From Alphaproteobacteria bacterium (GTDB lineage: Bacteria; Pseudomonadota; Alphaproteobacteria; CALKHQ01), in NCBI GenBank assembly GCA_965227515.1, contig CBDDFZ010000002.1:928001-992000 (forward strand): a stretch of DNA of 64,000 nucleotides, written 5' to 3'. A model generated the notes under the pieces. That model was not told the origin of the DNA, ran no database searches, and worked only from the letters and a program-made list of their open reading frames with translations. Below, piece after piece: positions 1-64,000 of this stretch; positions within the stretch are counted from its first letter, which is position 1; every line of letters starts with the position of its first letter. The translations under genes were made by a program, and so were the position numbers.

Positions 1-1
1 T

Positions 2-1456
2 GTGCGCCGCGCGCAGGCGCAAGCCAAGGGCGCCCAGCGTGCCAAGCATGGCGGACCCGCACCCGCCGGGGCCAGGCGGTACGACAGCGTGGCCGCTCTG
101 CGCGCCGGTGCCATTGACTTGCATCAGAAGGGCAAGGCGGCCGAGGCGATGGCCGCCTACCGCAAGTATCTGCTGGCGCGGCCGGACGATGCCGGCATCT
201 GGAGCAACTACGGCGTGGCGCTGCGCGAGGCCGGGCACTGGCCCGCCGCCGAGGCGTGCTATCGGCGCGGGCTGGAGCTGACGCCGGACGATGCCGGGCT
301 GCTCGGCAATCTGGGCAACGTGCTGAAGGACATGGACCGGCTGGACGAGGCGATCGCCAGCCACGAGGCCGGCCTTGCGCTGAAGCCTGACGATGCGCGC
401 CTGCGCCACAACTACGGCATCGCGCTCCGGGAGGCGGCCCGTTACGAGGACGCGCTGGCAGCGTTCGACGCTGTGCTGGCCGCCACCCGGGACGACCCGG
501 TCAACCAGGCCAAGGTCGGCTGGGACCGGGCGATGGTGCTGTTGCACCTGAACCGCTCGGCCGATGCCTGGCAGGCCTATGAGTGCCGGGTGGCGAACGG
601 CGAGGTGAAGCCGCGCCAGTACGACCAGCCGGTCTGGGACGGCGGCGCGTTCGAGGGCAAGACGCTGCTGATCCACCCCGAGCAGGGCTTCGGCGATACC
701 ATCATGGCCGCCCGCTTCCTGCCGCAGGTGAAGGCCCTGGGCGGCGCCAACGGACGGGTCGTGCTGGAGTGCAAGACACCGCTGACCCGCCTGTTCGAAG
801 GGGTCGCCGGGATCGACCGGCTTGTGGCGCCCGATGCGGGGTTCCGCGACTTCGACCTCCATGTCTCGCTGATGAGCGTGCCCGGGCTGGTCGGCGCCGA
901 CCTGACCGACCTGCCGCCGCCGGTGCCGCTGAGCGTGCCCCAGGCGGCGCGGGACCGGGTGGCGCCGTGGCTCGCGCCCGCCAAGGACCGGTTCAAGATT
1001 GGCATCGTCTGGTCCGGCAGCGTCACCTTCAAGGGCAACGCCAAGCGCGCGGTCACCGTCGATCGCTTCCTGCCGTTTGCCTGCGTGCCGGGCGTGCAGG
1101 TCTATTCGTTGCAGAAGGGGCCGTGCGAGGGCGATCTGGCGGCGGCCGGGGCGGACAGCGTGATCCTGCCCATCGGCCCCATGGTCGACGACTTCGCCGA
1201 GACCGCGGCGGTGATCGACGCCCTGGACCTGATCATCATGACCGACAGCTCGGTCGCCCACCTGGCCGGCAGCCTGGGCGCGGAGGTGTGGAACCTGCTG
1301 CCCTACCACCCCTACTGGATCTATCCGGTCGAGGGCGAGCGCACGCCCTGGTACCCCTCCATGCGCATGTTCCGGCAAACCGCGCCCGGCGACTGGGACG
1401 AGGTGTTCGCCCGCGCCAAGGCCGAGCTGGAAAAGAAGGTGGCGGCGCGGGGATGA
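2..1456 (+). CDS. TPR-repeat protein with C-terminal GT9/heptosyltransferase-like glycosyltransferase domain (5' end may lie outside window)
   Basis: Several TPR repeats (WSNYGVAL, LGNLGNVLKD, HNYGIAL) followed by EQGFGDTI, GIVWSGS, YSLQKG and DLIIMTDSSVAHLAGSLG motifs typical of TPR-GT9 proteins. Confidence 0.85.
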   Translation: MRRAQAQAKGAQRAKHGGPAPAGARRYDSVAALRAGAIDLHQKGKAAEAMAAYRKYLLARPDDAGIWSNYGVALREAGHWPAAEACYRRGLELTPDDAGLLGNLGNVLKDMDRLDEAIASHEAGLALKPDDARLRHNYGIALREAARYEDALAAFDAVLAATRDDPVNQAKVGWDRAMVLLHLNRSADAWQAYECRVANGEVKPRQYDQPVWDGGAFEGKTLLIHPEQGFGDTIMAARFLPQVKALGGANGRVVLECKTPLTRLFEGVAGIDRLVAPDAGFRDFDLHVSLMSVPGLVGADLTDLPPPVPLSVPQAARDRVAPWLAPAKDRFKIGIVWSGSVTFKGNAKRAVTVDRFLPFACVPGVQVYSLQKGPCEGDLAAAGADSVILPIGPMVDDFAETAAVIDALDLIIMTDSSVAHLAGSLGAEVWNLLPYHPYWIYPVEGERTPWYPSMRMFRQTAPGDWDEVFARAKAELEKKVAARG

Positions 1457-1680
1457 GCTTCGACCACCCCGCCCTGGTCCGCGATCTCGTCGCGTGGGTC
1501 GCCGCAGCACCCCGGCCCTATGCCGAGGTGATGGAGGCGTGGCGCACGTCCTGCCCCCGTCTCACGATCTGGGAAGACGCGGTGGACGCAGGCCTGGTGG
1601 TGCATGGCCCGGATTCGAACGGTCGGCCGATGGTGCGCGCGACCGAGGCGGGCCGGCGGTTTCTCGGCCGCGGGGATTAG
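1453..1680 (+). CDS. small hypothetical protein (75 aa, possible winged-helix-like)
   Basis: ATGA overlap with the upstream stop; sequence YAEVMEAWRTSCPRLTIWEDAVDAGLV...TEAGR. Confidence 0.7.
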   Translation: MSFDHPALVRDLVAWVAAAPRPYAEVMEAWRTSCPRLTIWEDAVDAGLVVHGPDSNGRPMVRATEAGRRFLGRGD

Positions 1681-1790
1681 CAGCCAATCGCGCCGCGCCC
1701 TTGCCAAATTGGCTGGCTACTGTAGAGCGTGAATGCATACATCAGTATGCGCCACATGCATGGCGGAAACGATTTGGCGGTCATGTGCTA

Positions 1791-2246
1791 ATGGGGTTCT
1801 CACGTTTGGCGAGAGCCGGCGCGCTTGCGCTGGCAGGTATCGCTCTGGCGATTGCGTTTGTGCTGCCGGCCGGCCAGGCGCGGGCAGAGGCCGTGACCAT
1901 CGAGGTCTGCAACCAGACCGGCGCGCGCATTGACGTCGCTGTTGGCGGCCTGCCGAACGACGACGGTCGTTGGGCGTCGGTCGGCTGGTTCCAGATCGAC
2001 GGCGGCAGCTGCTCGACGCTGTCGCCGTTGAACATGGGCGCCAGCCGCTATGTCTACTTCTACGCCACGCAGGCCAGTACCGGCCTGGTCTGGTCCGGCG
2101 ACACCTACTTCTGCGTCCGGAGCGAAGCGTTTTTCATGGGGCGCACGGATGGCAATGACTGCGTGAGCACAGACGGCGAATGGGTCGGCTTCTTCGAGCA
2201 GGACATCGGCCTTGACTACTTCGGCACGGTCACGATCAGGAATTGA
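1791..2246 (+). CDS. secreted DUF1036-like protein
   Basis: Signal peptide ending ARA, then VCNQT..IDVAVG..W.SVGWF.I..G.C, YVYFYA, W.G..YFCV and GFFEQD pattern. Confidence 0.75.
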   Translation: MGFSRLARAGALALAGIALAIAFVLPAGQARAEAVTIEVCNQTGARIDVAVGGLPNDDGRWASVGWFQIDGGSCSTLSPLNMGASRYVYFYATQASTGLVWSGDTYFCVRSEAFFMGRTDGNDCVSTDGEWVGFFEQDIGLDYFGTVTIRN

Positions 2247-2301
2247 CGGGGCGGGCACTCGCGCCAGCCGCCAGGCGCGCGCCCTCTCAAATTCAGACCC
2301 G

Positions 2302-2447
2302 CTTCATCCTCGCCCTTGTGGCGAGGATCCATTTTTGTCCAGAATAACAATGGCTTCGAGGTGATCTGCACTGACGCCGGGCGGATAGTCGGCCCCAGTT
2401 CGAGTCCCGGCCCATGAATGGGTCCTCGGCACAAGGCCGAGGACGAC
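2302..2447. repeat. paired REP-like palindromes (TCATCCTCG-CTTG-CGAGGATCC family)
   Basis: tcatcctcgcccttgtggcgaggatcc ... gggtcctcggcacaaggccgaggacgac; related copies at about 10148-10320, 40789-40961 and 51106-51430. Confidence 0.8.
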
Positions 2448-2474
2448 AATGTAGTTTGGACCTGCCAACGCCCC

Positions 2475-2873
2475 TCAATACTCCGCGTAGAGCTTTTCCT
2501 CGACGATTGCCGAGCCGGTGAGGTCGTTGACCGCGCGCTTCAGCCGTGCGCGCTCGTCGTTGCGAACATAGACGCTGCGGGCGAGCGCCACGAAGCTGTC
2601 GCCGAAGTCGTGCCGGCGTTCGTGGTCGCGGATGTCATCCTCGATCTTCCAAAGCGCTGCGTTGACCGCCTGTAATTGGTCCTTCAGGCCAGCCATGTCG
2701 GCGTGGGCCGCCATCAGGGGCGCTGCAAGCGCGCTGAGCTCATTCAATTCGTGGGCGATGTTGGCGGCAGCCGCCTCGTCGCGCACGTGCTTGGCCTTGA
2801 TCTCCAGGATGGTGATCTTGTCGATCAGTTCACCGGCGCCCACCGGCACCATGATGGTATTGGGATCAGCCAT
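2475..2873 (-). CDS. DUF6165-like protein
   Basis: VPVGAGELIDKITILEIK ... VNAALWKIEDDIR ... LARSVYVRNDERARLKRAVN ... EEKLY. Confidence 0.8.
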   Translation of the reverse strand: MADPNTIMVPVGAGELIDKITILEIKAKHVRDEAAAANIAHELNELSALAAPLMAAHADMAGLKDQLQAVNAALWKIEDDIRDHERRHDFGDSFVALARSVYVRNDERARLKRAVNDLTGSAIVEEKLYAEY

Positions 2874-2878
2874 CGCGC

Positions 2879-3775
2879 TCAGTCTACCTTCTCGGCATGG
2901 AAGCGGCTGCCGGGGCCGGCGGCGGCAATCGCGTCCTGGGCGGCGACGATCTGCAGCTCACGGGTCTGGGCGGCGGCGGTCGCCTCGAAGATCGCGAAGA
3001 TTGCTGCGGCGGCCCCTTCCAGCGCGCCGGCCGGGTCGTCGTCGCGCAGGTAGTGGGCCAGGAACAGGGCGGCGGTGGCGTCGCCGGAGCCGTTGGGCGC
3101 GATCGGCAACTCCAGGCGCGGCGTCGACACCACCCAGGCGGCGTCGGCGGCCACCAGCAGCATCTCGATCCGGTCGTCGGGCGTCTCCTCGCGGATCAGG
3201 CTGGTCACCAGCACCAGCTTCGGCCCCAGCGCCACCATCCGCCGCGCGCCTTCCAGGGCGCCGGCCATGGTGGTCACCGGAACGCCGGTCAGGTGCTCCA
3301 GCTCGAACTGGTTCGGCGTGATGATGTCGGCGGCCGGGATCGCGCGTTCGTGCATGAATTCCGGAATGCCGGGGCGCACGAACAGGCCACGGTCGACATC
3401 GCCCATCACCGGGTCGCAGCAGTAGACCGCCTGCGGGTTTTCCTGGCGTACCCGCGCCACCGCGTCCAGGATCACCTCGCCCAGCGCCGGTGCGCCCATA
3501 TAGCCGCTCAGCACCGCCGCGCAATCGCCCAGCACGCCGCGTGCGGCGATGCCGCCCAGCACCGCGCGCAGGTCGTCGGGGGCGAAGACGGGGCCGGCAA
3601 AGTCCGGGTAGCCGGTGTGGTTGGAGAACATCACCGTGTGGATCGGCCACACCTCGAACCCCAGCCGCTGCAGCGGAAACACGGCGGCCGCGTTGCCGAC
3701 ATGGCCATAGGCCACGTGGCTCTGGATCGAAAGTATCGCGTTACGGGTGCCGTGTGTGTTGGCGCCGTCCATCAT
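2879..3775 (-). CDS. pdxY: pyridoxal kinase
   Basis: [54 protein letters not shown]. Confidence 0.93.
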
Positions 3776-3924
3776 GCCGCCCGATTGTGGTTGTAGCCGT
3801 TGGTGCGAAAGCGGCGGCATTCAAGCCGCCGCGCCGGAATGTTGCAATCAAATGGCGTGTGGGGCAGGTGCGGTATGCTGGCGCATCGAACCCCCGAACG
3901 CGTCGATCTGAAGGAGACAATACC

Positions 3925-4569
3925 ATGCAAATTGGGCAGCGCATGTCCTGCATCCTGGCCGCCGCATCGGCAATCTCGGCCCTGGCCACCAGCGCCATGG
4001 CGGACGTGACCCTGCCATTGACCGAGACGCAGCAGACCCAGTTGGTGCAGAGTGCGCTGACCATTATGAACGAGGACCCGGGACCCATCGACGGCCGGAT
4101 CGGGCCGCAGACACGCGGTGCGCTTCAGAACTACCTCGATGCCGCCGATCTGAACGGCGATCCCAACAATATCGACCAGGCGCTGCTGGATGGGCTGAAC
4201 GACCGTGCCGGCCCGGCCATCGCCGAGGCGTTCGGTTACCCGATCGACGGCCAGTGGACCTATGTGACCAGCGTGCTGGAACGCGACCAGATCGAGCCGG
4301 CGCTGGCCCGGCTCGGCGTGGCGCCGCCTGCGGCCTGCGACGGCATCTCCGGCGACGACGTCACGTTCGACGGCCTGCTCGTGCAGCGCGGCACCGACAT
4401 CGTGTTCGTCATGACCATGAGCGAGAGCGACGAGGGCGGCGCCGGCCCGCTGAACCCGCGCCCGGAATCGCTGGAATGGGAGGGCGGCATGTACCGGCCG
4501 GTCAGTGCCGACATCCTGGCCTACGCGGCCGAGGGCAGCTTCGACGTCTATCTGCGCTGCGGCGCATAG
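3925..4569 (+). CDS. secreted protein with peptidoglycan-binding domain
   Basis: AAGGAG RBS, signal peptide, VQSALTIMNEDPGPIDGRIGPQTRGAL (PG_binding_1 motif). Confidence 0.8.
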   Translation: MQIGQRMSCILAAASAISALATSAMADVTLPLTETQQTQLVQSALTIMNEDPGPIDGRIGPQTRGALQNYLDAADLNGDPNNIDQALLDGLNDRAGPAIAEAFGYPIDGQWTYVTSVLERDQIEPALARLGVAPPAACDGISGDDVTFDGLLVQRGTDIVFVMTMSESDEGGAGPLNPRPESLEWEGGMYRPVSADILAYAAEGSFDVYLRCGA

Positions 4570-4817
4570 CACTCCCCCGATTTGCCGGCCATAGAATCGA
4601 CAAATTACAGTCCTGTAATGCCGGAACGCGGTTCTGAACGGTGTTCGGAACCGCGTGCCGGGGATCCAGGGGCGCGGGCGGCGCGTGACGGACGGAATGG
4701 ATCCCGGGGTCTACAGGCCAGGTGAAAACAGGCGGCGGTGCCGTCGATTGAACCTGTCCTGCGTGTTCCGCGACATGAGGTGTGTCGCGCCACATGCACC
4801 AGACAGGACGTCAGACC

Positions 4818-5213
4818 ATGTTCCGCCCGTTGCCGATCTTTGCCGTCGCCGCCATTGCATGGTTCGGCATCGGCTTGTTCCTCGCCATCCATGATCTGAA
4901 CGCCATGGCCGCGCCCAGGGCGTGGGATTTCGTGCTGTTGTGCACGATGCCGGCGCTGGAATTGCCGCTGGCGGTGCTGGCGTTCCTGAACCGGCGATGG
5001 GCGCAGTACGGCTATATCGCGGCGTTCTTCGTCGGGCTGCCGTGCCGGCTTTCGGCCATGACCGTGTACATGGACGGCGCGACCGAGATCGGGCCGGTGA
5101 TCGCGTTCGGCATCGCGATGACGGCGATCATCGTCGGCACGCTCTCCAGGGTTCTGGTCAGCCCGCGCGGCGACGCGGTGCTGGGTGAGGAACCGCAGCC
5201 CTCCGGCAACTGA
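4818..5213 (+). CDS. hypothetical membrane protein (about 4 TM)
   Basis: Four hydrophobic segments; AGGA upstream of ATG. Confidence 0.6.
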   Translation: MFRPLPIFAVAAIAWFGIGLFLAIHDLNAMAAPRAWDFVLLCTMPALELPLAVLAFLNRRWAQYGYIAAFFVGLPCRLSAMTVYMDGATEIGPVIAFGIAMTAIIVGTLSRVLVSPRGDAVLGEEPQPSGN

Positions 5214-5432
5214 TCGCTGCGATTGCTGGCCCCGCGGCGTTGCAGGAGTCCGCAGCGGCCCTCTCCTGCCAATTTGGCCGCAAATGCGCGGCCCGCAACG
5301 CTACACCGCTGGCGGCCCATGACGGCGCGAACAACGGAAAATCCGGGGCGCTGTCAAACCGTGCCGGCGGGTTGTGTTGCGCCATGACTTTGCTACGCTT
5401 GATGTTTGTTCCGTCGTCAATGGAGGCGATCC

Positions 5433-6521
5433 ATGGGCAAGTGTCTCTCGCTCCTGTCGATATTGATCGGAATTGCGTTCGCTGCGGCAAGAGGGGCGGA
5501 TGCCGCGGACCAACCATATTGGGTGATTGACGGAATCGACGATCCCGCATTCCGGGATGCCGCGGTGAACTGGTTGCGCGGCGATGACGCTGGCGCGCTG
5601 CCTGAGCTGGCGCAGGCGGCCCATGATGGCAACCAGGCGGCGCAGATGCTGCTGGGCATGATCGAGCTGCGGGGCATGGACGACACAGCCTGGGTGGCGT
5701 CCCTCTCCGACGACGAATACGTCCACATCTTCCATCTTCGATCCGGTGGGCCCGAGCGCGGTTGGCTCCGCGTCGCCGCCGATGCGGGCAACCGTTTGGC
5801 GGCCCTCTTGGACGAGCGCCGCGGCGACATGGTCCATTTCGGAAGACTAGACGAAATTGCTGCAAGGCATGAGCCGCGTGCGGCCGCACATTACTTTCCC
5901 ATGCTCTTCAACGCGAAAGAGTGGGACATCCTCCGGTTCCTGGAGGATGCAGGCTATCTGAGTGGCCTGTCGCCCTATGTCTGGGCGGCCAGAACGTACA
6001 GCGAGACAGTCAGCGACGGTGAGACCTGGGATGAAGAACTCCAAGTGTACCGCGCGGGCGTGCTCGAGGGCTATCTGTTCGTGTTCTTGGCAGATCGCGA
6101 AGACGAGGCGCTCAGCGCCCTGAAAGAGGCGGAAAACGACACGCTTGGCGATGTCATGTACGGGTGGGCAAGTGTCGACCCGGACGAAGAAATGCCTGCG
6201 GAAGCAAAGACGGTGATTGACCGTTGGCTGACGGATTCACCGCACGCGGCACTTCTGCGGAACTGGTGCGCCGCCGGTTGTCGGGCGACGGCTGCGTTCA
6301 ATTGCCGGCGAAACCTGTATGCGCTGCTGCTGGGCGGGACGAATATTCCCCTTGTCGTGAGTTCGCCGTTGGAAACCATATTCGCGCAAGAGGATTGGGT
6401 CCGCACGCCCCGCGCTGGTTTGGTTCTGGAGGCTGCGGTCGCCGACCTGTTCGATTCCGAGCGGCTGGAACGCCTGGACCTTGAAAGCTGTGTCCTCAGG
6501 CGCTTGAGCGCAACCGACTAG
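5433..6521 (+). CDS. secreted hypothetical protein with degenerate Sel1-like repeats
   Basis: GGAGG RBS, signal peptide, ELAQAAHDGNQAAQMLLG and WLRVAADAGN; C-terminal Cys cluster. Confidence 0.6.
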   Translation: MGKCLSLLSILIGIAFAAARGADAADQPYWVIDGIDDPAFRDAAVNWLRGDDAGALPELAQAAHDGNQAAQMLLGMIELRGMDDTAWVASLSDDEYVHIFHLRSGGPERGWLRVAADAGNRLAALLDERRGDMVHFGRLDEIAARHEPRAAAHYFPMLFNAKEWDILRFLEDAGYLSGLSPYVWAARTYSETVSDGETWDEELQVYRAGVLEGYLFVFLADREDEALSALKEAENDTLGDVMYGWASVDPDEEMPAEAKTVIDRWLTDSPHAALLRNWCAAGCRATAAFNCRRNLYALLLGGTNIPLVVSSPLETIFAQEDWVRTPRAGLVLEAAVADLFDSERLERLDLESCVLRRLSATD

Positions 6522-6525
6522 CTCC

Positions 6526-6614
6526 GTCAGGGCGCCCGGATGAAACGCAGTGGAATAGGGACACTGCGTGACGGCCAGAAATGTGCCCGGATTGCGCTAC
6601 GCTCCATCCGGGCT
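6526..6614. repeat. GTAG-type REP doublet interrupted by IS110
   Basis: gcccggatgaaacgcagtggaatagg ... cccggattgcgctacgctccatccgggct, continuing as ac at 8035; related doublet at 20140-20231. Confidence 0.75.
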
Positions 6615-6644
6615 TCTGTAACGGGCCATTGTTGGTCAATCCCT

Positions 6645-6812
6645 TTTTCGTCGTCCCGGCGCCTGGGTCATGCTTCTGTACGGGGTCGGCGCAGGGCCGC
6701 CGCCAAGATGGATATGCGAGGATCGGTCGGTCCAATCTACGGAAGCGTGCTCTCATGCGAGGCGACATCCCGGATGGCGGCCTGACCTGATCCATCGTCC
6801 CGGCGCGGGACG
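6645..6812 (-). ncRNA. putative bridge/seek RNA of the IS110 element (ends approximate)
   Basis: Minus strand contains CCAUCCGGG, CGUAG, CCAUCU and UACAGAAG, matching left target, right target, left donor and right donor in that order, within two predicted internal loops. Confidence 0.75.
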
Positions 6813-6878
6813 GCGCTCGACGGGCCGGTGTCGGTGCCCGTCGAAGCTCGTGTGTCGGTTCTCCTTATGCCGCGGCCA

Positions 6879-7922
6879 TCATGCTGTCGCCATCGCCGGG
6901 CGCACCGGTCCGGCATGGTTGAACGGTGTGCCGTCAACCCACATCCGGTGCATGATCACGGCGAGCCGGCGCGCCAGCGCGACCTTCGCCTTCCTCATGC
7001 CCGCACGCCTGGCCAGCTTCATCGCCCAGCTCTTCAGCCAGCCGCCCTCGATCGGCCGGGTCAGAACCACGTGTGCCGCCTCATAGAGGGCCGAGCGCAC
7101 ATCGGCGTCCCCTACCTTCGATATCCGCCCCATCACCTCGCTCTCGCCCGACTGGCGCTTGGTCGGCGTCAGGCCGAAGTGCGCACCCACCAGGCGCGAC
7201 GAGGCAAACCGCCCGGGGTCGTCCACTCCCGACAAGTAGGTCAGTCCGACAATGCTCCCCACGCCCGGCACCGTCATCAGCAGGCGAGCGCGATCGTCGG
7301 CCTGCGCCGCCGCCCGGACCTGCCGGTCCAGCGCCGTGAACGATAGCAACAGGCCATCGCGTGCCGACAGCAGCGCCCCCGCCACCGCCTCCAGTACCGG
7401 ATGCCCCGCCACAAGCTCCGAAATACGTGTCGAAAAGCTGCGCCTGGTGGTGTGCCCTACCTTCAGCCCGAAGTTCCGCAGCTGACCACGAAGGTGCATC
7501 TCAAGATCGTGCAGCTTCGCGCGGAGCTGGTCGCGACCCTTCAAAAGGGCCCGCATCTCCTGGGCCGCCAAAGACTTGCAGTGAACCGGACGAAACCAGC
7601 CCACACGCATCAGCTGAGCAATCCCGCGTGCGTCCGAGCGGTCCGACTTCACCGGCATCGTCGAAAGGGCCCGCGCAACATGACGCGTCTCCAGCAACTC
7701 AACCGAAAGACCGCCCTCGCTACATCCCCGCACAAGCCATTGCGACAACGGCCCCGCCTCAAGACCAATCCGCTCAACCGAAATCCCCAAAGACCCAAAC
7801 CACAACAACAAACCCGCCGGCGTGCTCGCAATACGAGCCTCGCAGACAATCCCGCCCGCGCCGTCAACAACGCACACCGATGACCATTCCAAAGAAACGT
7901 CAATCCCGGCATAGTAGTTCAT
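6879..7922 (-). CDS. IS110 family DEDD recombinase/transposase
   Basis: GIDVS (D), GLEAG (E), KSDRSDA (DxxD), VPGVG, GLTP..RQSG (catalytic Ser), ISKVG, KVALARRLAVIMHRMW; GGAGAG RBS. Confidence 0.95.
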   Translation of the reverse strand: MNYYAGIDVSLEWSSVCVVDGAGGIVCEARIASTPAGLLLWFGSLGISVERIGLEAGPLSQWLVRGCSEGGLSVELLETRHVARALSTMPVKSDRSDARGIAQLMRVGWFRPVHCKSLAAQEMRALLKGRDQLRAKLHDLEMHLRGQLRNFGLKVGHTTRRSFSTRISELVAGHPVLEAVAGALLSARDGLLLSFTALDRQVRAAAQADDRARLLMTVPGVGSIVGLTYLSGVDDPGRFASSRLVGAHFGLTPTKRQSGESEVMGRISKVGDADVRSALYEAAHVVLTRPIEGGWLKSWAMKLARRAGMRKAKVALARRLAVIMHRMWVDGTPFNHAGPVRPAMATA

Positions 7923-8130
7923 GGTCGTCTCTCCTCGATGTCTTGGAGCGGCAAACCCGACTCCGTGTATGACACCGACATCTTGAGGGACGACCACTCA
8001 TGCACGCCACCAAACAAGGGCCGTTAGCCCATCTACGCTTGCTGGCAAGTGGGCAACGCCCTGGTTTGCACTGCGGGCGATCCATCCGATCCCGGCTAAT
8101 TCGTAGCCCAGAAGTCTGGAAAACTGCCGG

Positions 8131-8793
8131 TCAGAGCGCGTCTGTGGGTGTCAGTTCCAGTGTCCCAACTGCCTCAAGGCCACCGAGCACGGCGTCGACA
8201 GCAATGGTCGCGAGAAGAATGCCCATGACACGGCTGATCACGTTTGCCCCGGTCGAGCCCAGAACCGGTTTCAGTTTCGAGGCGGCCAGGAGCAAGAGCA
8301 AGGTTATAGCCATGACCACAAGCAGCAGGCCCGCCGTCACAGCCTGCTCCGACACGGTGTTCTCCTTGTTGTCGGTAAGCACGACAATCGCCAGCATAGC
8401 GCCCGGCGATGCGATGGACGGCATCGCCAGTGGGAATACCACGCCGGCCAAGTGATTGCGCTCGGCCTCGTGAATTTCTTGCTCGGACTTGGATTCACCA
8501 AATATCATGGTCATCGCAAAGATGAAAAGTACGATGCCGCCGGCTATTTGAAACGAGCCAAATCTCAGTCCAAGTGCTTCCAAAATCAACTGCCCTCCGA
8601 CCAGGAAGACCAGGAGAACAATTGTTGCTATCAGTACGGCACGAATTACAAAGGCGCGGTGCAGGTGTTTGGGTACGCCGGCCGTTGCAAAATATAAAAC
8701 TGGCAGGCTGCCAATCGGATCGACAACCACAAGGATAGTTATGAATTCTCGCACCAAGTTCGGCAGGTTAGCAGCAGAGAAAAGGTGTTCCAC
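8131..8793 (-). CDS. MarC family membrane protein
   Basis: VVDPIGSLPV, FQIAGGIVLF, VFPLAMPSIASPGAM, RVMGILLATIAV; GTG start. Confidence 0.9.
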   Translation of the reverse strand: MEHLFSAANLPNLVREFITILVVVDPIGSLPVLYFATAGVPKHLHRAFVIRAVLIATIVLLVFLVGGQLILEALGLRFGSFQIAGGIVLFIFAMTMIFGESKSEQEIHEAERNHLAGVVFPLAMPSIASPGAMLAIVVLTDNKENTVSEQAVTAGLLLVVMAITLLLLLAASKLKPVLGSTGANVISRVMGILLATIAVDAVLGGLEAVGTLELTPTDAL

Positions 8794-9030
8794 GCAGCAT
8801 CCTTTTTCCAGATAATAGAAACCTAAGATACTATATGCGATTGCGCTCGTTTCGATAAGTGAAATTCACGTTGGCATAGGTTTCTTGCCGGAAAACACAT
8901 TACTGACGTCAGATGAGCGCGATGTGGCCAAGTGTATTGTGGATGTCGGTGCCGGTCCGGCCGACGGCAGCCTCGCCTCAGAACATCCATAACCCAGTTG
9001 TTGTGAACCGCGCCAAACGCGGCGGCGCCC

Positions 9031-10104
9031 CTAAATAATCTCGTCCTCGTCGAACATCGGGTCGGCTTCGAGCTGGGTGGTCAGGCTCTCTATGGCGGCC
9101 TCGGGGTCGGCGCGCACGGTCTCGGCCATGTGGAACAGGGCATCGCCCTCGTTGACCACCGGCATGTTGGTGCGGCCGATCACGATGCCGGGCACCGGGC
9201 TCTTCACCTCGACCTCGTTGTCGCCGAACGGGTCCGAGATCACGCCCAGCACGTCGTCCTCGTCCACATGCTCGCCCACGGCCTTGAAGGCGCGGAGCAG
9301 GCCGCCCAGCGGCGCGCGCAGCCAAGTGCTGGCGTGGACCTGGATCGGGCGCGCCTTGGCCTTGGTGATGCCCTTGCGCGGCAGCATGTCCATGGCGTGC
9401 ATCACCCGCAGGATGCCGGAGACGCCAGCGCGGCCCGACAGCTCGTCGAACCGCAGCGCCTCGCCAGCCTCGAACAGCAGCACGTCGACGCCGGCCGACT
9501 TCGCCGCCATGCGCAGCGAGCCTTCGCGCAGCTTGGCCCGGATCACGATCGGCGCGCCGAAAGTGGCCGCCAGGTGCAGCGTCTCCTTCTGCGTTGACGA
9601 CACCCGGATCTGCGGCAGGTTCATGCGGTGGATGGCGGCGGAGTGCAGGTCGATGCCGAAGTCGGACCGGCGCACGATCTCGCGCATGAACAGGCTGGCC
9701 AGCCGCCCGGCCAGCGAGCCGCTCTCGGTGCCGGGGAACGAGCGGTTGAGGTCGCGCCGGTCAGGCAGGTAGCGCGAGTGGTTCAGGAAACCGAAGGTGT
9801 TGACGATTGGCACCACCAGCAGCGTGCCGCGCAGCGCGTCGAGCAGGGGAGAGCGCAACAGGCGCCGCGCGATCTCCACCCCGATGATCTCGTCGCCGTG
9901 GATGGCGGCGCTGACGAACAGGGTCGGGCCGGCCCGCCTGCCGTTCACCACGTGCACCGGCATGGTGACCGGCGCGTGGTTCGACAGCACGCTGACCGGC
10001 AGCTCCACGGTCTGGCGCGACCCCGGCGCGATCCGTGCGGTGCCGATCTCGAATGCGGCGCGACGTGCCACTACGGATGCCTCCGTGCCTTTGACATCCG
10101 ACAT
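9031..10104 (-). CDS. succinylglutamate desuccinylase/aspartoacylase family (M14-like) protein
   Basis: AAIHGDEIIG, RDLNRSFPG, IDLHS, FEAGE; C-terminal lipoyl-like barrel. Confidence 0.9.
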   Translation of the reverse strand: MSDVKGTEASVVARRAAFEIGTARIAPGSRQTVELPVSVLSNHAPVTMPVHVVNGRRAGPTLFVSAAIHGDEIIGVEIARRLLRSPLLDALRGTLLVVPIVNTFGFLNHSRYLPDRRDLNRSFPGTESGSLAGRLASLFMREIVRRSDFGIDLHSAAIHRMNLPQIRVSSTQKETLHLAATFGAPIVIRAKLREGSLRMAAKSAGVDVLLFEAGEALRFDELSGRAGVSGILRVMHAMDMLPRKGITKAKARPIQVHASTWLRAPLGGLLRAFKAVGEHVDEDDVLGVISDPFGDNEVEVKSPVPGIVIGRTNMPVVNEGDALFHMAETVRADPEAAIESLTTQLEADPMFDEDEII

Positions 10105-10147
10105 GTGTGCGGCACGCGTTCGGAGCTAGATGTCAGCAATACTCACC

Positions 10148-10320
10148 TCGTCGCCCTCGCACTTGTTGCGAGGGCCTATTCTTGGCTGGAACCTGCCATA
10201 CGTACATGATCCTCGCAGTGCGCTGGCAGTCAACAGCCCGCCACCAGGCTTTCGGGGGGCGCTCGCAACACACTGATATATTGGACATAAATGGATCCTC
10301 GGGACGAGCCCGAGGATGAC
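10148..10320. repeat. paired REP-like palindromes
   Basis: gccctcgcacttgttgcgagggc ... ggatcctcgggacgagcccgaggatgac. Confidence 0.7.
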
Positions 10321-10375
10321 GATCGGGTGATTGTGTTGTTGAAATCCGTGACCTCGCTAAAATAGGGCGGTGCAC

Positions 10376-11281
10376 CTACCCGCGGCCCTTGGTCTTGGTC
10401 TTGCCTGGCTTGGCGTGGGTCGCCAGGAAGTCGATGATCTGGCCGGCCACGTCCTTGCCGGTGGCTTTCTCCACGCCCTCCAGGCCCGGCGAGGAGTTCA
10501 CTTCCATCACCACGGGGCCGTGGTTGGACCGCAGCATGTCGACGCCGCAGACGTTGAGGCCCATCGCCTTGGCGGCGCGCAACGCGGTCGCGCGTTCCTC
10601 CGGCGAGATGCGAATGGCCTGGGCGCTGCCGCCGCGGTGCAGGTTGGAACGGAACTCGCCTTCCGCGCCGCTGCGCTTCATCGCCGCGACCACCTTGCCG
10701 CCGACGACCAGCGCGCGAATGTCGGTGCCGCCGGCCTCCTTGATGAACTCCTGCACCAGGATGTTCACGCCGGCGCCGCGGAATGCTTCGATCACAGACT
10801 TCGCCGAGCGGTCGGTATCCGCCAGCACCACGCCGATGCCCTGGGTGCCTTCCAGCAGCTTCACCACCATGGGCGCGCCGCCGGCCAGCTTTACCACTTC
10901 CTCTGTCTGCTTCGGATCGTGGGCGAAGGTGGTCACCGGCAGGCCGATGCCGTCACGCGCCAGGAGCTGCATCGAGCGCAGCTTGTCGCGCGAGCGGCCG
11001 ATGCCGACCGATTCGTTCAGCGGGTAGACGCCCATCATCTCGAACTGGCGCAGCACGGCCAGCCCGTAGAAGGTGACGGAGGCGCCGATGCGCGGGATCA
11101 CCGCGTCGTACGACGGCAGCTTCTCGCCGTTGTAGTAGATCTCCGGCCGGCGCGCCGCGATGTTCATGTAGCAGCGCAGCGTGTTGATGATGTCGAGCTC
11201 GTGCCCCCGCTCCTCCGCAGCCTCCTTCAATCGCGTGTGCGAGTAGAGGTTGGGGTTGCGGGCCAACATTGCGATTTTCAT
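10376..11281 (-). CDS. rimK: RimK alpha-L-glutamate ligase (ATP-grasp)
   Basis: [62 protein letters not shown]. Confidence 0.95.
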
Positions 11282-11766
11282 GCGTGTTCTCCTGGCGCGA
11301 CCCGGTCTTTCAGCCGCGCTTTGGGTGGACCGGCCAGAAACGAGTGTGCCGGATCGACCAGGATGCGCCGCCGCCGGATGGCGGTGCGGCCCAGGATCAT
11401 ATCGAAGCCCATCTGCGCCCTGTCGGCCAGCGAGCATTCGATATGCCATTTGTGCCGGCCCAGCAGGACCAGCGTCGAAATCACGTGGCGGCGCTCGGGG
11501 ACGCCGCTGGTATTCTTGATATCGCGCTGCCCGATCAGCGGGGCCTCGCAGATCGGCCCGTGGCGATGGTTGGAGATGGGCAGCACGAAACGTACCCAGA
11601 GCTGGCCATCGCGCTCGAACTCCTCCTGCTCCTCGCCGTGCAGCGCCGAGGTGCGCGCGCCGGTGTCGATCTTCACCTTCATCGACGGAACCGCGAAATC
11701 GGGCAGGCTGATCAGTTCCCGCCAGCCAATCACTTCCGGCGGGCGTTTCGGACGAATGGCGTTCAC
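11278..11766 (-). CDS. RimK-associated retropepsin-like putative protease
   Basis: [28 protein letters not shown]; overlaps rimK start. Confidence 0.9.
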
Positions 11767-12050
11767 GTCAGGCAGTCCTCGTTGGCGCGCCGGTAGTTGG
11801 TAAAGGCATTCGCCGACATCACGACGAAAAACGTCTCCATGTCGATCAACACGTAGCCTGCCTCGAACACCGCGCGCTGCAAATCGCGCACGTCATCTTC
11901 GTACAACCGGCGGCGCCCTGCCAACTGGCGCACCAGCTTCATCGGAATGCGGAACCGCCCGCCCGTCTTGCCGCCGAACGCCTTGTCGTAGAGCGCCACC
12001 AGTTTCGCGGCCGTCGTCTCGACCCAGGGCGTGTGCTGCGTCGTCGTCAT
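11763..12050 (-). CDS. small hypothetical protein heading the rimK operon
   Basis: 95-aa ORF ([22 protein letters not shown]...NYRRANE); GTGA overlap with the protease gene. Confidence 0.75.
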
Positions 12051-12148
12051 GATGAGTTCATACTCAGGCAAAAATAATTTGTCCATAGGTAAAAAAATAT
12101 ATATGACAATTTCGATCCGGCGCGTGGCGCCGGCAGTCAGGAGCTCGC

Positions 12149-13564
12149 ATGACCGACAAGGATCCCACCCCCGAGCAGGACCGCGTTGAAGGCGATGCCG
12201 ACCCCACGCCCGAGAGCGCGCCCGAAAGCACAACCGAGACGATCCGGCGCCTGTTGGAGGGCGAAGACGGCGATGCGCTGTCCGCATTGCTGGACCCGCT
12301 GCCGCTGAGCGATGCGCTGCGCGAACTGCTGCTGTTGTCGCCGGATGAGCGCGACGCGGTGCTGTCGCTGGTGTCGCTGGAGCTTGCCGCCGCACTGATC
12401 GAGGAGGCGCCGACGGAGCTTGCCGTCGATCTGGTCAGGCGCATGGAAGCGTCCCAGGCCGCCGCGATCATCGACGAGCTGGACAGTGACGTGCAGGCCG
12501 ACGTCATCGGCGAGTTGAAGGCGGCCGATGCCGAGGCGATCCTGTCCGAGCTGGATGCCGAGGACGCCGAGGATGTGCGCCGGCTGGCCGAGTACGACGA
12601 CGACACCGCCGGCGGCCTGATGGTGGCGGAGGCGTTCACCTTCCTGGAGACCGACACCGTCGGCAAGGTGCTGCGCGGGCTTTCCACCGACGACGACGAC
12701 TTCGAGCGCTATCGCGGCCAGCACCCTTACATCGTGGATGCCGAGGGGCGCCCGATCGGCGTGGTGTCGCTGCGCGGCCTGCTGACCTCCAAGCGCAGCG
12801 CCAAGCTGCCGGAGATCATGTCGACCCCGATCACCGTGCCGGTGGACATGGGGCTGGACGCGCTGCAGGACATCTTCGACGAGAACCCGTTCCTGGGCCT
12901 GCCGGTGGTGGAGGCCGACGGCACGCTGGTGGGCGTGGTGTCGCGCGCGGCGGTCGACTTCGCGATCCTGGAGCGCGCGGAGACCGAAAGCATGCGCCGC
13001 CAGGGCGTGGTCGGCGACGAGCTGCGCTCGATGCCGCTGCAACTGCGCGCCCGCCGCCGGCTGGCGTGGCTGTCGGCCAACATCGTGCTCAACATCATCG
13101 CCGCCAGCGTGATCTCCGCCTACGAGGAGACGCTCGCGGCCGTGATCGCGATTGCCGTGTTCCTGCCGATGGTGTCCGACATGAGCGGATGCTCCGGCAA
13201 CCAGGCGGTGGCGGTAACCATGCGCGAGCTGGCGCTGGGCCTGGTCAGGCCGGTCGACGCCTTCCGCGTCTGGATGAAGGAAGCCTCGGTCGGGCTGATC
13301 AACGGCATCGCGCTCGGCATCCTGATCGGCATCGTCGCCTGGGTGTGGAAGGGCAACGTCTATCTGGGCGTCGTCATCGGCGTGGCGCTGGCGCTCAACA
13401 CCCTGATCGCGGTGTCGATCGGCGGCGTGGTGCCGCTGTTGCTGAAGCGCTTCAAGCAGGACCCGGCGGTGGCCAGCGGCCCGCTGCTGACCACCATCAC
13501 CGATATGGCCGGCTTCTTCCTTGTGCTCAGCCTGGCCAGCGTGATGATGTCGGTGCTGGTATAG
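12149..13564 (+). CDS. mgtE: magnesium transporter MgtE
   Basis: Acidic N-domain, YDDDTAGGLM, CBS pair, RLAWL, PMVSDMSGCSGNQA, DPAVASGPLLTTITD. Confidence 0.93.
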   Translation: MTDKDPTPEQDRVEGDADPTPESAPESTTETIRRLLEGEDGDALSALLDPLPLSDALRELLLLSPDERDAVLSLVSLELAAALIEEAPTELAVDLVRRMEASQAAAIIDELDSDVQADVIGELKAADAEAILSELDAEDAEDVRRLAEYDDDTAGGLMVAEAFTFLETDTVGKVLRGLSTDDDDFERYRGQHPYIVDAEGRPIGVVSLRGLLTSKRSAKLPEIMSTPITVPVDMGLDALQDIFDENPFLGLPVVEADGTLVGVVSRAAVDFAILERAETESMRRQGVVGDELRSMPLQLRARRRLAWLSANIVLNIIAASVISAYEETLAAVIAIAVFLPMVSDMSGCSGNQAVAVTMRELALGLVRPVDAFRVWMKEASVGLINGIALGILIGIVAWVWKGNVYLGVVIGVALALNTLIAVSIGGVVPLLLKRFKQDPAVASGPLLTTITDMAGFFLVLSLASVMMSVLV

Positions 13565-13599
13565 GGCTGGCGGCGTAGCGACGACATGGAGCGAGGGGC

Positions 13600-14013
13600 A
13601 TGGTCTTCGACCGGGAATTGATCTCGAACGGCAACCCGATGGAGGCGGTGGTCGGTTTCAGCCGCGCCGTGCGGGTGGGCCCGTTCATCAGCATCGGCGG
13701 GACGGCGCCGGTCGGGCCCGATGGCAAGACCGTCGGCGTCGGCGAGGTGGCGGCGCAGACCCGGCAGTGCATCGAGATCATCAAGGCGGCGTTGGAGCAG
13801 GCAGGCTCTGGCCTGCACGACGTCGTGCGCACCAGGGTGATCCTGACCAACATTGACGACTGGAAGGCGGCCATCGACGTGCGGAAGGCGTATTTCCGCG
13901 ACGTGCGGCCGGTGGACACGATCATGGCGGTCGACCGCTTCGTCAATCCGGAATGGCTGGTCGAACTGGAGGCCGATGCCATCGTCCAGGGCTGGCCGGC
14001 GGGTGCCGGCTGA
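13600..14013 (+). CDS. RidA/YjgF family protein
   Basis: VGFSRAVRVG, QTRQC, DVVRTRV, LVELEADA. Confidence 0.9.
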   Translation: MVFDRELISNGNPMEAVVGFSRAVRVGPFISIGGTAPVGPDGKTVGVGEVAAQTRQCIEIIKAALEQAGSGLHDVVRTRVILTNIDDWKAAIDVRKAYFRDVRPVDTIMAVDRFVNPEWLVELEADAIVQGWPAGAG

Positions 14014-14071
14014 TCGGTCGCGTGGCGCCGAGGCGCTAGGTCACACGCGGTTTTGTTGACGCCCGGTATTG

Positions 14072-14100
14072 TTGACGGGGACGGCGCAGGCGCATAGACC
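14072..14100 (+). promoter_or_regulatory. putative sigma70 promoter of sdhCDA
   Basis: TTGACG-17 bp-TAGACC. Confidence 0.5.
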
Positions 14101-14179
14101 TTGAACGTGCTGGGAGGCGTCCGAACCGGTGCCACCCGGCGACTATTTTCCGGCGCCCACTTCAATGGCGAGTCCCCCC

Positions 14180-14572
14180 ATGTCCGCGACCGAACGCCCG
14201 CTTTCCCCGCACCTCCAGGTCTACCGGCTGCCGTTCACGGCCATCCTGTCGATCCTGCACCGGCTGACCGGCATCGCGCTGTACGGCGGCACGTTCGTGT
14301 GGGTGTGGTGGCTGGCGGGCGCCGGGCTGGACGGCGATCTGTTCGACGCCGCCGCCTGGTTCCTCGGCTCCTGGCTCGGCTACATCATCCTGATCGGATG
14401 GACGTTCGCGCTGTTCCTGCACCTGGGCAACGGCATTCGGCACCTGTTCTGGGACGTTGGGCGCGGTTACGAGCTGAAGACCGCGGACGCCTCGGGCTGG
14501 CTGGTGGTGCTGGCCGCAGCCGGGCTGACCGTGGCGACCTGGATCGCCGCGTTCATCGTGATGGCGGATTGA
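14180..14572 (+). CDS. sdhC: succinate dehydrogenase cytochrome b556 subunit
   Basis: RPLSPHLQVYR, SILHRLTG, HLGNGIRHLFWD. Confidence 0.95.
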   Translation: MSATERPLSPHLQVYRLPFTAILSILHRLTGIALYGGTFVWVWWLAGAGLDGDLFDAAAWFLGSWLGYIILIGWTFALFLHLGNGIRHLFWDVGRGYELKTADASGWLVVLAAAGLTVATWIAAFIVMAD

Positions 14573-14584
14573 GGGAGGGCGGCG

Positions 14585-14974
14585 ATGAAGACTTCTAACA
14601 GCATGCGCACGCCCATCGGCCGGGTCCGTGGGCTGGGGTCCGCGAAAGAGGGCGTCGAGCACTGGTGGCTGCAGCGGTTGACCGCCATCGCCCTGGTGCC
14701 GCTGGTGATCTGGTACGTGATCTCGCTGATCGCCCACGCCGGCGCTGAACGTGGCGACGTGCAGGAGTGGCTGGCCAACCCGTTCTCGGCCATCGCCTCG
14801 GTGCTGCTGATCGTCGCGACGATGTGGCACGCGCAGCTCGGTTTGCAGGTGGTCATCGAGGACTATGTTCATTCCGAATGGAAGAAGATCACGCTGTTGG
14901 TGCTGAACAAGTTCGCGTCGATCGTGCTGGCGGCGATCGCGATCTTTGCGGTGCTGCGAATCGCGTTTGAGTAA
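14585..14974 (+). CDS. sdhD: succinate dehydrogenase membrane anchor subunit
   Basis: RVRGLGSAKEGVEHWWLQRLTA, HAQLGLQVVIEDYVH. Confidence 0.95.
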   Translation: MKTSNSMRTPIGRVRGLGSAKEGVEHWWLQRLTAIALVPLVIWYVISLIAHAGAERGDVQEWLANPFSAIASVLLIVATMWHAQLGLQVVIEDYVHSEWKKITLLVLNKFASIVLAAIAIFAVLRIAFE

Positions 14975-14977
14975 ACC

Positions 14978-15064
14978 AATAACGGTGACAGTTTACTAAA
15001 TACGCGTGCAGGCCTTGCGGTTCGATTGGCGCAGAAGGGTATTTAGTAAACTGTCACCGTTATT
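14978..15064. repeat. 26-bp perfect inverted repeat element (GGTGACAGTTTACTAAATAC family)
   Basis: aataacggtgacagtttactaaatac -35 nt- gtatttagtaaactgtcaccgttatt; second copy at 57056-57140. Confidence 0.85.
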
Positions 15065-15113
15065 GAGCTGCGATGAGTTATCTCATCGCGCCCAATGTGA
15101 AATGGAGTGACCC

Positions 15114-16907
15114 ATGGGTACGGCCTATCCGATCACGGATCACAGCTATGACGTGGTGGTCGTCGGCGCCGGCGGCGCCGGTTTGCGCGCCACGTTCGGC
15201 ATGGCCGAGAAGGGGCTGAAAACCGCCTGCATCACCAAGGTGTTCCCCACCCGCAGCCACACGGTGGCGGCGCAGGGCGGCATCTCCGCCGCGCTGGGCA
15301 ACATGGGCGCCGACAACTGGCGCTGGCACATGTACGACACCGTCAAGGGCTCCGACTGGCTGGGCGACCAGGACGCCATCGAATACATGTGCCGCGAGGC
15401 GATCCCCGCCGTGGTCGAGCTGGAGCACTATGGCGTGCCGTTCAGCCGGACCGAGGCGGGCAAGATCTACCAGCGCCCGTTCGGCGGCATGACCACCGAG
15501 TTCGGCGACGGCCCCGCCGCCCACCGCACCTGTGCGGCGGCCGACCGCACCGGCCACGCCATCCTGCACACCCTCTACCAGCAGGCGCTGCGCTGCGAGG
15601 CGGAGTTCTACATCGAGTATTTCGCCCTCGACCTGATCATGGATGAAGAGGGCCAGTGCCGCGGCGTGATGGCCTGGAACCTCGACGACGGCTCGATCCA
15701 CCGCTTCACCGCCAAGACCGTGGTGCTGGCGACCGGCGGCTATGGCCGGGTCTATTTCTCCTGCACCTCCGCCCACACCTGCACCGGCGACGGCGGCGGC
15801 ATGGCGCTGCGCGCCGGCCTGCCGTGCCAGGACATGGAGTTCATCCAGTTCCACCCGACGGGCATCTATGGCGCCGGCTGCCTGATCACCGAGGGCGTGC
15901 GCGGCGAGGGCGGCTACCTCACCAACTCCGACGGCGAACGCTTCATGGAGCGCTACGCCCCCTCGGCCAAGGACCTGGCCAGCCGCGACGTGGTCTCGCG
16001 CTCGATGACCATCGAGATCCGCGAGGGCCGCGGCGTCGGCCCCAACAACGACCACATCCACCTGCATATCGAGCATCTGGATCCGGCGGTGATCCACGAG
16101 CGCCTGCCCGGCATCGCCGAGACCGCGCGCATCTTCGCCGGCGTCGACGTGACCACCGACCCGATCCCGGTGCTGCCGACCTGCCATTACAACATGGGCG
16201 GCATCCCCACCAACGTGCATGGCGAGGTGCTGCAGCCGACCGAGAACGACCCGGACGCGGTGGTGCCCGGCCTGATGGCGATCGGCGAGGCGGCGTGCGT
16301 GTCGGTGCACGGCGCCAACCGGCTCGGCTCCAACTCGCTGCTGGACCTGGTGGTGTTCGGCCGCGCCGCGGCCATCCGCGCGGCGGAGAAGATCGACCCG
16401 GCCGAACGGGTGCCGAGCCTGCCGCCCGATGCCGGTGAGAAGGCGCTGGACCGGCTCGACCGGTTCCGCCACGCCGACGGCGGCACCCGCACCGCGCACC
16501 TGCGGCTGGAGATGCAGAAGGCGATGCAGGAGAACTGCGCGGTGTTCCGCACCGGCGAGGTGCTGGCCGAGGGCGTGGAGAAGGTGGGCGAGGCCTATGG
16601 CAAGCTCGCCGACCTTCAGGTCTCCGACCGCTCCATGGTGTGGAATTCCGACCTGATGGAGACCCTGGAGCTCGACAATCTGATGGTCCAGGCCAAGGTC
16701 TCGATCGAGAGTGCGGCCAACCGCGAGGAGAGCCGCGGCGCCCACGCGCGCGAGGACTTCGCCGACCGCAACGACGAGGAATGGATGAAGCACACCGTCG
16801 CCTGGTGCGCCGACGACGGCACCGTCACCCTCGGCTACCGGCCCGTGCACATGCAGCCGATGACCAACGAGGTGCAGTCATTCCCCCCGAAGGCAAGGGT
16901 GTATTAA
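15114..16907 (+). CDS. sdhA: succinate dehydrogenase flavoprotein subunit
   Basis: [55 protein letters not shown]. Confidence 0.98.
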
Positions 16908-17075
16908 TTGCCAACTTGAGCAAGAGGGGATTACTATCGAGCAAATCTGGAAGGACCGATCTCTGCCAGGACAAGAATGATGCAATTGCAAATCTGAATT
17001 TGAAATAATTCAAAAACCTCAAACCGTCGAGCATATGGCCATGCACCACCATGTTGCCAAACTGGGATACCGAAG

Positions 17076-18271
17076 ATGACCAGCAATACTAATGAGAAAC
17101 AAGATAAAACCCTTTTTTTGTCATTCTTTGGTGATGGTCCATATTGGTCCGATTTTCTACATATTCTAGCGTATCCATCAAATATAAATTATATCTGGCC
17201 TTTCCGTTACGACGGATCGTTAATAGAACCCTCACTGATTGAATTTTTAATCGCCAAAAAAATATTAAAAGTCTAATTGGTCAGAATATAGTGATTGGAA
17301 CAAGATTCCAAGATCAAAAATATTTTGAAAAATTCTATCCAATTCGAACGGCCCAACTCAAGAGACTTCAAGATGAAGCGGGAATATACCAATTCCACTT
17401 TGTTCTAGATCGGGCGTTTGACTACACAGATGCTGGCAGTTTGGCGGACAAAGGGGTGAGCGTTGAAACTAATACAAACTACCTCGCCTTCCTTGAGCCG
17501 AAAGACAAAAATCTACCTTCATTATGTAGCGACGAAAATGAAAGCAATAACTGGGGTGCATTTTCCAAGATAATATCGGACGAGAGAATCTTACCAATTG
17601 CACCTCAAGCCAGGAATGCACTTTGGCTTCATTTTCCAAAACCTAACACAGAAAATAGCAATCTACGACGTGGAATTCAAACAGTCTCCAACAGTATGCT
17701 ATGGTGGCGTCGCAGATCAGCCGAACGTAGCTTCTATCTTTATGCTGGCGAGAAATCACGCCTTACGTATGCTCACAAGGTGCCTTCACTCGATTCAGTC
17801 AATACCACACTAGGCGAAATTGATATCCAAGTCGAGGTCGACACCAATAAACTTGATGTAGGTACCGTTGGCTCGCGTGCGATCGGTAACTATGGTGTCC
17901 AAGAAATTACAATATCCGCCCTAAAGCCAACCTACATTGGTAGAAAGATTACGTATAAATTTTCCGATACTGAATTACATTCGCAGAATGGCAAAAATAT
18001 TATTAGTACCAATGCATTTGAAATTCCGATTTTCGTTCGTTGGTCACTGTTGAATTGGGTTAAGACGTCGCTGCTACCGTTCTTTATACTGTTCATATCG
18101 CTTTTTGTGTTAGGATTGTCGGGCTTCTTGGAGAAAAACATGGAAAAGATAATCTCCGGCACATTGTCATTCGATGTATTGCTCCAGAACTGGCAGTTTG
18201 TGATTGTTATTATTCTCGCATCGGCTGCCGCAACATTGGCAATTCCGTTCTTTAAAGATAAGGAAAAATGA
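17076..18271 (+). pseudogene. frameshifted (or error-split) hypothetical protein with two C-terminal TM helices, about 398 aa if fused
   Basis: ORF 17076-17276 and ORF 17291-18271 join by a -1 shift; the downstream frame is open from 17243, covering T5 (17244-17248) and A7 (17256-17262) runs. Confidence 0.6.
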
Positions 18272-19299
18272 GAAAAATGTTAGATATATCGCCCGAAATT
18301 ACAAATATCTACGGCCGTGATTTTGTGATGTTAGACCAAGACGATCAAGAGAGATTAGTTGACCTGGCATTTTCATACTGGAGATCAAAAGGGTTTCCTT
18401 ACCCACCAGTTCATCGGAAAATAGCCGTGCGCGAACTCGCGTTGTTGAAAGAAATAACCGCCTATGAGAGCGAACGCATTTTTAGACGATCGTCGACAGT
18501 TGGCCTTCGCACCGCAAATGGATGCCAACCGAAGTTATGGGAGGCGCGCGTTAAAGGACGTTCGCCGCTCCAGTGCTTTGAAGACGACGAGAGTTTGCGC
18601 GCTATTTTGAGAAAGGCAGCGAAGTTGAGGCCGGATCGTCGTTGCTGGTCCGCAAATGAGGTGCGGACCTTTTGTGGTCTGTTTAACCGGTCAAGAGTTT
18701 CAAATTTCCGACCTACAGTCGCGAAGATCATCTACGAAATGTATAGTTCAAAAGGTGATCCGGTTCTCGATTTTTCAGCCGGTTACGGAGGTCGGGCTTT
18801 TGGCGCTCTAGCCTGTGATAGGCTATACTATGGTGTTGATCCAGAGGGAGCGCATATTTCTGGAATACATAAAATGGCCAAGATGGTAGGCGGCAAGGTA
18901 AAATTGCTTAATGATTGCGCAGAGGACGTGCTATGCAACTTCCCCGCAAGTTCGTTTTCTTTGGTATTTTCAAGTCCACCATATTTTAGTTTAGAGAAAT
19001 ACTCTGACGATGGGAGGCAAAGCTATATACGATATCCAGGGTATGAGATGTGGTTGCGGTATTTTCTAAAGAAAATCATTTTAAGATCATTTGAAATATT
19101 GGAAAAGGGCGGATTTTTTATCGTGAATATTGCAAATATATCCAAATTTGATTTGGCAAACGACTTTAGTAATATGGCCACAGAGGTATTCGGCGATAGA
19201 GTGGCTTTGCACTCTATGTTTGTTAGGAGCAATCCATCCTATACTTACAAGTATGGCGTGACGTCGCGCGTGGAGCCGATTTTTGTTTTTCGCAAATAG
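18268..19299 (+). CDS. SAM-dependent amino-methyltransferase-fold protein (N4-C/N6-A DNA MTase-like)
   Basis: NFRPTVAK, motif I VLDFSAGYGGR, YYGVDP, motif IV FSSPPYF; ATGA overlap with the upstream gene. Confidence 0.85.
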   Translation: MRKMLDISPEITNIYGRDFVMLDQDDQERLVDLAFSYWRSKGFPYPPVHRKIAVRELALLKEITAYESERIFRRSSTVGLRTANGCQPKLWEARVKGRSPLQCFEDDESLRAILRKAAKLRPDRRCWSANEVRTFCGLFNRSRVSNFRPTVAKIIYEMYSSKGDPVLDFSAGYGGRAFGALACDRLYYGVDPEGAHISGIHKMAKMVGGKVKLLNDCAEDVLCNFPASSFSLVFSSPPYFSLEKYSDDGRQSYIRYPGYEMWLRYFLKKIILRSFEILEKGGFFIVNIANISKFDLANDFSNMATEVFGDRVALHSMFVRSNPSYTYKYGVTSRVEPIFVFRK

Positions 19300-19321
19300 A
19301 AGCGAGTTGTAGAGAATTGCG

Positions 19322-20125
19322 ATGATTTGTTTTGATACACCGGTCGAAGAATATTCGGTAGATGGGCGTGTTGTTTGGGTGAAAAGGGACGATTTGTTTC
19401 TTTCTGCTCCAGCTCCTGGTCTGGGAAAACTTCGAGGGCTGGTCAAGGCTATGGATCGCCTAAGAAAAGATTGCCAGTTCCATGTTGGTTGTTTTGAAGC
19501 AAGTAAATCGAAAGTTGGCCATGCAGTTGCTGCGGTGTGTAGTATTTACGAGGGTTTTGAGTGTACGGTTGTTTATCCTCAGTTTGGGCGTAGCCCAATT
19601 GGCGAAAGTGTTAGTCGCGCGAAGACGTTAGGCGCTGCAGTGGCGGCAGTTCGCGGCAATCACGTTCCAATTAATCATTTTCAGGCAAAACGTATAGTGG
19701 AGGCCCGAGGTGGTTGGATGATTCCATTTGGTTTTGAGTTTCCAGAGTCAATAGAGGCGGTAGCTCTAGAAGCAGCTAGTTTGGGTGATCATCTGGTAAT
19801 GGACGGAACGGTTGTAGTTCCGAGCGGGTCTGGGGTCACACTGGCGGGGGTGTCGCTGGGACTGGCGCAGCGTCCGCGGCGAATTATAGGTGTGTCGGTT
19901 GGCCGATCAGTAGCGGGAATTATGAAGTGTTTGGACAGGTGGGGAGTTAATGATCTTTCTCGTATCGATATCATCGGGCCGGAAAAAAGATACAGTGAGC
20001 CGGCAGAAGGTCGTGTTCCTTTTCCATGTGATCCGTATTACGATCAGAAAGCCTGGAATTACCTTAGAGTATGCATCAATGAGTTTGATCGAGGTCCCGT
20101 GTTATTTTGGAACGTTGGAAGTTAG
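19322..20125 (+). CDS. short PLP-dependent fold-type II enzyme (ACC deaminase/D-cysteine desulfhydrase-like)
   Basis: VWVKRDD, GKLRG (putative Schiff-base Lys), PSGSGVTLAG phosphate loop, DPYYDQKAW, FWNVG. Confidence 0.8.
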   Translation: MICFDTPVEEYSVDGRVVWVKRDDLFLSAPAPGLGKLRGLVKAMDRLRKDCQFHVGCFEASKSKVGHAVAAVCSIYEGFECTVVYPQFGRSPIGESVSRAKTLGAAVAAVRGNHVPINHFQAKRIVEARGGWMIPFGFEFPESIEAVALEAASLGDHLVMDGTVVVPSGSGVTLAGVSLGLAQRPRRIIGVSVGRSVAGIMKCLDRWGVNDLSRIDIIGPEKRYSEPAEGRVPFPCDPYYDQKAWNYLRVCINEFDRGPVLFWNVGS

Positions 20126-20139
20126 CGCTCATGGCATAT

Positions 20140-20231
20140 GTAAATCGGATGGAGCGGTAGCGAAATCCGGGAATATACTTTCAACGGTTAGTCCACTTGC
20201 GCAGGATTGAACTTCGTTCCATCCGGGCTGC
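20140..20231. repeat. degenerate GTAG-type REP doublet
   Basis: gtaaatcggatggagcggtagcgaaatccggg ... ggattgaacttcgttccatccgggctgc. Confidence 0.65.
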
Positions 20232-20241
20232 AAGGGCTGGG

Positions 20242-20551
20242 CTAACCGACCGGCTTCACCTCGGCGGACAACGTGATACCCAACGCCCGCATCACGCCGA
20301 GCAGTGTGGGGAGGCGTGGGTCGCCGTCTTCGCTAAGAGACTTGTACAGCGCCTCGCGAGTCACGCCGGCCTGTCGCGCGATTTCGTAGTTGCACTGGGG
20401 GTCATGCCGCGGGCGCGGGCGCGGGCGATCACGCCGAGTACTTGGGCGACTAAGCCGCTTTGCCGCTGGCCAGTGCGTCGCGTAACAACTCCGCCTGTGA
20501 TTCTGGCGTGGTCATATTTCGCGCAGCATCGAATGCTTCGGTCTTGACCAT
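20242..20551 (-). pseudogene. addiction-module antitoxin (HTH, HigA/TIGR02684-like) pseudogene
   Basis: MVKTEAFDAA...LLRDALASG, in-frame TAG at 20450-20452, LGVIARARARGMT, frameshift, then EIARQAGVTREALYKSLSEDGDPRLPTLLGVMRALG. Confidence 0.8.
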
Positions 20552-20577
20552 ATTGGTTGTCCTATCACGGTGAAATC

Positions 20578-20897
20578 CCCTCGCCCAGTCGGGAAGCCGC
20601 AGGCGTACCGGCGCGGGAGAGGGAGGGGTCGCGAGCCGCAGGTTCGTGGGAGGGTGAGGGCCGGCGCGGGAAGCTGGCATGTGTTCTGAGTTCGGGCAAG
20701 GGGGTGTGGTTGTATGCCGGCGTGGTCGTTCGGCAACCGATTTGGTGCAGACCCTCACCCTCCCAGCCTTTGGCTGGGCCCCTCCCTCTGCCGAAATGGG
20801 AGAGGGGGAAGATGCGCTGGCACGTTTCGCGTTCTGAATTGCCCTCACCCTCCCAGCCTTCGGCTGGGCCCCTCCCTCTCCCGAAATGGGAGAGGGG
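20578..20897. repeat. CCCTCACCC / CCCTCTCCC-GAAAT-GGGAGAGGG REP-like cluster
   Basis: Near-identical 56-bp units at 20752-20807 and 20842-20897; inverted relative at 20578-20660; further copies at 41007-41175 and 51164-51378. Confidence 0.8.
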
Positions 20898-20917
20898 ATG
20901 GCGTCCGCGTTCGTCCC

Positions 20918-21994
20918 CTAAAACACCAACCGCCGGTTTGTGCGCGGGATCATCCGCACCATGTCGGCGGAGGGGTGGGACAGGCGCGGCGGGCTGTCGA
21001 TCTTCTGCGGTTGGCCGGTTTCCGCCGCCGCTTCGATCGCGCGCAGCACGCGTACGTCGGCCAGGCCCTCGGCCCCGTCGGGCTCGGGCTGGGTGCCGCT
21101 CTTGATGCAGTCGGAGAAATAGGCGGTCTGCGCGCCGAAATGGTCGATGTCGGCGAACGTCTCCTCGCGGATGATCTTGTCGTTCTGGCGCAGGATCATG
21201 TGCGTCGGCGTCTCGAACCGCAGCCCCGGGCGCATCTCGATCTCACCCTCGGTGCCCATGATGCGATAGGTGTCGATGCCGGCGGCATCGAAGCTGACGG
21301 TGAACTTGGCGATGCTGTCGTCGGGGAAGCGCAGCACGGCGGTCATGTTCTGCTCCACCTCGGCGAAGCGCGGGTCGTTGCCGTGCACCTTCATGGCGCG
21401 GGCCTCCACCGGCTCGGCCCCGAACAGGTGGCGGCAGGCGTTGACGCAATAGACGCCCAGATCCTGGAACGGGCCGCCCCAGTGCTCGGCCAGCAGGCGG
21501 TGGTTGCCGGCCGGCGCCACGAACGAGAAGTCCGAGCTGAAATAGCGCGGCGTGCCGATGGCGCCCTCGCGCACCAGGCGGATCGCCTCCACCGTGCCGG
21601 GCTCGCAGTGCAGGCGGTAGGCGGTCATCAGCAGCGCGCCGCCTTCCTCGCCCGCCGCGATCATCGCCTCGCACTCTGCCTCGTTGATCGCCAGAGGCTT
21701 CTCGACCATGGCGTGGATGCCCCGCTTCAGCGCGCGGATCGAATAGTCGGCATGCATCGAGTTGGGCAGCGCCACATAGACCGCGTCGAACGTGCCGGCG
21801 GCCAGCGCCGCGTCGTACTCGTCGTACGCGTAGATGTGCTCGATGCCATAGAACTCGGCGAGCTTGGCGGCGTTGTCCGGACTGCCGGAGACGATGGCCG
21901 TCATCACGGAGTTGTCGGTCTGGGGGACCGCCGGCATGAACGCCTCCTGCGAGATCCAGCCCGCGCCGACAATTGCGTATCTCACCTTATCCAT
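20918..21994 (-). CDS. Gfo/Idh/MocA family oxidoreductase
   Basis: YAIVGAGWIS, DAVYVALPNSMH, VEKPLA, GGPFQDLGVYC. Confidence 0.92.
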   Translation of the reverse strand: MDKVRYAIVGAGWISQEAFMPAVPQTDNSVMTAIVSGSPDNAAKLAEFYGIEHIYAYDEYDAALAAGTFDAVYVALPNSMHADYSIRALKRGIHAMVEKPLAINEAECEAMIAAGEEGGALLMTAYRLHCEPGTVEAIRLVREGAIGTPRYFSSDFSFVAPAGNHRLLAEHWGGPFQDLGVYCVNACRHLFGAEPVEARAMKVHGNDPRFAEVEQNMTAVLRFPDDSIAKFTVSFDAAGIDTYRIMGTEGEIEMRPGLRFETPTHMILRQNDKIIREETFADIDHFGAQTAYFSDCIKSGTQPEPDGAEGLADVRVLRAIEAAAETGQPQKIDSPPRLSHPSADMVRMIPRTNRRLVF

Positions 21995-22072
21995 CTTCCC
22001 CTCCCATTTAGGCCCATGACTGTGGGCGTTTCGCTTGGTGTGATCGAGTGTTTGTGTGTTCGCGCCTTTACC

Positions 22073-23047
22073 CTAGTCCGGCGCGGCGTCGCTCGCCGGG
22101 ATGATCGAGCTTCCCGGCATGGCCGTGCTCTGCGCGGGCGGTGCCGGCATGGCTTGCATGCGCGCGTCCTGGTTGGCGTTGATGCGGCGGATCAGGACCA
22201 CCAGCGGTAGCACACCGCCGATGGCGAAAATGGCGGCGATCAGGTCCAGCCACGAGCCGGTCAACATTCGCGACAGGAAGGACGAGATGTCGCGCTGCTG
22301 CAAGGCGAACTCGCCGGTGCGATAGAAGCCGGCGGCGATGCCGCCCCCGATGGAACTGGCCAGCCAGAAGAACCACCACCAGCCGACGACGGTGGCGGGC
22401 TGCATCTGCCAGCGCTCGGGCTGGCCCGCGCTGGCGCGATAGACCTCGGCCGTCAACTGATACGGGCGGAAGAAGCTCATGATGGGCACGAACCACCAGC
22501 CGACCGCCCAGCCCGGCCCCCACCGCGCATTGTCGACGCCCAGTGCCGGCAGATTGGCGCGGGCCCGCGACAGCCAGCACATCATCGCCGCGCCGGTCGC
22601 GATGGTCAGCAACAGGGTGAGGCTGCTCGCCCAGACGACGAACATGTCGCTGGCGTCGGCGTCGGCGAAGTCGACGTCCTCCCCGGCTTGCACCGCGGCC
22701 AGGATGGCGATCTGCCCGTACAGAGCGACGATGAGAACGGCCTTCGCCACCGCCGTCAGCACCAGCAGCCCGACCGTCAGCGCGCCCGGCCCGGTCGGCG
22801 AGCGAAAAGTCTTGGTGGCGTGGTTGGTGATATTGCGGCTGGCCGCGACGATGACGACGATCAGAAGGACGATGCCGGCAATCGCCACCACCGCCAGCAG
22901 CGTGGTCGCCTGTTGCTGCAGGTCCGCGTCGGACTGCGCCAGGGCTGGCTGGCACCACAGCAGCGCGGCCGCAAGCCACACCAGCCACGCCGGACCGCGC
23001 CAACCAGGGCGGTGGCGGTTGGCCCGCCTACTCGGCAAGCAGGGCAT
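22073..23047 (-). CDS. DUF4328-like membrane protein (start uncertain)
   Basis: WLSRARAN, GWAVGWWFVPIMSFFRPY, WWWFFW. Confidence 0.7.
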   Translation of the reverse strand: MPCLPSRRANRHRPGWRGPAWLVWLAAALLWCQPALAQSDADLQQQATTLLAVVAIAGIVLLIVVIVAASRNITNHATKTFRSPTGPGALTVGLLVLTAVAKAVLIVALYGQIAILAAVQAGEDVDFADADASDMFVVWASSLTLLLTIATGAAMMCWLSRARANLPALGVDNARWGPGWAVGWWFVPIMSFFRPYQLTAEVYRASAGQPERWQMQPATVVGWWWFFWLASSIGGGIAAGFYRTGEFALQQRDISSFLSRMLTGSWLDLIAAIFAIGGVLPLVVLIRRINANQDARMQAMPAPPAQSTAMPGSSIIPASDAAPD

Positions 23048-23684
23048 CGACCACCCCTTGGGTCAGGATGCCGACCTGCGGCGCCGGGCCGCCGGTCTCC
23101 GCGGCGATGAAGCGCGAAATCCCGCGGCGGACGTCGTTGTCGATCACGCCGTCGATCGGCCCGTCATAGAGCCGGCGGTCGGCCAGCGCCTGTTGCACTG
23201 CCATCGCCTCGTCGGCCTCCATCGCGCGTTCCAGCACGACATAGGCCGCCCCGTTCGCCGCCATGGAGATCATCACCCGCGCATCCACTTGCACGAACTC
23301 GACGAACGGCTCCTCATGGCAGGTCACGCTCACCGGCACGAAGTTGGCGGCGTCGCCGCCGACGGGCAGCATCAGGTCCGCCAGGCTGGGCTCCTCGGCG
23401 ATGATGTCGGGGCCGGCGCCCTCGTCCCAGTACCAGAGGTCGCAGGTGCGCCCGTCATGCCATTCGAAGGTCTGGCCGATGAAGACGGAGCGGCCGAGCG
23501 GGGTTTCGCGCACCGCGGCGTTCTGGGCATCCGGCGTGGCGGCGACCATGCTGGCGATCCGGTGGTCGACGACGACGAAGCGCTCGGGGTTGTCACCGTC
23601 CAATGGCGCGCCGGCCCAGGCCGGCAGCACGGCAGCGGCCGCGATCAGCATGGCCAGCGGGGCCACGCGCAGTTGTTTGAACAT
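23028..23684 (-). CDS. secreted protein with C-terminal peptidoglycan-binding domain
   Basis: Signal peptide; VQQALADRRLYDGPIDGVID..VRRGISRF. Confidence 0.75.
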   Translation of the reverse strand: MFKQLRVAPLAMLIAAAAVLPAWAGAPLDGDNPERFVVVDHRIASMVAATPDAQNAAVRETPLGRSVFIGQTFEWHDGRTCDLWYWDEGAGPDIIAEEPSLADLMLPVGGDAANFVPVSVTCHEEPFVEFVQVDARVMISMAANGAAYVVLERAMEADEAMAVQQALADRRLYDGPIDGVIDNDVRRGISRFIAAETGGPAPQVGILTQGVVDALLAE

Positions 23685-23835
23685 CGTTCGCCCCCCGGCG
23701 TTGCATGGAGATCGAGAAGGAAGGATCACCATACGCCATCGCAGGACGATTCGCAGCGAACGGGGCATGGCCGCGGCAATTTCGTGATTTCGACCACGAT
23801 CTCGCCAGCAGCCATGCTCGTTTTGTCAGTTTCTC

Positions 23836-24174
23836 CTACCGCTCCTCGGTGTCCAGCGAGCGGATGTAGGCGATGATGTCGTCGACCCGGTCGCTGTGCA
23901 GCACCGGACCCAATTGCGGCATGCCGATGTGCGGCGAGTAGATGCGATTGCGGATGCCGCGGTCGGTGCGATAGAGCGCGATGGACGCGAAGCTCGGCGG
24001 CTCCTGCTTGAAGTAGAGCTCGGGCCCGACGACGTGGCACTCGGCACACATCTGCTCGGCCAGCGCCATGCCGGCTTCCGGGTCGCCGTCCTGCGCGGTC
24101 GCAACCGCGCCGGTGGCGCACACGCCCGTCACCGCCAAGCCGGCGGCGACCATTGCATTTTTCACTCGTGTCAT
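23836..24174 (-). CDS. small periplasmic c-type cytochrome
   Basis: Signal peptide, GDPEAG, CAECH, H..MP, DIIAYIRSL. Confidence 0.88.
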   Translation of the reverse strand: MTRVKNAMVAAGLAVTGVCATGAVATAQDGDPEAGMALAEQMCAECHVVGPELYFKQEPPSFASIALYRTDRGIRNRIYSPHIGMPQLGPVLHSDRVDDIIAYIRSLDTEER

Positions 24175-24316
24175 CGAACCCTCCTTCGACTTGGCGCCCC
24201 GATCTGGGCGCCGGCGCCGGAAGGGCTCCGGGGAACTCTCCCGGTACCATTAACGTGGCGTGATGGCGCGCGGCGCACAAGTCGTTTGGCGGCACACCAA
24301 TTGTCGCGGGACGGCC

Positions 24317-27049
24317 CTATTCCCAGACGGAGAACCGGTCGGCGCGCCGCACGAACGCGGCCGAGAATGCGCGCAGCCGGGCCTTCAGCAGAATGCGCCG
24401 GCCATCCTCGGTGCGGGTGCTGACCAGGCCGACCGGCCCGACATTGCGCAGCCAGGCGCGCTCGAACATCTCCGCCGTCTTGCGGGTGCGGCCGAGCAGG
24501 GCCGGCACCGGGTGGTAGTCGACCCGCAGCAGGCGGGCGATGCGGGATTCCCGGGCGATGATGTAGCGCGGGGCCTCGATGGGGCCCAGCAACTCCTGGG
24601 TGCTGTCCAGGATCAGGCGGTTGTCAGTCGGGGTGCCGCCGTGCACCGAGCAATAGACCGCGCCGTCGCGCATCTTGGCGGCGTGATAGTCCAGGTCGTC
24701 CGGCGTCGTGCGCAGGTGACCGGCGGCGAACAGCGCCTCCGCCACCGTGCGCGTGACCTGTTGCAGGCTCTTCTCCAGCGACCCGGTCCGCAGGGTCAGC
24801 CGCACGATCTTGTAGATCTGGCTGCCGAACAACAGCCCGGTGGCGGCGAACACGACGATGGCGAACCAGGGCACGGCCTCCAGCGCGCTCTCAGGGTCGA
24901 AGTCGGTCAGGAAACCGGTCGCGAACTCCAGGATGCCCAGCATGCCGGCACCGACCGCGACGACCATGGACCGGATCGTCCGCTCCACATAGAAGCCGCG
25001 CGGCGCATACCGCGAGGCGATCCGCTCGCGCAGGGCGGGCCGGGCGTCGCGGGTGGCCATGGCCGACTGCCAGGCGCGCGCGGTGTCGTCACGGTCGGCG
25101 GCACGCCGCAGCATCGCTCGGTTGGTCTCGACGATACCGGCGGCAGACCATTTCGCGCCGCTGAGGCTCAGGCGCCCGAAGCCGTTCTCGATGATGAAGG
25201 GCTCGTCGGCCGTTGGCCCGACGAAGGCGCGGAACCGGCGCCTGAGCGCCTCCATCTCCACGCCCAGGTCGCCGCTGACCCGGTCGAACGGGTCGACGCC
25301 ATCCTCGTCGGGCGTGGTGATGCCCAGGGCGCGATGAAACTGCGCCTGCAGCGTGTCGCCGAACACGGTCGCCAGGTGCCAGATGCTGGCAACCTTGCCG
25401 GGGGCGGCCGGGTCGGTGCGGATGGCGCGCCCGCGCATCTGGTTGCTCAGCATGAAGCTGCGCACGCTGCTGGCCAGCACCAGCACATTCAGCGCCGGTG
25501 CGTCCCAGCCCTCGCCAAGCAGCGCGGTGGTGCCGACGATGAGGTTGATCCCGCCCGCCGCGAACACGGCCGTCACCAGCCTGACGACCTTGCCGCGATG
25601 GGCGGGCGCCAGATTGACCTCCAGATAGGCAGTGTCGCGCGGCAGCGGCGCTAGGCCGAGATCGCTTTCGTTGATGTCGAGCCGCAGTGCCTCGGCGCAC
25701 AGCGCGTCGCGGCAGGATGCGGGGACGATGACGGCCGAGCCGGTTAGCACACCGAGCTTGCAGTCGGTTTCCACCTGCAGGCGCAGGTGCTCGAAGATCG
25801 GGATGACGCCGAGCTTGACAGGACGTGTGGCGCTGGGCGGCGGGGCGTTGGCGCGCACATAGTCGGCCAGCACCACCATGCGCAGGTCCGGCCCACGGCT
25901 CTGGGCCTCGGCGCGCAGGATCTCGCCGATGCCGTCGAGCTTGTTGCCGCCCCGTTTCAGGGCCTCGCGATGCATGCGGGTGTCGGAGAAGGTGACCTTG
26001 TGGCGGCCGAGCGCATGCATGCGCCGCAGGTCGGACCGAATCGGCGCGAGGATGTCCTTGTCGATCTCGACGACCTTGCGGAACAGCAGGCCGTCCATCA
26101 GTGCCGCCAGCCAGTCCGGGTCGATGGTGGGCACGGCCTCGGTGCCGACGCCCAGGATGTCGATCAGCCGCTCGGATGGCGGGTAGCCGGCCCAGTTCAG
26201 GAACACGATGATGGCCGAGAACGTGCGCGGCTCGGCCAGTATCTGCTCGACCGATGCTTCCGGGTCCTCGAACCAGGGCTGCCGCCGCAGTGCATCCACC
26301 AGAGCGTCGTTGGACTTCAGGCGCTGGGCGAATGCCAGCGTCGCCGCGTTGAATTCGTCGACCTCAGCGCTTTCCGCGCTGCGCAGGGTGGAGAAATAGA
26401 CGTAGTCCTGGTGCGGGCACAGGTCGCCGCGCTTCACCAGCTCCGGCACCGAAATCTCGCTGTCGATGGACCCGCACAGGCTGGTGTAGCGCTGCCATTC
26501 GGCACGGTCGACGTCGTAGGGCGGCGTCGCGGTCAGGGCGACGATGTGCGGATCGTCCAGCCCGTCCTTGAGCGCGAACAGGGCCCGCCACCAGGCGCGG
26601 CGCAGATGATGCGCCTCGTCCAGCACCAGGGTGCGGATGCCGTGCGCGCGCAGGTGGGCGATCACGTCCCGGTCCGGCCCGGTGCCGGTCTCACCCTCTT
26701 CGGACGCTTCGTTGGCGAAGGCGGCGTAGAGTGCCTGATAGGTGACGCAGGTCAGTGCGCCGGGCGCCCAGATGTCGGTGGAGACCCAGGTCAGCGGGTC
26801 GTGGCCCTGTGGCAGGAACAGCTCCTCCAGCCGCTGGATCCACTGGTTGCGGATTGCGATGGTCGGCGCCACCACCAGGGTCGGCAGCCCGATGCGGCGC
26901 AGCACCTCCAGCCCCAGCACGGTCTTGCCCGACCCAGGTGCCGCGACCACGTGCAGCGTGCGGTCGTCCAGGTGGGTTTCCAGCTCCGCCAGCACGCGCG
27001 CCTGGTATTCGCGCCACGTAAGCTGAAACTGCATCTGGTTGAGGGACAT
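24317..27049 (-). CDS. SF2 DExH-box helicase (ResIII-like) with C-terminal TM segments
   Basis: WREYQ, AAPGSGKT, LDEAHH, ALTATP, GEGWDAP, NQMRGRAIR; two hydrophobic helices near the C-terminus. Confidence 0.88.
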   Translation of the reverse strand: MSLNQMQFQLTWREYQARVLAELETHLDDRTLHVVAAPGSGKTVLGLEVLRRIGLPTLVVAPTIAIRNQWIQRLEELFLPQGHDPLTWVSTDIWAPGALTCVTYQALYAAFANEASEEGETGTGPDRDVIAHLRAHGIRTLVLDEAHHLRRAWWRALFALKDGLDDPHIVALTATPPYDVDRAEWQRYTSLCGSIDSEISVPELVKRGDLCPHQDYVYFSTLRSAESAEVDEFNAATLAFAQRLKSNDALVDALRRQPWFEDPEASVEQILAEPRTFSAIIVFLNWAGYPPSERLIDILGVGTEAVPTIDPDWLAALMDGLLFRKVVEIDKDILAPIRSDLRRMHALGRHKVTFSDTRMHREALKRGGNKLDGIGEILRAEAQSRGPDLRMVVLADYVRANAPPPSATRPVKLGVIPIFEHLRLQVETDCKLGVLTGSAVIVPASCRDALCAEALRLDINESDLGLAPLPRDTAYLEVNLAPAHRGKVVRLVTAVFAAGGINLIVGTTALLGEGWDAPALNVLVLASSVRSFMLSNQMRGRAIRTDPAAPGKVASIWHLATVFGDTLQAQFHRALGITTPDEDGVDPFDRVSGDLGVEMEALRRRFRAFVGPTADEPFIIENGFGRLSLSGAKWSAAGIVETNRAMLRRAADRDDTARAWQSAMATRDARPALRERIASRYAPRGFYVERTIRSMVVAVGAGMLGILEFATGFLTDFDPESALEAVPWFAIVVFAATGLLFGSQIYKIVRLTLRTGSLEKSLQQVTRTVAEALFAAGHLRTTPDDLDYHAAKMRDGAVYCSVHGGTPTDNRLILDSTQELLGPIEAPRYIIARESRIARLLRVDYHPVPALLGRTRKTAEMFERAWLRNVGPVGLVSTRTEDGRRILLKARLRAFSAAFVRRADRFSVWE

Positions 27050-27156
27050 GTGCCGTCTCGGCGAATCGGGGACGTCGATGCGCGCGGATCAGGTTGCCAC
27101 ACGAACCGTGTGCGGCGCCCCGGCGCGCATCTGCACATGATGGCAGTACGACTTTG

Positions 27157-28077
27157 TCAGAACATGAAAAAGCGGGCGATGGAGCGGTGCGGCTGCGCCC
27201 CGGCGACCGATTTCACGGCCTGCCACAACCGGGCCAGCCCCCGCCACGCCAGCGGCGACAGCAGGATGATGGCGACCCACCACGCCGGGCGAAGCTGCGG
27301 GCCGAGGTCCAGGTTCGCCGCCAGAATGCGGTTCGCCGGCAGCCCGGTCTGGGTGGCGTACCACAAATACTCGATGCCCGCGGTGGCCAGCCCGGCGACG
27401 ACAGCGACGACGACGATGCTGGTCGCGATGCCGCCCGGCAGCCGCATCAACGGCCGCACCCGGTGCAGCATCAGGCCGGCGAACAGCCCGGTCATCAGCA
27501 CCGGCTGGGTGACGTCGCTCTTCGATTGCAGGAAGAAGTGCAGCAGCCCCAGGACGGCGAGCGGATACACCGCCAGGTGCAGCCGCTTCCAGTTACGGCC
27601 CATGCGCCGGATCGCGCCGTCGAAGGACGTGGCCGCCTGGGCGCCGAAGCCGAGCAGGGCGACGAAGCCGATGGTCAGGTAGAAGCGGTTGACGATTTCG
27701 CTGACCACCAGCCCCAAATCGAGCGCCTGGTCGACCGCATAGAACACCAGATGGGCAAAGGCGTAGCAGAACACGGTGATGCCGAGCATGCGCCGGACCA
27801 CCGCCAGCTTCGGCCAGCCGACCAGCCGCTTCAGCGGTGTCAGCGTCAGCGTCGCCAGCAGGAAATAGATCGTCCATTCGCCGCTGAGGTGGATCGCCTG
27901 CTCCACCGGCTCGGCCAGCGGCCCGGTGGTCGCCAGCATGACCGCGATCCAGACCCCGGGACCGAGGACGCCCGCGAAGGCTACAAGGCGCAGCCAGTCG
28001 AACCGGCCGCGGCGATCACTCCACGGCAGGTGATGGCGCCAAGCCGGGGCGTTGGCCGTCTGTGTCGTGGTGCCGAT
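27157..28077 (-). CDS. msrQ: MsrQ-like heme b membrane subunit (start codon uncertain)
   Basis: TLTLTPL, RRMLGI..FCYA..H, RFYLTIG, ATS...IRRMG.NWKRLH..VY...LLHF. Confidence 0.8.
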   Translation of the reverse strand: MGTTTQTANAPAWRHHLPWSDRRGRFDWLRLVAFAGVLGPGVWIAVMLATTGPLAEPVEQAIHLSGEWTIYFLLATLTLTPLKRLVGWPKLAVVRRMLGITVFCYAFAHLVFYAVDQALDLGLVVSEIVNRFYLTIGFVALLGFGAQAATSFDGAIRRMGRNWKRLHLAVYPLAVLGLLHFFLQSKSDVTQPVLMTGLFAGLMLHRVRPLMRLPGGIATSIVVVAVVAGLATAGIEYLWYATQTGLPANRILAANLDLGPQLRPAWWVAIILLSPLAWRGLARLWQAVKSVAGAQPHRSIARFFMF

Positions 28078-28230
28078 GGGGTGCGCCTTTCCGCAGCGGT
28101 GCCCGGAGGAGCGGGCATGAGGGGGAGTATATGCGGATTGGCCGCGCCGATTGCAGCGGCACGCGCATTCACCGCGCTTCACGATCGGGTATGATCCGGT
28201 GATCGAGGGATAAACCCCGGGGGCGACAGT

Positions 28231-28650
28231 ATGGATTGGGCAGGCGGCTGCCTGTGCGGGGCGATACGGTACCGCGCCGGCGCGGCGCCGGAATGGGCGA
28301 GCTACTGCCACTGCGGCATGTGCCGCAAGGCGTCGGGGGCGCCTTTCATGGGCTTCGTGCAGTTCCCGGAGGGCGCGCTGGCATGGACCGGGGCGGAGGC
28401 GGCGCGCTACCGGTCGTCGGAAACCGTCTTTCGCCGCTTCTGCGCCACCTGCGGCAGCCAGCTCACTTTCGAGGCCGACGGCATGGTGTTCGTGGCCCTG
28501 GGCAGCCTGGACGCGCCGGAACACGTGGAGGTGCAGCAGCACTGCTACACCAGGTTCCGGCTGCCGGGGATTGTGCTGGCCGATGGCTTGCCGCAGTTTC
28601 CGGGACCGTTCGGCGGCAAGGGCGGCCTGCCGATCGAGGAGGAAATCTGA
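28231..28650 (+). CDS. GFA/CENP-V family protein
   Basis: GGCLCGAIRY, CHCGMCRKASG, RRFCATCGSQL. Confidence 0.92.
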   Translation: MDWAGGCLCGAIRYRAGAAPEWASYCHCGMCRKASGAPFMGFVQFPEGALAWTGAEAARYRSSETVFRRFCATCGSQLTFEADGMVFVALGSLDAPEHVEVQQHCYTRFRLPGIVLADGLPQFPGPFGGKGGLPIEEEI

Positions 28651-29841
28651 GTGAGCGAACTCGACGCAGCATGCGGCGCGGTGTTGCGGAAGGCGACGAC
28701 CGGCGACCGGCGGGTGCCGGGCGTCGTGGCGGCGGCGACCGACCGCGACCGCGACATCTATACCGGCGTGATGGGCGAACACCGCCTCGGCGGACCGGCA
28801 ATGACGGAGGACACGGTCTTTGCCCTGTTCTCCGCCACCAAGGCGGTTGGCGGCACCGCCGTGCTGCAATGCGTCGAGGAGGGCCTGCTCGACCTGGACG
28901 CGCCGGCCAAGACCTACGCGCCGGAGATCGGCGACCTTCAGGTGCTGACCGGCTTCGGCGCGGACGGCGCGCCGCAGACCAGGCCGCCGAAGACCGACAT
29001 CACCACCCGCCAGCTCATGCTGCACACCGCCGGCTTCGCCTATGATTCGTTCAACCGGACGTACCGCCGGCTGGCCGAGGACCATGGGCAGCCGAGCGTG
29101 ATCACCGGCACCAAGGCCGCGCTGACCGTACCGCTGCTGTTCGACCCCGACGAGCGCTGGGAATACGGCTGCAACATCGACTGGGCCTGTCAGGTGGTGG
29201 AGCGCATTCGCGGCCAACGCCTGGGTACGGTGCTGCGCGAGCGGCTGTTCGAGCCGCTGGGCATGTACAACACCGTCTTCAACCGGTCGCCGGAGATGAA
29301 GGCACGCACCGCCACCACCCATCTGCGCGGGCCGGACGGGACGCTGACACCGGACGACGACTTCGGCCCGGTCGACGACCCCGAGATCGACATGGCCGGT
29401 CACGGGCTGTTCGGCACCGTGGCCGACTACACCCGGTTCATCCGCATGTGGCTGAACGACGGCGCCGGCCCCAACGGGCGGGTGCTGAGGCCCGAGACGG
29501 TGGCGTTCGCGGTGACCAACGGCCTGCGCCCGCCGCAGCAGGTGAAGGCGCTGGACAATGCCCTGCCGGACCTGACCAACGTGGCGGAGTTCTTCCCCGG
29601 CCTGCCGAAGTCGTGGGGCTACACCTTCATGATCAACGACGCGCCGGCGCCGACCGGCCGGGCCGCCGGCAGCGTCGGCTGGGCTGGGCTGCTGAACTGC
29701 TATTTCTGGATCGACCGGCAGAACGGCGTCGGCGGCTTTTGGGCCACCCAGATCCTGCCGTTCTTCGACGACGTGTCGCTGCCGGCCTATCTGGACTTCG
29801 AGACCGCGGTCTATCAGGCGCTGCGGATCACCGGCTCATGA
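28651..29841 (+). CDS. beta-lactamase-fold serine hydrolase/esterase
   Basis: SATK (SxxK), LMLHTAG, PLLFDP..RWEYG, WAGLLN. Confidence 0.9.
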   Translation: MSELDAACGAVLRKATTGDRRVPGVVAAATDRDRDIYTGVMGEHRLGGPAMTEDTVFALFSATKAVGGTAVLQCVEEGLLDLDAPAKTYAPEIGDLQVLTGFGADGAPQTRPPKTDITTRQLMLHTAGFAYDSFNRTYRRLAEDHGQPSVITGTKAALTVPLLFDPDERWEYGCNIDWACQVVERIRGQRLGTVLRERLFEPLGMYNTVFNRSPEMKARTATTHLRGPDGTLTPDDDFGPVDDPEIDMAGHGLFGTVADYTRFIRMWLNDGAGPNGRVLRPETVAFAVTNGLRPPQQVKALDNALPDLTNVAEFFPGLPKSWGYTFMINDAPAPTGRAAGSVGWAGLLNCYFWIDRQNGVGGFWATQILPFFDDVSLPAYLDFETAVYQALRITGS

Positions 29842-30281
29842 CGCACCGGGAAGTTGACCGACGCGGCGATGAAGCAGGCCTCGCTGGCCTTCGCGTGCAG
29901 GGCTTCCGCCTTGGCGGCGTCCGAGGCTGCCGTGATGGTGACCTCGGGCCGTAGCACGACCTCGGTAAAGCGGCCGCCGAACCCCTTCTGGGTCATCGTG
30001 CCGGCGGCGCGGTCGGCATAGGCCGTCACCTCCACGCCCTCCAGCGCGGCATAGGCCAGGTAGCTCAGCATGTGGCAGCTCGCCAGCGACACCAGCAGGC
30101 ATTCCTCCGGATTCAGCACCGCCGGATCGCCCTTGAACGATGGGTCGGCCGACATCGAGAACCCCGGCTTGCCGGCGATCTCCACCGCGTGGGTGCGCGA
30201 GTACGACTTGTAGTCGCGGGTGCCGCCGTCGGCGCCGCCGCTCCAGGTGAGGACGGCCTCATAGTGATGCTGCTTTTCCAT
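29814..30281 (-). CDS. OsmC/Ohr family protein
   Basis: NPEE.LL.SLASCHMLSYL, CFIAASV. Confidence 0.9.
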   Translation of the reverse strand: MEKQHHYEAVLTWSGGADGGTRDYKSYSRTHAVEIAGKPGFSMSADPSFKGDPAVLNPEECLLVSLASCHMLSYLAYAALEGVEVTAYADRAAGTMTQKGFGGRFTEVVLRPEVTITAASDAAKAEALHAKASEACFIAASVNFPVRHEPVIRSA

Positions 30282-30496
30282 CGGATGGTCCTTCGACAGT
30301 GTCGATTCCGGGGGTAGCACAGGCTTGGGCGGGGCGGTACCGCGATCACCCATTGTCACGCCGCCGGCTGCATTTTGGCCACATTGCCGGCGCGTGCCCG
30401 CCGTGGCATCGGCGCGACATTACCTTCCGGCTGACAACAGGTTGCCCGCTTCGGCTGAATAGTGGCGCACTGGACAGCAAAACGGGAGCGGCGCCT

Positions 30497-30964
30497 ATGT
30501 TGAAGTCCATTTCAAATATGCAGAAGACGTGTGTCCTGGTGTTGGCGGTGGCTGGCACGACGGCGGGGTGCGTGGCACCTCCGGCGGGCTCGGGCGAGTT
30601 CGCGGGCTTTCGCGATTCGTTTGGCGGCGGCCTGGGCGGTAACGAGTTGTACAGCTACATGGCCAATGGCTCGGTCTTCATCGACTGGTCGGACGGCTAT
30701 GCCGAGTGCGGCTATTTCGGCGGCGACGGCTGGTACGAGTACGACACCTTCCACGACAATTATGGATACTACTATTACGACAATTCCTACGGCGAGCCCT
30801 GGTCGGTCAACGGCAACCAGGTCTGTTTTTCCGACGACTGCTTCAACGCGTCGTGGCGTGGCAACGGCATTCACCTGACCAGCACATCGCAGGGCTACAC
30901 CGGGTATGCCGAGGTCTATGACGGGTCCGGGTACTACTACTACGACAGCTGCGGCATCGGCTGA
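30497..30964 (+). CDS. Tyr/Gly-rich lipoprotein, paralogue 1
   Basis: Lipobox TAGC; GSVFIDWSDGYAECGYFG.DGWYEYD. Confidence 0.75.
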   Translation: MLKSISNMQKTCVLVLAVAGTTAGCVAPPAGSGEFAGFRDSFGGGLGGNELYSYMANGSVFIDWSDGYAECGYFGGDGWYEYDTFHDNYGYYYYDNSYGEPWSVNGNQVCFSDDCFNASWRGNGIHLTSTSQGYTGYAEVYDGSGYYYYDSCGIG

Positions 30965-31190
30965 CACCACGGCACTACCCTTCGCCGCGCGCGCATTGCG
31001 TGCGGCGATCCTCACCGTCGATCCGATGGCCGGACGGCGCGCCTGATGTGGCGCGAGGGGGCCGGCGTCGGATCGACGGACCAACTGTGCCAAACTGAAC
31101 CATGGTCCGCGCGGCGGTCGATTCGCGTGGGCGACGTCGCGCGCGCGATTTGCGGGTGGCGCGACTGTCATGGAAATGAGAGGGCCCCCG

Positions 31191-31655
31191 ATGAAAGCAA
31201 GGGTAAGCGTGCTCGCCATCGCATTGGCCGGCGTTGCGGCCGGTTGCGTGCCGGCAGGCGGTAGCGGCGGTGGTGGCGGTTTCGGTGGGGGTGGCGGTTT
31301 CGCCGGCAACCCGGACCAGATCGTCGGCCAGGAACTCGACCGGCTGCTCGCCGATGGCAGCGTCTTCATCGACTGGAACGACGGTTATGCCGAGTGCGGC
31401 TTCTTCGGGCGCGACGGCTGGTACGAGTACGACGCCTACTACCGCGAGCGCGGGGTCTACTACTACGACTATTCCGACGGCGAGAACTGGTATGTCCAGG
31501 GCGATCGGGTGTGCATCGGCTCCGATTGCTTCTATGCGGAATGGAGCAACGACTCGACGGTCTATTTCTCCAGCGTCAGCGGCGGATTTGCCGGATATGC
31601 GGAGATCATCGACGGACCCGGTTACTTCTACCAGGACGCTTGCGGCTTCGAGTGA
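31191..31655 (+). CDS. Tyr/Gly-rich lipoprotein, paralogue 2
   Basis: Lipobox AAGC; GSVFIDWNDGYAECGFFG.DGWYEYD. Confidence 0.75.
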   Translation: MKARVSVLAIALAGVAAGCVPAGGSGGGGGFGGGGGFAGNPDQIVGQELDRLLADGSVFIDWNDGYAECGFFGRDGWYEYDAYYRERGVYYYDYSDGENWYVQGDRVCIGSDCFYAEWSNDSTVYFSSVSGGFAGYAEIIDGPGYFYQDACGFE

Positions 31656-31726
31656 CGCCTGATATCGGCGGTGCCGGCCGGCAACGATCCGGGCCATAGA
31701 TCAATCGTGAGCCGAGCCTTCCAATC

Positions 31727-32710
31727 ATGACCATCCTTGTTACCGGCAGTGCCGGCCATCTGGGCGAGGCCTGCATGCGCGTGCTGCGCGACCGTGGCGA
31801 GGCGGTGGCGGGCCTGGACCTGCGCGCGTCCGCCTACACCGATCATGTCGGCGACATCGCCGACCCGGCCGTCGTCGCCCGCGCCATGCAAGGCGTCGAC
31901 GCGGTCATCCACACCGCCACCCTGCACAAGCCGCAGGTGGCGAGTCAGCCGCGCCAGGCGTTCGTCGATACGAACATCACCGGCACGCTCAACCTGTTGG
32001 AGGCGGCGGCCGCCAACACCGTGCGCGCGTTCGTGTTCACCAGCACGACGTCGACGTTCGGCGATGCGCTGGTGCCGCCGCCCGGCGCGCCGGCCGCCTG
32101 GATCACCGAGGAGGTGACCCCGGTGGCGAAGAACATCTATGGCGCCACCAAGACCGCGGCGGAAGATCTGTGCCGCCTGTTCCATCGCAACCAGGGCCTC
32201 GCCTGCCTGGTGCTGCGCACCTCGCGCTTCTTCCCGGAGCCCGACGATACCGCGGCCGTGCGCGACGCGTTCGACGACACCAACGTGAAAGCGAACGAGT
32301 TCCTGTATCGCCGGGTCGATGTCGCCGACATCGTGGATGCGCATCTGCTGGCGCTGGCGCGCGCGCCGGATATCGGCTTCGGGCGCTACATCATCAGCGC
32401 GACCACGCCGTTCACGCCGGACGACCTGGCGGGCCTGCGTAGCGACGCGCCTGCCGTGGTGGCGCGGCATGTGCCTGAATATCAGGCAGCCTATCAGCGG
32501 CTGGGCTGGCGCATGTTCCCCAGCGTCGACCGGGTCTACGTCAACGCCCGCGCGCGGCAGGACCTCGGCTGGCAGCCGACATACGACTTTCGCGCCGTTG
32601 TCCGGCAGGCGGCGGCGGGCGGCCCCATCGGCAGCGACCTCGCCCGCGCCATCGGCATCAAGGGCTATCCGGGCAGCACCTACGGCGAGGGCCTGTTCCC
32701 GGAAGCCTAG
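31727..32710 (+). CDS. NAD-dependent epimerase/dehydratase (extended SDR)
   Basis: VTGSAGHLG, YGATK. Confidence 0.9.
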   Translation: MTILVTGSAGHLGEACMRVLRDRGEAVAGLDLRASAYTDHVGDIADPAVVARAMQGVDAVIHTATLHKPQVASQPRQAFVDTNITGTLNLLEAAAANTVRAFVFTSTTSTFGDALVPPPGAPAAWITEEVTPVAKNIYGATKTAAEDLCRLFHRNQGLACLVLRTSRFFPEPDDTAAVRDAFDDTNVKANEFLYRRVDVADIVDAHLLALARAPDIGFGRYIISATTPFTPDDLAGLRSDAPAVVARHVPEYQAAYQRLGWRMFPSVDRVYVNARARQDLGWQPTYDFRAVVRQAAAGGPIGSDLARAIGIKGYPGSTYGEGLFPEA

Positions 32711-32791
32711 GGCGCGCGCCGTTTGGGCACGCAGGTTGCATGTTCGGTTTCGATCGGGTCTGCTGGGGCAATCTGGAAACGGGAGGGTGCG

Positions 32792-33175
32792 ATGAGCCGA
32801 AGCCTGAAGTGGTCGGTCATGCTGCTCACGTTCGCGCTGCCGGCACCTGCGCAGGCGAGTGCGCTGGATGACTGCCTGCAAATCCAGGATGCCGAACGTC
32901 GTATCGCCGGCTGCTCCGCGCTGATCGAGGGCGGCCGCTGGACGGATATGTCGCCCGCCGATGCCTATCGCAACCGGGCAGAGGCGTTGCGCAATCTGGG
33001 CGACCTTGACCGCGCGATCCTGGACTTCGAGCGTGCCGAACGCCTGGATCCGTCGATGGCCCGCCTCTACGACCGGCTGGGCGCAATGGCGGCCCTGTCG
33101 GACCGGCTGACCGGCGACCCCTCGGCACAGATGTGCACCTGCGAGGACCCGCCCGCCGCACCGCCGGTGTTCTGA
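32792..33175 (+). CDS. secreted TPR protein
   Basis: GGAGG RBS, signal peptide, IAGCSALI, AYRNRA...GDLDRAILDFERA. Confidence 0.75.
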   Translation: MSRSLKWSVMLLTFALPAPAQASALDDCLQIQDAERRIAGCSALIEGGRWTDMSPADAYRNRAEALRNLGDLDRAILDFERAERLDPSMARLYDRLGAMAALSDRLTGDPSAQMCTCEDPPAAPPVF

Positions 33176-33176
33176 C

Positions 33177-34391
33177 TCACACCTGCTCCAGTGCCTGGTC
33201 CAGGTCGTAGAGCAGGTCGTCAACATCCTCCAGCCCTACGGAAATGCGTAGCAGGTCGTCGCCGATGCCGCCGCGCGCCCGTTCCTCGGCCGAGTACGAC
33301 GCATGTGTCATGCTCGCCGGGTGCTGGATCAGCGTCTCCGGGTCGCCCAGGCTGACCGCGCAGCCGATCAACTCCAGCGCATCGATGAAGGCGAGGCCGG
33401 CCGCCTTGCCGCCGGTGAGCGTGATCGAGACGATGCCGCCGCCACCGGACATCTGTTTCTCGGCCAGTTCGCGTTCGGGGAAGCTCTCCAGCAGCGGGTA
33501 GGCGACCGTCGCGACCTTCGGGTGTGCTTCCAGGAAGCGCGCCACCTCCAGCGCCGAGGCGGCGTGCTGGCGCATCCGCAGGTCCAGCGTCTTCAGGCCG
33601 CGCTGCACCAGAAACGCGGTGTGCGGTGCGATGGTGGCACCGGTCGCCCAGCGCAGGCCAAAGCCGCGGATCGCGTTCACGTGTTCCGTCGACCCGACGA
33701 CGATGCCGGCCAGCAGGTCGCCATGCCCGCCGAGGTATTTGGTCGCCGAGTGCACCACGATGTCGGCGCCATGGGCGAGCGGCTGCTGCAGGGCAGGGGA
33801 GGCGAAGGTGTTGTCGACCACCAGCAGCGCGCCCGCGCCATGCGCAATGCCGGACATGGCAGCCAGGTCGATGATGCGCAGATTGGGGTTGGACGGCGTC
33901 TCGCAATAGAGCAGGCGCGCGCCGCCTGCTGCGACAGCCTGCTCCACTGCCGCCACATCGGTCATGTCCACCCAGGCGACCTCGACCCCGAACTTGGCAA
34001 GCCCGTGGTTGAAGTAGGCGAAGCTGGAGCCGTAGATCGCGTGGTCGACCACGATGCGGTCGCCCGCCTTCAGCAGCGTCCACATGGTGGCGGAGATCGC
34101 GCCGATGCCGGACGCCGTGGCCAGCCCGGCCTCCGCGCCCTCCAGGCTCGCCATGCGTTCTTCCAGAATGGCCTGGGTCGGGTTCTTGGCGCGGCCATAA
34201 ATGTAGCCGGCGCGCTTGCCGGCAAACAGTTCGCCGCCGGCGGCCGCGTCCTCGAACAGGAAGGTCGACGTCATGTAGACCGGCGGGCTGAGCGCACCGT
34301 GCGCCTGGTGCGGGTCGTAGCCCAGATGGATGGCGCGAGTGGCGGGACCCATGTCCTGGAGCGTGCGGCTGTTCTTGCGATCGTGTGCCAT
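33177..34391 (-). CDS. megL: methionine gamma-lyase / trans-sulfuration PLP enzyme
   Basis: PPVYMTSTF, YIYGR..NPT, ETPSNP, DNTF, HSATKYLGGHGD, AVSLGD.ETLIQHPASMTH. Confidence 0.8.
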   Translation of the reverse strand: MAHDRKNSRTLQDMGPATRAIHLGYDPHQAHGALSPPVYMTSTFLFEDAAAGGELFAGKRAGYIYGRAKNPTQAILEERMASLEGAEAGLATASGIGAISATMWTLLKAGDRIVVDHAIYGSSFAYFNHGLAKFGVEVAWVDMTDVAAVEQAVAAGGARLLYCETPSNPNLRIIDLAAMSGIAHGAGALLVVDNTFASPALQQPLAHGADIVVHSATKYLGGHGDLLAGIVVGSTEHVNAIRGFGLRWATGATIAPHTAFLVQRGLKTLDLRMRQHAASALEVARFLEAHPKVATVAYPLLESFPERELAEKQMSGGGGIVSITLTGGKAAGLAFIDALELIGCAVSLGDPETLIQHPASMTHASYSAEERARGGIGDDLLRISVGLEDVDDLLYDLDQALEQV

Positions 34392-34590
34392 GGCCTGTCG
34401 AGTGCGGTTGCGCAAAGGGCGGCACAATGGCCCGGATCGCCGCCAATTCAAAGCGTGTGGTCAGGGCGCCGGATCAAAGCCGGGATCAAGGCCCAGATCA
34501 AAGCATTGTGCGCGCCCCGTGCGCGCCGCCGGCTACCGCGTGCTGGGGCGATGGGATACGCTGCCCCAGTCTGCCGAGTGGATACCGCCC

Positions 34591-35082
34591 ATGCCCGCCA
34601 AATACACCTCCAGCCACCACGACTATGGGCACGGCTTCAAGCTGTTCTGCCTGGCGTTCCTGCGGGTCGCCACCGGCTTCCTGCTGGTCTGGATCGGGCT
34701 GAACCGTATCGTGACCGGCAGCGTGCCGGGGCTGGTGCGCGCCAATGTGGACCTGGAGGGTGCCTCGGCCGACTGGCTCGGCATCGCCATCGGCGCCGGA
34801 CAGCTATTGGTCGGGCTGTGCTGCGCGGTCGGCCTGTTGCGGGTGATCGTGCTGCCGATCCAGGCCCTGATGCACGGCTATACCGTGCTGCACGTGTGGT
34901 GGGCGGTGCTGGACCCCTATCGCTGGTACATCGAGGACGTGGACCGGATCGTGTTCAATTCCCACGTCTTCTATCCGGTCATCATCACGTTCGCGGCGTG
35001 CGTGCTGCTATTCGCATTCCGGCGCGAGGACCGCTGGGCGCTCGACACGCTGATTTTCCGCAAGCGGGCGGTCACCACCTGA
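34591..35082 (+). CDS. DoxX-like membrane protein
   Basis: FLRVATGFLL, four TM segments, RWALD C-terminal motif. Confidence 0.6.
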   Translation: MPAKYTSSHHDYGHGFKLFCLAFLRVATGFLLVWIGLNRIVTGSVPGLVRANVDLEGASADWLGIAIGAGQLLVGLCCAVGLLRVIVLPIQALMHGYTVLHVWWAVLDPYRWYIEDVDRIVFNSHVFYPVIITFAACVLLFAFRREDRWALDTLIFRKRAVTT

Positions 35083-35204
35083 TCGCCGCCGCACCCAGTC
35101 CGGCAGCACCACGGCTGGCGCGCGAGAGTTAATTTGCTAGTCTGTCCAGGGGCGCAGTGCCGTCCTTCACCTCAGCGCCGACAGATCCAGCGAAAGCCCG
35201 ACCC

Positions 35205-36236
35205 ATGACCGATCCCACGACCATCGATTACGAGATCTTCGAGTGCGGCGACATCCAGTTGCAGCGCGGTGCCACGTTGCGCGAGGCAAAGCTCGCCTAC
35301 CAGACCTATGGCACGCTCAATGCCGCCAAGGACAATGCCATCGTCTACCCCACCTGGTACTCGGGCCAGCACTACGACAACGAATGGCTGATCGGCGAGG
35401 GCAAGGCGCTGGACCCGAACAAGTACTTCATCATCATCCCCGACATGTTCGGCAACGGCCTGTCGTCGTCGCCCTCGAACACGCCGGAGCCCTATAACGC
35501 GGCCCGGTTCCCGAATTTCACCCCGTACGACAATGTGCGCCAGCAGCACCGCCTGGTGACCGAGCATTTCGGTATCGAGCACCTGAGGATGGTGCTGGGC
35601 TGGTCGATGGGCGCGTTGCAGACGTTCCACTGGGCGGCGATGTACCCCGGCATGATGGACACGATCGCGCCGTTCTGCGGCTCGGCCAAGTGCTCGCGGC
35701 ACAACTTCGTCTTCCTGGAGGGCGTGAAGGCCGCGCTGACCGCCGATGCCGCCTGGAACAACGGCTGGTACACCACCAAGCCGGAAAAGGGCTTGCGCGC
35801 GATGGCGCGGGTTTATGCCGGGTGGGGCTTCAGCCAGGCGTTCTATCGCGAGGAGCTGGACCTGAAAGACCTCGGCTACTCGTCCCTGGAAGACTTCCTG
35901 GTCGCGTTCTGGGAGGGCTTCTTCCTGCCCAAGGACGCCAACAACCTGCTGGCCATGCTGTGGACCTGGCAGAACGGCGACATCAGCGACAACGAGCTCT
36001 ACAACGGCGACTACAAGAAGGCGCTTGGCGCCATCACCGCCAAGGCCTATGTGATGCCCGGCTGGACCGACCTCTATTTCCCGCCCGAAGACAGCGAGAA
36101 CGAGGTCGCCAACATGCCGAACGCGGAGCTGGTGCCGTTCAAGTCGATCTGGGGCCACTTCGCCGGCGGACCGGGCGTGAACCCGGCGGACGTGACCTTC
36201 CTCGACGACAAGCTGAAGGAGCTGCTGGCCGGGTAG
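35205..36236 (+). CDS. homoserine O-acetyltransferase-like alpha/beta hydrolase
   Basis: LAYQTYGTLN, GNGLSSSPSN, GWSMGA nucleophile elbow, DLYFP, WGH. Confidence 0.85.
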   Translation: MTDPTTIDYEIFECGDIQLQRGATLREAKLAYQTYGTLNAAKDNAIVYPTWYSGQHYDNEWLIGEGKALDPNKYFIIIPDMFGNGLSSSPSNTPEPYNAARFPNFTPYDNVRQQHRLVTEHFGIEHLRMVLGWSMGALQTFHWAAMYPGMMDTIAPFCGSAKCSRHNFVFLEGVKAALTADAAWNNGWYTTKPEKGLRAMARVYAGWGFSQAFYREELDLKDLGYSSLEDFLVAFWEGFFLPKDANNLLAMLWTWQNGDISDNELYNGDYKKALGAITAKAYVMPGWTDLYFPPEDSENEVANMPNAELVPFKSIWGHFAGGPGVNPADVTFLDDKLKELLAG

Positions 36237-36264
36237 TCGGCGAGCAATGACCCAGGGAGGACCC

Positions 36265-37056
36265 ATGCAACTGACGGACGACCAACTGGCCACCTTCGAC
36301 CGCGAAGGGTGGCTGCTTCTGGACCGTATGTTCGACCCGCAAGAGGTCGGCGTGCTGCGCCGCGAGGCCGAGCGGGTGTTCGCGCTGGATCGCGAAGAGG
36401 TGTTCCGCGAGAAGGACGGCAAGACCGCGCGTACCGCCTTCGCCGCCCACCACTATTCCGAGCCGTTTCGGCGGCTTGGCCTGCACCCGAGGATGGTGGA
36501 GCCGGTGCGCCAGCTCTTGGGCGGCGACGTCTACATCCACCAGTACAAGGTCAACGCCAAGGCGGCGTTCGATGGCGACGTCTGGCAGTGGCACCAGGAC
36601 TATGGCACCTGGGCGCGCGACGACCAGATGCCGGAAGCGCGGGCCATGAACATCGCGCTGTTCCTGGACGAGGTCACTCAGTTCAACGGGCCGCTCTACC
36701 TGATCCCACGCTCCCACAAATCAGGCGTGATCGAGGCTGGCCACGACCTCACCACGACCAGCTATCCGCTGTGGACGCTGGACAATGAAACGGTGGCCAG
36801 GCTGGTGGACGAGGGCGGCATGGTGGCGCCGACCGGCGCACCGGGCTCGGTGCTGATGTTCCACTCGACCCTGGTGCACGGCAGCCCCAGCAATATGTCG
36901 CCGTTCGCACGCACCATCGTCTATGTCAGCCTGTGCCACGTCGAGAACCACATCAGGCAGTTCAAGCGGCCGGAGTGGATCGCGCACCGCGACTTCACGC
37001 CGATCCAGACGCTGGACGACGATTGCCTGCGCGCGCTGGCGGCAGAAGCGGCTTAG
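36265..37056 (+). CDS. PhyH family Fe(II)/2-oxoglutarate dioxygenase (ectoine hydroxylase-like)
   Basis: WQWHQD, NGPL..IP.SH, LVHGS..NMSP..R. Confidence 0.88.
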   Translation: MQLTDDQLATFDREGWLLLDRMFDPQEVGVLRREAERVFALDREEVFREKDGKTARTAFAAHHYSEPFRRLGLHPRMVEPVRQLLGGDVYIHQYKVNAKAAFDGDVWQWHQDYGTWARDDQMPEARAMNIALFLDEVTQFNGPLYLIPRSHKSGVIEAGHDLTTTSYPLWTLDNETVARLVDEGGMVAPTGAPGSVLMFHSTLVHGSPSNMSPFARTIVYVSLCHVENHIRQFKRPEWIAHRDFTPIQTLDDDCLRALAAEAA

Positions 37057-37067
37057 GGTCTGGCGGC

Positions 37068-37595
37068 CTACTCGTCGAACGCCAGGTACTGGCAGGCCTC
37101 GACCGTCACCGGATACAGCAGGAACAGGCGGTCGTCGGGCTCCGCCCTGAGATAGATGGAGTCCTCGAACTCGCCATCGCCCTCATAGCCGCAGCCGCCG
37201 TAGAGCGTGACGCCATGGTTGGTCAGCCGCACGGCGCCATCGTCCCTGAACTCGATGTAGAAGCTGCCGCTGTCGCAGTCGATGCCGCAGCTATACATCT
37301 CGTCGCGCCAGCGGCAGCTCGCGGTGTTGCCGAACCGATGCAGCGTGTCGTCGCGCAGCATTATGCGGAAGGTGGCATAGATCATGTCGTATTGGGTGTC
37401 GTGCTCCAGCGCCAACTGGATCTCGCTGACCGTCTGCTCCGGGTGTTGCTCGAAATAGGCCGCCGTGTAGGCGCGCTGGAAGCAGAGCTCGCCGTTCTCC
37501 GGCAACGGCCCGTCCGCCGCCATGGCTGTCGCTGCAACCCCAAATCCCAGCGTGGAGAGCAGACCCGCCCGTAGGTGACTGGCGCATCGCATCAT
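37068..37595 (-). CDS. secreted Cys-containing hypothetical protein, paralogue A
   Basis: Signal peptide; LCFQRAYT....HPEQ.V, CGIDCDSG.F, EPDDR.F.LY. Confidence 0.75.
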   Translation of the reverse strand: MMRCASHLRAGLLSTLGFGVAATAMAADGPLPENGELCFQRAYTAAYFEQHPEQTVSEIQLALEHDTQYDMIYATFRIMLRDDTLHRFGNTASCRWRDEMYSCGIDCDSGSFYIEFRDDGAVRLTNHGVTLYGGCGYEGDGEFEDSIYLRAEPDDRLFLLYPVTVEACQYLAFDE

Positions 37596-37632
37596 CGCAT
37601 AGCCTCTCTGGTGCATGGCATCCGACCTCGGG

Positions 37633-38166
37633 TTACTCGCCCAGCGTCGGCAGAGGACAGGCCTCCATCGTCATCCCATAGAGGCGGAACTGCCGGTCGT
37701 CCGGTTCGGGGTTCAGGCGATAGGTGCCCAAATCCTCGACATCCCCCTCGCCGTGTCCCACTTCGGCCCCGCAACCGCCGTGCAGAATAAAGCCATGGTT
37801 GGTCAGCAGGGCGGTACCGTCGTCGCTGAGCGCGATATCGAAGCGGCCGCCGTCGCATTCGATGCCGCAGGCATAGTGCCCGTCCTCGAACTGGCAGATG
37901 CCCAGATTGCCGTAGACGTGGGTGTAGTCGCCCTCCAGCATCGCGCGCACCCAGGCATAGGCCACGGGCTGGCCCGCCTGCTGCGACAGCACCACCTGCA
38001 TCTCGCGCACCTGCTGGTCCGGATGCGCGTCCATGTGGGCGCCGGTGTAGGCGCGTTGGAAGCACAGCGCCTCGCCATCGGCCAGCGGTTCCATCGCCTG
38101 CGCCGCCGTCGCCGTGACGGCGCACAGCGCGATGCCGCCAAGCGCTGTCTTGATGTGTCTGACCAT
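37633..38166 (-). CDS. secreted Cys-containing hypothetical protein, paralogue B
   Basis: Signal peptide; LCFQRAYT....HPDQ.V, CGIECDGG.F, EPDDR.F.LY. Confidence 0.75.
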   Translation of the reverse strand: MVRHIKTALGGIALCAVTATAAQAMEPLADGEALCFQRAYTGAHMDAHPDQQVREMQVVLSQQAGQPVAYAWVRAMLEGDYTHVYGNLGICQFEDGHYACGIECDGGRFDIALSDDGTALLTNHGFILHGGCGAEVGHGEGDVEDLGTYRLNPEPDDRQFRLYGMTMEACPLPTLGE

Positions 38167-38195
38167 CCCCAACCCTTCCGGAAAACCACCTACCG

Positions 38196-38486
38196 TCAGT
38201 CGGCAGCTTGGTCCATGAATGTGGCCAAATCGACGTCGAGTTGTGTCAGGCCGCCGGCATCGTGGGTGGACAGTGTGACCTCGACCCGATTGTAGACGTT
38301 GAACCATTCGGGATGGTGGTTCATCTCCTCCGCCTTCTCGGCGACGCGGGTCATGAACGCGAAGGCGCGGTCGAAGTTCTTGAACCGGAACGTGCGCGTG
38401 ATCGCGTCCCGGTCGGCCACCTCTTCCCAGTCGGTCAGGTCGGACAGGGCGTGGGCCCGTGCTTCACCAGTCAATTTCTCGGCCAT
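38196..38486 (-). CDS. phhB: pterin-4-alpha-carbinolamine dehydratase
   Basis: [34 protein letters not shown]. Confidence 0.95.
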
Positions 38487-38579
38487 GCGGTTTCCCTCAG
38501 TTGCGGCTTTGGCACGATGATGATGTCAGGGGACGCAGCACCCGTCACCGGTCACGTTCGGGCGGACAAGTTCGGGCGG

Positions 38580-39800
38580 TCATGTCGCGGCGGTGTCGGT
38601 GCGGCGGGTTTCGGCGATGTAGTCGGCGCTTTGCATCTCGTTGAGGCGGCTGGACGTGCGCTTGAACTCGAATGCAAGCACCTTGCCACGATAGAGGTCG
38701 TAGGGCGGGGCATCGGCCGCCATCACCAGGTTGACGCGATACTCGTACAGGGTGTCGACCAGCGTCATGAACCGCTTGGTCTCGTCGTGGCGGTCGCTCG
38801 GCAGGCGCGGCACGCCGTCGACGATCACGGTGTGGAACGCTTCGCACACCGCGATGAAATCGGCGGTGCCGCGCGGCTCACGGCACAGGGTCGCATAGTC
38901 GAACCAGCCGACGCCCTTGGCCTGGCGCACGGTGGGCAGGGCGCGGCCGCCGACCTCCAGTTTACCACCGTTGGCTTCAGCCCTGGCCGCATCGGCCTCA
39001 TCGGTCAGGTCTGCGAACGTCTTGGCCAGCGCGGCGCTGGCGGCCGGGCCCAGCGGCGTGTGGTAGACCTTGGTGCCGATCAGGCGGGCGAGGCGGTAGT
39101 CCTTCGCGGCCTCGAGCTCCACCACGTCCAGGCGCTCCACCACCAGATCGATGAACGGCGTGAACTGCTCGCGCTGCAGCCCGTGCATGTAGAGGTCGTG
39201 CGGCGGCCAGTTGGACGTCGCCACCATGACCAGGCCATTGTTCAAGAGCGCGGTGAACAGGCGGGCCAGGATCATCGCGTCGGCGATGTCGGTGACATGG
39301 AACTCATCGAAGCACAGCAGCATGGTCTGGCCGGCGATGCGCTCGGCCAGCGGCGGGATCGGGTCGTCGGCGCGCCGGTTCTCGGCCTTGGCGGCCTGCC
39401 GCCAGGCGTGGATCGAGCGGTGCACCTCCAGCATGAAGGCGTGGAAGTGGACGCGCCGCTTTTTCTCCACCGGCGCGGTCTCGAAGAACAGGTCCATCAG
39501 CATCGACTTGCCGCGCCCGACGTCGCCCCAGATGTACAAGCCCCGCGGCGCATCGGCAGCCGGGGCGGGGTCGGGCGCGCCGCCGAACAGCCGGCTCAGA
39601 AATCCGCGCGGCTCCTCCCGTTCCGCCCCCAGGTTGCTGGCCAGAGCGTCGTGCAGCGATTGCAGCCGGTCGACGGCGGCGGCCTGTGCCGGATCGGGCG
39701 ACAGGGCCTCGGCGGCGATCAGCGCGTCGTAGCGCGGCCGGGGGCCATCCAGCGTGGAAGTGCGCGCGTCCATCAAGGGGAGGTTCGGTACCGCATTCAT
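38580..39800 (-). CDS. zapE: AFG1/ZapE family ATPase
   Basis: [52 protein letters not shown]. Confidence 0.93.
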
Positions 39801-39824
39801 GGGAAGTGTCTTGCCAGCGCGACA

Positions 39825-39993
39825 CTAGTGGAACGAATTTGACATTTGAATCCCCTCAGCGGCGAGACCGAGATCAAATGTCAAATTCAAGAGTTCCACT
39901 AGATAACGAGATGTAGCTAGTGGTTCGGATGACTCCAACGTTTGCTCACGGCGTGCTTGCATCGGGATGCAAACGTTGGAGTCGAACCACTAG
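39825..39993. repeat. two adjacent CTAG-bounded palindromic elements
   Basis: 39825-39902 ctagtggaac..gttccactag and 39917-39993 ctagtggttcg..cgaaccactag, each a long stem with a 4-nt bulge. Confidence 0.8.
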
Positions 39994-40067
39994 GAAACCG
40001 TTGACGGATCGTGCAAGGGGCGCGGTAGCATGACGGCACGACAACGCGAAATTGGGGACCTGGAAGG

Positions 40068-40763
40068 ATGCGCGGAAATCTTCTTGTCGGCGTGGCAACC
40101 GTGTTGGGACTGAGCCTGCTGGCGACAAATGTGCTGGCGCAGGCGCACCAGCGGCTTGCCCACTCGCAGCGGATTCAGGCCGCCCAGAGCGCGCTCAACG
40201 TGCTGGGGTACGACGCCGGGCCGGCTGACGGTTTCGCTGGGCCGCTGACCCGCGATGCCATCGTCGCATATCGCACCGACAATGGGCTGGGCGGCGACAA
40301 CGAGGTCAACAATGAGCTGCTGCAGTCGCTGATGGATGCCGTCACGCCCGTTATCGAAGAGCGGTTGGGCATGTCGCTCGAGGCCTATTGGGATATCGAT
40401 CTGAGCGGCTTGTCCGAGCCCGAGATGCAGGACCTGGCTGACCTTTATGGCGTGCCGCCGTTCGAGATGTGCGGCGAGACCTCGCCGTTCCGCTTCTACA
40501 TCGAGGGCAATGTCATGCGCGATGTGCGCTACGGCTTTCCCTTCGTGCTGGAGATCGAAGACGACGCCATTCTGCCGCTGGCAGTGCCTGGCGGCGAGGT
40601 GGAGGGTGAGTTCACCCGCTACGAGGTCGTGGACGCCGACACCCTGCGCCGGGCGATCGAAGGCACGGTCGAGTTGTGGCGCCGCTGCCCCGGACAGGAT
40701 ATCCCCGAAACTTCGGGCGAACCGGAGCAGGATGAGCCAAAAGACGATGGGGATGATGGGTAG
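40068..40763 (+). CDS. secreted protein with peptidoglycan-binding domain
   Basis: Signal peptide, AQSALNVLGYDAGPADGFAGPLTRDAI. Confidence 0.82.
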   Translation: MRGNLLVGVATVLGLSLLATNVLAQAHQRLAHSQRIQAAQSALNVLGYDAGPADGFAGPLTRDAIVAYRTDNGLGGDNEVNNELLQSLMDAVTPVIEERLGMSLEAYWDIDLSGLSEPEMQDLADLYGVPPFEMCGETSPFRFYIEGNVMRDVRYGFPFVLEIEDDAILPLAVPGGEVEGEFTRYEVVDADTLRRAIEGTVELWRRCPGQDIPETSGEPEQDEPKDDGDDG

Positions 40764-40788
40764 GACATACGACCCGCCACACAGATCT

Positions 40789-41175
40789 GTCATCCTCGGG
40801 CTTGTCCCGAGGATCCATTTTTGTCCGATACGCCAATAGGTTATGCGCATTCACTCGGTGATGGGGCATTGTCTTGAATGACGTTGCATCGATAGCGAGC
40901 ATGTACTGGACGTAGTGAGCCTTGCATTCGCATGGGCCCTCGGCACAAGGCCGAGGGCGACAAATCTTTCTTTTGCTGGGGCTGAGCAATTCGGCGCACC
41001 AAAAGAGCCCTCCCCCGCGTGCGTGGGGGAGGGCTTATGACCGGGCGATTGCGGCGTTGGTCGCCCGGTCATATCTGTGATGCGCTGTCGCTTCTCATTC
41101 AAGTCTGCGCCAGCCCTCTCCCCCACCCGGCCGCCCACGAAAGTATCCTGCTGGGTGGCCGGGTGGGGGAGAGGG
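40789..41175. repeat. cluster of two REP-like families
   Basis: gtcatcctcgggcttgtcccgaggatcc / gggccctcggcacaaggccgagggcgac, plus gccctcccccgc..gtgggggagggc and ccctctccccacccggcc..ggccgggtgggggagaggg hairpins. Confidence 0.75.
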
Positions 41176-41202
41176 CCGGTGCCGACTTCAGCGCAAGCTG
41201 AT

Positions 41203-41544
41203 CTACTCAATCACCAGCGTGTCGTTGGCGCAGAAGTCGAAGCCGTAGCCGTCGAGCTCGGAGCCGTCGGCCCAGACAACCAGCACGTCGTAGATGCAGT
41301 GGTCGCCGTTGGAGGTCAGCTCGAAGACGCCGCCGGCCGGCAGGATGTCGTTGCCCAGCACGTCGTCGCCCCAGGTGTCGGCGTAGTCCGGCGAGATGTA
41401 GACATAGTGGATGTCGATGCCGCTCGCGTTCTCCAGGGCCAGATTCGAAGCGGCCTGGGCGGCGGTGGCGGCGGCGAGCACGCCGGCGGCGGCGATGGTG
41501 CCAATGACAGTGCGGGTGGCGGTGTTGCGGATGGTCTTGAACAT
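41203..41544 (-). CDS. small secreted hypothetical protein
   Basis: Signal peptide AQA; N.SG..I..VYISP....WGDDVLG, C.YDV..VW.DG, FDFC. Confidence 0.75.
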   Translation of the reverse strand: MFKTIRNTATRTVIGTIAAAGVLAAATAAQAASNLALENASGIDIHYVYISPDYADTWGDDVLGNDILPAGGVFELTSNGDHCIYDVLVVWADGSELDGYGFDFCANDTLVIE

Positions 41545-41730
41545 TGTCGGTGCTCCCGTTTTCCAAATGGCTGCGGGCTGTTTGCCCTGCCGATGAGTTG
41601 GATTTGGGAACCCCGGTCACTCCTACCTGTGAACCATATCACCGCCGCCGCGATTTCCGGTGAACCTGACAAAGAAACGGCCCGCCCCGGATAACCGGAG
41701 CGGGCCGCGCAGTTCACGCTGATGCGTGGA

Positions 41731-43581
41731 TCAGTAGCCGATGGTCAGGCCCAGCATGGCCGGGATCTGGCTCGGGTCGGCTGCATTGTTGATGTCGGCC
41801 AGGGTCAGCGGCTCCGGCGGATTGACCACGATGCCGATGGCGCCCTGCGGGTCCTGATAGTCCTCAAGGAATTCGCCCAGCGCGTCGAAGGCGGAGGACG
41901 CCAGCGGGTCGCCGGCGAACATGCCTTGCATCAGCTCCATCTGCGCGAACAGGCCTTCCATCAGTTGCTCTTCGCTCAGGCCCTCCTCGGCGGCCGCAAA
42001 CGCGATCGCGCGCTGCATCATGCCGAGATCCTGATAGCTGAGCGCACCGCTCTGGATGGTGGCGTTGGCCAGCGCCTCCGGGCCCATCATGGCCATGCCC
42101 ATGATCTCGTTCAGGCCGACATTGCCCAGCTCGAAGGTGAGGGTGAGCTGAAACAGGTCCTCCATCTCCATGGTCACGCCATTCAGCGTGAAGGTGTTCG
42201 ACGCCTGGTCGAGCGCATAGTCGATGAAGATGTTGGTGATGACCTCTTCCATGCCGACCATCGCATAGAAGTCGGCATCCAGCTCCTCGGTCGGCATGGC
42301 AATGCCCTGCGCCGCGAGTTGCAGGTAGGTCGGCGGGCCGCCGGCCTGGATCGACGGCATGTCGATGGACGACACCGACAGCATCTCCATCGCCAGCGGC
42401 TCGTCGCCCGGATCGGGCTGGAACACCACGCCGGACAGGATGAAGCTTTCCGCGTCGTCGGCCAGGATGGCGTCATAGGTCAGCGGCTGGTGGCCATCCG
42501 GGCTGGTCGGCATCAGCGCCAGCAGGCTGGCGAAGGCGCCGTCGCCGGTGGCCGGCGGGGAGGCTTCCGCCTCTTCCATCACCTCTTCAGCCGGCATGTC
42601 GGCATCGGCCTCGACCGACGCTTGTTCTTCGACATCGGCATCGTCAGCGTCGGAACGGTCGAACAGGCCGCCGTCCTCGCCGCTGCCACCGCCACCGGCA
42701 TAGCCGACGGCCAGGCCCAGCATCGCCGGGATGGCGGTCGGATCGGGGGAGCCGGCCAACTGTGCCAGCGAGACCGGCGCGTCAGGGTTGGCGGTGATCG
42801 TCATCGGGCCCTGCGGCGCGGCGTAGTCGCTCAGGAAGCCGACGAATGCCTCAAGCGCGGCCGCAGCGGTCGGATCGCTGCCGAACATCATCTGCATGCC
42901 CTGGATATCGCCCAGGACCTCGGTCTGCACGAACTCCTCGATGGAGACGCCTTCCTCGGCGGCGGCCGCGTTGAACACGGTCTCCAGGAAGCCGTTATCG
43001 TCCAGCGCGATATTCAGATAGGAGATCGACGTGTCGGTCAGCGCCTCGGGGCCCATGAACATGGCCGCGGCAATCGACTCGACCGACAGGTTCTCCAGGT
43101 CGGCGCTCGCCGAGATGGTGCCCAGGTCGTTGATGCCAAGCGAGAAGTGGTTGAGGCTGAAGTCGCCGCTGGCCGGATCCAGCACATAGTCGATGGCAAG
43201 ATCGAACCAGATCTCCTCGCCGAACACCTCGATCATGTCGCCGTCGAGCTGCTCGGGGGGCATCACGGCGTGGTCGATCTCGATCGACAGGAATTGCGGC
43301 GCGCCGGTCACCAAGCCTTCCAGGTCGATGGCCTCGACCGCCAGGCGGTCGATTTCCATGACGCCGTCGCCGGGATCCGGCTCGAAATGCACGCCCTCGA
43401 TCACGAACCCATCGGCATCGTCGCTGATGAGCAGGTCGTATGTGAGCGCATTGGCCGGCGCACCGGACTGCTCCATCAGCATTTCGAGCTGATCCAGGGC
43501 AGATTGGGCCTGTGCGGCGGCGCTGAAGCCAGCCAGGGCGACAACGGCAGTGGCCGTCGTGGACAGGAATTTGCTTCTCAT
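41731..43581 (-). CDS. acidic secreted protein with two copies of an approximately 265-aa domain
   Basis: GAGGAG RBS, signal peptide; duplicated LTYD..I.DDA..F...GV.F.PDPGD and P..P..LA.....DP..IPAMLGL..GY. Confidence 0.75.
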   Translation of the reverse strand: MRSKFLSTTATAVVALAGFSAAAQAQSALDQLEMLMEQSGAPANALTYDLLISDDADGFVIEGVHFEPDPGDGVMEIDRLAVEAIDLEGLVTGAPQFLSIEIDHAVMPPEQLDGDMIEVFGEEIWFDLAIDYVLDPASGDFSLNHFSLGINDLGTISASADLENLSVESIAAAMFMGPEALTDTSISYLNIALDDNGFLETVFNAAAAEEGVSIEEFVQTEVLGDIQGMQMMFGSDPTAAAALEAFVGFLSDYAAPQGPMTITANPDAPVSLAQLAGSPDPTAIPAMLGLAVGYAGGGGSGEDGGLFDRSDADDADVEEQASVEADADMPAEEVMEEAEASPPATGDGAFASLLALMPTSPDGHQPLTYDAILADDAESFILSGVVFQPDPGDEPLAMEMLSVSSIDMPSIQAGGPPTYLQLAAQGIAMPTEELDADFYAMVGMEEVITNIFIDYALDQASNTFTLNGVTMEMEDLFQLTLTFELGNVGLNEIMGMAMMGPEALANATIQSGALSYQDLGMMQRAIAFAAAEEGLSEEQLMEGLFAQMELMQGMFAGDPLASSAFDALGEFLEDYQDPQGAIGIVVNPPEPLTLADINNAADPSQIPAMLGLTIGY

Positions 43582-43917
43582 ATGCTCCTCATCACTGATG
43601 CGCGACCCGGTGTGCCCCGGGAAATCCCACGCGGACATACCATGCGCGCCTGCAAAAAACACGCACACCGTGGCGTGGTGGCGTGTTCGAATTGGCTGTC
43701 ACGTCCGGGCCGTCGGCGGCCGGTCGCAGTGGCGAGGCTCCGTCCTATACTGCCGGCCTGACATAGGGGACCAGCCGAAACAGCGTCCGGAACCTGTGTT
43801 TGCCCCCTCCCACGTTCGCGCATCAGGGAGCAGGAAGTACCCTACGACCGAATTGTGGCAGAGGCCAGACCGGCGCGTGAAGGATTGATGGCGGCTGCGG
43901 CGTATTCCCCCGCCGGC

Positions 43918-44832
43918 CTACTCCGCAGGGCACAGCGTGCCGGGGCCGGGGTCATAGTCGCTGGCCAGTCCAAGCATCTCGAAAACGGCGTTGGGATTCT
44001 CCGCCTCAAAGACCTCGATCAGTCGCACCGGGGACGGCGGCGCGAAAATGATCGTCAGGGGGCCTTGCGGCGCGTCGGCGTCGCACAGGAATGCTTCCAG
44101 ATGGTCGATCGCGTTGGCGGCGTTGGAGCCCGGCTCGAACATCGGGCCGATGCCGCGAAGGTCGGCCAGCACCTCGCCCGCCACGAATTCCTCGGTGGTC
44201 ATGCCCTCGTCCCGGGCGACGGTCGCGAAGAACGTGAGCAGGAAGCCGTTGTCATCGAGGGTCAGCTCGCTCGGCCCCAGGGCGTCGGGTTCGCCGATGC
44301 CCGATGTGCCGAGCACGATGAAACCCACGAGCTGAAGCGGGTTGAAGTCTCCCATCATCTGCACTGAAACGAGGTCGTTCATGCCGAGATACAGGTTGCT
44401 CGGCGCGGCTTCGCCGCCGTCCTCCTCCGGGACGTGGGATATCGCAAAGTCGAGCCAGATCTCATCGCCGAAGGCGTCGGTGAATGCGTCGTCCATGCTG
44501 TCCGGCGGAGGGACGATGCGTATCATCTCCATCGCTATGAAGGTCGGCATCTGGCCGGCGACGATGCTGTCGAAGTCCAGTGCCTCGACCTCGACCCGGG
44601 CGATCTCGAACGCGCCCACATCGGGCTCGGGCATCAGGTCCACCCCTTCCAGGGCGAAACTGTCCGTGTCGTCATGGGTGATCGCTTCGTAGGCGAGGAC
44701 CGGCGTCTCGGGCGCCAATTCCAAGAGCCACTGCTCGATTCGCTCAAGCAAGGTCTGCTCCTGCGCGGCAGCGGGAACGGACGAAATGCCGGCCAGCGCC
44801 GCCGCTGCGAAGAGGGTGCGTCGGGTTGTCAT
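43918..44832 (-). CDS. single-domain paralogue of 41731-43581 with a Tat-like signal
   Basis: TRRTLF signal; FGDEIWLDFAI, LDDNGFL, EEFV..EVL.D, PQGP.TI shared with the neighbour. Confidence 0.75.
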   Translation of the reverse strand: MTTRRTLFAAAALAGISSVPAAAQEQTLLERIEQWLLELAPETPVLAYEAITHDDTDSFALEGVDLMPEPDVGAFEIARVEVEALDFDSIVAGQMPTFIAMEMIRIVPPPDSMDDAFTDAFGDEIWLDFAISHVPEEDGGEAAPSNLYLGMNDLVSVQMMGDFNPLQLVGFIVLGTSGIGEPDALGPSELTLDDNGFLLTFFATVARDEGMTTEEFVAGEVLADLRGIGPMFEPGSNAANAIDHLEAFLCDADAPQGPLTIIFAPPSPVRLIEVFEAENPNAVFEMLGLASDYDPGPGTLCPAE

Positions 44833-44879
44833 GGATCGCTCCTGCTGGTCTGCGTTGGCTGGCTGCTGGTGCCGGCCCG

Positions 44880-46088
44880 TCACCCGGCCGCTGCGGTATT
44901 GGCGTGGTGGGCCAGCCGTTCCGCGGCGTCCCACGCCTCAACGAAACGGTTGTAGAGCGGCGCGAACCCGAAGCGCAGGGTGTGCGGCGGGCGGAAGTCG
45001 CCGATGACGCCTTCCTCGATCAGCTTGGGCATGATGTCGGACGCGCGCGGGTGGCTGAAGCAGACCTGGCTGCTGCGCCTGGCCGGGTCGCGCGGGGCGC
45101 TGAGCTCGAACCCGGCGTCCGGCGCCAGTTGCTCCACCGCCTCGATGAACGTGGATGTCAACGCCTGCGACTTGGCGCGCAGGGCGTCCATGTCGGCCTC
45201 CAGGGTCACGTCGACGCCGCACTCCAGCGCGGCCATCCCCAGGATGACCGGCGTGCCGCATTGGAAGCGGTCGATGCCGGCGCCGGGCCGGTAGTCGCTG
45301 GCGAAATCGAACGGCGAGGCGTGGCCCAGCCAGCCGGAAAGCGGTTGGCTGACCGCCTCCTGATGGCGTTCGGCGACGTAGACGAAGGCCGGTCCGCCCG
45401 GCCCGCCGTTGAGGAACTTGTACCCACAGCCGACCGCGAAGTCGGCACGTGCCTCGTCGAGCGGCACCGGCAGCGCGCCGACACTGTGGGCGGCGTCCCA
45501 GATCGTCAGGCACCCGTGCGCGTGCGCCTGTGCGGTGACGGTGGCCATGTCGAGCACGTCGCTGTCGCGGTAGTGCGCGTGGTTGAGCAGGCCGACGGCC
45601 ACGTCGTCGTCGAATCCGTCCGCAATCTCGCCGCGCGGCCGGGCGCGAATCTCGCAACGCTCGGCACCCATCAGCTCGGCCAAACCGTGCAGGATGTAGC
45701 CGTCGGTGGGGAAGATCGCCTCTTCCACCAGCACCACGCGGCGGTCAGGCCGCAGGCCCATGGCGGCGGCCAGCACCTTGAAGATGTTCACCGACGTGCT
45801 GTCGCAGACCACGGTCTGGCCTGGCGCGGCGCCGATCAGGCGGCCCAGCTTGTCGCCGACCCGGCGCGGCATCTCCACCCAGCCGGCCTTCCACCAGCTC
45901 TGGATCAGGTCCTGCGCCCATTCCTTCTCGACCAGGTGCTGCAATCGGCCGGTGGTCGCTTTCGGCAACGGACCCAGCGAATTGCCGTCCAGGTAGATCA
46001 CGCCCTCCGGCAGCACGAAGCGATCGCGGAAATGGGCGAGCGGATCGGCATCGTCGCGGGCAAGGCAGGCGGCTCGGTCGAGGGTCAT
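44880..46088 (-). CDS. kynU: kynureninase
   Basis: DAADP-like N-terminus, IYLDGNSLG, WDAAHSVGA, GCGYKFLNGGPG, GVIGDFR.P..LRFG.APLY. Confidence 0.93.
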   Translation of the reverse strand: MTLDRAACLARDDADPLAHFRDRFVLPEGVIYLDGNSLGPLPKATTGRLQHLVEKEWAQDLIQSWWKAGWVEMPRRVGDKLGRLIGAAPGQTVVCDSTSVNIFKVLAAAMGLRPDRRVVLVEEAIFPTDGYILHGLAELMGAERCEIRARPRGEIADGFDDDVAVGLLNHAHYRDSDVLDMATVTAQAHAHGCLTIWDAAHSVGALPVPLDEARADFAVGCGYKFLNGGPGGPAFVYVAERHQEAVSQPLSGWLGHASPFDFASDYRPGAGIDRFQCGTPVILGMAALECGVDVTLEADMDALRAKSQALTSTFIEAVEQLAPDAGFELSAPRDPARRSSQVCFSHPRASDIMPKLIEEGVIGDFRPPHTLRFGFAPLYNRFVEAWDAAERLAHHANTAAAG

Positions 46089-46272
46089 GGCTGGGTCCGG
46101 GTCAGGAAAATCGCGCCGCATGCTGTAGCCCGAAACGCACCGCATGGAAACCGGCCACTAAGCCGCGCGGCACCGACTGGCCATATTCTCGCCACAGGAA
46201 TGAACCAATTGGCCGCGCGCCGCGACCCCCTAGGTAAGACCCGGTTCTCGGGCCAGCGACAGGGGACGAGAA

Positions 46273-48030
46273 ATGGCCTGCAACACTTGCACACTCGATA
46301 CGAGCTTCGATTACATCCTGATCCAGATTGAGCAGGAGTTCGGGCGCGACCCCTTTGCCGTTTTCGCCGATATGGAGTCTGCCGCCGGCCTGGCACTCGT
46401 GCATCCCGATGTCCTGGTCAGCGCCGCGCGCGATGGCGACAAGAGCGACGACCGCGACAAGAACGACGACGGCGATCTGAAGGTCGCACTGGCCGATCCC
46501 AAGTTGACGACCGCGAGGGACGACAGGGATGCCTTCGACGACGATGACGCGAAGCTGGCCGGCGGCACCAACGACCAAGACGACGGTCCTGGCCCCGGCG
46601 ACCAGGTGCCCGTGGGCGGCGACGGCGACGGCGAGGTCAACTGGGACCTGGCCCACATGGCGCACATCGCCCCAATGATCGTGCACGGCCCGCTGGACGA
46701 ATTCTGGGTCGGCAACTACGGCGACGAGGACATCAACGCCTACTTCACCAGCAACCTGATCCTGGCGCTGTGGGGCGACGACACAATCGGCGGCACCGCC
46801 GGCAAGGACGTCATCTACAGCAGCATCGCGCCCGGCATGGCCCCAGGCGTCATCGGCGATGCAGACACGGTCTATGCAGGCGCCGGCGACGACCTCGTCT
46901 TTGCCGGCGACGACGACGATATCGTCTACGGCAACGACGGCAATGACGACCTGTATGGCGGCGACGGCGACGATACGCTGGACGGCGGCGACCACGCCGA
47001 CAGCCTGTTCGGCGGCGACGGGGTGGATGACCTGTACGGCGGCGCCCACAACGACGCCATTTGGGGCGGTGACGGCAATGACGACATGGGCGGCGGTACC
47101 GGTCAGGACCGGCTCTATGGCGAGGACGGCGCCGATGTGATGTTCGGCCACGACCATAGCGATCTGCTGTTTGGCGGTGACGGCGGGGACAAGCTGTATG
47201 GCGGGGCCGACGGCGACCTGTTGGCCGGCGATCAGGGCATCGACACCATCGAGGGTGGCAGCGGCGACGACATCATCTTCGGCGGCGGCCTGTTCGAACC
47301 GATCGAGACGACCCTGACTCCGCCGCCGCCCGATGCCTCGGCCGACCACCTGTATGGCGACAGCGGCGATGACACCGCGTTCGGCGATGGCGGCAACGAC
47401 TGGATCTATGGCGGCGACAACAATGACATGCTGAGTGGCGGCGATGGCGACGACCACTTGTTTGGCGAGGCCGGCGATGACGTGCTGTTCGGCGGGGCCG
47501 ACAATGACCAACTGGTCGGCGGCGCCGGCAACGACACGATGGCCGGGGACCAGGTCTACGGCTACGTCGACGAGGACTTGAACGGCCTGGCGTTCGGCTA
47601 CGGTGACCCCGGCGACGACCATCTGACCGGCGGCCTAGGCGATGACTGGCTGATCGGCGGCGTCGGCCAGGACAATCTCTATGGCGAAGAGGACAATGAC
47701 GTGCTCGTCGGCTGGGGCGACGGCGACTACCTGCACGGTGGCGAGGGCGTCGACTTCTTCCTGAGTGTCAGGCACTCCAGTTCGCTGATTTCGGCCAATC
47801 CCACCATCGGCGACGGCTACGATCTGGTGGCCGACTATACGGCCGGCGAGGACTACGTGGTCGGTGACGCCTATTGGACCGATGGCACGCACACTTACGT
47901 CACCATTGAGGACGACACGGTGCTGATGCTGATCGGCTTCAATGCCAATCTCGCTGCGGTCAGCCTGATCGACCCGGACTCGCTTCCTCCGAGCTTCGTC
48001 CCGGGCCATGACCTGCCTGATTTCGTATAG
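46273..48030 (+). CDS. RTX (hemolysin-type Ca-binding repeat) protein
   Basis: Many GGxGxDxLx nonapeptides; no N-terminal signal peptide; D...DY..GED C-terminal pattern. Confidence 0.88.
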   Translation: MACNTCTLDTSFDYILIQIEQEFGRDPFAVFADMESAAGLALVHPDVLVSAARDGDKSDDRDKNDDGDLKVALADPKLTTARDDRDAFDDDDAKLAGGTNDQDDGPGPGDQVPVGGDGDGEVNWDLAHMAHIAPMIVHGPLDEFWVGNYGDEDINAYFTSNLILALWGDDTIGGTAGKDVIYSSIAPGMAPGVIGDADTVYAGAGDDLVFAGDDDDIVYGNDGNDDLYGGDGDDTLDGGDHADSLFGGDGVDDLYGGAHNDAIWGGDGNDDMGGGTGQDRLYGEDGADVMFGHDHSDLLFGGDGGDKLYGGADGDLLAGDQGIDTIEGGSGDDIIFGGGLFEPIETTLTPPPPDASADHLYGDSGDDTAFGDGGNDWIYGGDNNDMLSGGDGDDHLFGEAGDDVLFGGADNDQLVGGAGNDTMAGDQVYGYVDEDLNGLAFGYGDPGDDHLTGGLGDDWLIGGVGQDNLYGEEDNDVLVGWGDGDYLHGGEGVDFFLSVRHSSSLISANPTIGDGYDLVADYTAGEDYVVGDAYWTDGTHTYVTIEDDTVLMLIGFNANLAAVSLIDPDSLPPSFVPGHDLPDFV

Positions 48031-48056
48031 ACGGGAGCTACCTGATCCATCCGTGC

Positions 48057-49475
48057 TCAGACGACCTTGCCGGGGTTCATGATCCCGGCAGGGTCGAGGG
48101 CTGTTTTCAGGGTCCGCATCAGGCCGAGTTCCACCGGGCTCTTGTAGCGGGCGAGCTCGTCGCGCTTGATCGAGCCGATGCCGTGCTCGGCCGAGAAGCT
48201 GCCGCCCATGCCGACGGCGATGTCGTGCACGATCCGGGTGACGGCCGGGGTGTGTTCCAGGAACGCAGCGCCGTCCGCGCCCGATGGCTGGCACAGGTTG
48301 AAGTGCACGTTGCCGTCGCCGATGTGGCCGAAGGGCGCGACGTTGACGTCGTCGATGGCGTTCTCGCTGGCGGCGGTCGCATCGCGCAGGAAGTCCGGCA
48401 TCTTCGACACCGGCACCGAGATGTCGTGCTTGATGCACGCGCCTTCCACCTTCTGCGCCTCGGGGATGGTCTCGCGCAAGCGCCACAGGGCCTGTGCCTG
48501 GCCCTCGCTCGCCGCCACCGTGCCGTCCAGAACCAGTGCGGCGCCGATCGCCTGTTCCAAGGCGGACTCGGCCAACAAGGCCAGCGTCTCGCCTGGCTGC
48601 GGGGTGGTCAGTTCGCACAGCACATAGTGGTCGTGGCGGTCGGCCAGCGGGTCGGACGTATCGGCGATGTGGGCGAACACCAAGTCCAGGCAGGCGCGGT
48701 GGATGTATTCGAAGCCGGTCACCGCGTCGCCGGTCGCCTGGCGCATCAGGCCGAGCAGGCGGATGGCGGCGCGCGGGTCCGGTACCGCGACGAGGCTGGT
48801 CACCCGCTGGCGCGGGCGCGGGTAGAGCTTCAGCACCGCGCCGGTGATGATGCCGAGCGTGCCCTCCGCGCCCAGGAAGAGCTGCTTCAGGTCGTAGCCG
48901 GTGTTGTTCTTGCGCAGGTGGTTCAACCCCTCCCACACCGTGCCGTCGGGCAGCACCACCTCCAGCCCCAGCACCAGGTCGCGGGCGTTGCCGTAGCGCA
49001 GCACCTGGGTGCCGCCGGCGTTGGTGGCCAGGTTGCCGCCGATCCGGCAACTGCCCTCCGCCGCCAGGCTCAGCGGGAACAGCCGGTCGGCCTCTTCCGC
49101 TGCGGCCTGCACGTCGGCCAGTATACAGCCGCCGTCCACCGTCATGGTGAAGTTGTCGGGGTCGATGCCACGCACTGTGGTCATGCGCTCCAGCGAGACC
49201 ACCACCTGGTCGTTGTCGACGCTGGGAGTCGCACCGCCCAGATAGCCGGTGTTGCCGCCCTGCGGCACGATGCCCACGCCGGCGTCGCGGCAGGTCTTTA
49301 CCACGCGTGCTACCTCGCCGGTGCTGGCCGGGCGCACCACCAGCGGGCTCTTGCCGGTCACCAAGTTGCGTACGTCGGTCATATAGGGGGCGAGCGCGTC
49401 GGGTTCGGTCACAATGCCCTTGGCGCCGACCGCCCCGGTCAGTGCCGCGATCAGCGTGTCGTCGATCTTGGTCAT
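48057..49475 (-). CDS. FAD-linked oxidase (D-2-hydroxyacid dehydrogenase-like)
   Basis: PQGGNTG, IGGNLATNAGG, RKNNTGYDLK, GHIGDGNVH, SAEHGIG, NPGK. Confidence 0.92.
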   Translation of the reverse strand: MTKIDDTLIAALTGAVGAKGIVTEPDALAPYMTDVRNLVTGKSPLVVRPASTGEVARVVKTCRDAGVGIVPQGGNTGYLGGATPSVDNDQVVVSLERMTTVRGIDPDNFTMTVDGGCILADVQAAAEEADRLFPLSLAAEGSCRIGGNLATNAGGTQVLRYGNARDLVLGLEVVLPDGTVWEGLNHLRKNNTGYDLKQLFLGAEGTLGIITGAVLKLYPRPRQRVTSLVAVPDPRAAIRLLGLMRQATGDAVTGFEYIHRACLDLVFAHIADTSDPLADRHDHYVLCELTTPQPGETLALLAESALEQAIGAALVLDGTVAASEGQAQALWRLRETIPEAQKVEGACIKHDISVPVSKMPDFLRDATAASENAIDDVNVAPFGHIGDGNVHFNLCQPSGADGAAFLEHTPAVTRIVHDIAVGMGGSFSAEHGIGSIKRDELARYKSPVELGLMRTLKTALDPAGIMNPGKVV

Positions 49476-49592
49476 GGACCCTGATGTGCCAGCGCTGCGG
49501 CTTTCCGGCAAGGGCCGGTTTCGTGCCTGCATGAAATGCACTACAACCCGCGCAGACATCGCGGGACCGCACTACGGGGAGCAAACGCAACC

Positions 49593-51044
49593 ATGACCGT
49601 CCAGAAGAATTTCATTGCCGGCGCCTGGTCCGAAGGCGCCGACGCCAACACCGACATCAACCCGTCCAACCTGGCCGACACCGTCGGCGAGTATGCGCGG
49701 GCCGACAAGGCGCAGGCCGAGCAGGCGATCTCCGCCGCCCGTGCCGCGTTGCGGCCGTGGGGGGCGAAGGGCATCCAGGCGCGGTTCGACGCGCTGGACG
49801 CCATCGGCTCGGCGATCATGGCGAAGAAGGCCGATCTCGGCCGCATGCTGAGCCGCGAGGAAGGCAAGACCCTGCCCGAGGGCATGGGCGAGACCATTCG
49901 CGCCGCCCAGATCTTCAAGTATTTCGCCGGCGAGACCCTGCGCATCCAGGGCGAGAAGCTGGCCTCCACCCGGCCCGGCCTGGACGTCGAGATCACCCGC
50001 GAGCCGGTGGGCGTGGTCGGCATCATCACGCCGTGGAACTTCCCGATCGCGATCCCGGCCTGGAAGATCGCGCCCGCGCTTGCCTACGGCAACACGGTGG
50101 TGTTCAAGCCCGCCGATCTGGTGCCGGGCACCGCGCACGCGCTCTCCGAGATCATTGTCGAGGCGCTTGAGGCGGTCGGCGCCCCGGAAGGCACCTTCAA
50201 CCTCGTGATGGGGCGTGGCAGCCAGGTCGGCGACGTCATCGTCAACAACCCGGGTGTGGACGCGGTCAGCTTCACCGGCTCGGTCGACACCGGCTCGCGC
50301 ATCGCCGCGGCGTGCGGTGCGCGGCGTGCCAAGGTGCAGCTCGAGATGGGCGGCAAGAACCCGCTGGTGGTGCTGGACGACGCCGACCTCGGCAACGCGG
50401 TCAACTGCGCGGTCAATGGGGCCTATTTCTCCACCGGCCAGCGCTGCACCGCCTCGTCCCGGCTGATCGTGACCGAGGGCATCCACGACAAGTTCGTCGG
50501 CGCGATGACCGATGCCATCAAGGCGCTGAAGGTGGACGACGCGCTGAAGGACGGCACCCAGATCGGCCCGGTGGTCGACCAGTCCCAGCTCGACCAGAAC
50601 CTGTCCTACATGGATGTCGGCAAGGGCGAGGGCGCCAATCTGGTGTGGGGCGGCGAGCGGCTGAACTGCGACAACGAGGGCTTCTACATGGCGCCGGCCC
50701 TGTTCACCGAGACCAACAACGACATGCGCATCAACCGGGAGGAGATCTTCGGCCCGGTGGCGACGGTGATCCGGGTCAAGGACTACGACGAGGCGCTGGC
50801 GGTGGCCAACGACACCGAGTTCGGCCTGTCGTCGGGCATCTGCACCGGCTCGCTGAAGTATGCCAACGATTTCAAGGCCAACAGTGCTGCCGGCATGACC
50901 ATGGTCAACCTGCCGACGGCGGGCGTGGACTATCACGTGCCGTTCGGCGGCCGGAAGGGCTCCAGCTACGGCGCGCGCGAACAGGGCCACTACGCGCAGG
51001 AGTTCTACACCACGGTGAAAACCAGCTACACGGCGGCGATCTGA
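49593..51044 (+). CDS. aldehyde dehydrogenase (alpha-ketoglutaric semialdehyde dehydrogenase-like)
   Basis: ITPWNFP, FTGS, LEMGGKN, GQRCTA, EEIFGPV, PFGGRKGSS. Confidence 0.93.
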   Translation: MTVQKNFIAGAWSEGADANTDINPSNLADTVGEYARADKAQAEQAISAARAALRPWGAKGIQARFDALDAIGSAIMAKKADLGRMLSREEGKTLPEGMGETIRAAQIFKYFAGETLRIQGEKLASTRPGLDVEITREPVGVVGIITPWNFPIAIPAWKIAPALAYGNTVVFKPADLVPGTAHALSEIIVEALEAVGAPEGTFNLVMGRGSQVGDVIVNNPGVDAVSFTGSVDTGSRIAAACGARRAKVQLEMGGKNPLVVLDDADLGNAVNCAVNGAYFSTGQRCTASSRLIVTEGIHDKFVGAMTDAIKALKVDDALKDGTQIGPVVDQSQLDQNLSYMDVGKGEGANLVWGGERLNCDNEGFYMAPALFTETNNDMRINREEIFGPVATVIRVKDYDEALAVANDTEFGLSSGICTGSLKYANDFKANSAAGMTMVNLPTAGVDYHVPFGGRKGSSYGAREQGHYAQEFYTTVKTSYTAAI

Positions 51045-51065
51045 GGACGCCTGCCGAAAACCCCC

Positions 51066-51430
51066 GTCATGCGCGGGCTTGATCCGCGCATCAATTCTCA
51101 CCACAGTCGTCCTCGCCCTTGTGGATATTGGAATCGCACGGAGTGTCGGCGGAGCTGCTAATTCCCTCTCCCATTTCGGGAGAGGGTGGGGCCCAAACCG
51201 ACAGGTTTGGGAGGGTGAGGGCAGGCGCGGTTGTTTGCCAATGCAGTGGGCAGGGGCAAGGAGCAAGATAACTGTTGGCGTTAAGGCGGCTACGACGCAT
51301 GTGCGGCTTCGCCGCGGCCCTCACCCTCCCGACGCCCACGGCGCCGGGTCCCTCCCTCTCCCGAAATGGGAGAGGGGTTGCAGCCCGCCCCTTCGAGATG
51401 GGTGAGTGCCGCAGGCACAAGGCCGAGGGC
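51066..51430. repeat. nested REP-like cluster
   Basis: gtcatgcgcgggcttgatccgcgcatc; ccctctcccatttcgggagaggg...gggagggtgaggg; ccctcaccctccc...ccctctcccgaaatgggagaggg. Confidence 0.75.
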
Positions 51431-51456
51431 ATCGATCCTGTGATGAATTGACCAGC

Positions 51457-52632
51457 ATGCATCCCCGCACCCTGCTCGTGCTGCTGGCGTTCGCGGCGTT
51501 CACCAGCCTCGGCCTGCCCGATGGCCTGATCGGTGTGGCGTGGCCGTCGATCAGCGTCGACTTCGGGCAGCCGCTGGATGCGCTGGGGCTGCTGGTGGCG
51601 GTGTTCACCACCGGCTACCTGACGTCGAGCTTCCTGGCCGGCGCGCTGTTGCGCCGGTTTACCGTCGGCACCGTGCTGGCGGTGTCGACAACGGCGGCGG
51701 CGGTGGCGCTGCTGGGCTATTCCGTGGCGCCGGCCTGGTGGCTGCTGGTCGGCTTTGCGTTCCTGTCCGGGCTCAGCGGCGGCGCGGTCGATGCCGGGCT
51801 GAACGCCTATGGCGCCACCCACTTCACCCCGCGCACCCTGAACTGGCTGCACGCCTTCTTCGGCGTCGGCACCACGCTGGGGCCGTTGATCGTGACCGCC
51901 GTGCTGGGCGGCGGGCTCGGCTGGCATTGGGCCTATGTCATCGTCGGCTGCGCACAGTTGGCGCTGGCGGCGACGTTCTTCGCGACGCGCGGGATGTGGC
52001 AGCGGGTCCGCGAGATCGGCACGGACAACCGGCCACCGGTCAAGGCCGCGCCGGCTCTGGAGACCGTGCGCCGGCCGATTGTCTGGCTCGGGATGCTGAC
52101 GTTCTTCTGCTACTCCGGCATGGAGATCGCGGCGGCGCAGTGGAGCTATTCGCTGCTGACGCTGGGGCGCGGCGTGGACGAGTCCGTCGCCGGCCTCTAC
52201 GTCGCGCTCTACTGGGGCAGCCTGATGGCCGGGCGCATTCTGTTCGGCTTCGTCGCCAACCGGCTGCCGCTGGTGGCGGCGCTGCGCATCTGCGTGCTCG
52301 CGAACATCGCGGGCACCGTGCTGGTGTGGCTGGAGCCGGTGCCGCTGGCCGCCCCGGTGGGCCTGATGATCATGGGGGCCGCGCTGGCGCCGATCTTCGC
52401 GACCTTGATCAGCCAGACGCCCGAGCGGGTGGGAAGGGCGCATGCGGACAGCGCCATAGGGTTCCAGATCGCGGCGGCCGGCCTGGGCGGTGCTGCGCTG
52501 ACCGCGCTGGTCGGCGTGCTCGCCCGCGGCATCGATCTGGAGGTCATCGGGGCTGCCCTGTTCGCGATTGCCCTCGGCCTGATGCTGATCTACGAGGTGC
52601 TGGTTCGTGCCACCTCAAGGTCGGCCGACTGA
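51457..52632 (+). CDS. MFS transporter
   Basis: SLGLPDGLIGVAWPS, GAVDAGLN, NWLHAFFGVG..LGP; about 12 TM. Confidence 0.92.
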   Translation: MHPRTLLVLLAFAAFTSLGLPDGLIGVAWPSISVDFGQPLDALGLLVAVFTTGYLTSSFLAGALLRRFTVGTVLAVSTTAAAVALLGYSVAPAWWLLVGFAFLSGLSGGAVDAGLNAYGATHFTPRTLNWLHAFFGVGTTLGPLIVTAVLGGGLGWHWAYVIVGCAQLALAATFFATRGMWQRVREIGTDNRPPVKAAPALETVRRPIVWLGMLTFFCYSGMEIAAAQWSYSLLTLGRGVDESVAGLYVALYWGSLMAGRILFGFVANRLPLVAALRICVLANIAGTVLVWLEPVPLAAPVGLMIMGAALAPIFATLISQTPERVGRAHADSAIGFQIAAAGLGGAALTALVGVLARGIDLEVIGAALFAIALGLMLIYEVLVRATSRSAD

Positions 52633-52650
52633 CCGTCACCACGCGCTACC

Positions 52651-53034
52651 ATGCCAATGTTGTCCATCGACCATTTCGTGCTCACCGTCGCCTCCATCGA
52701 CCGGACCTGCGATTTCTACGAGCGTGCGCTCGGCATGCGACGGGTGGCGTTCGCCGGGCGGACGGCGCTGGCGTTCGGCGACCAGAAGATCAACCTGCAC
52801 CCGGCCGACAACCCCTACAGCCCGCGCGCGACGCTGGCGGCACCCGGCACCGGTGACTTCTGCCTGATCTCCGACGAGCCGGTGGCGGACGTGGCGGCGC
52901 GCTGGCGCGAGATGGGGATCGAGATCATCGAGGGCCCGGTGCCGCGCACCGGCGCTCGTGGCGCGCTGACGTCGATCTATTGCCGCGATCCCGACGGCAA
53001 TCTGGTCGAGGTGGCCAATTACGAGGTGGGGTGA
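52651..53034 (+). CDS. VOC/glyoxalase family protein
   Basis: IDHFVLTV, FGDQKINLH, EGPVPRTGA, SIYCRDPDGNLVE. Confidence 0.92.
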   Translation: MPMLSIDHFVLTVASIDRTCDFYERALGMRRVAFAGRTALAFGDQKINLHPADNPYSPRATLAAPGTGDFCLISDEPVADVAARWREMGIEIIEGPVPRTGARGALTSIYCRDPDGNLVEVANYEVG

Positions 53035-53054
53035 GGGCCTGCCATTTATGCGGC

Positions 53055-53177
53055 GTCATTGCGAGGAGCGCCAATCGACCGTAGGAGGGCGGCGCGACGC
53101 GGCAATCCAGAGCTATCTCGCCGCGCTCACGGCAATCGCCTGGATCGCCGCGCCCGCGGGTGCGGGCTCGCGATGAC
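53055..53177. repeat. GTCATTGCGAG-type REP doublet
   Basis: gtcattgcgagg...cgcggcaatcc ... ggatcgccgcg...ctcgcgatgac. Confidence 0.7.
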
Positions 53178-53245
53178 GGTAGTGTGGTAAAGGCGTCAGG
53201 CGGCCCGTAAGCGGGCATGACGGCTGTTGTAATTGCGGAAGCAGC

Positions 53246-53675
53246 GTCAGGCGGCCTGTAAGCCGGGTTCTGTCCAGGCGCGGCCGTAGCCATGCCCTGG
53301 ATGACCATTCATCTGGGACGCCCGTTGCCGGACGCCTCGCGCGACCTACCCGGGCAGCGACGCGGAGACCCGCCCGACGGCGGCCGAAGCCCCGTCTGTG
53401 CCGCCCCTATCCGGTCTTGCTCCCGGTGGGGTTTGCCTTGCCGGCCCCGTTGCCGTTGCCGCGGTGGGCTCTTACCCCACCCTTTCACCCTTGCCGCGCA
53501 ACACCCGAAGGCGCATGCGCGCGGCGGTCTGCTTTCTGTGGCACTTTCCCTGAACGCTGGCGCGAACGCCAGCGCCCGCCGGGCGTTACCCGGCACCGTG
53601 TCTCCATGGAGCCCGGACTTTCCTCCCCGCTGCGGGTTGCCCCATTGCAGCGGGGCGGCCATCCAGCCGCCTGAC
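53246..53675 (-). ncRNA. rnpB: RNase P RNA (class A)
   Basis: Minus strand has GAGGAAAGTCCGGGC, AAAGTGCCACAGAAA, GGTAAGAGC, GGCAAACCCC..GGAGCAAG, ACAGAACCCGGCTTA; P1 helix gtcaggcggc/gccgcctgac. Confidence 0.97.
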
Positions 53676-53687
53676 GTACCGCTCTAT

Positions 53688-54621
53688 TTAGGCGATCTCC
53701 GGCGATGTTGGAATCTCCGGTTGCCGTGCGCGCACCTCGGAGGCCGCGGTGCGCACGATCTCCGCGATATCCGTGAGCTGCGGCGCGAGCGGGCTGGTCT
53801 TGCGCCAGATCATGCCGATGCTGCGCGACGGCTGCGGGTCGGCCAGGCGGGCAAGCGAGACCTCCGCCGTCGGTGTCTCGACCGCGACCGCCATCTCCGG
53901 GATCAGTGTCACGCCGAGGCCGGCGCCGACCATTTGCACCAGGGTCGACAGGCAACTGGCGTCCAACTGGTCGCGCGGCGTGGTCGACTGCATGGCACAG
54001 AACGCCAGCGCCTGGTCGCGAAAGCAGTGGCCCTCTTCCAGTAGCAGGAGCTGCAGCTCGCGCAGGGCGTCGCTGCCCGGAACCGGCTTGCCGGCATCGG
54101 CCCGGGGACGCACCAGGATGAAGCTCTCGCTGAACAGCGCGATCTCCTCGAACGCCGGCTCGGATATGGGCAGCGCCAGTATCGCCGCGTCCAAACGGCC
54201 TTCGCGCAACTCCACCAGCAGCTTTGACGTCATGGTCTCGCGCACCCGGATATCCAGGGTGCCATGCACCTCGTGCAACTTGCCGACGATTGCGGGCAGC
54301 AGGTAGGGACCGATGGTGGGAATGACGCCCAGGCGGAGCTGTCCGACCAGCCGGTTGCCCGAAACGCGCGCCAGTTCGTCCAGTTCGTCGACCGAGCGCA
54401 GGATCTTGCGCACCCGTTCGGCGAACGTGGCCCCGAAACCGGTCAGCCGCACGTGGCGGGCGCCACGCTCGAACAGCGGCGTGTCCAGCGTCTCTTCCAA
54501 CTCCTTGATCTGGAGCGAAAGTGCCGGCTGGGAGATGGCGCACGCCTCCGCGGCGCGGCCGAAATGGCCGTGGCGTGCCAGCGCCTCGAAATAGCGCAAT
54601 TGCCGAAGGGTCAGATTGTTC

Positions 54622-54623
<2 letters not shown>
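53688..54623 (-). CDS. oxyR: hydrogen peroxide-responsive LysR regulator
   Basis: LysR HTH (LRQLRYF..SQPALS); EEGHCFRDQALAFC with two redox Cys nine residues apart; divergent from katG. Confidence 0.92.
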
Positions 54624-56954
<2,331 letters not shown>

Positions 56955-57055
56955 CCAGCCAGGATCGGCTGCCAATGACCGGCCCCGTCGAGACCCATGA
57001 AGGACTTCTCGGCGGGGCCTTTCTGCTGTGCGCCATACCTCGGTATAATTCGGTG

Positions 57056-57140
57056 AATTCGGTGACAGTTTACTAAATACAACCTCGACGTCATTGGACG
57101 GGCAAGGCGCCGCGGGTATTTAGTAAACTGTCACCGAATT
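57056..57140. repeat. 25-bp inverted repeat element (GGTGACAGTTTACTAAATAC family)
   Basis: aattcggtgacagtttactaaatac -35 nt- gtatttagtaaactgtcaccgaatt. Confidence 0.85.
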
Positions 57141-57188
57141 ATGCGCTCGCAATGACGGCTTGAGAGCTGGTTGGCCGCGATCGTTGGC

Positions 57189-58604
57189 CTACGCGTCGGC
57201 GTAGCGCTCCATGATCGCCGCCGCGATGGCGCGCATGCCCATCGCCTCGCCGCCGCGCGGGTGGCCGGGGCGCGGGCGCAGGTTCCACGCCATCAGGTCG
57301 ACATGGGCCCAGGCCGTGCCGTTGGGCACGAAGCGCTGCAGGAACAGGGCGGCCACGATGGCGCCGCCATAGGGCCCGTCGGAGATGTTGTTGATGTCGG
57401 CCAGGTGTCCCTCCAGGCCCTTGGCATAGGGGGCGTAGAGCGGCATCCGCCACATCGCGTCGTACGCGCGGGTGCCCGCGTCGAGAATGGCGTTCGCCCA
57501 GCCATCGTCGTTGCAGAACAGGGCCGGCAGGTCGGTGCCCAGTGCCACCCGCGCGGCACCGGTCAGCGTCGCCATGTCGACGATCAGGTCCGGCTTCTCC
57601 TCCACCGCGACGGTGAGCGCATCGCACAGGATCAGCCGGCCCTCGGCGTCGGTATTGCCGACCTCGACCGTGATGCCGGCGCGGGTCTTGATGATGTCGT
57701 GGGGGCGGAAGGCGTTGCCCGCGATGTTGTTCTCCACCGCCGGCACCAGGGTGCGCAGGCGGATCGGCGCGCCCGCGCCCATCAGCATGTCGGCGATGCC
57801 CAGGATGTTGGCGGCCCCGCCCATGTCCTTCTTCATGATCTCCATGCCACGGGCCGGCTTGATGTCGAGCCCGCCGGTGTCGAAGCACACGCCCTTGCCG
57901 ACCAGCGTCACCTTCGGGTGGTCCGGGTTGCCCCAGGTGATGTCGATCAGCCGCGGCGGGTCGTCGCTGGCGCGCCCGACGGTGTGGATCGCGGCGAGCT
58001 GGGCATCCAGCAGGGCGTCGCCGACCACGTGCTCCACCTTGGCGTCGTGCTCGGCCGCCATCGTCTCGGCGGCGGCGGCGAGCTGGCTCGGGCCCAGATC
58101 CTCAGCCGGGGTGTTGATCAGGTCGCGGCACATGGCGGTGGCGCGGGCGGCGCGGGTGACGGCGTCGCGGTCGATACCCTCGGGCCACACCAGCCGGGCC
58201 GGTTCCGGCCTGCCATTGCTCTTCTTGCCGTTGGTCTTGTAGCGGTCGAAGCTGTAGGTGCCCAGCGCCCAGCCCAGCGCCGCATGGCCGGCCACGGTCG
58301 CGTCGACCGGCTCGACAAGCTGGTAGTCGCCGGGCGGCAGGGTGAGCGCCACGCCGCCATAGCCGAACAGCGGCTCGTCGCCCTGGCCCTGGGACGGGTC
58401 GCCGATCAGGGCCATGGCCGCGCGGCCGTTCTCGTCGGGTACCAGGCAGACCTGACCCGGGCGGCCGGTGAACTGGTTGACCGACAGCCAGGCGCGCGCC
58501 GCCTCTGGCTGGTTGTCGCGCCATGCCGCCAGCCCGGCAGCGCTCAGCGGCACCAACGGTATGGGGTTGGCGGCGTCGGCGGAATCGACTAGGGCGTCAG
58601 GCAC
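57189..58604 (-). CDS. M17 leucyl aminopeptidase family
   Basis: VGKGVCFDTGG, MKKDMGGAA, NTDAEGRL, ATLTGA. Confidence 0.95.
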   Translation of the reverse strand: MPDALVDSADAANPIPLVPLSAAGLAAWRDNQPEAARAWLSVNQFTGRPGQVCLVPDENGRAAMALIGDPSQGQGDEPLFGYGGVALTLPPGDYQLVEPVDATVAGHAALGWALGTYSFDRYKTNGKKSNGRPEPARLVWPEGIDRDAVTRAARATAMCRDLINTPAEDLGPSQLAAAAETMAAEHDAKVEHVVGDALLDAQLAAIHTVGRASDDPPRLIDITWGNPDHPKVTLVGKGVCFDTGGLDIKPARGMEIMKKDMGGAANILGIADMLMGAGAPIRLRTLVPAVENNIAGNAFRPHDIIKTRAGITVEVGNTDAEGRLILCDALTVAVEEKPDLIVDMATLTGAARVALGTDLPALFCNDDGWANAILDAGTRAYDAMWRMPLYAPYAKGLEGHLADINNISDGPYGGAIVAALFLQRFVPNGTAWAHVDLMAWNLRPRPGHPRGGEAMGMRAIAAAIMERYADA

Positions 58605-58725
58605 GGTTCATCTCCGGTCGTCTTTGGTGTCGGCGACAGGTACAATATCGGCGACGCGGTTAACAGCGATCGACACGCCGCGAGGGGTCGCGGCACAAAA
58701 AGAATTGGTCAGTGGGAGTGCGGTC

Positions 58726-59382
58726 ATGTCGTCCATGCGTGTGATCATCGGCAACAAGAATTATTCGTCCTGGTCGCTACGCGGCTGGCTGGCCGCGCGG
58801 CACGTCGGCGCCGAGTTTGAGGAGGTGCTGGTCCAGCTCGACCGTCCGGACACCGCGCAGGAGATTCGCCGCCATTCCCCCTCCGGCCTGGTGCCGGCGC
58901 TGGTGGATGGCGACCTGACGGTGTGGGATTCGCTGGCGATCTGCGAGTATTTGGCCGAGCAGCACCCGGAGGCGGGTATGTGGCCGGAAGACCCTGCGGT
59001 GCGCGCCCATGCCCGCTCGGTCGCGGCGGAAATGCACAGCGGCTTTCGCGCGCTCAGGGTCGCGATGCCGATGAACCTGCGCCGCAAGCCGAAGGCGCTG
59101 AATATCGACGACGACGTGCGCAGCGACATCACCCGCATCTGCGCGATCTGGCGCGATTGCCGCGCCCATTTCGCAACCGGCGACTCGCCGTGGCTCTATG
59201 GCAATTACGGTGTGCCAGACATCATGTTCACGCCGGTGGCGTGGCGCTTCCATAGCTATGCGGTCGATCTTGACGAGGGCTGCGCGGCCTATGCCGAGGC
59301 GCTGAGAAGCACGCCGGCAATGAAGGAATGGCTGGACGCCGCGCTCGACGAGCCGTGGATCAGCGACGCCTACGAGCTCTGA
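58726..59382 (+). CDS. glutathione S-transferase family
   Basis: IGNKNYSSWSLRGW, SPSGLVP.L, WDSLAICEYL, AEMHSGF. Confidence 0.92.
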   Translation: MSSMRVIIGNKNYSSWSLRGWLAARHVGAEFEEVLVQLDRPDTAQEIRRHSPSGLVPALVDGDLTVWDSLAICEYLAEQHPEAGMWPEDPAVRAHARSVAAEMHSGFRALRVAMPMNLRRKPKALNIDDDVRSDITRICAIWRDCRAHFATGDSPWLYGNYGVPDIMFTPVAWRFHSYAVDLDEGCAAYAEALRSTPAMKEWLDAALDEPWISDAYEL

Positions 59383-59405
59383 GCAGCCGGCCGGCCACGC
59401 CAGAA

Positions 59406-60341
59406 TTACGACAGTCCCTCGGATGACGGCGTGCCCGCCGCGTTCGCCTTGATCTCGCGGATCAGTTCGTCGTGGCAGGGGGTCGGAATGCCGTGGGCGC
59501 GGCCCAGCCGGGCGATGGTGCCCGACAGCCAGGGCAGTTCCAGCCGGCCGCCGCGCTCCAGATCCTGCTGCATCGACGACTTCATCTCATAGGCCATGCC
59601 GTCGAGCGCGGTCATCTGCCTGGCGTGCAGGTCGTCCGGCAGGCCCGGGCACTCGGCCCGGCCGACCGCGATGGCCTCGTCCAGCGCGTCGGACATGCGG
59701 CCGCGGTCGTGCTCCATCACCCAGCCGATGGTCTTGCGATGGGCCGTGGTCAGTCCACTGTGACAGGCCAGCATGGAGAACTTGATCCAGATGGCGGCGA
59801 AGATGTTGTCGCTCAGTTCGGCGTTCACCTCCGGCAGGTCGGCCGCCGCGTGCAGCGCCGAGACCCGGGGGTCGGGCTTGCCGTCCAGGCTGCCGACGAC
59901 CAGCCGGGTCATCGGGTTGTTCTGGCGGACCACGCCGGGTTCGACGATTTCGGCGGGGATGTAGACCGTGCCGCCGGCCACCCGTTGCGGCCCGTAACGC
60001 TCCAACAGCAAGGGCTCGGCGTCGACGCCGTTCTGCAGCGAGACGACCAGGGTCTCGGGCCCCACCATCGGCGCGATCGCATCGACCGCGCCGGCCAGGT
60101 CCCACAGCTTGGTGCACACCAGCACCGCGTCGCAAGCGCCGACCTTGGCCGGATCGTCGGTGGCGTTGGGGTTGGCGATGGTGAAGTCGCCGTGCGGGCT
60201 GATCACGGACAGCCCGTTCTCCAGCATCGCCGCCAGGTGGCGGCCGCGCGCGATGAAGTGCACATCGGCCCGCTCGGCCTGGGCAATGCGCCCGCCATAG
60301 TACCCGCCGACGCCGCCGGTGCCGAACACGCCGATTTTCAT
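59406..60341 (-). CDS. panE: 2-dehydropantoate 2-reductase family
   Basis: GTGGVGGYYG, LQNG, W.K, SSMQQD...G..LE. Confidence 0.88.
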   Translation of the reverse strand: MKIGVFGTGGVGGYYGGRIAQAERADVHFIARGRHLAAMLENGLSVISPHGDFTIANPNATDDPAKVGACDAVLVCTKLWDLAGAVDAIAPMVGPETLVVSLQNGVDAEPLLLERYGPQRVAGGTVYIPAEIVEPGVVRQNNPMTRLVVGSLDGKPDPRVSALHAAADLPEVNAELSDNIFAAIWIKFSMLACHSGLTTAHRKTIGWVMEHDRGRMSDALDEAIAVGRAECPGLPDDLHARQMTALDGMAYEMKSSMQQDLERGGRLELPWLSGTIARLGRAHGIPTPCHDELIREIKANAAGTPSSEGLS

Positions 60342-60486
60342 GAAACGGTCTCCAACGATTGGGAATGTGCGCCTTGATAGCACGCGGGTCACCCAGGTGT
60401 GAGGCGGATTGACGGCGCGGTGCCGCCATCGGCGGTTACACAGGATCGGCACATATGGGTCGACCCCGACCCGAAGGAACAAGCGA

Positions 60487-60984
60487 ATGAGGATCTTCGG
60501 CAGCATTGCCCTGGCGGGCGCGATGGCGGTTCTGGCCGCACCGGTGGCACGTGCCGCCGACCTGGGGCTGGGCATGCTGGCCTATGACCAGGGCCAGTAT
60601 GCGGCCGCGCTCGCGGAGTGGGTGCCGCTGGCCGAGGACGGCAATGCCATGGCGCAGGCCCTGCTCGGGCTGATGTACCGCACCGGCGAAGGCGTGGTGC
60701 GCGATCCGGCTGTTGCCGCCGACTGGTACGGGCGCGCGGCGCGCCAGGGCCATCCCTACGCCCAGTTCAATCTCGCCGAGATGCTGCGCGACGGGGAGGG
60801 CGTGGCGGCCGATCCGGTGCGGGCTTATGTCTGGTTCTCGCTCGCCGCCGAGGGGATTCCCGTCGGCGAGGACGGCACCAATGCCGCCAGCCGGGCGCGC
60901 GACGTGCTTGGCGCCACAATGAGCGAGGACGCCATTGCAGAGGCACGCGCGCTGGCGCCGCCACTGGTCGATGGCCAACAGTGA
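60487..60984 (+). CDS. secreted Sel1-repeat protein
   Basis: Signal peptide; AEDGNAMAQ..LG.MY..GEGV, AARQGHPYAQFNL. Confidence 0.88.
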   Translation: MRIFGSIALAGAMAVLAAPVARAADLGLGMLAYDQGQYAAALAEWVPLAEDGNAMAQALLGLMYRTGEGVVRDPAVAADWYGRAARQGHPYAQFNLAEMLRDGEGVAADPVRAYVWFSLAAEGIPVGEDGTNAASRARDVLGATMSEDAIAEARALAPPLVDGQQ

Positions 60985-61133
60985 GGCCACCCCACAGGGC
61001 ATGTGCGATCAATCACTGACACCGGCTTCGTGACTGGCGTGTGATGGCGGCCGATGACTAGGTTTCGTCCTGCATTTCAAGGCCCGGCTTGAGCCACGGC
61101 TGGGCGACCATGGGCACATTGGGGAGAAGTCAC

Positions 61134-61547
61134 ATGCGAATTCGCGCAACGATTCGGGCGTTGGCGGGGCTTGCGGCGAGCGGAGTGATGGCAGCCAGCG
61201 GGGCGACCGCGTTAGCGGACGGCGATGCGGCGGCCGGCGAGCGGGTGTTCCGGCAGTGCCTGGTCTGCCACAGCCTTGCCGAGGGCCAGAACGGTGTCGG
61301 CCCGTCTTTCTATGGCCTGTACGGTCGCACAGCGGGCACGGTGGAAGGCTACAACTACACCCCGGCGATGGCGGAGTCCGGCGTGGTGTGGAACGCGGAA
61401 AACCTGGATGCGCACCTGTCCGATGTCGCGGGGTTCATTCCCGGCAACCGGATGGCGCTGGTCAATCCGCAGGGCATCCCCGATGCACAGCAGCGCGCCG
61501 ACCTGATCGAGTACCTGAAGCAGGCGACCAGCGGCCCGGGCAACTGA
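61134..61547 (+). CDS. cytochrome c2-type class I cytochrome
   Basis: GDAAAGERVF, CLVCH, VGP...G..GR.AG, IPGNRM. Confidence 0.9.
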   Translation: MRIRATIRALAGLAASGVMAASGATALADGDAAAGERVFRQCLVCHSLAEGQNGVGPSFYGLYGRTAGTVEGYNYTPAMAESGVVWNAENLDAHLSDVAGFIPGNRMALVNPQGIPDAQQRADLIEYLKQATSGPGN

Positions 61548-61621
61548 GAGGCTAGGGCGACTGAGACTCGTGCCGGCCACCCGCGCGTCCATGAACGCAG
61601 ACGCGCGGGGGCCCATGTGGC

Positions 61622-63628
61622 TTAGACGAAGAACCCGGGCTGGTCCAACAGCACCAGCGATACGCCGTCGTCGAAGGTGTATTCCACGCCGCGGAACCCG
61701 TAACGCTCCGCCGCGCCTGCCGCGTCGGCCAGGCTGTGCACTTCCTCGCCGTTCAGTGTGACACCCTCGAAAACGATCTCGTCGTGCCGCTCATCGAAGT
61801 CGGTGATGATGTCGCGTTCCGACGCGCCGGTAACGACGAAGCGGTCGTCACCCTTGCCGCCGGTCAGAACATCCAGGCCTGCGCCGCCATTGAGGATGTC
61901 GTCGCCGCGACCGCCGTCAATGTAGTCGTTGCCGTCAAGACCGACGAGTTGATCGTCGCGCTTGGTGCCATTCAGCCAGTCCGACCGGTCGGTTCCGAAC
62001 TTGGTCCGAACCGACGTATCTGCCTCAACGCCGATTGTGGTGGCGACCTCGGCACTGGCGCCGTCCAGGCCGCGTTCGTCGTAGACCGTGATGGTGATGT
62101 GTCGAAGCGCCTCGCTCGGATCGTCGGTTCGGCTCTCGAACGACAGGCTTTGCAGCACCTCCTGGTATTCCTCGGCAGTGGCGGCGCCGGCCAGGGTCAG
62201 CACGCCGTCCTTGGCGTCGTACGAGGCGCGGATGCCCGACCCTTTCTCGATTTCGACATTCAGTATGTCGTCGCGTTTGTCGAAGCCTTCAGCGATCCTG
62301 ATCTGCGCGCCGGACAACACGCTCGAATCGGCATCGGTGATCGCGAGGTCAGTCGCGAAGTCGACGGCTGGCCCGCCTTCGCGGTAGGTGAGCGGGTGCG
62401 GCAGTTCGGTGCCGTCGTCATATTCGGCAACCGCGCGTGGACGGTTTGCGATCGTGGGATCGAGGGCGTTCGACAGCGAGACGACGGTCTCGCCGGCATC
62501 CATGTAGTCGCCGTCGCCGTTGAGATCGCTGAGCCGGGCGACATTCTTCTGTTCCGGGCCGGTGCCGTTGATCGTGAAGACGACGTCGCCATTGTCCATC
62601 GCCGCAATCGAGAAGCCGAAACGCGCGGCATAGCCGTCCGGCATGAAGCTCTCGTTCCACACCTCAACGGCCTCTTCCGGCGCGTCGATGGTGCCGGACC
62701 CATCCAGGTCGGTCAGCCGATAGATGGCGGGCGGGTTGGACGACGATCCGATCCAGGTATAGGTCAGAATGCTGCCATCCTGGGCCGCGTGCGCGATGTC
62801 GAGCGGCGCGCCGTAGTTCTCGGTGTCCGAGATGAACTCGGTCGCCTCGCCGGCATCGATGACGCCGTTGCCGTTCGCGTCCTCGATCCGCCAGACCACG
62901 TCCGGGTCTCCGCCGACGGTATCGGTCAGGTACGCGACATTGCCGACGAACGACAGGTCGAAGGCGGACGAGGATGCGTTGATCGTCTGCAGGTCGAGCC
63001 AGATGGTGGCCTCGCCGGCATCGTTCGCGTCGCCGTCGCCGTTCAGGTCCTCGGTGCGATAGATCGCGTCGACGGGCCTTGAGCTGACGCCCGCATTGAC
63101 GATGTAGATCGCGCCGTCGCCGCCCTCGGCCACGCCATTCGGTGTCGGCAGCGTGTACCCGGCGTCGTTCTCGGCTTCGGAGAACCAGACAGTGGCCTCA
63201 CCCGCGTCGTTGGCGTCGCCGTCGCCGTTGAGATCGCGCAGGCGGTAGACCGCGTCGGTGTCGCCGTCTCCAGCATAGACCGCCCCATCGGACGCCTGGT
63301 GGATGTTGAAGATGTTGCCGGTCGGGTCCGTCAGTCCGCTGGCATTACTGCCGTCGAAGAATACGCTCTGTTCCCCGGCATCCGCCGCGTCGCCGTCGCC
63401 GTTGAGGTCGGTCAGGCGATAGATCGCCTCGTCGGTCTGGTCCGCGAACAGGACTTGGCCGGACCATTGGTAAGCCGGGGTCAGCGACAGGTCCGGGGTC
63501 TCGGTCGTGGCCAGAATGTCGTCGTCGTTGGTGACAGGCTTGATCTCGACGCCGCGGTGGCTGCCGTGTCGGTGCGGGTGATGCCCCCACCAAGGGTTCC
63601 AGAACCTGCCGTAGTGTGATCCGCTCAT
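61622..63628 (-). CDS. secreted Ca-binding beta-propeller protein with Ig/cadherin-like domain and C-terminal RTX repeats
   Basis: GGAG RBS; six R..D(L/A)(N/D)G.G...D..E repeats; ITDADS...GA.IRI; GG.GDD.L repeats; D.ITDF. Confidence 0.8.
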   Translation of the reverse strand: MSGSHYGRFWNPWWGHHPHRHGSHRGVEIKPVTNDDDILATTETPDLSLTPAYQWSGQVLFADQTDEAIYRLTDLNGDGDAADAGEQSVFFDGSNASGLTDPTGNIFNIHQASDGAVYAGDGDTDAVYRLRDLNGDGDANDAGEATVWFSEAENDAGYTLPTPNGVAEGGDGAIYIVNAGVSSRPVDAIYRTEDLNGDGDANDAGEATIWLDLQTINASSSAFDLSFVGNVAYLTDTVGGDPDVVWRIEDANGNGVIDAGEATEFISDTENYGAPLDIAHAAQDGSILTYTWIGSSSNPPAIYRLTDLDGSGTIDAPEEAVEVWNESFMPDGYAARFGFSIAAMDNGDVVFTINGTGPEQKNVARLSDLNGDGDYMDAGETVVSLSNALDPTIANRPRAVAEYDDGTELPHPLTYREGGPAVDFATDLAITDADSSVLSGAQIRIAEGFDKRDDILNVEIEKGSGIRASYDAKDGVLTLAGAATAEEYQEVLQSLSFESRTDDPSEALRHITITVYDERGLDGASAEVATTIGVEADTSVRTKFGTDRSDWLNGTKRDDQLVGLDGNDYIDGGRGDDILNGGAGLDVLTGGKGDDRFVVTGASERDIITDFDERHDEIVFEGVTLNGEEVHSLADAAGAAERYGFRGVEYTFDDGVSLVLLDQPGFFV

Positions 63629-63786
63629 TCCTCACTCCAATTCGCGCCCTATGGCGTCGTTTCTCGGATCGCCCCGCTGTCCCGCTCGCGGAAGCCGGCA
63701 TCCCGCGCCTTGCCTCGGCCGAGGGTCGGCACGCGATGGCGGCTTCGGTGCCTACCTACCGAGCGGTGAGAATGATTGTCAATGAG

Positions 63787-63805
63787 AATGCGAGTCATTC
63801 GCATT
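63787..63805. promoter_or_regulatory. Fur/Mur-like 9-1-9 palindromic operator
   Basis: AATGCGAGT-C-ATTCGCATT (8 of 9 positions symmetric), about 160 bp upstream of the 63628 start. Confidence 0.6.
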
Positions 63806-64000
63806 CTTTCGATCTGACGGAGTTTTGTCCTTGCGGACCGGGCAACTGCCGGCGCGGCGGCGCGCAACACTGCATTGTGCTCGCAGCACTCACACGGATT
63901 TGACGGCACGCGCACATTCTGTTGACGACACGTGACGGAACGCCTTGAGGAACAGTTGGTAGACTAGGTATGCAAGGCATTCAGGCGCCGGATCGAGCGC

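Follow-up and report, generated by a model that had tools for sequence, protein, structure and literature searches.

The 3' noncoding end of an active insertion sequence of the IS1111 group, as we read it with a probability of about 0.88, encodes a bridge RNA of about 174 nt, in the form called the long seekRNA. The insertion sequence lies in a 64,000-nt stretch of alphaproteobacterial DNA that was analyzed as a whole and is referred to here as the window. The region has the anatomy of such an RNA and is conserved among homologous elements, its helices covary, and its guides covary with DNA. This kind of RNA has already been described (Durrant et al. 2024; Siddiquee et al. 2024), and no new principle is established here. 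The evidence supports the interpretation offered in an initial annotation of this DNA as essentially right, with details corrected.

The element and its borders consist of the following features.

6615 to 8034, minus strand: insertion sequence of the IS110 family, IS1111 group by its features, 1420 bp with one copy of the CT core counted
6879 to 7922, minus strand: gene for the DEDD transposase (bridge recombinase), 347 aa from its ATG
6619 to 6635, minus strand: subterminal inverted repeat of the right end (inverted-repeat search)
8010 to 8026, minus strand: subterminal inverted repeat of the left end (inverted-repeat search)
6586 to 6614, plus strand: left half of a REP-like target hairpin, its 3' end being the left target CCATCCGGG (6604-6612) and the core CT (6613-6614)
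8033 to 8037, plus strand: right copy of the core CT (8033-8034) and right target ACG, with AC following the element in 20 of 20 copies

We set the start of the transposase at 7922, where its homologues begin with MNYYAGID; the queries used 6879-7925, one codon longer. The protein matched Pfam families PF01548 (48.6 bits, cutoff 29) and PF02371 (73.2 bits, cutoff 21.3), as well as the NCBIfam equivalog NF033542, "IS110 family RNA-guided transposase" (237.4 bits, cutoff 140). These matches bear out the annotation of an IS110 element with an RNA-guided recombinase, and the element belongs to the IS110 family, whose transposases join an N-terminal DEDD/RuvC-like domain to a Transposase_20 domain at the C terminus. 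The nearest PDB structures were distant, with the C-terminal domain alone aligned (ISCro4, E = 9.7e-12; IS621, E = 6.8e-11). Within the family, we assign the element to the IS1111 group by its features, because it has subterminal repeats of 17 nt, noncoding ends of 112 nt on the left (7923-8034) and 264 nt on the right (6615-6878), and the sequence GLTPTKRQSG at residue 251 of the query, which is the GL-P----SG motif. The group is described as having subterminal inverted repeats of 7 to 17 bp and a longer noncoding region downstream of the gene (PMC11208160, PMC11187229), and the transposase criteria given by Siddiquee et al. (2024, PMC11187229) are a length of 330 to 350 aa and a GL-P----S(T)G motif. 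Every IS1111-group trait that we tested was found in the element, namely, the repeats, the downstream noncoding region, the transposase length, and the motif. The repeats are imperfect and are set in by the core plus 4 nt at the right end and by the core plus 6 nt at the left end, a layout found again in 24 of 41 homologous loci, these being the loci with both ends definable. A general literature search found no such element named.

The limits of the element were set by its own copies. A BLAST search with 6560-8090 of the genome that carries the window (two contigs, 5.5 Mb) returned 20 full copies and one broken copy. The transposase frame was open in all 20 full copies; 13 were about 98.7 to 100% identical to the query stretch, 6 were 95.2 to 97.3% identical, and 1 was 89.6% identical. 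When the copies were aligned with their flanks, the limits were identical in 20 of 20, the similarity of the flanks stopping at the same bases. The left limit was ...GG-CT followed by TCTGTAAC (between 6614 and 6615 in the window), and the right limit was ...CCCAT-CT followed by AC (between 8034 and 8035). The window itself reads ccatccggg-CT, then tctgta, at the left junction (6604-6620) and gcccat-CT, then acg, at the right junction (8027-8037). CT was the sole dinucleotide common to both junctions in all 20 copies, and the target and donor strings first proposed for this element were right, given that the boundaries are identical across the full copies. The left half of the REP-like hairpin adjoined every copy (20/20), the left flank always being the 3' arm of the hairpin, and the 29 nt of 6586-6614 were also found alone, at many empty sites in the genome. 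Sites fitting nCAYCCRGG-CT-AC numbered 134, of which 114 were empty and 20 were occupied. Insertion was thus site specific, at the same REP-like position in 20 of 20 copies and without target duplication beyond the core dinucleotide, which is a trait of the IS110 family.

We next consider the RNA. A scan of species-representative genomes gave 29 homologous loci with 39 to 69% protein identity, and in a search of the same class, 24 of 401 genomes matched, including the window's own genome and an unpublished one, G240, which is counted among the 24 matches and from which nothing else was taken. The regions that follow the transposase stop codons in these homologues share a conserved scaffold with variable patches. 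RNAalifold, applied to 19 sequences, found a long-range closing stem (P1), a target-loop stem (P2), and a hairpin between the donor guides (P4). The covariance model, R1, had 46 matches in 57 sources, made up of the window and about 40 homologous loci. All R1 matches whose surroundings were traced lay downstream of a related transposase gene, and the 21 matches in the window's own genome were all within copies of the insertion sequence (the 20 full copies and the broken one). The parts of the predicted RNA are listed here.

6643 to 6816, minus strand: predicted bridge (long seek) RNA gene, 174 nt (R1, 124.6 bits, E = 7e-31)
6799 to 6806, minus strand: 5' strand of P1, the long-range closing stem, pairing with 6659-6666 (RNAalifold)
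6659 to 6666, minus strand: 3' strand of P1 (RNAalifold and covariation)
6784 to 6793, minus strand: 5' strand of P2 (GGAUC-A-GGUC), closing the target-binding loop and pairing with 6720-6728
6720 to 6728, minus strand: 3' strand of P2 (GACC-GAUCC; covariation)
6749 to 6763, minus strand: P3, inner hairpin of the target-binding loop (GCCUC-GCAU-GAG-A-GC; read from the sequence)
6682 to 6704, minus strand: P4, hairpin between the two donor guides (covariation)
6817 to 6844, minus strand: stable hairpin between the stop codon and P1 (single-sequence folds)

In the alignment derived from R1 (A2), 92.7% of 827 pair cells were paired by standard pairs, compared with 73.5% in shuffles, and both-sided changes were seen in 17 of 21 pairs, which 0 of 500 shuffles reached; as A2 was fitted to R1 and consists of related sequences, these shuffle counts overstate the significance and lean towards structure. 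Sliding the partners by 1 to 3 columns cut pairing to 41 to 51%. Both-sided changes occurred in 4 of 4 pairs of P1 (helix 1), in 7 of 8 pairs of P2 (helix 3, 92.7% of cells paired), and in 6 of 7 pairs of P4 (helices 4 and 5). Furthermore, G-U pairs were common, those of P2 among them (one pair was UG in 19 sequences), and they fit the minus strand only. It is from the covariation and the G-U pairs that we infer transcription, the ends of the RNA, and its strand.

The stems recognized earlier in the single sequence exist. The ggauc/gguc...gacc/gaucc stem of the initial annotation is P2 (6784-6793 with 6720-6728) and covaries; its inner cuc-gcau-gag hairpin is P3, which reaches 5 bp when a bulged A is allowed and is replaced by a longer hairpin in the homologues; and its cggc-ccugc-gccg hairpin exists within 6682-6704. 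A gucccg..cgggac hairpin preceding the guides can form, but covariation did not support it, and we set aside as unsupported this local 5' hairpin (GUCCC/GGGAC), in which 77.6% of cells were paired, compared with 76.6% in shuffles, and 114 of 500 shuffles were as high. The bases of its loop covary with the 3' end of the RNA, in P1, and what was taken for a hairpin is more plausibly the 5' strand of the long-range stem closing the whole RNA. RNAfold together with covariation had been suggested as a check: the single-sequence half was uninformative, and the comparative half showed that both helices and guides covary across homologues. Single-sequence minimum free energies were not more stable than those of shuffles (z = -1.5 and -0.8), and the folds paired the guides together, and so we set them aside for the comparative structure. 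Single-sequence folds of 11 relatives placed a hairpin against the start of R1 in most of them, with differing sequences, and RNAalifold gave no consensus for the hairpin upstream of P1, where the alignment was poor; the hairpin at 6817-6844 is possibly the 5' stem-loop of the RNA. An Rfam scan of 6000-8600 with E values up to 10 returned mir-769 and flavi_FSE only, both at chance level and neither in the noncoding end.

All four guides proposed for the element were found where they had been placed, as follows.

6769 to 6777, minus strand: left target guide (LTG), CCAUCCGGG (DNA reading CCATCCGGG), identical to the plus-strand left target and so pairing with its complement
6737 to 6741, minus strand: right target guide (RTG), CGU plus the core complement AG (DNA reading CGTAG), followed by a conserved AUUG
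6706 to 6711, minus strand: left donor guide (LDG), CCAU plus the core CU (DNA reading CCATCT), in the junction between P2 and P4
6673 to 6680, minus strand: right donor guide (RDG), UACAGA plus the core AG (DNA reading TACAGAAG), equal to the last 8 nt of the right end

We compared these matches with 20,000 dinucleotide-preserving shuffles of the 256-nt noncoding region, scoring the length of the junction-anchored match. The observed length was reached in 146 of 20,000 shuffles for the 9-nt LTG, 1,480 (7.4%) for the 5-nt RTG, 808 (4.0%) for the 6-nt LDG, and 15 for the 8-nt RDG, and the summed match length of 28 was reached in 0 of 20,000. Judged by these counts, the RTG and LDG are weak when taken alone, whereas the set of four is not. 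The order LTG-RTG-LDG-RDG had been called canonical, which holds with the CT strand as the top strand but not relative to the transposase; the term arises because the CT strand was called top, so that the gene falls on the bottom strand. In the orientation of the transposase, the order of the guides as read from the sequence is the published, reversed IS1111 order. An early reservation about the short RTG was correct as to its length (5 nt), which is no weakness, as the RTG of IS621 has four bases. A second reservation stands: the core calls for a C directly after the LTG, but the RNA has A there, giving AU and not CU. The LDG of the window element is followed by CU, its match being 4 nt plus the core only, and among the 20 loci examined, the window element alone has the LDG with the full core. 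CU follows the LTG in 8 of the 15 loci with an LTG match of at least 6 nt. The specificity of the element is new, as had been claimed, in a trivial sense, because each lineage has its own specificity.

Next, we looked at how the guides varied with their DNA partners across homologues. Element ends were defined without the RNA, from a 9-mer inverted repeat whose last three bases were TTA/TAA (or ATA/TAT), with 4 nt plus a 2-nt core making up the right end, a 2-nt core plus 6 nt making up the left end, and equal cores required. This rule gave one solution in 24 of the 41 loci; the other 17, without definable ends (contig ends, truncated elements, and indels in the repeats), are absent from all guide counts. 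For permutation tests, the 24 loci were collapsed to 15 representatives: L030, L021, L022, L023, and L028 were left out as sharing the target of L020 (LTG matches of 9, 10, 7, 2, and 9), L017 as the same element as L016 (LTG match of 8), L068 and L049 as sharing the target of L070 (LTG matches of 2 and 8), and L048 as having 3 nt of flank only. L031, with a left flank of 3 nt, was left out of the RTG test.

The LTG showed a junction-anchored exact match of at least 6 nt to the right flank (in the orientation of the element) in 15 of the 24 loci and in 9 of the 15 representative lineages, with 9 nt in the window. The mean match was 6.0, compared with 2.5 for mismatched pairs, and 0 of 20,000 permutations reached the observed value; six of the 15 lineages (L015, L043, L026, L057, L053, and L051) had no convincing LTG match. 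For the RTG, the bases 5' of the conserved AG-AUUG matched the left flank over a mean of 2.29 nt, compared with 0.63 (0 of 20,000 permutations). For the RDG, 23 of 24 loci, representing six types, had the 6-mer of the element end (the last 4 nt plus the core) in the junction between P4 and P1. Of the seven end types, six (CAGAAG, GAGAAG, GCGAAG, GAGAAC, GACAAC, and AAGAAG) matched their own RNA only, and the remaining one, GGAAGG of L053, was found in no RNA among the loci. The LDG was the weakest of the four, with a mean of 4.73 of 6 compared with 3.81 over 11 end types, and 16 of 20,000 permutations reached the observed value. The core itself varied as well: AC rather than AG stood at both ends of four loci (L070, L068, L049, and L057), and AC was present in the RDG in 4 of 4 of these and at the RTG anchor in 3 of 4, L057 being misaligned there. 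The initial annotation had made covariation of guides with flanks across homologues a check of its proposal, and covariation with targets and ends is seen for the LTG, RTG, and RDG and more weakly for the LDG. In one relative, L029, an extra target loop matched its actual site, which hints that RNAs of this kind can hold more than one target module.

The copies within the genome carried two variants of the LTG. The 13 near-identical copies have CCAUCCGGG (the G variant), and the six copies at 95 to 97% identity, together with the 89.6% copy, have CCAUCCAGG (the A variant). The targets of copies with the G guide had G in 11 of 13 cases and A in 2 of 13, and those of copies with the A guide had A in 7 of 7 (Fisher test, P value = 0.00046). 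Moreover, the perfect-match class accounts for 20% of the 134 sites but held 9 of 13 G-guide copies (P value = 0.0002), and A-type sites account for 34% but held 7 of 7 A-guide copies (P value = 0.0005). All departures from a perfect match were U-G or G-T positions between RNA and DNA; an A-C pair was needed by no copy. Across homologues and within this genome, the evidence supports the conclusion that the four guides track their DNA partners. A bolder joint reading, which we advance tentatively and at somewhat less than even odds, is that the subfamilies defined by the LTG variants divide the REPs between them by exact rules of RNA-DNA pairing (a perfect match preferred, G-T and U-G wobbles tolerated, A-C excluded) and that the ends of IS1111 elements are read by the RNA.

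Three other explanations of the region were weighed. The strongest, which we still regard as improbable, is a seekRNA that reads the target only: the P2 domain (about 6720-6793) alone would guide, the protein would recognize the ends through the subterminal repeats, and the "RDG" and the CCAU "LDG" would be features of the DNA (such as an alternative internal end) or scaffold. The weak LDG signal (mean of 4.73 against 3.81) agrees with this, but the RDG tracks six end types, core change included, and both donor guides lie at fixed single-stranded positions of the junction, with helices P1 and P4 covarying. ISPpu9 is described as forming several circles through alternative internal end boxes (PMC12288879), whereas here 21 of 21 model matches in the genome were inside copies of the insertion sequence and no separate shorter element was found. 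According to the account of ISEc11 (PMC11187229), an RNA of 70 to 100 nt with target matches alone sufficed for transposition; the role of the long form is left open in that account by Siddiquee et al., and donor guides may not be needed. Against this, Durrant et al. (PMC11208160) describe donor-complementary nucleotides in the multiloop of IS1111 orthologues.

Far less probable is a cis-acting 3' untranslated region element, which would serve the stability or the translational control of the transposase mRNA, the matches being left behind by earlier insertions into REPs. Since REPs are numerous and in part palindromic, a GC-rich 9-mer match is not extremely rare, and 146 of 20,000 shuffles reached it; homologues with unrelated targets, however, carry a matching guide at the same position of the loop in 9 of 15 lineages. 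The stability of the minimum-free-energy fold is unremarkable, as this explanation would allow, yet the single-base difference between the guides of the two co-resident subfamilies matches the difference between their sites. Chance, in the sense of four short matches picked by eye in GC-rich sequence, is the least credible of all, for although the RTG (5 nt) and LDG (6 nt) were individually reached in 7.4% and 4.0% of shuffles, the summed match was reached by 0 of 20,000, and all the comparative evidence stands against it.

The bridge RNA reading places the element among described systems. Guide RNAs have been named for the IS1111 elements ISEc11, ISPa11, ISKpn4, and ISPst6 and predicted for 93% of the IS1111 elements in ISfinder (PMC11187229, PMC11208160), and both Durrant et al. 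(2024, PMC11208160) and Siddiquee et al. (2024, PMC11187229) report that the RNA of this group is encoded downstream of the transposase. In IS1111 elements, the guide that pairs with the top strand is the 5' one and the bottom-strand guide follows it, the reverse of the IS110 type (Siddiquee et al., PMC11187229), and a three-way junction for the donor guides is predicted for many of them (Durrant et al., PMC11208160). In the respects that these descriptions cover, the window element is alike: it has subterminal repeats, a short left and a long right end, a transposase of about 340 aa that has the GL-P----SG motif and is followed by the RNA, the top-strand guide 5' of the bottom-strand guide when the element is read in its own orientation, a multiloop holding nucleotides complementary to the donor, a long form comparable to the published one of about 145 to 170 nt, and a putative outward-facing -35 box at the right end. 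The 174-nt structure matches that long form, and the P2 domain alone (about 74 nt) matches the short form of 70 to 100 nt. The window element is of a different lineage from the named elements, to which it is likened by their descriptions; its own target is the 3' foot of a REP of alphaproteobacterial type, and it carries AU and not the core CU after its LTG, whereas CU does follow its LDG.

As described for IS621 (PMC11208160, PMC11208158), that element shares the order LTG, RTG, LDG, RDG with the CT strand as top, the CT core, a REP target, a long left and a short right guide (nine and four bases in IS621), and a DEDD recombinase with a Tnp_20 C-terminal domain. By the same descriptions, the IS621 RNA lies upstream of the gene, at the left end, whereas that of the window element lies downstream, and the transposase and RNA genes of the window element are both inverted relative to the ends. 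The donor guides of IS621 are held in a simple internal loop and those of the window element in a three-way junction; the subterminal repeats of IS621 are only 2 to 3 bp long; and IS621 is described as strongly preferring pairing to both core strands, whereas the LTG of the window element is followed by AU. The two proteins are distant (E = 6.8e-11, C-terminal domain alone aligned). ISPpu9 and ISPpu10 of Pseudomonas putida are likewise IS110-family elements located in REPs and recombining at AG (equal to CT) through circles, in the description given of them (PMC12288879). Unlike the window element, ISPpu9 is there assigned to the IS110 group, with its bridge RNA upstream, and its downstream RNA, Ssr9, is a separate and dispensable module; modular RNA copies like Ssr9 were not found in the window's own genome by the R1 search, whose 21 matches are all in copies of the insertion sequence.

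In the mechanism that we propose, the transposase transcript probably carries the RNA as its tail, which is subsequently trimmed. A sigma-70 promoter scan of 6500-8150 gave 0 sites; with no promoter-like site found inside the integrated element, the RNA would be a tail of the transposase transcript that needs processing, and such processing is proposed by Siddiquee et al. (PMC11187229). In the circular form, the right end may contribute a promoter element of its own.

6634 to 6639, minus strand: outward-facing TTGACC, a putative -35 box for which the circle junction alone would supply the rest of a promoter (proposed by literature analogy)

This TTGACC lies 19 nt ahead of the core. In 17 of 24 homologous loci, a TTGA-type hexamer ended 19 nt short of the core, and in 22 of 24 the distance was 18 to 20 nt. 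Joining of the ends would put GAAGAT 17 nt downstream of TTGACC, an arrangement that would fit the junction promoters described for the family. In the trimmed RNA, P1 would close a three-way junction, and the P2 branch would carry the two target guides in an internal loop around the small hairpin P3. Of the two strands of the REP foot, one would pair with the LTG, CCAUCCGGG, and the other, across the CT core, with CGU-AG. The donor guides would be single stranded in the junction, flanking P4, with CCAU-CU reading the left end and UACAGA-AG reading the right end. The DEDD transposase, bound to the RNA, would bring the circle junction and the REP target together and catalyze strand exchange at CT, and insertion would therefore be orientation specific, without duplication beyond the core.

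These results add a well-documented bridge RNA of the IS1111 type, for which defined ends are available together with 20 natural insertion sites and 114 unused ones in one genome. The R1 covariance model places all four guides in a three-way junction, which until now was only predicted for the IS1111 group, and the two guide variants with their site preferences form a ready natural data set on the tolerance of mismatches and wobbles. If the joint reading proposed above is true, the two co-resident subfamilies amount to a natural retargeting experiment within one genome. Together with the six-way covariation of the RDG, it would then mean that IS1111-type elements truly read their own ends from the three-way junction, a point left open by the published seekRNA work.

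The repeat family that serves as the insertion target, a REP-like hairpin, was found at window 6540-6614 and genome-wide. The sequence nCAYCCRGG-CT-AC was fitted by 134 genome sites, and occupancy was uneven among the REP variants defined by the Y and R positions, as listed below. A second half-REP, inverted and BIME-like in appearance, lies upstream of the window copy.

Empty and occupied sites for each REP variant (bases at the Y and R positions).
CG: 60 empty, 2 occupied
CA: 33 empty, 8 occupied
TG: 18 empty, 9 occupied
TA: 3 empty, 1 occupied

The core dinucleotide varies among homologous elements: in one clade of four loci (L070, L068, L049 and L057) it is AC rather than AG, which on the opposite strand reads GT rather than CT. 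This AC core was mirrored at both element ends and in the right donor guide (RDG) at all four loci, and at the anchor of the right target guide (RTG) at three of the four.

The homologous element L029, on a contig of a Hyphomicrobium MAG, carries two RNA features:

L029:2565-2747, full bridge RNA
L029:2768-2838, second module consisting of a target loop only, downstream of the full bridge RNA

The second module aligned to positions 29-99 of the covariance model (28.6 bits, E = 8.7e-6), and its left target guide (LTG) matched the right flank of the same copy over 8 nt plus CU; the LTG of the first module matched that flank over 3 nt only. L029 is the single example of a second target module, which was absent from its relative L036. 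Another homologue, L013, holds a complete bridge RNA (L013:2597-2790) and lacks the terminal right-end block (the -35 box, inverted repeat and terminus), apparently as a result of truncation or rearrangement.

On the minus strand of the window, a stable hairpin occupies 6817-6844, past the stop codon of the transposase gene and ahead of the modelled RNA. When 11 relatives were folded one by one, most showed a hairpin in the corresponding position, though differing in sequence, and RNAalifold returned no consensus for this region. The hairpin may act as a processing signal or form a stem-loop at the 5' end of the bridge RNA.

Within the genome itself, the subfamily of copies 95-97% identical to the window copy (subfamily B) differs from it by a 9-nt insertion directly past the stop codon (compared at window 6878-6900) and in the C-terminal end of the protein. 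A broken copy at C1:998352-999208 is left in two fragments with identities of 89% and 95%; it lacks most of the 5' half of the transposase and retains a partial match to the RNA model (53.4 bits). Also on contig C1, the copy that begins at 926299 has an overall identity of 97.3%, yet carries the non-coding region of subfamily B, and because of this combination it may be a recombinant.
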